IMG/VR virus record: IMGVR_UViG_2648501338_000010
Source of the DNA: a virus
Taxonomy: Duplodnaviria; Heunggongvirae; Uroviricota; Caudoviricetes
Strand: one strand, 5' to 3'
DNA: 4,536 nucleotides
Shown here: one piece after another, positions 1 through 4,536 of the stretch
How the letters are laid out: every line of letters begins with the position of its first letter
How positions within the stretch are numbered: the first letter of the stretch is position 1
The notes under the pieces: model-generated
Databases searched by the model: none
Told to the model about the DNA's origin: nothing
The model's input: the letters and a program-made list of their open reading frames with translations, nothing else
Program-made: the position numbers and the translations under genes

Positions 1-43
1 CCCGTTGACGGACTTCAGGGGAAAAACGAGTATTTTTAGTCAT
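1..43 (-). CDS. IS3-family transposase OrfA, first 14 codons only (5' partial in window; gene continues past position 1)
   Basis: ATG at 43..41 preceded by AGAGG 8 nt upstream; translation MTKNTRFSPEVRQR; the frame stays open to the window edge. Confidence 0.7.
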   Translation of the reverse strand, partial: MTKNTRFSPEVRQR

Positions 44-97
44 CCTGTTTACCTCTTTCTCAGGAAGTTTAGTCTCCAGGATTCCCGGGGCGGTTCA
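1..97 (-). mobile_element. Terminal 97 bp of an IS3-family insertion sequence (IS629/IS1203-like), outer end at position 97; element continues beyond window start
   Basis: Minus strand 97->1 reads TGAACCGCCCCGGGAATCCTGGAGACTAAACTTCCTGAGAAAGAGGTAAACAGG then ATG ACT AAA AAT ACT CGT TTT TCC CCT GAA GTC CGT CAA CGG. The TGA-initiated terminal repeat and the MTKNTRFSPEVRQR start match my recollection of the IS629-type left end and OrfA. Identification is from memory, not a search. Confidence 0.75.
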
Positions 98-165
98 ATG
101 TTCTCTGCTTCGATAACTCTGTTGAATGGTTCTCCATTCCATTCACCTGTGACTCGGAAGTGCAT
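98..165 (-). pseudogene. 5' fragment (22 codons, MHFRVTGEWNGEPFNRVIEAEN) of a minus-strand gene apparently interrupted by the IS insertion
   Basis: ATG at 165..163 with GGAG 7 nt upstream; the frame runs straight into the IS terminus at 97/98, after which the reading is IS sequence. Product unknown. A second frame (ATG 137, MENHSTELSKQRT) is a weaker alternative. Confidence 0.3.
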
Positions 166-204
166 TTATCATCTCCATAAAACAAAACCCGCCGTAGCGA
201 GTTC

Positions 205-235
205 AGATAAAAGAAATCCTCGTCAGTGCGAGGAT
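205..235 (-). terminator. Candidate intrinsic terminator for leftward transcription
   Basis: Inverted repeat atcctcg (216-222) / cgaggat (229-235) with 6-nt loop; on the minus strand the stem is followed directly by TTCTTTTAT. Stem is short, so confidence is low. Confidence 0.3.
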
Positions 236-407
236 GCTGTTCATTGCTGCTATACACTTTTTTGCTCTCAACGTAAGCGGTAGCTCATTCTGTTGGGTTG
301 GTGCAGTTGCTTTTAGGAAATGCTATTTACCCCTTAAACGTCGGCTGAAAGAGCTAAAATCCATGCAAAAAATTTACGCAATTTTGTGTATTATTGTGCA
401 GTAAGTA

Positions 408-1010
408 ATGAGCTATTTTCTGCGCAAAAAATGGATGGTAAATTTGTCCGGGGCAGGAAAAATTTTATGGGCGCTAAACATGAAAAAAGATTCGTATCCT
501 TATTTGATTTGCATGACAGTTTCAGGCCTGATCTTTATTTTCCTTTTCTTCTGGTGGCGGGCAGATATTTACAGGGTCACGTTTCTTAATCAGAGTATAT
601 CCCACTATTACATTCTGTTTAGCATGGGAATAGCTTTTCTGTTATCTCTGTTTTGGGTTAAGAAGGGGATAGTAAAACAAAGCGGCTGGAAGAGTCTGTC
701 AGCATACCTTAAGGTTTATGCAGGGATGTGCATATTTGCTGGATTTTTTCTGATTATACCCCTTACAACACTAACTTATTTTTTGCCTGGAGAGACATCG
801 TCTTATGTTGCACCGTATCGGTATACTTCCGGTAGTTCAAAAAGTTGTTCTGGAGCTGAGGTGGATGACCCTGATCTACATGAGAATATTCGCATTTGCT
901 ATCCGTATGGCAATTATGAGTACGATAATATTATCTATGTTGAAAAGAAAATTAATACATTAGGTGCGGTAGTAACATATGCACAGACCGCGCGTGATGA
1001 TACTGAATGA
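408..1010 (+). CDS. Hypothetical inner-membrane protein, 200 aa, three predicted transmembrane helices plus ~75-aa Cys/Tyr-rich C-terminal domain; unrecognised accessory (moron) gene
   Basis: Only long ORF on the plus strand, opposite to all phage early genes. Basic N-terminus (RKK, KK), then hydrophobic stretches LICMTVSGLIFIFLFFWW, ILFSMGIAFLLSLFWV and AGMCIFAGFFLIIPLTTLTYFL, then a soluble tail with Cys in SKSCSG and IRICYPYG. AT-rich codon usage: hand-counted 60-nt blocks give ~25-37% G+C versus ~48% in bet. Hairpin 35 nt after the stop. Start ATG 408 has no strong SD; in-frame ATGs at 435 and 480 are alternatives. Confidence 0.65.
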   Translation: MSYFLRKKWMVNLSGAGKILWALNMKKDSYPYLICMTVSGLIFIFLFFWWRADIYRVTFLNQSISHYYILFSMGIAFLLSLFWVKKGIVKQSGWKSLSAYLKVYAGMCIFAGFFLIIPLTTLTYFLPGETSSYVAPYRYTSGSSKSCSGAEVDDPDLHENIRICYPYGNYEYDNIIYVEKKINTLGAVVTYAQTARDDTE

Positions 1011-1044
1011 GATAGTATATAGCGGGCAAGTTTTAGTTAATTTA

Positions 1045-1078
1045 TCGAGGTAATATAATTTACCTCGACTCGTTTATT
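1045..1078 (+). terminator. Candidate terminator hairpin downstream of the membrane-protein gene
   Basis: Perfect 9-bp inverted repeat tcgaggtaa (1045-1053) / ttacctcga (1060-1068) with loop TATAAT, followed by ctcgtttattct (T-rich but interrupted). Confidence 0.35.
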
Positions 1079-1220
1079 CTGGTATTAATATTTCGCTTTA
1101 CGATCGATTTTTATCTGATGATATCATGCGGTTTTCATATACTGACTTACTGTCTTTTCTCCGTTAGCGATTTTCTCCTGCTCAGCGATGATTTTATCTT
1201 TGGCTTCTAGTTAATTTCGC

Positions 1221-1442
1221 TCACTTCGAACCTCTCTGTTTACTGATAAGTTCCAGATCCTCCTGGCAACTTGCACAAGTCCGACAACCCTGAACGGCCA
1301 GGCGTCTTCGCTCATCTATGGGATCGCCACACTCACAACAATGAGTGGCAGATATAGCCTGGTGGTTCAGGCGGCGCATTTTTATTGCTGTGTTGCGCTG
1401 TAATTCTTCAATTTCTGATGCTGAATCAATGATGTCTGCCAT
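1221..1442 (-). CDS. TraR/DksA-family C4 zinc-finger protein, 73 aa (lambda Orf73-like)
   Basis: ATG at 1442, TGA at 1223..1221. Translation contains CxxC-(17)-CxxC with the family motif CCECGDPIDERRRLAVQGCRTCASCQ. Same size as the TraR homologue I recall being encoded by lambda in this part of the pL operon. Confidence 0.85.
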   Translation of the reverse strand: MADIIDSASEIEELQRNTAIKMRRLNHQAISATHCCECGDPIDERRRLAVQGCRTCASCQEDLELISKQRGSK

Positions 1443-1493
1443 CTTCCATTAATCCCTGAATTGTTGGTTAATACGCTTGAGGGTGAATGCGAA

Positions 1494-1518
1494 CAATAAA
1501 AAAGGAGCCTGTAGCTCC
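1494..1518 (-). terminator. Candidate intrinsic terminator on the minus strand between the orf61-region ORF and the TraR-like gene
   Basis: Minus strand reads GGAGC TACAG GCTCC followed immediately by TTTTTTATTG (plus strand 1504-1518 hairpin, A-run 1495-1503). Stem is only 5 bp but GC-rich with a clean T6 tract. Confidence 0.45.
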
Positions 1519-1540
1519 CTGATGATTTTGCTTTTCATGC

Positions 1541-1822
1541 TCACCGTTCCTTAAAGACGCCGTTTAACATGCCGATCGCCAGGCTTAAATGAGTCGGTGT
1601 GAATCCCATCAGCGTTACCGTTTCGCGGTGCTTCTTCAGTACGCTACGGCAAATGTCATCGACGTTTTTATCCGGAAACTGCTGTCTGGCTTTTTTGATT
1701 TCAGAATTAGCCTGACGGGCAATACTGCGAAGGGCGTTTTCTTGCTGAGGTGTCATTGAACAAGTCCCATGTCGGCAAGCATAAGCACACAGAATATGAA
1801 GCCCGCTGCCAGAAAAATGCAT
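1541..1822 (-). CDS. Hypothetical protein in the lambda orf61 position; 93 aa from ATG 1822, or 71 aa from ATG 1756 (MTPQQENALRS...)
   Basis: Open frame in the six-frame track. ATG 1822 follows a TGA directly (TGAATG). The internal ATG 1756 overlaps the stop of a 27-codon linker ORF in ATGA fashion. I could not reconcile this ORF with the 61-codon lambda orf61 I remember, so start and identity are uncertain. Confidence 0.5.
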   Translation of the reverse strand: MHFSGSGLHILCAYACRHGTCSMTPQQENALRSIARQANSEIKKARQQFPDKNVDDICRSVLKKHRETVTLMGFTPTHLSLAIGMLNGVFKER

Positions 1823-1832
1823 TCAGTGGTTG

Positions 1833-2024
1833 TCATACCAGGTCTCTCTCATCTGCTTCTGCTTTCGCCACCATCATTTCCAGCTTTTGCGAAAGGGATG
1901 TGGCTAACGTATGAAATTCTTCGTCTGTTTCTACTGGTATTGGCACAAACCTGACTCCAATTTGAGCAAGGCTATGTGCCATCTCAATACTCGTTCTTAA
2001 CTCAACAGGAGATGCTTTGTGCAT
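1833..2024 (-). CDS. Lambda-type early protein Orf63 (63 aa), function unknown
   Basis: Length, position and 28-nt overlap with the next gene match the lambda orf63/orf60a arrangement relative to exo as I recall it; translation [26 protein letters not shown]... Confidence 0.75.
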   Translation of the reverse strand: MHKASPVELRTSIEMAHSLAQIGVRFVPIPVETDEEFHTLATSLSQKLEMMVAKAEADERDLV

Positions 2025-2179
2025 ATCGCCTCCCGTTTATTATTTATCTCCTCAGCCAGCCGCTGGGCTTTCAGCGGATTTCGGATAACAGAAAGGCCGG
2101 GAAATACCCAGCCTCGCTTCGTAACGGAGTAGACGAAAGTGATCGTGCCTACGCGGATATTATCGTGAGGATGCTTCAT
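1997..2179 (-). CDS. Lambda-type early protein Orf60a (60 aa), function unknown
   Basis: ATG at 2179..2177 overlaps the exo stop TGA (2178..2176) as ATGA. The track ORF begins two codons earlier at 2185 (MAM...); I chose the coupled start that gives 60 aa. Confidence 0.7.
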
Positions 2180-2856
2180 CGCCATTGCTCCCCAAATACA
2201 AAACCAATTTCAGCCAGTGCCTCGTCCATTTTTTCGATGAACTCCGGCACCATCTCGTCAAAACCCGCCATGTACTTTTCATCCCGCTCAACCACGACAT
2301 AATGCAGGCCTTCACGCTTCATACGCGGGTCATAGTTGGCAAAGTACCAGGCATCTTTTCGCGTCACCCACATGCTGTACTGCACCTGGGCCATGTAAGC
2401 CGACTTTATGGCCTCGAAACCACCGAGCCTGAACTTCATGAAATCCCGGGAGGTAAACGGGCATTTCAGCTCAAGGCCGTTGCCGTCACTGCATAAACCA
2501 TCGGGAGAGCAGGCGGTGCGCATACTTTCGTCGCGATAGATGATCGGGGATTCAGTAACATTCACGCCGGAAGTGAATTCAAACAGGGTTCTGGCGTCGT
2601 TCTCGTACTGTTTTCCCCAGGCCAGCGCCTTAGCATTAACTTCCGGAGCCACACCGGTGCAAACCTCAGCCAGCAGGGTGTGGAAGTAGGACATTTTCAT
2701 GTCAGGCCACTTCTTTCCTGAGCGGGGCTTTGCTATCACGTTGTGAACTTCTGAAGCGGTGATGACGCCGAGCCGTAATTTGTGCCATGCATCATCCCCC
2801 TGTTCGACAGCTCTCACGTCGATCCCGGTACGCTGCAGGATAATGTCCGGTGTCAT
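2176..2856 (-). CDS. exo: Lambda exonuclease (Red-alpha), 5'-3' dsDNA exonuclease, 226 aa
   Basis: Translation [65 protein letters not shown]... matches lambda Exo as I recall it, full length. Start ATG overlaps the bet stop (ATGA at 2853-2856). Confidence 0.97.
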
Positions 2857-3638
2857 GCTGCCACCTTCTGCTCAGTGGCTTTCTGTTTCAGGAATCCAAG
2901 AGCTTTCACTGCTTCGGCCTGTGTCAGTTCTGACGATGCGCGAATGTCGCGGCGAAATATCTGGGAACAGAGCGGCAATAAGTCGTCATCCCATGTTTTA
3001 TCCAGGGCGATTAGCAGAGTGTTAATCTCCTGCATGGTTTCATCGTTAACCGGAGTGATGTCGCGTTCCGGCTGGCGTTCTGCAGTGTATGCAGTATTTT
3101 CGACAATGCGCTCGGCTTCATCCTTGTCATAGATACCAGCAAATCCGAAGGCCAGACGGGCACACTGAATCATGGCTTTATGCCGTAACATCCGTTTAGG
3201 ATGCGACTGCCACGGCCCCGTGATTTCTCTGCCTTCGCGGGTTTTGAATGGTTCGCGGCGGCATTCATCCATCCATTCGGTAACGCAGATCGGATGATTA
3301 CGGTCCTTGCGGTAAATCCGGCATGTACAGGATTCATTGTCCTGCTCAAAGTCCATGCCATCAAACTGCTGGTTTTCATTGATGATGCGGGACCAGCCAT
3401 CAACGCCCACCACCGGAACGATGCCGTTCTGCTTATCAGGGAAGGCGTAAATTTCTTTCGTCCACGGATTAAGGCCGTACTGGTTGGCGACGATCAACAA
3501 TGCGATGAACTGCGCATCGCTGGCATCGCCTTTAAATGCCGTCTGGCGAAGAGTGGTGATCAGTTCCTGTGGGTCGACAGAATCCATGCCGACACGTTCA
3601 GCCAGCTTCCCTGCCAGCGTTGCGAGTGCTGTACTCAT
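2853..3638 (-). CDS. bet: Lambda Bet (Red-beta) single-strand annealing recombinase, 261 aa
   Basis: Translation [69 protein letters not shown]... matches lambda Bet, full length; starts 5 nt after the gam stop. Confidence 0.97.
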
Positions 3639-3643
3639 CCGTT

Positions 3644-4060
3644 TTATACCTCTGAATCAATATCAACCTGATGGTGAGCAATGGTTTCAACCATGTACCG
3701 GATGTGTTCTGCCATGCGCTCCTGAAACTCAACATCGTCATCAAACGCACGGGTAATGGCTTTTTTGCTGGCCCCGTGGCGTTGCAAATGACCGATGCAT
3801 AGCGATTCAAACAGGTGCTGGGGCAGGCCTTTTTCCATGTCGTCTGCCAGTTCTGCCTCTTTCTCTTCACGGGCTATCTGCTGGTAGTGACGCGCCCAGC
3901 TCTGAGCCTCAAGACGATCCTGAATGTAATAAGCGTTCATGGCCGAACTCCTGAAATAGCTGTGAAAATATCGCCCGCGAAATGCCGGGCTGATTAGGAA
4001 AACAGGAAAGGGGGTTAGTGAATGCTTTTGCTTGATCTCAGTTTCAGTATTAATATCCAT
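3644..4060 (-). CDS. gam: Lambda Gam, RecBCD inhibitor; 138-aa long frame (GamL) with internal SD-preceded start at 3940 giving the 98-aa GamS form
   Basis: Translation [100 protein letters not shown]... Internal ATG 3940..3938 is preceded by AGGAG 7 nt upstream; the 4060 ATG has no SD. Confidence 0.95.
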
Positions 4061-4158
4061 TTTTTATAAGCGTCGACGGCCTCACGAAACATCTTTTCAT
4101 CGCCAATAAAAGTGGCGATAGTGAATTTAGTCTGGATAGCCATAATTGTTTGATCCAT
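4015..4158 (-). CDS. kil: Lambda Kil (47 aa), host cell-division inhibitor
   Basis: ATG at 4158..4156 preceded by CAGGAGTCCCAAAAA; translation [47 protein letters not shown]; stop TAA 4017..4015. The 89-aa track ORF is an upstream extension of this frame with no SD. Confidence 0.85.
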
Positions 4159-4291
4159 TTTTTGGGACTCCTGGCTGATTAAGTATGTCGATAAGGCGTT
4201 TCCATCCGTCACGTAATTTACGGGTGATTCGTTCAAGTAAAGATTCGGAAGGGCAGCCAGCAACAGGCCACCCTGCAATGGCATATTGCAT
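4127..4291 (-). CDS. cIII: Lambda cIII (54 aa), inhibitor of FtsH/HflB protease that stabilises CII
   Basis: Not in the ORF track (below its size cutoff). ATG at 4291..4289 with AAGGAG 6 nt upstream; hand translation [54 protein letters not shown], stop TAA 4129..4127. Confidence 0.9.
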   Translation of the reverse strand: MQYAIAGWPVAGCPSESLLERITRKLRDGWKRLIDILNQPGVPKNGSNNYGYPD

Positions 4292-4363
4292 GGTGTGCTC
4301 CTTATTTATACATAACGAAAAACGCCTCGAGTGAAGCGTAATTGGTATGCGGTAACGCCGCGC

Positions 4364-4536
4364 TCAGGCGGCCTTGATAGTCATATCATCTGAATCAAAT
4401 ATTTCTGATGTATCGATATCGGTAATTCTTATTCCTTCACTACCATCCATTGGAGGCCATCCTTCCTGACCATTTCCATCATTCCAGTCGAACTCACACA
4501 CAACACCATATGCATTTAAGTCGCTTGAAATTGCTA
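4364..4536 (-). CDS. ea10: Lambda-type Ea10, 3' portion only (gene starts beyond window end)
   Basis: Minus-strand frame open from the window edge to TGA at 4366..4364; hand translation ends ...AISSDLNAYGVVCEFDWNDGNGQEGWPPMDGSEGIRITDIDTSEIFDSDDMTIKAA. Position relative to cIII matches lambda ea10; the protein sequence itself I cannot verify from memory. Confidence 0.65.
   Translation of the reverse strand, partial: AISSDLNAYGVVCEFDWNDGNGQEGWPPMDGSEGIRITDIDTSEIFDSDDMTIKAA

What the first reader, a model, noticed from the sequence alone, without database searches (positions are those of the whole stretch)
1..100. IS3-family (IS629-like) insertion abutting the prophage early-left region
The window begins inside an insertion sequence whose terminus is at position 97 and whose orfA start is at 43. 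IS629-type elements are abundant in some E. coli lineages and often inactivate prophage genes. The insertion interrupts reading frames on both strands, so the prophage left arm is probably disrupted. This affects how the adjacent accessory gene and any former partner gene should be interpreted.
Basis: partly seen in the sequence, partly recalled or inferred. Interest (0 to 1): 0.45.

Follow-up and report, generated by a model that had tools for sequence, protein, structure and literature searches.

The report
IS629 end inside prophage gene orf55
The window starts 97 bases inside an ordinary IS629-type insertion sequence that has landed in orf55, a small uncharacterised gene of a phage-434-like prophage, leaving every other gene in the window intact.

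Summary
On the minus strand, bases 97→1 are the left inverted repeat, leader and first 14 codons (ATG at 43) of a 1310-bp IS3-family element. They match full copies at 97/97, a copy RefSeq names IS629 at 96/97, and the O157/IS1203 type at 92–93/97. From base 98 the window is phage 434 (4 SNPs in 4439 bp), and IS-free relatives run straight through the site.

The insertion cuts one real gene, the homologue of λ orf55. This 55-aa gene is the last in the exo–xis region, just upstream of xis–int, and is cut after codon 22 plus 2 nt. The plus-strand "frames" are antisense artefacts. The neighbouring 200-aa accessory gene, its 310-bp upstream region, and the genes from the TraR-like orf73 through exo, bet, gam and kil to cIII are intact. 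No partner gene is missing.

The claim that the left arm is disrupted is not shown. The other IS end lies outside the window, and this junction was absent from every collection searched. The 3-bp ATG duplication therefore stays untested.

This is a new site for a well-known element, and low interest. One side observation: a different IS3-family element (ISEc52) hits the same gene about 11 nt away in other E. coli.

The parts
73..97 (-). Left terminal inverted repeat (IRL, 25 bp, 5'-TGAACCGCCCCGGGAATCCTGGAGA) of the IS629-type element. Base 97 is the outermost base.
   Evidence: Identical to the reference copy L014 2501-2525. In that copy IRL and IRR match at 23/25 and the ends are TG...CA.
44..72 (-). 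IS leader between IRL and orfA, including the Shine-Dalgarno-like AAGAGG.
   Evidence: 97/97 identity to full copies.
2..43 (-). First 14 codons of IS orfA (MTKNTRFSPEVRQR). The gene runs off the left edge of the window.
   Evidence: The reference OrfA hits Pfam HTH_Tnp_1, and the reference OrfB hits rve and NCBIfam IS3 family at 315.7 bits against a cutoff of 160.
98..100 (.). ATG flank immediately outside the IS. Candidate 3-bp target-site duplication (or ATGT if 4 bp). Untested.
   Evidence: The empty site reads CATTG|ATG|TTCTC in 434, O55:H7 and λ. IS629 makes 3-4-bp duplications (PMC3271280; CCC, (G)ATT and (G)ACC in sister prophages).
98..165 (-). 5' remnant of the λ orf55 homologue (start ATG at 165-163): 22 codons plus 2 nt of a 55-codon gene.
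   Evidence: Full gene in 434 (L013 2901-3068), O55:H7 (L001 3901-4068, WP_000545728.1) and λ lambdap35 29118-29285. The 434 and λ proteins are 100% identical. Coding status supported by third-position bias.
49..165 (-). Chimeric 38-aa ORF: 23 orf55 residues plus 15 residues read from the IS end (EPPRESWRLNFLRKR). Its TAA stop at 51-49 lies 5 nt upstream of the orfA ATG.
408..1010 (+). Adjacent accessory gene: a 200-aa predicted membrane protein, intact, 310 bp from the IS end.
   Evidence: Exact protein found in many IS-free prophages. Annotated 'putative membrane protein' in 434. No Pfam or NCBIfam family.
1221..4291 (-). Intact early-left (pL operon) genes: TraR/DksA-like orf73, 93-aa ORF (annotated as 71 aa in 434 and RefSeq), orf63, orf60a, exo, bet, gam, kil, cIII. 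The ea10/ssb gene runs off the right edge.
   Evidence: 99.9% DNA identity to phage 434 with all proteins identical.

Best explanation
An IS629-type insertion sequence (IS3 family, 1310 bp in full copies) has transposed into orf55 of a phage-434-like lambdoid prophage. orf55 is the last gene of the exo-xis region and lies just upstream of xis-int on the leftward pL transcript.

Shown:
- The window holds the left end of the IS: IRL, leader and the start of orfA. It points leftward, co-directional with the pL operon.
- The junction falls at the exact terminal nucleotide of the IS.
- orf55 is cut after codon 22 plus 2 nt. That leaves a 38-aa chimeric ORF and removes the C-terminal 32 residues.
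- All other genes in the window are unchanged.

Inferred from established knowledge of the IS3 family: the element arrived by copy-out-paste-in transposition through a circular intermediate. This is catalysed by an OrfAB transposase made by -1 frameshifting, and it should have duplicated 3-4 bp (ATG or ATGT) at the target.

Inferred consequences:
- orf55 function is lost. That function is uncharacterised, and the exo-xis region is dispensable for laboratory growth.
- At most there is a polar effect on pL-driven xis-int expression.
- The recombination, kil/cIII and accessory genes are unaffected.

The most likely layout left of the window is: rest of the IS, ATG, remaining 100 bp of orf55, xis, int, attL. 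This is not shown.
For: - IS identity: 97/97 to full 1310-bp copies and 96/97 to a copy PGAP names IS629. The reference copy is 99.6% identical to that IS629 copy over 795 bp and 94.7% to the O157-type copy.
- Reference element: TG...CA ends, 23/25 IRs, OrfA HTH_Tnp_1, OrfB rve/DDE, NCBIfam IS3 at 315.7 bits, annotated programmed frameshift with A6G at position 373.
- Empty sites: 434, λ, O55:H7, O145:H28 and 904 complete E. coli genomes carry 98-1100 uninterrupted, with orf55-xis-int to the left.
- Nearest relatives differ by only 1-2 mismatches in 4439 bp and are attλ (ybhC-side) prophages.
- orf55 is a real gene and is described as the final exo-xis gene of λ (PMC8614690).
- Three of four IS copies in sister prophages are simple insertions with 3-4-bp duplications.
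- IS629 biology: PMC3271280, PMC9943667, and the abstract of bioRxiv 10.1101/2023.06.07.543989 for circular-intermediate, copy-out-paste-in transposition.
Against: - Only 97 nt of the element are in the window, so a complete IS, its right end and the target duplication are not observed.
- The exact junction was absent from 5426 complete E. coli genomes, the phage collection, GTDB species representatives, JGI metagenomes and IMG/VR. Three junction-spanning ORFs are not on record. The left-hand context therefore could not be recovered.
- In O157 only 21 of 47 IS629 sites keep a duplication (PMC3271280).
- One of four sister copies (L007) has no duplication and sits next to a truncated O gene. 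A deletion or rearrangement endpoint is a realistic alternative for the unseen side.
Confidence: 0.85

Rival explanations
1. The junction is the endpoint of an IS-mediated rearrangement rather than a simple insertion. This could be an adjacent deletion, an IEE-promoted deletion, or recombination between two IS629 copies. The rest of orf55, and possibly xis, int and attL, would then be gone or moved, leaving a truly crippled and locked prophage.
For: In O157, 26 of 47 IS629 sites lack matching duplications (PMC3271280). IEE-dependent deletions from a few nt to more than 40 kb occur next to IS629 (PMC9943667). The IS copy in sister prophage L007 has no duplication and abuts a truncated O gene. 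Genomes with this IS type carry 15-27 matching places, giving plenty of recombination substrates.
Against: Three of four sister-prophage copies are simple insertions. Nothing in the window shows loss. The phage side is 99.9% identical to intact 434 right up to the junction.
Confidence: 0.25
2. Only a truncated remnant of the IS (a solo left end) is present, not a complete and active element.
For: Truncated copies exist. L003 766-1005 holds a 240-nt solo left-end fragment. The PGAP-named IS629 copy in L023 is annotated as frameshifted and incomplete.
Against: The 97 nt are 100% identical to intact, multi-copy elements, which suggests a recent event. Most matches in the genomes are annotated as full transposase genes.
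Confidence: 0.07
3. The join is an assembly artefact: a chimeric contig, or repeat overlap at a contig end, rather than real adjacency.
For: The window begins only 97 nt inside a multi-copy repeat. Draft contigs with a comparable ISEc52/orf55 junction end 126 nt inside that IS, so the left edge may well be a short-read contig end.
Against: The join is at the exact terminal nucleotide of the IS, as transposition requires, and a random chimera would not respect it. A contig ending inside a repeat still reflects reads that span the true junction.
Confidence: 0.02

Closest known systems
IS629 (IS3 family; isoforms IS1203 / IS3411) of Shigella and E. coli
   Same: The 97-nt left end is identical to 1310-bp copies and 96/97 to a PGAP-named IS629 copy. 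It has the TG terminus, the same OrfA N-terminus, and a prophage location typical of the element (PMC3271280).
   Different: Nothing distinguishes it as an element. It is closer to the IS629 type than to the O157 IS1203 type (92-93/97 on the end; 94.7% over the whole reference copy). This particular insertion site was not found in any collection searched.
Phage 434 (OL657226.1) and attλ-integrated 434-like prophages of E. coli O145:H28, O55:H7 and others
   Same: Window 98-4536 differs from 434 by 4 SNPs. The gene order orf55 / orf200 / orf73 / orf63 / orf60a / exo / bet / gam / kil / cIII is identical.
   Different: The window has the IS in orf55, and orf200 carries A22 where 434 has T22. 434 has an extra 114-aa ORF between xis and orf55 that the chromosomal prophages lack.
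λ orf55 (lambdap35, NP_597778.1)
   Same: The interrupted gene is its homologue. The 434 and λ proteins are 100% identical, and the position directly upstream of xis is the same (PMC8614690).
   Different: Here only residues 1-23 remain, fused to 15 IS-encoded residues. The residues modelled as RNAP contacts (N43, R45, E47) are lost.
ISEc52 insertion in orf55 of other E. coli drafts (GCA_019841405.1, GCA_019840915.1)
   Same: Also an IS3-family element, in the same small gene, about 11 nt away (around codon 26). Those contigs also break inside the IS.
   Different: A different IS and a different prophage background (Ea22-type exo-xis region). It is an independent event.

Membership tests
IS3 family / IS629 | Terminal inverted repeat ending in 5'-TG...CA-3', with high DNA identity to named IS629 copies | tested here: met
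   The IRL is present and ends in TG at window 97. It is 97/97 to full copies and 96/97 to the PGAP 'IS629' copy. The IRR is not in the window.
IS3 family / IS629 | orfA encoding an HTH protein that starts about 55 nt inside the left end | tested here: met
   The ATG is at IS position 55 (window 43). The 14 codons in the window are identical to the reference OrfA, which hits PF01527 HTH_Tnp_1. Only the N-terminus lies in the window.
IS3 family / IS629 | orfB with a DDE (rve) catalytic domain, expressed as OrfAB by -1 programmed frameshifting | not testable with these tools
   This lies outside the window and the source was not found. The feature is present in the identical-end reference copies.
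IS3 family / IS629 | 3-4-bp target-site duplication flanking the element | not testable with these tools
   The other end is outside the window. Both the known junction and the predicted opposite junction were absent from all collections.
IS3 family / IS629 | Insertion polymorphism: the same locus without the element in relatives | tested here: met
   434, λ, O55:H7, O145:H28 and 904 complete genomes have the uninterrupted site.
Lambdoid (434-like) prophage early-left region | Collinear exo-bet-gam-kil-cIII module plus exo-xis small genes, transcribed leftward | tested here: met
   99.9% identity to phage 434, with Pfam families YqaJ, RecT, Gam, Lambda_Kil and Lambda_CIII in identical relatives.
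λ orf55 homologues | 55-aa protein encoded directly upstream of xis, with sequence identity to λ lambdap35 | tested here: met
   Window residues 1-23 are identical. The full gene in relatives is 100% identical to λ. Synteny with xis-int holds even in Klebsiella prophages.

The most novel reading that the evidence does not exclude
The xis-proximal end of the pL operon, specifically the small gene orf55, might be a recurrent target of IS3-family elements. Two different elements (IS629 here, ISEc52 elsewhere) sit within about 11 nt of each other. Sister prophages carry further IS629-type copies in xis and between xis and int. Such insertions might be retained because they uncouple xis-int from pL and so lock the prophage in place, or because they remove a putative Gp2-like RNAP modulator. 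That would make them a route of prophage domestication rather than neutral damage.
Probability: 0.1. Interest if true: 0.35.

Novelty: already known. Interest (0 to 1): 0.1.

Why it matters
Mainly for annotation. The left 97 bases should be labelled as the IS629 left end, and window 98-165 as a truncated orf55 pseudogene. The plus-strand ORFs and the 38-aa chimera should not be called as genes. The accessory membrane-protein gene can be interpreted as in intact phage 434, with no missing partner. IS629 sites are lineage markers in pathogenic E. coli, so a site not seen in 5426 complete genomes could serve as a strain marker. Whether the prophage can still excise depends on sequence outside the window.

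Tried and rejected
1. Recovering the source or the other IS end. I searched the exact 42-nt junction and the predicted opposite junction in genome contigs, metagenome contigs and viral contigs. I also looked up three junction-spanning ORFs by exact sequence and ran megablast against complete E. coli genomes and phages. All were negative, so the target duplication could not be tested.

2. Tracing the source by private protein variants. Every protein fully contained in the window is identical to phage 434 except orf200, which carries A22 where 434 has T22. That exact orf200 sequence is itself common (listed in 1522 blocks of the collection), so it does not discriminate.

3. Fold-back sequestration of the orfA ribosome-binding site in read-through transcripts. 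The ATCCTG/CAGGAT complementarity suggested it. The RNA fold of window 120→20 is no better than shuffles (-15.2 kcal/mol, z = +1.05), so I rejected it.

4. Strong terminators inside the IS that would block pL read-through. There were 3 weak terminator-like sites on both strands against 1.2 ± 1.2 expected, and only one (a 6-bp stem at L014 3268-3283) is both internal to the IS and in the read-through direction. This is not informative.

5. The plus-strand ORFs at the insertion point as genes. Rejected on codon-position evidence and lack of annotation.

6. Other chimeric orf55 proteins in the database as copies of this junction. None carries the IS629-derived tail.

Full report
**Observation**

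Read on the minus strand, window 97→1 is TGAACCGCCCCGGGAATCCTGGAGACTAAACTTCCTGAGAAAGAGGTAAACAGG-ATG-ACTAAAAATACTCGT.... The ATG at 43-41 opens MTKNTRFSPEVRQR.

The 97-mer matches 3553 of 5426 complete E. coli genomes, with a median of 3 places and up to 50. It is 100% identical to a copy on plasmid NZ_CP023835.1 and 96/97 to a copy that PGAP names 'IS3-like element IS629 family transposase'. Copies named IS1203 match at 95.9%.

The 100% copy is a 1310-bp element with these features:
- TG...CA ends and 23/25 matching terminal inverted repeats.
- A 108-aa OrfA (Pfam HTH_Tnp_1).
- A 296-aa OrfB (rve/DDE; NCBIfam IS3 family, 315.7 bits against a cutoff of 160).
- An annotated programmed frameshift.

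Copies with the same 97/97 end and 1309/1310 overall identity occur in the sister prophages L003, L004 and L007. The O157-type copy in L002 is 92/97 on the end and 94.7% overall.

The match is far beyond chance (E = 1e-42).

**What the IS sits in**

Window 98-4536 is phage 434 (OL657226.1 26950-31388), with four mismatches (471, 872, 3174, 4404) and no gaps. The only amino-acid difference is in the 200-aa protein, which has A22 where 434 has T22.

The closest chromosomal relatives have 1-2 mismatches. They are prophages integrated next to ybhC, the attλ site, in E. coli including O145:H28.

Homology to phage DNA ends exactly at 97/98. The empty site reads ...AGCAGTCATTG|ATGTTCTCTG... in 434, O55:H7 RM12579 and λ (λ 29217/29218). 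In all, 904 complete genomes carry 98-1100 without the IS.

The insertion point lies in a 55-aa minus-strand gene: L013 2901-3068, L001 3901-4068 (WP_000545728.1), and λ lambdap35 at 29118-29285. The 434 and λ proteins are 100% identical.

[quoted passage not shown] It is uncharacterised, and a T7 Gp2-like RNAP-modulator role has been proposed only by modelling (PMC8614690).

**Is the interrupted gene real, and is anything on the other strand?**

Homologues down to about 75% identity exist in E. coli, E. albertii and Klebsiella. In two diverged prophages the gene still sits directly upstream of xis-int, even though the Xis and Int families differ.

Substitutions between 434 and these homologues fall mainly on the third codon position of the minus-strand frame:

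| Comparison | Position 1 | Position 2 | Position 3 |
|---|---|---|---|
| 434 vs L017 | 11 | 4 | 29 |
| 434 vs L018 | 12 | 4 | 33 |

This is the signature of a translated gene.

The plus-strand ORFs crossing the site (41, 57 and 62 aa, all with TTG starts) are not annotated in the curated 434 record or by PGAP. Relative to them the substitutions fall on position 1. So exactly one real gene is interrupted.

**Anatomy of the junction**

orf55 starts at window 165 and is cut after 68 nt (22 codons plus 2 nt). The first IS base completes an Ile codon, and the frame then reads 15 IS-derived residues. It stops at TAA (51-49), 5 nt before the orfA ATG. The result is a 38-aa chimera, MHFRVTGEWNGEPFNRVIEAENI-EPPRESWRLNFLRKR.

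The IS points leftward, co-directional with the pL operon. I tested whether read-through RNA would fold to hide the orfA start, and it does not (z = +1.05). The reference IS has no convincing terminators in the read-through direction.

**Consequences**

Shown:
- orf55 is truncated.
- orf73 (TraR-like), the 93-aa ORF, orf63, orf60a, exo, bet, gam, kil and cIII are identical at protein level to phage 434.
- The accessory 200-aa membrane-protein gene (408-1010), the 56-aa ORF (234-404) and the whole 310-bp stretch up to the IS match IS-free relatives.
- In those relatives nothing except orf55 lies between the site and the accessory gene, so no 'former partner gene' has been lost.

Inferred:
- xis and int, if still present, now lie 1.3 kb further from pL.
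- From memory of classical λ work, N-modified transcription suppresses IS polarity. The CII-dependent pI promoter lies inside or next to xis (annotated in the 434 record), so int expression for integration should be unaffected. Excision could be reduced but need not be abolished.
- 47,993 + 1,310 bp is about 49.3 kb, which is still within λ-type packaging limits. That limit comes from established knowledge and was not tested here.

**What could not be settled**

The other IS end and the proposed ATG duplication are outside the window. The exact junction, the predicted opposite junction and three junction-spanning ORFs were absent from every collection available.

The priors are mixed:
- IS629 makes 3-4-bp duplications, but only 21 of 47 O157 sites retain one (PMC3271280).
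- IEE-associated deletions occur next to IS629 (PMC9943667).
- Among four IS copies in sister prophages, three have duplications (CCC, (G)ATT, (G)ACC). One (L007) has none and abuts a truncated O gene.

I therefore put simple insertion at roughly 65-70%, a deletion or rearrangement endpoint at about 25%, and a truncated remnant or artefact at under 10%.

**Comparison with what is known, and novelty**

This is a textbook IS3-family insertion polymorphism in a lambdoid prophage. IS629-type elements are multi-copy in many E. coli, and 62% of O157 copies lie in prophages (PMC3271280). The element, the phage backbone and the interrupted gene are all known. Only this particular site is unrecorded in the collections searched.

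One side observation is mildly interesting. A different IS3-family element, ISEc52, abuts codon 26 of orf55 in other E. coli drafts, about 11 nt away. Sister prophages also carry IS629-type copies in xis and between xis and int. This hints at a tolerated or favoured target zone, but I did not test it statistically.

**Verdict**

Low interest.

Noticed in passing
L019 4001-4204 and L020 3511-3714 (E. coli drafts GCA_019841405.1 and GCA_019840915.1); corresponds to about window 86 in an uninterrupted gene: A different IS3-family element, ISEc52 (126/126 nt), abuts codon 26 of the same orf55 gene, about 11 nt from the IS629 site here. Those contigs end 126 nt inside the IS, much like this window's left edge.
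   Followed up: partly
Proteins P0092, P0093, P0098, P0099; L021 4001-4138: Several database proteins are chimeras that share orf55 residues 1-20/24 and then diverge. Mosaic or rearrangement breakpoints therefore cluster around codons 20-27 of this small gene. One lies in a nin-region context.
   Followed up: partly
L017 3001-3168 and L018 3001-3168: orf55 homologues (about 75% identity) stay directly upstream of xis-int in diverged prophages (P0044 is named Klebsiella pneumoniae by its source) that have different excisionase (Exc vs DUF1233) and integrase arm-binding families. The linkage is conserved and unexplained.
   Followed up: partly
window 408-1010 (+), with 234-404 (+) and 384-397: A 200-aa predicted membrane protein with no Pfam or NCBIfam family sits on the opposite strand, where λ has ea8.5/ea22. 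The curated 434 record annotates a CII-binding consensus (TTGT-N6-TTGT) just upstream and a 56-aa 'putative membrane protein' before it. The 434 record and PGAP disagree on the start codon (444 vs 408).
   Followed up: no
window 49-51 and 41-43 (-): The chimeric orf55-IS ORF stops at TAA only 5 nt before the orfA ATG. Ribosomes on pL read-through transcripts would therefore terminate right at the transposase start, so translational coupling is possible. No RBS-sequestering fold was found.
   Followed up: partly
window 185-204 (-), 216-235 (both strands), 1045-1068 (+): There are terminator-like hairpins between orf200 and orf55, one of them bidirectional, and another just after orf200. Four sites were found against 1.2 expected in shuffles.
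   Followed up: no
L002 2786-4095; L003 8105-9414 and 766-1005; L004 18370-19679; L007 18092-19401: Sister attλ prophages carry IS629-type copies at other sites: between xis and int, in xis, between cII and P, and in O. Duplications are CCC, (G)ATT, (G)ACC and none respectively. L003 also has a 240-nt solo left-end fragment outside the prophage.
   Followed up: yes
window 1221-1442 (-): This is a TraR/DksA-family 73-aa gene (the orf73 type). A paper in the library reports that phage λ Orf73 and TraR homologues directly reprogram host transcription (PMC9239242, title and abstract only).
   Followed up: no
window 4364-4536 (-): The right edge of the window cuts the ea10/ssb homologue (434 CPT_434_47) mid-gene. 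Together with the left edge lying inside a repeat, this suggests the window may be a whole short-read contig.
   Followed up: no

What the first reader, a model, noticed from the sequence alone, without database searches (positions are those of the whole stretch)
283..1080. AT-rich, opposite-strand gene for an unrecognised three-helix membrane protein where lambda carries ea22/ea8.5
The only substantial plus-strand gene in the window sits inside a leftward-transcribed phage operon. It is much more AT-rich than the neighbouring recombination genes and has its own downstream hairpin. It encodes a 200-aa protein with a basic N-terminus, three hydrophobic helices and a Cys/Tyr-rich C-terminal domain that I cannot assign to any family. 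This is the classic signature of a moron or lysogenic-conversion gene expressed from the repressed prophage, and this part of lambdoid genomes is a known variable hotspot for superinfection-exclusion and anti-phage genes. A single membrane protein could be an abortive-infection or injection-blocking effector, but no function can be read from the sequence.
Basis: partly seen in the sequence, partly recalled or inferred. Interest (0 to 1): 0.7.

Follow-up and report, generated by a model that had tools for sequence, protein, structure and literature searches.

The report
Prophage cargo gene: small inner-membrane protein
This is a real, self-contained cargo gene of phage 434-like prophages that encodes a small, uncharacterised inner-membrane protein; the same gene family sits in a known anti-phage hotspot of unrelated P2-like prophages, so it is a good untested candidate for blocking incoming phages.

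Summary
Window 480-1010 (+) is a real gene, 99.9% identical to phage 434's 'putative membrane protein'. It is AT-rich (38.6% GC against 50-53% for exo/bet/gam) and is followed by a stable hairpin. It replaces ea8.5-ea22 of close lambdoid relatives.

One correction: the conserved start is ATG 480, giving 176 aa, not the 200-codon ORF.

The predicted protein (pLDDT 87) has three membrane helices, N-terminus in and C-terminus out. Its periplasmic domain is a five-stranded small beta-barrel with two invariant cysteines. It evolves under purifying selection (dN/dS about 0.1).

It matches no Pfam, NCBIfam or PADLOC family and no solved structure. It shows no homology to P22 SieA or HK97 gp15.

The family is narrow and enterobacterial. 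Diverged alleles lie in P2-like prophages between portal Q and gpA, the old/tin defence hotspot. Rousset et al. 2022 list it there as 'System #4, 3 TM, 470 occurrences', and it is absent from their tables of tested systems. The Enterobacter cloacae complex carries a syntenic chromosomal orthologue.

The cassette carries its own conserved upstream region and terminator.

The most likely function, inferred and not shown, is prophage-expressed exclusion of superinfecting phages at the inner membrane.

It is a candidate worth testing, not a surprise: a new member of a known kind.

The parts
216..235 (-). Terminator hairpin of the leftward pL transcript (tL4 of the 1990 phage 434 record). It marks the left edge of the replaced segment.
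   Evidence: Terminator-like site on the minus strand. M60848 annotates t-L4 at the equivalent position. Backbone homology to PhiR11_1 ends at 235.
236..1208 (.). Whole replacement segment. It takes the place of ea8.5 + ea22 of close lambdoid relatives.
   Evidence: blastn against PhiR11_1: the backbone matches window 98-235 and 1209 onwards, with nothing in between.
312..347 (+). Remnant of the sequence that flanks a cos-like core in P2-like prophages. The core itself, about 84 bp, is missing here.
   Evidence: blastn and MAFFT against P2-like loci L014 and L006. That the core is cos is my inference from its resemblance to the P2 cohesive end.
343..479 (+). Conserved non-coding upstream (regulatory) region of the cassette.
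   Evidence: About 75% identical to the E. coli P2-like locus, although synonymous sites of the gene are near saturation with pS 0.61.
374..401 (+). Three 10-bp-phased direct repeats (TTTACGCA / TTTGTGTA / ATTGTGCA). The last two form the 'CII box' TTGT-N6-TTGT annotated in the 434 record.
   Evidence: The pattern occurs once in the window against 0.01 expected. Two to four copies are kept upstream of alleles down to 52% protein identity in P2-like phages. The 434 annotation is.
436..444 (+). Extended -10-like element TGGTAAATT, the candidate promoter of the gene.
   Evidence: TGnTAAATT lies exactly 44 nt before the ATG in the 434-type allele and in the roughly 80% and 70% identity alleles. 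It is a prediction; no transcript start has been mapped.
480..1010 (+). Coding sequence, 176 aa plus stop. The conserved start is ATG 480.
   Evidence: Alignment of homologues. In-frame stops upstream in all other loci, and dN/dS about 0.1.
495..785 (+). Three transmembrane helices: residues 6-26, 42-60 and 76-102. The short cytoplasmic loop 61-75 carries +4 charge.
   Evidence: Hydropathy and charge count. AlphaFold2 helices at 5-29, 38-61 and 70-101, pLDDT 87.
786..1007 (+). C-terminal domain, predicted periplasmic. It is a five-stranded small beta-barrel, net acidic, with invariant Cys123 and Cys140 and the motif CSGAxVxDPxL...IxICxPxGxY.
1045..1068 (+). Intrinsic-terminator-like hairpin of the cassette.
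   Evidence: 9-bp stem, -12.9 kcal/mol, z = -3.8, followed by a T-rich tail.
1130..1223 (-). Remnants of an ea22-type gene. The first five codons (VSEIN) lie at 1209-1223, and a coiled-coil fragment (LEAKDKIIAEQEKIA) lies further down.
   Evidence: Translation and comparison with the ead/Ea22-like pseudogene that abuts the cassette in P2-like locus L022, and with Ea22 of PhiR11_1.

Best explanation
**What it is (well supported).** It is an autonomous accessory ('moron') cassette consisting of its own upstream control region, one gene and a terminator. It points against the pL operon and has replaced ea8.5-ea22 in a 434-like prophage. It has been exchanged with the cos-proximal old/tin hotspot of P2-like prophages.

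**The product.** A 176-aa inner-membrane protein with three membrane helices. Its N-terminus is in the cytoplasm. A small beta-barrel, probably stapled by a disulfide, faces the periplasm and packs against the first periplasmic loop.

**How it most likely works (inferred).** The lysogen makes the protein constitutively. Its conserved periplasmic face binds a component that acts at the outer face of the inner membrane during genome delivery. That component could be an inner-membrane entry factor or the incoming tape-measure or ejection proteins. Superinfecting phages would then adsorb but fail to get their DNA in (superinfection exclusion). During lytic growth, antiterminated pL transcription runs antisense through the gene and should silence it.
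For: **Cassette nature**
- Replacement of ea8.5-ea22 relative to PhiR11_1.
- 76% nucleotide homology over window 343-1117 with a P2-like locus, including the non-coding flanks.
- AT-richness and a terminator.
- Conserved upstream repeats and an extended -10.

**Hotspot context**
- Alleles of 47-80% identity lie between portal Q and gpA in P2-like prophages of E. coli, Salmonella and Klebsiella. They sit at the position of P2 old and point the same way, opposite to gpA.
- That locus is an experimentally validated defence hotspot, and the family is its fourth commonest entry, with 470 occurrences (PMC9122126).

**Protein**
- A confident 3-TM plus beta-barrel model.
- Positive-inside charge pattern and an acidic C-terminal domain.
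- Invariant residues concentrate in the periplasmic loop and C-terminal domain, including two Cys.
- Purifying selection.

**Retention and analogy**
- The gene is intact in the decayed O157:H7 prophage Sp3 (ECs_0804), where int and bet are pseudogenes.
- It is present in 915 of 5426 complete E. coli genomes.
Against: - No experiment of any kind bears on this family. Expression in lysogens is not shown.
- There is no homology to any known exclusion protein (SieA, HK97 gp15) or to any PADLOC model.
- Not all cargo of the P2 hotspot is defensive. ParM/StbB partition genes and cytolethal distending toxin are there too.
- A syntenic, vertically inherited chromosomal orthologue in the Enterobacter cloacae complex, and scattered chromosomal copies elsewhere, suggest a cellular envelope role that phages may simply have borrowed.
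- Carriage by two unrelated virion types argues against a target specific to one phage's ejection proteins.
- The family was not found by the functional selection of Vassallo et al. or in the DefensePredictor supplements. This is weak negative evidence, because only exact peptide strings were searched.
Confidence: 0.4

Rival explanations
1. A lysogenic-conversion or cellular envelope function unrelated to phage exclusion. The family would be an enterobacterial inner-membrane protein with a periplasmic binding domain, for example a modulator of an envelope process or immunity to a periplasm-acting toxin. Temperate phages would carry it because it benefits the host in some other way.
For: - A syntenic chromosomal orthologue occurs in at least seven Enterobacter species, next to a GGDEF gene and an AI-2E transporter.
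- Chromosomal copies occur between rstA and rstB in Citrobacter, and in Klebsiella and Pseudescherichia. No P2 or lambda marker genes were detected beside them.
- The P2 hotspot also carries non-defence cargo.
Against: - The greatest allele diversity and abundance is in the phage hotspots.
- The Enterobacter orthologues diverge faster than their flanking genes: 63-69% identity between the two Enterobacter groups, against 82-97% for the flanks. That is not typical of a housekeeping envelope protein.
- No toxin or partner gene is consistently adjacent.
Confidence: 0.3
2. An abortive-infection effector. The protein sits inert in the inner membrane and, on sensing infection, oligomerises and depolarises the membrane. 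The cell dies before the phage completes its cycle.
For: - It is a single small polytopic membrane protein in a defence hotspot.
- Membrane proteins in known systems are often suicide effectors, as discussed in PMC9122126.
Against: - There is no sensor domain or partner gene.
- The conserved part is a folded periplasmic domain rather than the helices.
- It is stably carried, single-copy and intact in 17% of complete E. coli genomes.
- There is no match to PADLOC effector models.
Confidence: 0.12
3. A CII-activated gene of the lysogeny-establishment programme. The TTGT-N6-TTGT box annotated in the 434 record is a real CII site. Transcription from it would make the protein, and an RNA antisense to the distal pL transcript, only while lysogeny is being set up.
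For: - The box exists at 384-397 and is unexpected by chance.
- Its geometry relative to a weak -10 (AGCTAT, 13 nt downstream) resembles lambda pRE and pI. This comparison comes from my own knowledge of those promoters, not from a test.
Against: - The same 10-bp-phased repeats are conserved upstream of the gene in P2-like prophages. That P2-like phages have no CII-type activator is my own knowledge, not tested.
- The record's CII boxes come from a consensus pattern scan that is expected to hit several times by chance in a 48-kb genome.
- A conserved extended -10 further downstream offers a factor-independent promoter.
Confidence: 0.08

Closest known systems
[quoted passage not shown]
   Same: A prophage-borne single gene with its own promoter. 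It encodes a small protein (162-164 aa against 176 aa here) predicted to have three membrane helices and to sit in the inner membrane (PMC10883804).
   Different: There is no detectable homology (hhalign probability 0.1%). SieA's conserved motif FxRYPxEAxxFNK is predicted to be cytoplasmic and is absent here. Here the conserved part is a periplasmic beta-barrel. SieA is restricted to P22-like phages, whereas this family occurs in lambdoid and P2-like prophages and in chromosomes.
HK97 gp15 (moron-encoded exclusion protein of a lambdoid phage)
   Same: A moron with its own terminator in a lambdoid phage. [quoted passage not shown]
   Different: gp15 is 62 aa with one membrane helix, and there is no homology (hhalign probability 0.9%). 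It also sits at a different genome position, in the tail gene region.
P2 old / tin (lysogenic-conversion exclusion genes at the cos-proximal hotspot)
   Same: Diverged alleles of this gene occupy the same locus, between cos/portal Q and orf91/gpA, and the same orientation. Like old, the gene is preceded by 10-11-bp-phased short direct repeats upstream of the promoter.
   Different: Old is a cytoplasmic ATPase-nuclease and Tin is a soluble protein. There is no similarity in sequence, fold or location.
'System #4 (3 TM)' of the P2 hotspot catalogue, Rousset et al. 2022, Table S5B; PHROG 1416
   Same: Same protein family. It is 52% identical over 168 residues to the catalogue's representative. 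The PHROG 1416 match has E = 2e-50.
   Different: These are catalogue entries without a function. Its conserved peptides are absent from the tables of systems that the paper tested. PHROG 1416 models only the last 88 residues.
Short NfeD proteins (YbbJ/YuaF type: membrane anchor plus C-terminal OB-fold barrel)
   Same: The overall plan is the same: about 150-175 aa, N-terminal membrane helices and a C-terminal five-stranded small barrel. The resemblance is recalled from knowledge and hinted at by a weak BFVD hit to an NfeD-like protein (rank 18, E = 0.16).

Membership tests
Moron / lysogenic-conversion cassette (in the sense of Juhala et al. 2000) | Present or absent between genes that are adjacent or otherwise syntenic in close relatives | tested here: met
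   PhiR11_1 shares the backbone on both sides (window 98-235 and 1209 onwards) but carries ea8.5+ea22 instead.
Moron / lysogenic-conversion cassette (in the sense of Juhala et al. 2000) | Base composition different from the surrounding genome | tested here: met
   GC is 38.6% and GC3 is 37%, against 50-53% and 54-63% for exo, bet and gam.
Moron / lysogenic-conversion cassette (in the sense of Juhala et al. 2000) | Own terminator | tested here: met
   Hairpin at 1045-1068, -12.9 kcal/mol, z = -3.8, with a T-rich tail.
Moron / lysogenic-conversion cassette (in the sense of Juhala et al. 2000) | Own promoter, active in the lysogen | tested here: inconclusive
   The upstream region is conserved and has an extended -10-like TGGTAAATT and phased repeats. 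The standard -35/-10 scan finds nothing upstream. No transcript data are available.
P22 SieA family | Sequence homology to SieA types A-C, including the motif FxRYPxEAxxFNK | tested here: not met
   hhalign probability is 0.1%. The motif is absent from the sequence.
P22 SieA family | Small inner-membrane protein with three predicted membrane helices | tested here: met
   This is a prediction only.
P22 SieA family | Blocks DNA injection of superinfecting phage | not testable with these tools
   This needs plating, potassium-efflux and DNA-entry assays.
HK97 gp15 family | Sequence homology | tested here: not met
   hhalign probability is 0.9%, over 14 columns of a membrane helix only.
Known anti-phage defence systems (PADLOC-DB 2.0) | Match to any model | tested here: not met
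   No families matched at E up to 1.
Pfam / NCBIfam families, including NfeD | Match above or near the curated threshold | tested here: not met
   Only sub-threshold noise was found, such as DUF6057 at 13 bits against a 29.8-bit cut-off. No NfeD hit appeared among 21 members.
PHROG 1416 / Rousset 'System #4 (3 TM)' | Sequence homology | tested here: met
   E = 2e-50 to PHROG 1416 over residues 113-200 of the 200-aa ORF. 52% identity to the System #4 representative.
PHROG 1416 / Rousset 'System #4 (3 TM)' | Location between gpQ and gpA of P2-like prophages | tested here: met
   Met for the homologues: 14 of 78 IMG/VR loci. It is not met for the window copy itself, which is in a lambdoid prophage.
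CII-dependent promoter (lambda pRE / pI / paQ type) | TTGC-N6-TTGC repeats flanking a poor -35, dependent on CII | tested here: inconclusive
   TTGT-N6-TTGT is present at 384-397. However, the repeats are conserved in P2-like phages. CII dependence is not testable here.

The most novel reading that the evidence does not exclude
The family is a new, widespread single-gene anti-phage barrier that acts from the periplasmic face of the inner membrane. It would use a disulfide-stapled small beta-barrel to jam genome delivery of several unrelated phage types. It would be traded as a promoter-gene-terminator unit between lambdoid and P2-like prophages, and would have been domesticated in the Enterobacter chromosome.
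Probability: 0.3. Interest if true: 0.65.

Novelty: new member of a known kind. Interest (0 to 1): 0.45.

Why it matters
- **Prevalence.** The gene is carried by about one in six complete E. coli genomes, including O157:H7 (Sakai ECs_0804). Its family is the fourth most frequent entry in the P2 defence hotspot.
- **No recorded test.** I found no record that it has been tested.
- **If it blocks genome entry.** It would add a new fold to the short list of inner-membrane exclusion proteins. It would also give a handle on the poorly understood inner-membrane step of phage DNA delivery.
- **Annotation.** Public records give three different start codons. The comparative evidence here settles on ATG 480.
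- **Evolution.** The remnants on either side of the cassette document exchange of cargo between two unrelated temperate phage families.

Tried and rejected
- **Foldseek against BFVD.** Nothing at E <= 0.001. The AFDB library was not available.
- **Profile against PDB sequences.** Nothing significant.
- **Profile search of 1.84 billion representatives.** Only 62 hits, nearly all with the same architecture. Two long repeat proteins, P0124 and P0131, match a roughly 35-residue hairpin weakly and have no informative Pfam domains.
- **Scan of viral contigs for TTGTGCA-N3-TTGTGCA.** The 80 loci read were chance matches. None was next to the family or to an extended -10.
- **Host transcription factor for the repeats.** I tried from memory to assign the ATTGTGCA repeats to a known factor (CRP, DnaA box, MarA/Rob, OmpR/PhoB-type, sigma-E, sigma-54). 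None fitted convincingly, and no claim is made.
- **Literature.** There were no hits for accessions, locus tags (ECs0804) or peptide strings. The 434 genome announcement does not discuss the gene. Brenes & Laub 2025 could not be read.
- **Lipoprotein or signal peptide.** No lipobox is present, and Cys11 is not conserved.
- **Upstream 56-aa ORF (234-404) as a partner gene.** Rejected. It spans the replacement junction, is disrupted in the P2-like loci and is not called by PGAP.
Full report
**Where the window comes from.** From base 98 onward the window is 99.9% identical to phage 434. It is 98-99% identical to phages 2B8 and mEp332. The minus strand carries the early-left operon in lambda order: a TraR/DksA-type zinc-finger gene (1221-1442), small ORFs, orf63, orf60a, exo (2176-2856), bet (2853-3638), gam, kil and cIII. 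The finding concerns the one conserved plus-strand gene. The 434 record calls it 'putative membrane protein' CPT_434_36.

- The ORF 408-1010 exists.
- Its GC content is 38.6% and GC3 is 37%. exo, bet and gam have 50-53% and 54-63%.
- Three segments exceed a 19-residue Kyte-Doolittle mean of 1.6.
- A 9-bp hairpin at 1045-1068 folds at -12.9 kcal/mol (z = -3.8, none of 200 shuffles as stable) and is followed by a T-rich tail.
- The gene is not a chance ORF. There are 74 homologues. Against alleles whose synonymous sites are close to saturation, dN/dS is 0.09-0.14.

**The start codon needs correcting.**
- All diverged homologues begin at the Met that corresponds to ATG 480.
- In every other locus the reading frame upstream of that Met is closed by a stop within 4-12 codons.
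- The product is therefore 176 aa.
- Public annotation disagrees with itself: PGAP uses ATG 408 (200 aa), the 434 record uses TTG 444 (188 aa), and many database entries use ATG 480.

**What the protein looks like.**
- AlphaFold2 with a 21-sequence alignment gives a confident model (pLDDT 87, pTM 0.73). It has helices at 5-29, 38-61 and 70-101, followed by five strands. A sixth short strand (34-36) comes from the first loop and packs onto the sheet.
- The C-terminal 82 residues modelled alone give the same five-stranded barrel (pLDDT 89.5).
- The loop between helices 2 and 3 carries four positive charges and no negative ones. The C-terminal domain is net acidic, with 12 D/E against 6 K/R. By the positive-inside rule the N-terminus and loop 2 are cytoplasmic, while loop 1 and the barrel are periplasmic.
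- Invariant residues cluster in loop 1 (I30, T34, L36) and in the barrel (Y113, Y115, C123-S-G-A, V128, L133, I137, I139, C140, P142, G144, Y146, K156, N159, G162). The helices carry few.
- The two invariant cysteines flank a beta-hairpin. A periplasmic disulfide is likely, but I could not measure distances in the model.

**Family assignment.**
- No Pfam, NCBIfam or PADLOC model matches, and no PDB sequence does either.
- PHROG 1416, of unknown function, matches the last 88 residues.
- Profile comparison with P22 SieA and HK97 gp15 finds no relationship, with probabilities of 0.1% and 0.9%.
- An exhaustive profile search of 1.84 billion cluster representatives finds only 62 proteins, almost all about 170 aa with the same plan. 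The family is narrow.

**Where the family lives.** Three settings emerge.

1. *Lambdoid prophages at the lambda attachment site, next to ybhC.*
   - This is a single, nearly clonal allele, 98-100% identical. It accounts for 63 of 78 IMG/VR loci.
   - It is present in 915 of 5426 complete E. coli genomes.
   - It occurs in O157:H7 Sakai prophage Sp3 as ECs_0804. In O157:H7 the prophage is decayed: int and bet are pseudogenes, and strain 4276 has IS1203 in exo. The gene is nevertheless intact.

2. *P2-like prophages of E. coli, Salmonella and Klebsiella.*
   - Alleles of 47-80% identity lie between portal gene Q and replication gene A, pointing the same way as Q.
   - This is the position and orientation of the P2 exclusion genes old and tin.
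   - It is the cos-proximal hotspot that Rousset et al. showed to be a reservoir of anti-phage systems (PMC9122126).
   - Their Table S5B lists 'System #4, no Pfam, 470 occurrences, 3 TM'. The representative sequence is 52% identical to the window protein.
   - None of the family's conserved peptides occurs in their tables of tested systems. The family was therefore catalogued and apparently not assayed.

3. *Plain chromosomal contexts.*
   - A syntenic orthologue sits next to a GGDEF gene and an AI-2E transporter in at least seven Enterobacter species.
   - Other copies lie in Klebsiella, in Pseudescherichia, and between rstA and rstB in Citrobacter portucalensis.
   - The Enterobacter orthologues are 63-69% identical between the two Enterobacter groups, while their neighbours are 82-97% identical. 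They therefore evolve comparatively fast.

**The gene travels as a unit.**
- Nucleotide homology between the window and an E. coli P2-like locus runs from 343 to 1117 at 76% identity. That covers 137 bp upstream of the start and 107 bp past the stop.
- The upstream non-coding part is as well conserved as the coding part, although synonymous sites are nearly saturated. It is therefore constrained.
- It holds two to four copies of (A/T)T(T/C)GTGCA at 10-bp spacing (window 374-401).
- About 36 nt downstream lies TGnTAAATT, exactly 44 nt before the ATG (window 436-444). This has the form of an extended -10 element.
- The repeats persist in alleles as distant as 52% protein identity.
- The 'CII binding site' marked in the 434 record (384-397) consists of the last two of these repeats. 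They are conserved in P2-like phages, which to my knowledge have no CII. I therefore consider a CII role unproven. The factor that reads the repeats is unknown.

**Relation to lambda's ea22/ea8.5.**
- The close relative PhiR11_1 matches the window at 98-235 and from 1209 onward. In between it carries ea8.5 and ea22 where the window carries the cassette.
- The first five codons of ea22 survive at 1209-1223 on the minus strand, and a coiled-coil ea22-like fragment lies at about 1130-1215.
- In the P2-like loci the cassette is abutted by a truncated ead/Ea22-like pseudogene.
- Window 312-347 matches the flank of a cos-like core in P2-like loci, while about 84 bp including that core are missing.
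- The cassette therefore bears scars from both phage families. It must have moved between them more than once.

**How it most likely works.**
- *Shown:* it is a conserved, selected, mobile single gene for a predicted inner-membrane protein with a conserved periplasmic domain. It sits in two accessory loci, one of which is a validated defence hotspot.
- *Inferred:* it is expressed from its own promoter in the lysogen and is silenced by antisense pL read-through during lytic growth. Its periplasmic face interferes with phage genome delivery at the inner membrane.
- The best analogies are P22 SieA, a 3-TM inner-membrane protein of similar size that blocks injection (PMC10883804), and HK97 gp15. 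These are analogies of kind, not of descent.
- I put this at about 0.4.
- The main rival, at about 0.3, is a non-phage envelope function borrowed by phages. The chromosomal orthologues suggest it.
- Abortive infection (0.12) and a CII-programmed establishment function (0.08) are less likely.

**What is known and what is new.**
- The gene's existence is on record: the 434 annotation, PHROG 1416 and the Rousset catalogue.
- Its function is not. I found nothing on its function in the papers and supplements I could search.
- One relevant paper, Brenes & Laub 2025, could not be read.
- New here are:
  - the corrected start codon;
  - the structural model and topology;
  - the link between the lambdoid copy and the P2-hotspot family;
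  - the conserved control region;
  - the evidence of exchange between the two phage families;
  - the Enterobacter chromosomal branch.

**Verdict.** The finding is a sound candidate rather than a surprise. It is a new member of a known kind, a prophage moron encoding a small inner-membrane protein. Interest is moderate (0.45). It would rise to about 0.65 if a new exclusion mechanism were demonstrated.

Noticed in passing
window 4246-4304 (-): Full-length match to the Rfam family Lambda_thermo, the cIII thermoregulator RNA element. The score is 88.5 bits against a gathering score of 50. It sits at the start of cIII, as in lambda.
   Followed up: no
window 374-401 (+); L006 5903-5931; L233 4453-4482 (-): Short direct repeats phased at 10 bp (ATTGTGCA, 2-4 copies) are conserved upstream of the gene in lambdoid and P2-like copies. 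The promoter of P2 old, at the same hotspot, has three similarly phased ATGCA repeats just upstream of its mapped transcript starts. No known factor could be assigned.
   Followed up: partly
window 312-347 (+) versus L014 4749-4785: The lambdoid copy keeps the flank of a cos-like core of P2-like phages but lacks about 84 bp that include the core (GGGCTGTTCCCCCGTCACC...). This points to acquisition from a P2-like genome followed by deletion.
   Followed up: partly
window 1130-1223 (-); L022 6771-7141 (-): ea22-type remnants flank the cassette both in the window and in P2-like loci. The P2-like loci therefore also carry a scar from a lambdoid exo-xis region.
   Followed up: partly
window 234-404 (+): The 56-aa ORF annotated in the 434 record as a second 'putative membrane protein' spans the replacement junction and the P2-derived remnant. 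It is not conserved in the P2-like loci and is not called by PGAP, so it is probably not a gene.
   Followed up: partly
window 408 / 444 / 480: Public records use three different start codons for the same gene, giving 200, 188 and 176 aa. Comparative evidence supports ATG 480.
   Followed up: yes
window 1-97: The first 97 bases do not match phage 434, 2B8 or mEp332, whereas everything from 98 onward does. The source is therefore a 434-like prophage variant rather than 434 itself. O157:H7 and other E. coli prophages at this site lack 434's ORF114.
   Followed up: no
L008, L025-L028, L032, L033 (Enterobacter spp.), gene at 6001-6510: The Enterobacter cloacae complex has a syntenic chromosomal orthologue, convergent with a GGDEF gene. 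An upstream LysR gene is intact in some species and decayed in others.
   Followed up: partly
protein P0160 (E. coli, P2-type allele): A 112-aa N-terminally truncated form lacking helices 1 and 2 is recorded on at least 1000 contigs. It is either a common disrupted allele or a gene-calling artefact. In the loci I could read, most alleles were intact.
   Followed up: partly
L003 9451-10664; L234 6198-6968 and 10355-11002: The O157:H7 prophage at this site (Sp3 / CP-933K) is decayed. Strain 4276 has IS1203 inside exo, and Sakai has int and bet pseudogenes. The membrane-protein gene stays intact in both.
   Followed up: no
proteins P0124 (3074 aa) and P0131 (706 aa): Two long proteins of unknown origin contain 5-8 weak repeats matching the CSGA...IxIC hairpin of the barrel (E = 2e-6 and 8e-4). 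They have no informative Pfam domains.
   Followed up: partly

What the first reader, a model, noticed from the sequence alone, without database searches (positions are those of the whole stretch)
1221..1442. Phage-encoded TraR/DksA-type zinc-finger protein
The 73-aa ORF has the CxxC...CxxC spacing and conserved residues of the TraR/DksA family, which bind the RNA polymerase secondary channel and reprogramme host transcription. From the literature I recall that lambda encodes such a homologue (Orf73) in the pL operon. Its presence here, downstream of a terminator-like hairpin, suggests N-antitermination-dependent expression of a host transcription modulator.
Basis: partly seen in the sequence, partly recalled or inferred. 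Interest (0 to 1): 0.45.

Follow-up and report, generated by a model that had tools for sequence, protein, structure and literature searches.

The report
Lambda Orf73 gene, a known TraR homologue
The 73-codon gene is the lambdoid-phage orf73, one residue different from phage lambda's Orf73, a TraR-like zinc-finger protein already shown to bind host RNA polymerase and shut down ribosome-gene promoters, so the finding is correct but already known.

Summary
The ORF is real: minus strand 1442..1221, ATG start, 73 aa. It is 100% identical to the phage 434 protein and 72/73 identical to lambda Orf73 (only V49A). It lies in the conserved pL-operon order cIII-kil-gam-bet-exo-orf60a-orf63-orf61-orf73.

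It has the TraR family hallmarks:
- N-terminal DxxDxA (D3, D6, A8).
- C35-x2-C38-x17-C56-x2-C59.
- R46/R47, matching TraR R48/R49.

It passes the Pfam zf-dskA_traR threshold and aligns end to end with TraR chains solved on RNA polymerase.

Lambda Orf73 was characterised in 2022 (PMC9239242). It binds the DksA/TraR site on RNAP and inhibits rrnB P1 (IC50 about 50 nM) without ppGpp. It slows host growth and raises phage yield 3- to 4-fold.

The terminator-like hairpin upstream (1520..1502 plus a T-tract) is also real and identical in lambda. It is one of several such hairpins between cIII and orf73. N-dependent expression is therefore a sound textbook inference, but it was not tested here, and N lies outside the window.

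Verdict: observation confirmed, interpretation supported, already known, low interest. Side observations: an IS3-family end truncates the orf55 homologue, and an AT-rich reverse-oriented membrane-protein module replaces ea22/ea8.5.

The parts
1221..1442 (-). orf73 coding sequence (73 aa plus stop): TraR-family C4 zinc-finger protein, orthologue of lambda Orf73
   Evidence: ORF list. 100% identical to the phage 434 protein and 72/73 to lambda Orf73. Pfam PF01258 above its gathering score. Aligns with TraR PDB chains. PGAP names it 'TraR/DksA family transcriptional regulator' in E. coli genomes.
1453..1457 (-). Shine-Dalgarno-like AGGGA, 10 nt upstream of the orf73 ATG
   Evidence: Read from the sequence. 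The phage 434 record annotates a ribosome-binding site at the equivalent of window 1453-1455. Conserved in lambda, 4A7, SfI and AU6Stx1.
1492..1520 (-). Terminator-like hairpin (stem 1520..1502, 7-8 bp, 3-nt loop) followed by the T-tract TTTTATTGTT
   Evidence: Pattern scan. RNA fold -19 kcal/mol in a 61-nt context, z -2.9. Identical in lambda, SfI and AU6Stx1; 4A7 has one change at the stem base. The same GGAGC/GCTCC stem with a UUCG loop precedes the orf73 homologue of Stx2a_WGPS9, where the upstream gene is different. Function as a terminator was not tested.
1449..1544 (-). 31-codon small ORF between orf61 and orf73. Its start overlaps the orf61 stop (GTGA), its stop lies 6 nt before the orf73 ATG, and it contains the hairpin
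   Evidence: ORF list. Annotated as a 29-aa CDS from the internal ATG in phage 434, 4A7 and SfI. A 31-aa lambda ORF in this region (orf2313) is reported as translated by ribosome profiling (PMC8614690); I infer the correspondence from its length and position.
1541..1822 (-). orf61 homologue, full-length form (93 aa; 71 aa if started at MTPQQ as annotated in phage 434)
   Evidence: PHROG 303 E 2.5e-43. Lambda carries one extra A in an A-run that truncates it to 61 aa. PMC8614690 notes that lambda Orf61 is truncated relative to Stx phages.
1833..4291 (-). Upstream pL-operon genes, in transcription order: cIII (4291..4127), kil (4158..4015 as annotated in 434), gam (4060..3644), bet (3638..2853), exo (2856..2176), orf60a (2185..1997), orf63 (2024..1833)
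   Evidence: Pfam hits Lambda_CIII, Lambda_Kil, Gam, RecT, YqaJ, DUF1317, DUF1382. Annotations of phage 434 and lambda.
2093..2115 (-). Stronger terminator-like hairpin (9 bp, 6 GC) inside orf60a, 61-83 nt downstream of the exo stop; probably lambda tL3
   Evidence: Pattern scan. Fold -18.5 kcal/mol, z -2.6. pKD46 is described as carrying exo-bet-gam with the 'native terminator (tL3)' (PMC9526937). The lambda coordinates of tL3 and of the pKD46 insert come from my own memory.
4322..4339 (-). Terminator-like hairpin plus T-tract upstream of cIII
   Evidence: Pattern scan. Not followed up.
1207..1224 (-). Remnant of the ea22 start (GTG AGC GAA ATT AAC TAG), overlapping the orf73 stop. Homology to lambda ends at about 1209
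   Evidence: Window-lambda DNA alignment. Lambda ea22 begins MSEIN.

Best explanation
The ORF at 1442..1221 (minus strand) is orf73 of a lambdoid (phage 434-like) prophage. It encodes a 73-aa member of the TraR branch of the DksA/TraR family.

Mechanism, by near-identity with lambda Orf73 and homology with F-plasmid TraR:
- It binds host RNA polymerase in the secondary channel without touching DNA.
- The N-terminal helix carries D3-x-x-D6-x-A8 towards the active site.
- The C4 zinc-ribbon domain, with R46/R47, sits on the rim helices and beta' Si3.
- The C-terminal helix contacts the beta lobe/Si1.
[quoted passage not shown] No ppGpp is needed.

The gene is transcribed as a delayed-early gene of the leftward pL operon. 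It lies downstream of several intrinsic-terminator-like hairpins, so its expression should need N-modified, terminator-resistant RNAP.

The outcome known for lambda is slower host growth and a 3- to 4-fold larger phage yield.

Shown here: the ORF, its family hallmarks, its orthology and synteny, and the hairpins. Shown by others for lambda Orf73: RNAP binding, promoter inhibition and phage yield. Inferred: that the A49 variant behaves the same, that the hairpin terminates, and that expression depends on N.
For: - ORF and coordinates.
- Window positions 98-4536 are 99.9% identical to phage 434 and 97.5% to lambda over the shared parts.
- The protein is 100% identical to the 434 protein and 72/73 to lambda Orf73, encoded at lambda 30392-30613, which is unannotated in NC_001416 and J02459.
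- Within orf73 there are 4 nucleotide differences from lambda: 3 synonymous and 1 conservative, V49A.
- Family scores: Pfam PF01258 35.8 bits against a cutoff of 24.9; PHROG 54 E 2e-25.
- TraR chains solved on RNAP (5w1s_M, 6n57_M) align over residues 1-64.
- In an alignment with homologues of 32-52% identity (Klebsiella, Vibrio, Salmonella and Pseudomonas phages, phage 186, TraR), D6, A8, C35, C38, I42, E44, R47, G52, C56, C59 and E64 are invariant. Position 3 is D in 8 of 9 sequences and E in one. Position 49 varies (A/V/L/I), so A49 is within natural variation.
- Synteny with the lambda pL operon.
- Experiments on lambda Orf73 (PMC9239242): it competes with DksA for RNAP; IC50 about 50 nM on rrnB P1 without ppGpp; it inhibits rpsT P2; it complements a dksA-null strain; D3A/D6A or deletion lowers yield 3- to 4-fold; it is expressed from pL 5-20 min after induction.
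- Terminator-like hairpins on the minus strand upstream of orf73 at 4339..4322, 2115..2093 and 1520..1502. The scan found 12 terminator-like sites in the window against 4.1 +/- 2.1 in shuffles.
- No promoter-like site lies between the last hairpin and the ATG.
- An N homologue lies upstream in phage 434.
Against: - NCBIfam TIGR02419 (TraR family subfamily model) scores 55.7 bits, just below its curated cutoff of 59.7.
- A single-sequence AlphaFold2 model was poor (pLDDT 58.5) and gave no Foldseek match in the PDB, so I have no fold-level confirmation of my own.
- The A49 variant itself has never been assayed, as far as I found.
- Lambda Orf73 differs functionally from TraR. [quoted passage not shown]
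- The physiological role is disputed. An earlier study reported that orf73 is pro-lysogenic and lowers lytic yield (Zdrojewska 2019, as cited).
- N, nutL and pL are outside the window. The source element carries an IS insertion 1.1 kb downstream, so whether this copy is expressed at all is unknown.
Confidence: 0.93

Rival explanations
1. The main biological role of Orf73 is not to raise the lytic burst by shutting down ribosome synthesis. Instead it biases the lysis-lysogeny decision (pro-lysogenic), or blocks host replication initiation (the 'bin' phenotype) together with neighbouring exo-xis genes. The molecular mechanism, RNAP binding, could be the same.
For: Deletion of orf73 in lambda and Stx phages lowered host survival after infection and lowered lysogenisation efficiency (Zdrojewska 2019, cited in PMC8614690). 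orf73, ea22, ea8.5 and orf55 were implicated in blocking host replication initiation, and Orf73 inhibits dnaA P2 and P1 at higher concentrations, IC50 about 0.4-2 uM (PMC9239242).
Against: In-frame deletion and D3A/D6A point mutants, which avoid polar effects, lowered phage yield 3- to 4-fold after induction. dnaA mRNA was reduced weakly if at all in vivo (PMC9239242). In this window ea22 and ea8.5 are absent and the orf55 homologue is truncated, so any function that needs those partners cannot operate here.
Confidence: 0.25
2. This copy is a silent passenger in a decaying prophage. The IS insertion and module replacement downstream indicate degradation, and the gene may never be expressed because pL or N may be missing or permanently repressed.
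For: An IS3-family element end at window 1-97 truncates the orf55 homologue. Closely related prophage copies in O157:H7 genomes are visibly defective, with a frameshifted integrase and a truncated bet. N and pL are not in the window.
Against: All nine pL-operon ORFs in the window from cIII to orf73 are intact and 97.5-99.9% identical to functional phages. orf73 differs from lambda by 3 synonymous and 1 conservative change. The IS lies downstream of orf73 in the direction of transcription, so it cannot be polar on it.
Confidence: 0.2
3. The CxxC...CxxC pattern is a generic zinc ribbon unrelated to RNAP binding, for example a DNA-binding or structural zinc-finger protein, and the resemblance to TraR is coincidental.
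For: Short C4 zinc ribbons are common. TIGR02419 is just under its cutoff. There is a weak PADLOC hit to a methyl-directed restriction enzyme model, E 0.0065. My own structure model was of low confidence.
Against: The similarity to TraR is full length and includes the non-zinc DxxDxA tip and the RR pair. The protein is 72/73 identical to a protein shown biochemically to bind the DksA site of RNAP.
Confidence: 0.01

Closest known systems
Bacteriophage lambda Orf73 (also called Orf2310; lambda complement 30392..30613)
   Same: 72 of 73 residues. Same length, start and stop. The stop overlaps the ea22 GTG start. Same upstream small ORF, hairpin and ribosome-binding region. Same place in the pL operon after exo-orf60a-orf63-orf61. 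Same six cysteines, including the two extra ones noted in PMC9239242 (C36 and C53 here).
   Different: A49 instead of V49, the residue just after the E44-x-x-R47-L48 motif that corresponds to TraR ExxRK (PMC8614690). Downstream, ea22 and ea8.5 are replaced by a reverse-oriented AT-rich module. Upstream, orf61 is full length here but frameshifted in lambda.
Phage 434 CPT_434_37 'zinc finger domain protein' (OL657226, UMO75301.1)
   Same: 100% identical protein. DNA 99.9% identical across window 98-4536, including the reverse-oriented membrane-protein module.
   Different: Window positions 1-97 are an IS3-family element end that 434 lacks. 434 has an intact 55-aa orf55 homologue there.
F-plasmid TraR (PDB 5w1s, 6n57 and related RNAP complexes)
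   Same: 73 aa. DxxDxA at residues 3-8. CxxC-x17-CxxC. The RR pair. Architecture of N-terminal helix, zinc globule and C-terminal helix. Works without ppGpp (PMC9239242).
   Different: Only 32% identity. Encoded by a phage early operon rather than a conjugative tra operon. Two extra cysteines. ExxRL instead of ExxRK. Lambda Orf73 inhibits promoters but barely activates them, unlike TraR.
E. coli DksA
   Same: Same C4 zinc finger and DxxDxA tip. Same binding site on RNAP, since lambda Orf73 competes with DksA.
   Different: DksA is 151 aa, has a two-helix coiled coil that presents the tip, and needs ppGpp for full activity. This protein is half the size, has a single N-terminal helix, and by homology is ppGpp-independent.

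Membership tests
TraR family (short branch of DksA/TraR; Pfam PF01258, TIGR02419) | C4 zinc finger with CxxC-x17-CxxC spacing | tested here: met
   C35-x2-C38-x17-C56-x2-C59 aligns column for column with the TraR and DksA cysteines. It is invariant in 9 diverse homologues. Pfam PF01258 scores 35.8 bits against a gathering score of 24.9.
TraR family (short branch of DksA/TraR; Pfam PF01258, TIGR02419) | N-terminal acidic tip motif DxxDxA | tested here: met
   D3-I-I-D6-S-A8. It aligns with TraR D3/D6/A8 and the DksA tip. D6 and A8 are invariant, and position 3 is D or E in all 9 homologues. D3A/D6A inactivates lambda Orf73 (PMC9239242).
TraR family (short branch of DksA/TraR; Pfam PF01258, TIGR02419) | Basic pair equivalent to TraR R48 (rim helices) and R49 (beta' Si3) | tested here: met
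   R46 and R47 align with TraR R48 and R49. R47 is invariant in 9 homologues. The role of these residues is from PMC9239242.
TraR family (short branch of DksA/TraR; Pfam PF01258, TIGR02419) | About 70-75 aa with a single N-terminal helix, a zinc globule and a C-terminal helix (no DksA-type coiled coil) | tested here: inconclusive
   The length (73 aa) and the end-to-end alignment to TraR fit. The single-sequence AF2 model gives helices 5-30 and 56-70 flanking the cysteine region, but at pLDDT 58.5, and Foldseek against the PDB found nothing. A published AlphaFold model of lambda Orf73 reports pLDDT 93 and similarity to TraR (PMC8614690).
TraR family (short branch of DksA/TraR; Pfam PF01258, TIGR02419) | Score above the curated cutoff of the NCBIfam subfamily model TIGR02419 | tested here: inconclusive
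   55.7 bits against a cutoff of 59.7, E 5.6e-15, covering model positions 1-64 of 64. It falls short by 4 bits. Lambda Orf73, a validated TraR homologue, differs by one residue, so I read the cutoff as conservative rather than as an exclusion.
TraR family (short branch of DksA/TraR; Pfam PF01258, TIGR02419) | Binds the RNAP secondary channel and inhibits rRNA promoters without ppGpp | not testable with these tools
   Shown for lambda Orf73, 72/73 identical: competition with DksA, and IC50 about 50 nM on rrnB P1 (PMC9239242). Not shown for the A49 variant.
DksA proper | About 150 aa with an N-terminal region and a two-helix coiled coil that presents the tip; ppGpp-dependent | tested here: not met
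   The protein is 73 aa and aligns only with the second coiled-coil helix, the zinc finger and the C-terminal helix of DksA. The first 69 DksA residues have no counterpart. It is therefore a TraR-type relative, not a DksA.
Lambdoid pL-operon exo-xis block | Gene order exo-orf60a-orf63-orf61-orf73 on one strand downstream of cIII-kil-gam-bet | tested here: met
   Pfam assignments and near-identity to phage 434 and lambda. The block is described as conserved in PMC8614690. The fifth member, ea22, is reduced here to a 5-codon remnant.

The most novel reading that the evidence does not exclude
The 31-codon ORF between orf61 and orf73 may be more than filler. Its start overlaps the orf61 stop, its stop lies 6 nt before the orf73 ATG, and it contains the terminator-like hairpin. 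Together these could form a translation-sensitive gate. A ribosome translating the small ORF close behind RNAP would melt the hairpin and deliver ribosomes to orf73 by coupling, so Orf73 dosage would be set by translation as well as by N antitermination. In lambda the orf61 frameshift would break the first link of that chain. A separate possibility is that V49A, next to the Si3-contact motif, changes the activity.
Probability: 0.08. Interest if true: 0.3.

Novelty: already known. Interest (0 to 1): 0.08.

Why it matters
It matters little as a discovery. The gene, its family, its place in the pL operon and its biochemical activity are all published for lambda Orf73, and current pipelines already annotate this protein as a TraR/DksA family regulator in hundreds of E. 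coli prophages. The value here is confirmatory. It shows that a reader working from sequence alone recognised a phage-encoded RNA-polymerase secondary-channel regulator, and it places this copy in a phage 434-like prophage that has lost ea22/ea8.5 and part of orf55. That natural context could help separate Orf73's own effects from those of its former neighbours.

Tried and rejected
- Single-sequence AlphaFold2 of the 73-aa protein gave pLDDT 58.5, and Foldseek against the PDB returned no match. This is uninformative, not negative evidence.
- I did not run the very large homologue searches (search for homologous proteins, the search of protein representatives) to build an alignment for a better model. 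The 72/73 identity to an experimentally characterised protein already settles the identity.
- Literature searches for the mapped position of lambda tL3, or for any named terminator between orf61 and orf73, found only vector descriptions. The Datsenko-Wanner paper is not held. The assignment of hairpin 2115..2093 to tL3 therefore rests partly on my memory, and the hairpin at 1520..1502 has no name that I could document.
- The weak PADLOC hit of Orf73 to a methyl-directed restriction enzyme model (E 0.0065) and the weak Pfam hit of the orf61 homologue to Viral_DNA_Zn_bi (17.1 bits against a cutoff of 25) were dismissed as below threshold.
- The Rfam scan found nothing in or near orf73.
- The 15-nt imperfect inverted repeat inside orf73 (1289-1303 / 1357-1371) was judged to be chance.
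- The search for the exact IS/orf55 junction in complete E. coli genomes found no collinear match, so the source genome was not identified.

Full report
**What the window is.** The 4,536-base window is a segment of the leftward early (pL) operon of a lambdoid phage or prophage. All the operon genes lie on the minus strand. Pfam identifies, in transcription order, cIII, kil, gam, bet (RecT), exo (YqaJ), orf60a (DUF1317) and orf63 (DUF1382). Megablast shows that window positions 98-4536 are 99.9% identical to phage 434 (OL657226). They are 97.5% identical to phage lambda over the 76% of the window that the two share. The phage 434 and lambda annotations confirm the gene order and show the N antiterminator gene further upstream, outside the window.

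**The observation.** The sequence is MADIIDSASEIEELQRNTAIKMRRLNHQAISATHCCECGDPIDERRRLAVQGCRTCASCQEDLELISKQRGSK. Several independent scores show the match is not chance:
- Pfam zf-dskA_traR scores 35.8 bits against a gathering score of 24.9.
- PHROG 54 'DksA-like zinc-finger protein' matches with E 2e-25 over residues 1-71.
- Among solved structures, the F-plasmid TraR chains from RNA-polymerase complexes (5w1s_M, 6n57_M) align over residues 1-64, and YbiI aligns over the zinc finger.
- One curated model, TIGR02419, falls 4 bits short of its cutoff (55.7 against 59.7). I report this as inconclusive.

**Hallmark residues.** In an alignment with lambda Orf73, TraR and DksA, the invariant columns are D3, D6 and A8 (the DxxDxA tip), C35, C38, C56 and C59 (CxxC-x17-CxxC), G39, I42, R46, E64 and K68.

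I then fetched six more phage homologues of 38-81% identity and aligned them together with lambda Orf73 and TraR (32% identity). They come from an Stx2 phage, a Klebsiella phage, phage 186, a Vibrio phage, Salmonella phage yarpen and Pseudomonas phiCTX. In that alignment:
- D6, A8, the four cysteines, I42, E44, R47, G52 and E64 stay invariant.
- Position 3 is D in eight sequences and E in one.
- Position 49 varies among A, V, L and I.

The protein passes it.

**Identity with lambda Orf73.** Lambda's reference records leave a gap between ea22 and orf61. That gap holds a 73-aa ORF at lambda 30392-30613, which differs from the window protein only by V49 in place of A49. At the DNA level the two orf73 genes differ at four positions, three synonymous and one giving V49A. 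Newer lambda records and PGAP annotate this gene as a DksA/TraR zinc-finger protein or 'TraR/DksA family transcriptional regulator'. tblastn finds relatives in 579 phage records. The first 1.5 kb of the window is covered at 80% or more in 820 of 5,426 complete E. coli genomes.

**What is already known about the protein.** Gopalkrishnan et al. 2022 (PMC9239242) purified lambda Orf73 and reported the following:
- It competes with DksA for RNAP.
- It inhibits rrnB P1 with an IC50 of about 50 nM, equal to TraR and independent of ppGpp.
- It inhibits the rpsT P2 promoter and complements a dksA-null strain.
- When expressed from pL or from a plasmid, it slows host growth.
- Phage yield after induction falls 3- to 4-fold when the gene is deleted in frame or carries D3A/D6A.

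Unlike TraR, it barely activates the thrABC, argI or rpoH P3 promoters. The authors link this tentatively to two extra cysteines, which are C36 and C53 here as well. An earlier study reached a different physiological conclusion, that orf73 is pro-lysogenic and lowers lytic yield (cited). Modelling work describes the same hallmarks, including ExxRL in place of TraR's ExxRK (PMC8614690). A49 sits immediately after that motif.

**Mechanism I commit to.** The protein binds the secondary channel of host RNAP. The DxxDxA helix reaches towards the active site and the zinc globule sits on the rim helices and beta' Si3. This inhibits promoters with short-lived open complexes (rRNA and r-protein promoters) without ppGpp, and so redirects transcription during early lytic development. 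For this copy the mechanism is inferred from 72/73 identity. It was not tested here.

**The hairpin and N dependence.** On the minus strand, stem 1520..1502 (AGGGAGCU-ACA-GGCUCCUU) is followed by UUUUAUUGUU. It folds at -19 kcal/mol in a 61-nt context, z -2.9.

Conservation:
- The hairpin is identical in lambda, SfI and AU6Stx1. 4A7 has one change at the base of the stem.
- In Stx2a_WGPS9 the upstream gene is an antirepressor and the intervening small ORF is absent. Yet the same GGAGC/GCUCC stem, with a UUCG loop and a U-tract, still precedes the orf73 homologue.
- The hairpin therefore travels with the gene. Because the stem sequence never changes, there is no covariation evidence.

This is not the only hairpin. 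A stronger one (9 bp) lies in orf60a at 2115..2093, just after exo. It is probably tL3: pKD46 is said to carry exo-bet-gam with the native tL3, and the lambda coordinates are from my memory. Another lies upstream of cIII at 4339..4322. Terminator-like sites are enriched in the window, 12 found against 4.1 +/- 2.1 in shuffles. No promoter-like site lies between the last hairpin and orf73.

It is established lambda biology that pL transcripts pass tL1 and later terminators only when modified by N. Lambda orf73 is reported to be expressed from pL 5-20 min after induction. N-dependent expression is therefore a sound inference. It does not rest specifically on this hairpin, it was not tested here, and N and nutL lie outside the window.

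**Local anatomy.** A 31-codon ORF (1544..1449) fills the gap between orf61 and orf73:
- Its GTG start overlaps the orf61 stop (GTGA).
- An ATG follows two codons later.
- Its stop lies 6 nt before the orf73 ATG.
- The hairpin lies inside it.

It is annotated in 434, 4A7 and SfI. A 31-aa lambda ORF in this region is reported as translated. This allows a speculative coupling or attenuation reading, which I give as the 'novel case' at low probability.

**Other features of the window:**
- orf61 is full length here (93 aa). Lambda has one extra A in an A-run that truncates it.
- Downstream of orf73, homology to lambda ends at about 1209, five codons into ea22.
- In place of ea22 and ea8.5 there is an AT-rich (34-41% GC), oppositely oriented module. 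It encodes 56-aa and 200-aa putative membrane proteins and has its own terminator. It is shared with phage 434 and many E. coli prophages.
- Window positions 1-97 are the end of an IS3-family element that truncates the orf55 homologue. I did not find this exact junction in complete E. coli genomes.
- Rfam recognises the known cIII thermoregulator at 4246-4304.

**Verdict.** The feature is the already characterised lambdoid gene orf73, so novelty is 'already known' and interest is low. What remains open is the behaviour of the A49 variant, whether the hairpins really terminate, and whether this particular prophage copy is expressed.

Noticed in passing
window 1-97 (and 49-165, minus strand): The first 97 bases are the outer end of an IS3-family insertion sequence (IS629/IS1203-like, ending ...GGGGCGGTTCA). 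It abuts codon 23 of the homologue of lambda orf55, so that gene is truncated and reads into IS sequence (38-aa ORF). Phage 434 has the intact 55-aa gene. The exact junction was not found collinear in 5,426 complete E. coli genomes.
   Followed up: partly
window 234-1068, plus strand: An AT-rich module (GC 0.34-0.41) is transcribed opposite to the pL operon. It has a 56-aa ORF (234-404), a 200-aa ORF (408-1010; annotated in phage 434 as a 188-aa putative membrane protein starting at the equivalent of window 444) and its own terminator hairpin (1045-1068). It replaces lambda ea22/ea8.5. It matches PHROG 1416 (unknown function) and has no Pfam, NCBIfam or PADLOC hit. It looks like a moron of unknown role and is shared with phage 434 and many E. 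coli prophages.
   Followed up: partly
window 1207-1224, minus strand: A five-codon remnant of the ea22 start (GTG AGC GAA ATT AAC, then TAG) overlaps the orf73 stop. Homology with lambda ends at about 1209, which marks the recombination junction of the module swap.
   Followed up: yes
window 1541-1822, minus strand: The orf61 homologue is the full-length 93-aa form. Lambda has one extra A in the run at the equivalent of window about 1689-1694, which frameshifts it to 61 aa. The literature (PMC8614690) already notes that lambda Orf61 is truncated relative to Stx phages.
   Followed up: yes
window 1449-1544, minus strand: A 31-codon ORF is chained between orf61 and orf73. Its start overlaps the orf61 stop, its stop lies 6 nt before the orf73 ATG, and it contains the terminator-like hairpin. 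It probably corresponds to the lambda small ORF seen by ribosome profiling (orf2313). It has no family hit.
   Followed up: partly
window 2093-2115, minus strand: A 9-bp GC-rich hairpin followed by UUCUGUUAU lies inside orf60a, 61-83 nt past the exo stop. It is probably the lambda tL3 terminator carried on Red-recombineering plasmids.
   Followed up: partly
window 4246-4304, minus strand: Rfam RF01804, the lambda cIII thermoregulator element, matches at 88.5 bits (gathering score 50). It spans the cIII start. This is a known feature.
   Followed up: no
L014 358-380 (Stx2a_WGPS9, AP012535): A second type of orf73 homologue (81% identity) sits behind an antirepressor gene instead of orf61. It keeps the same GGAGC/GCTCC hairpin with a UUCG loop and lacks the small ORF. 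The hairpin and orf73 therefore appear to move together as a unit.
   Followed up: partly
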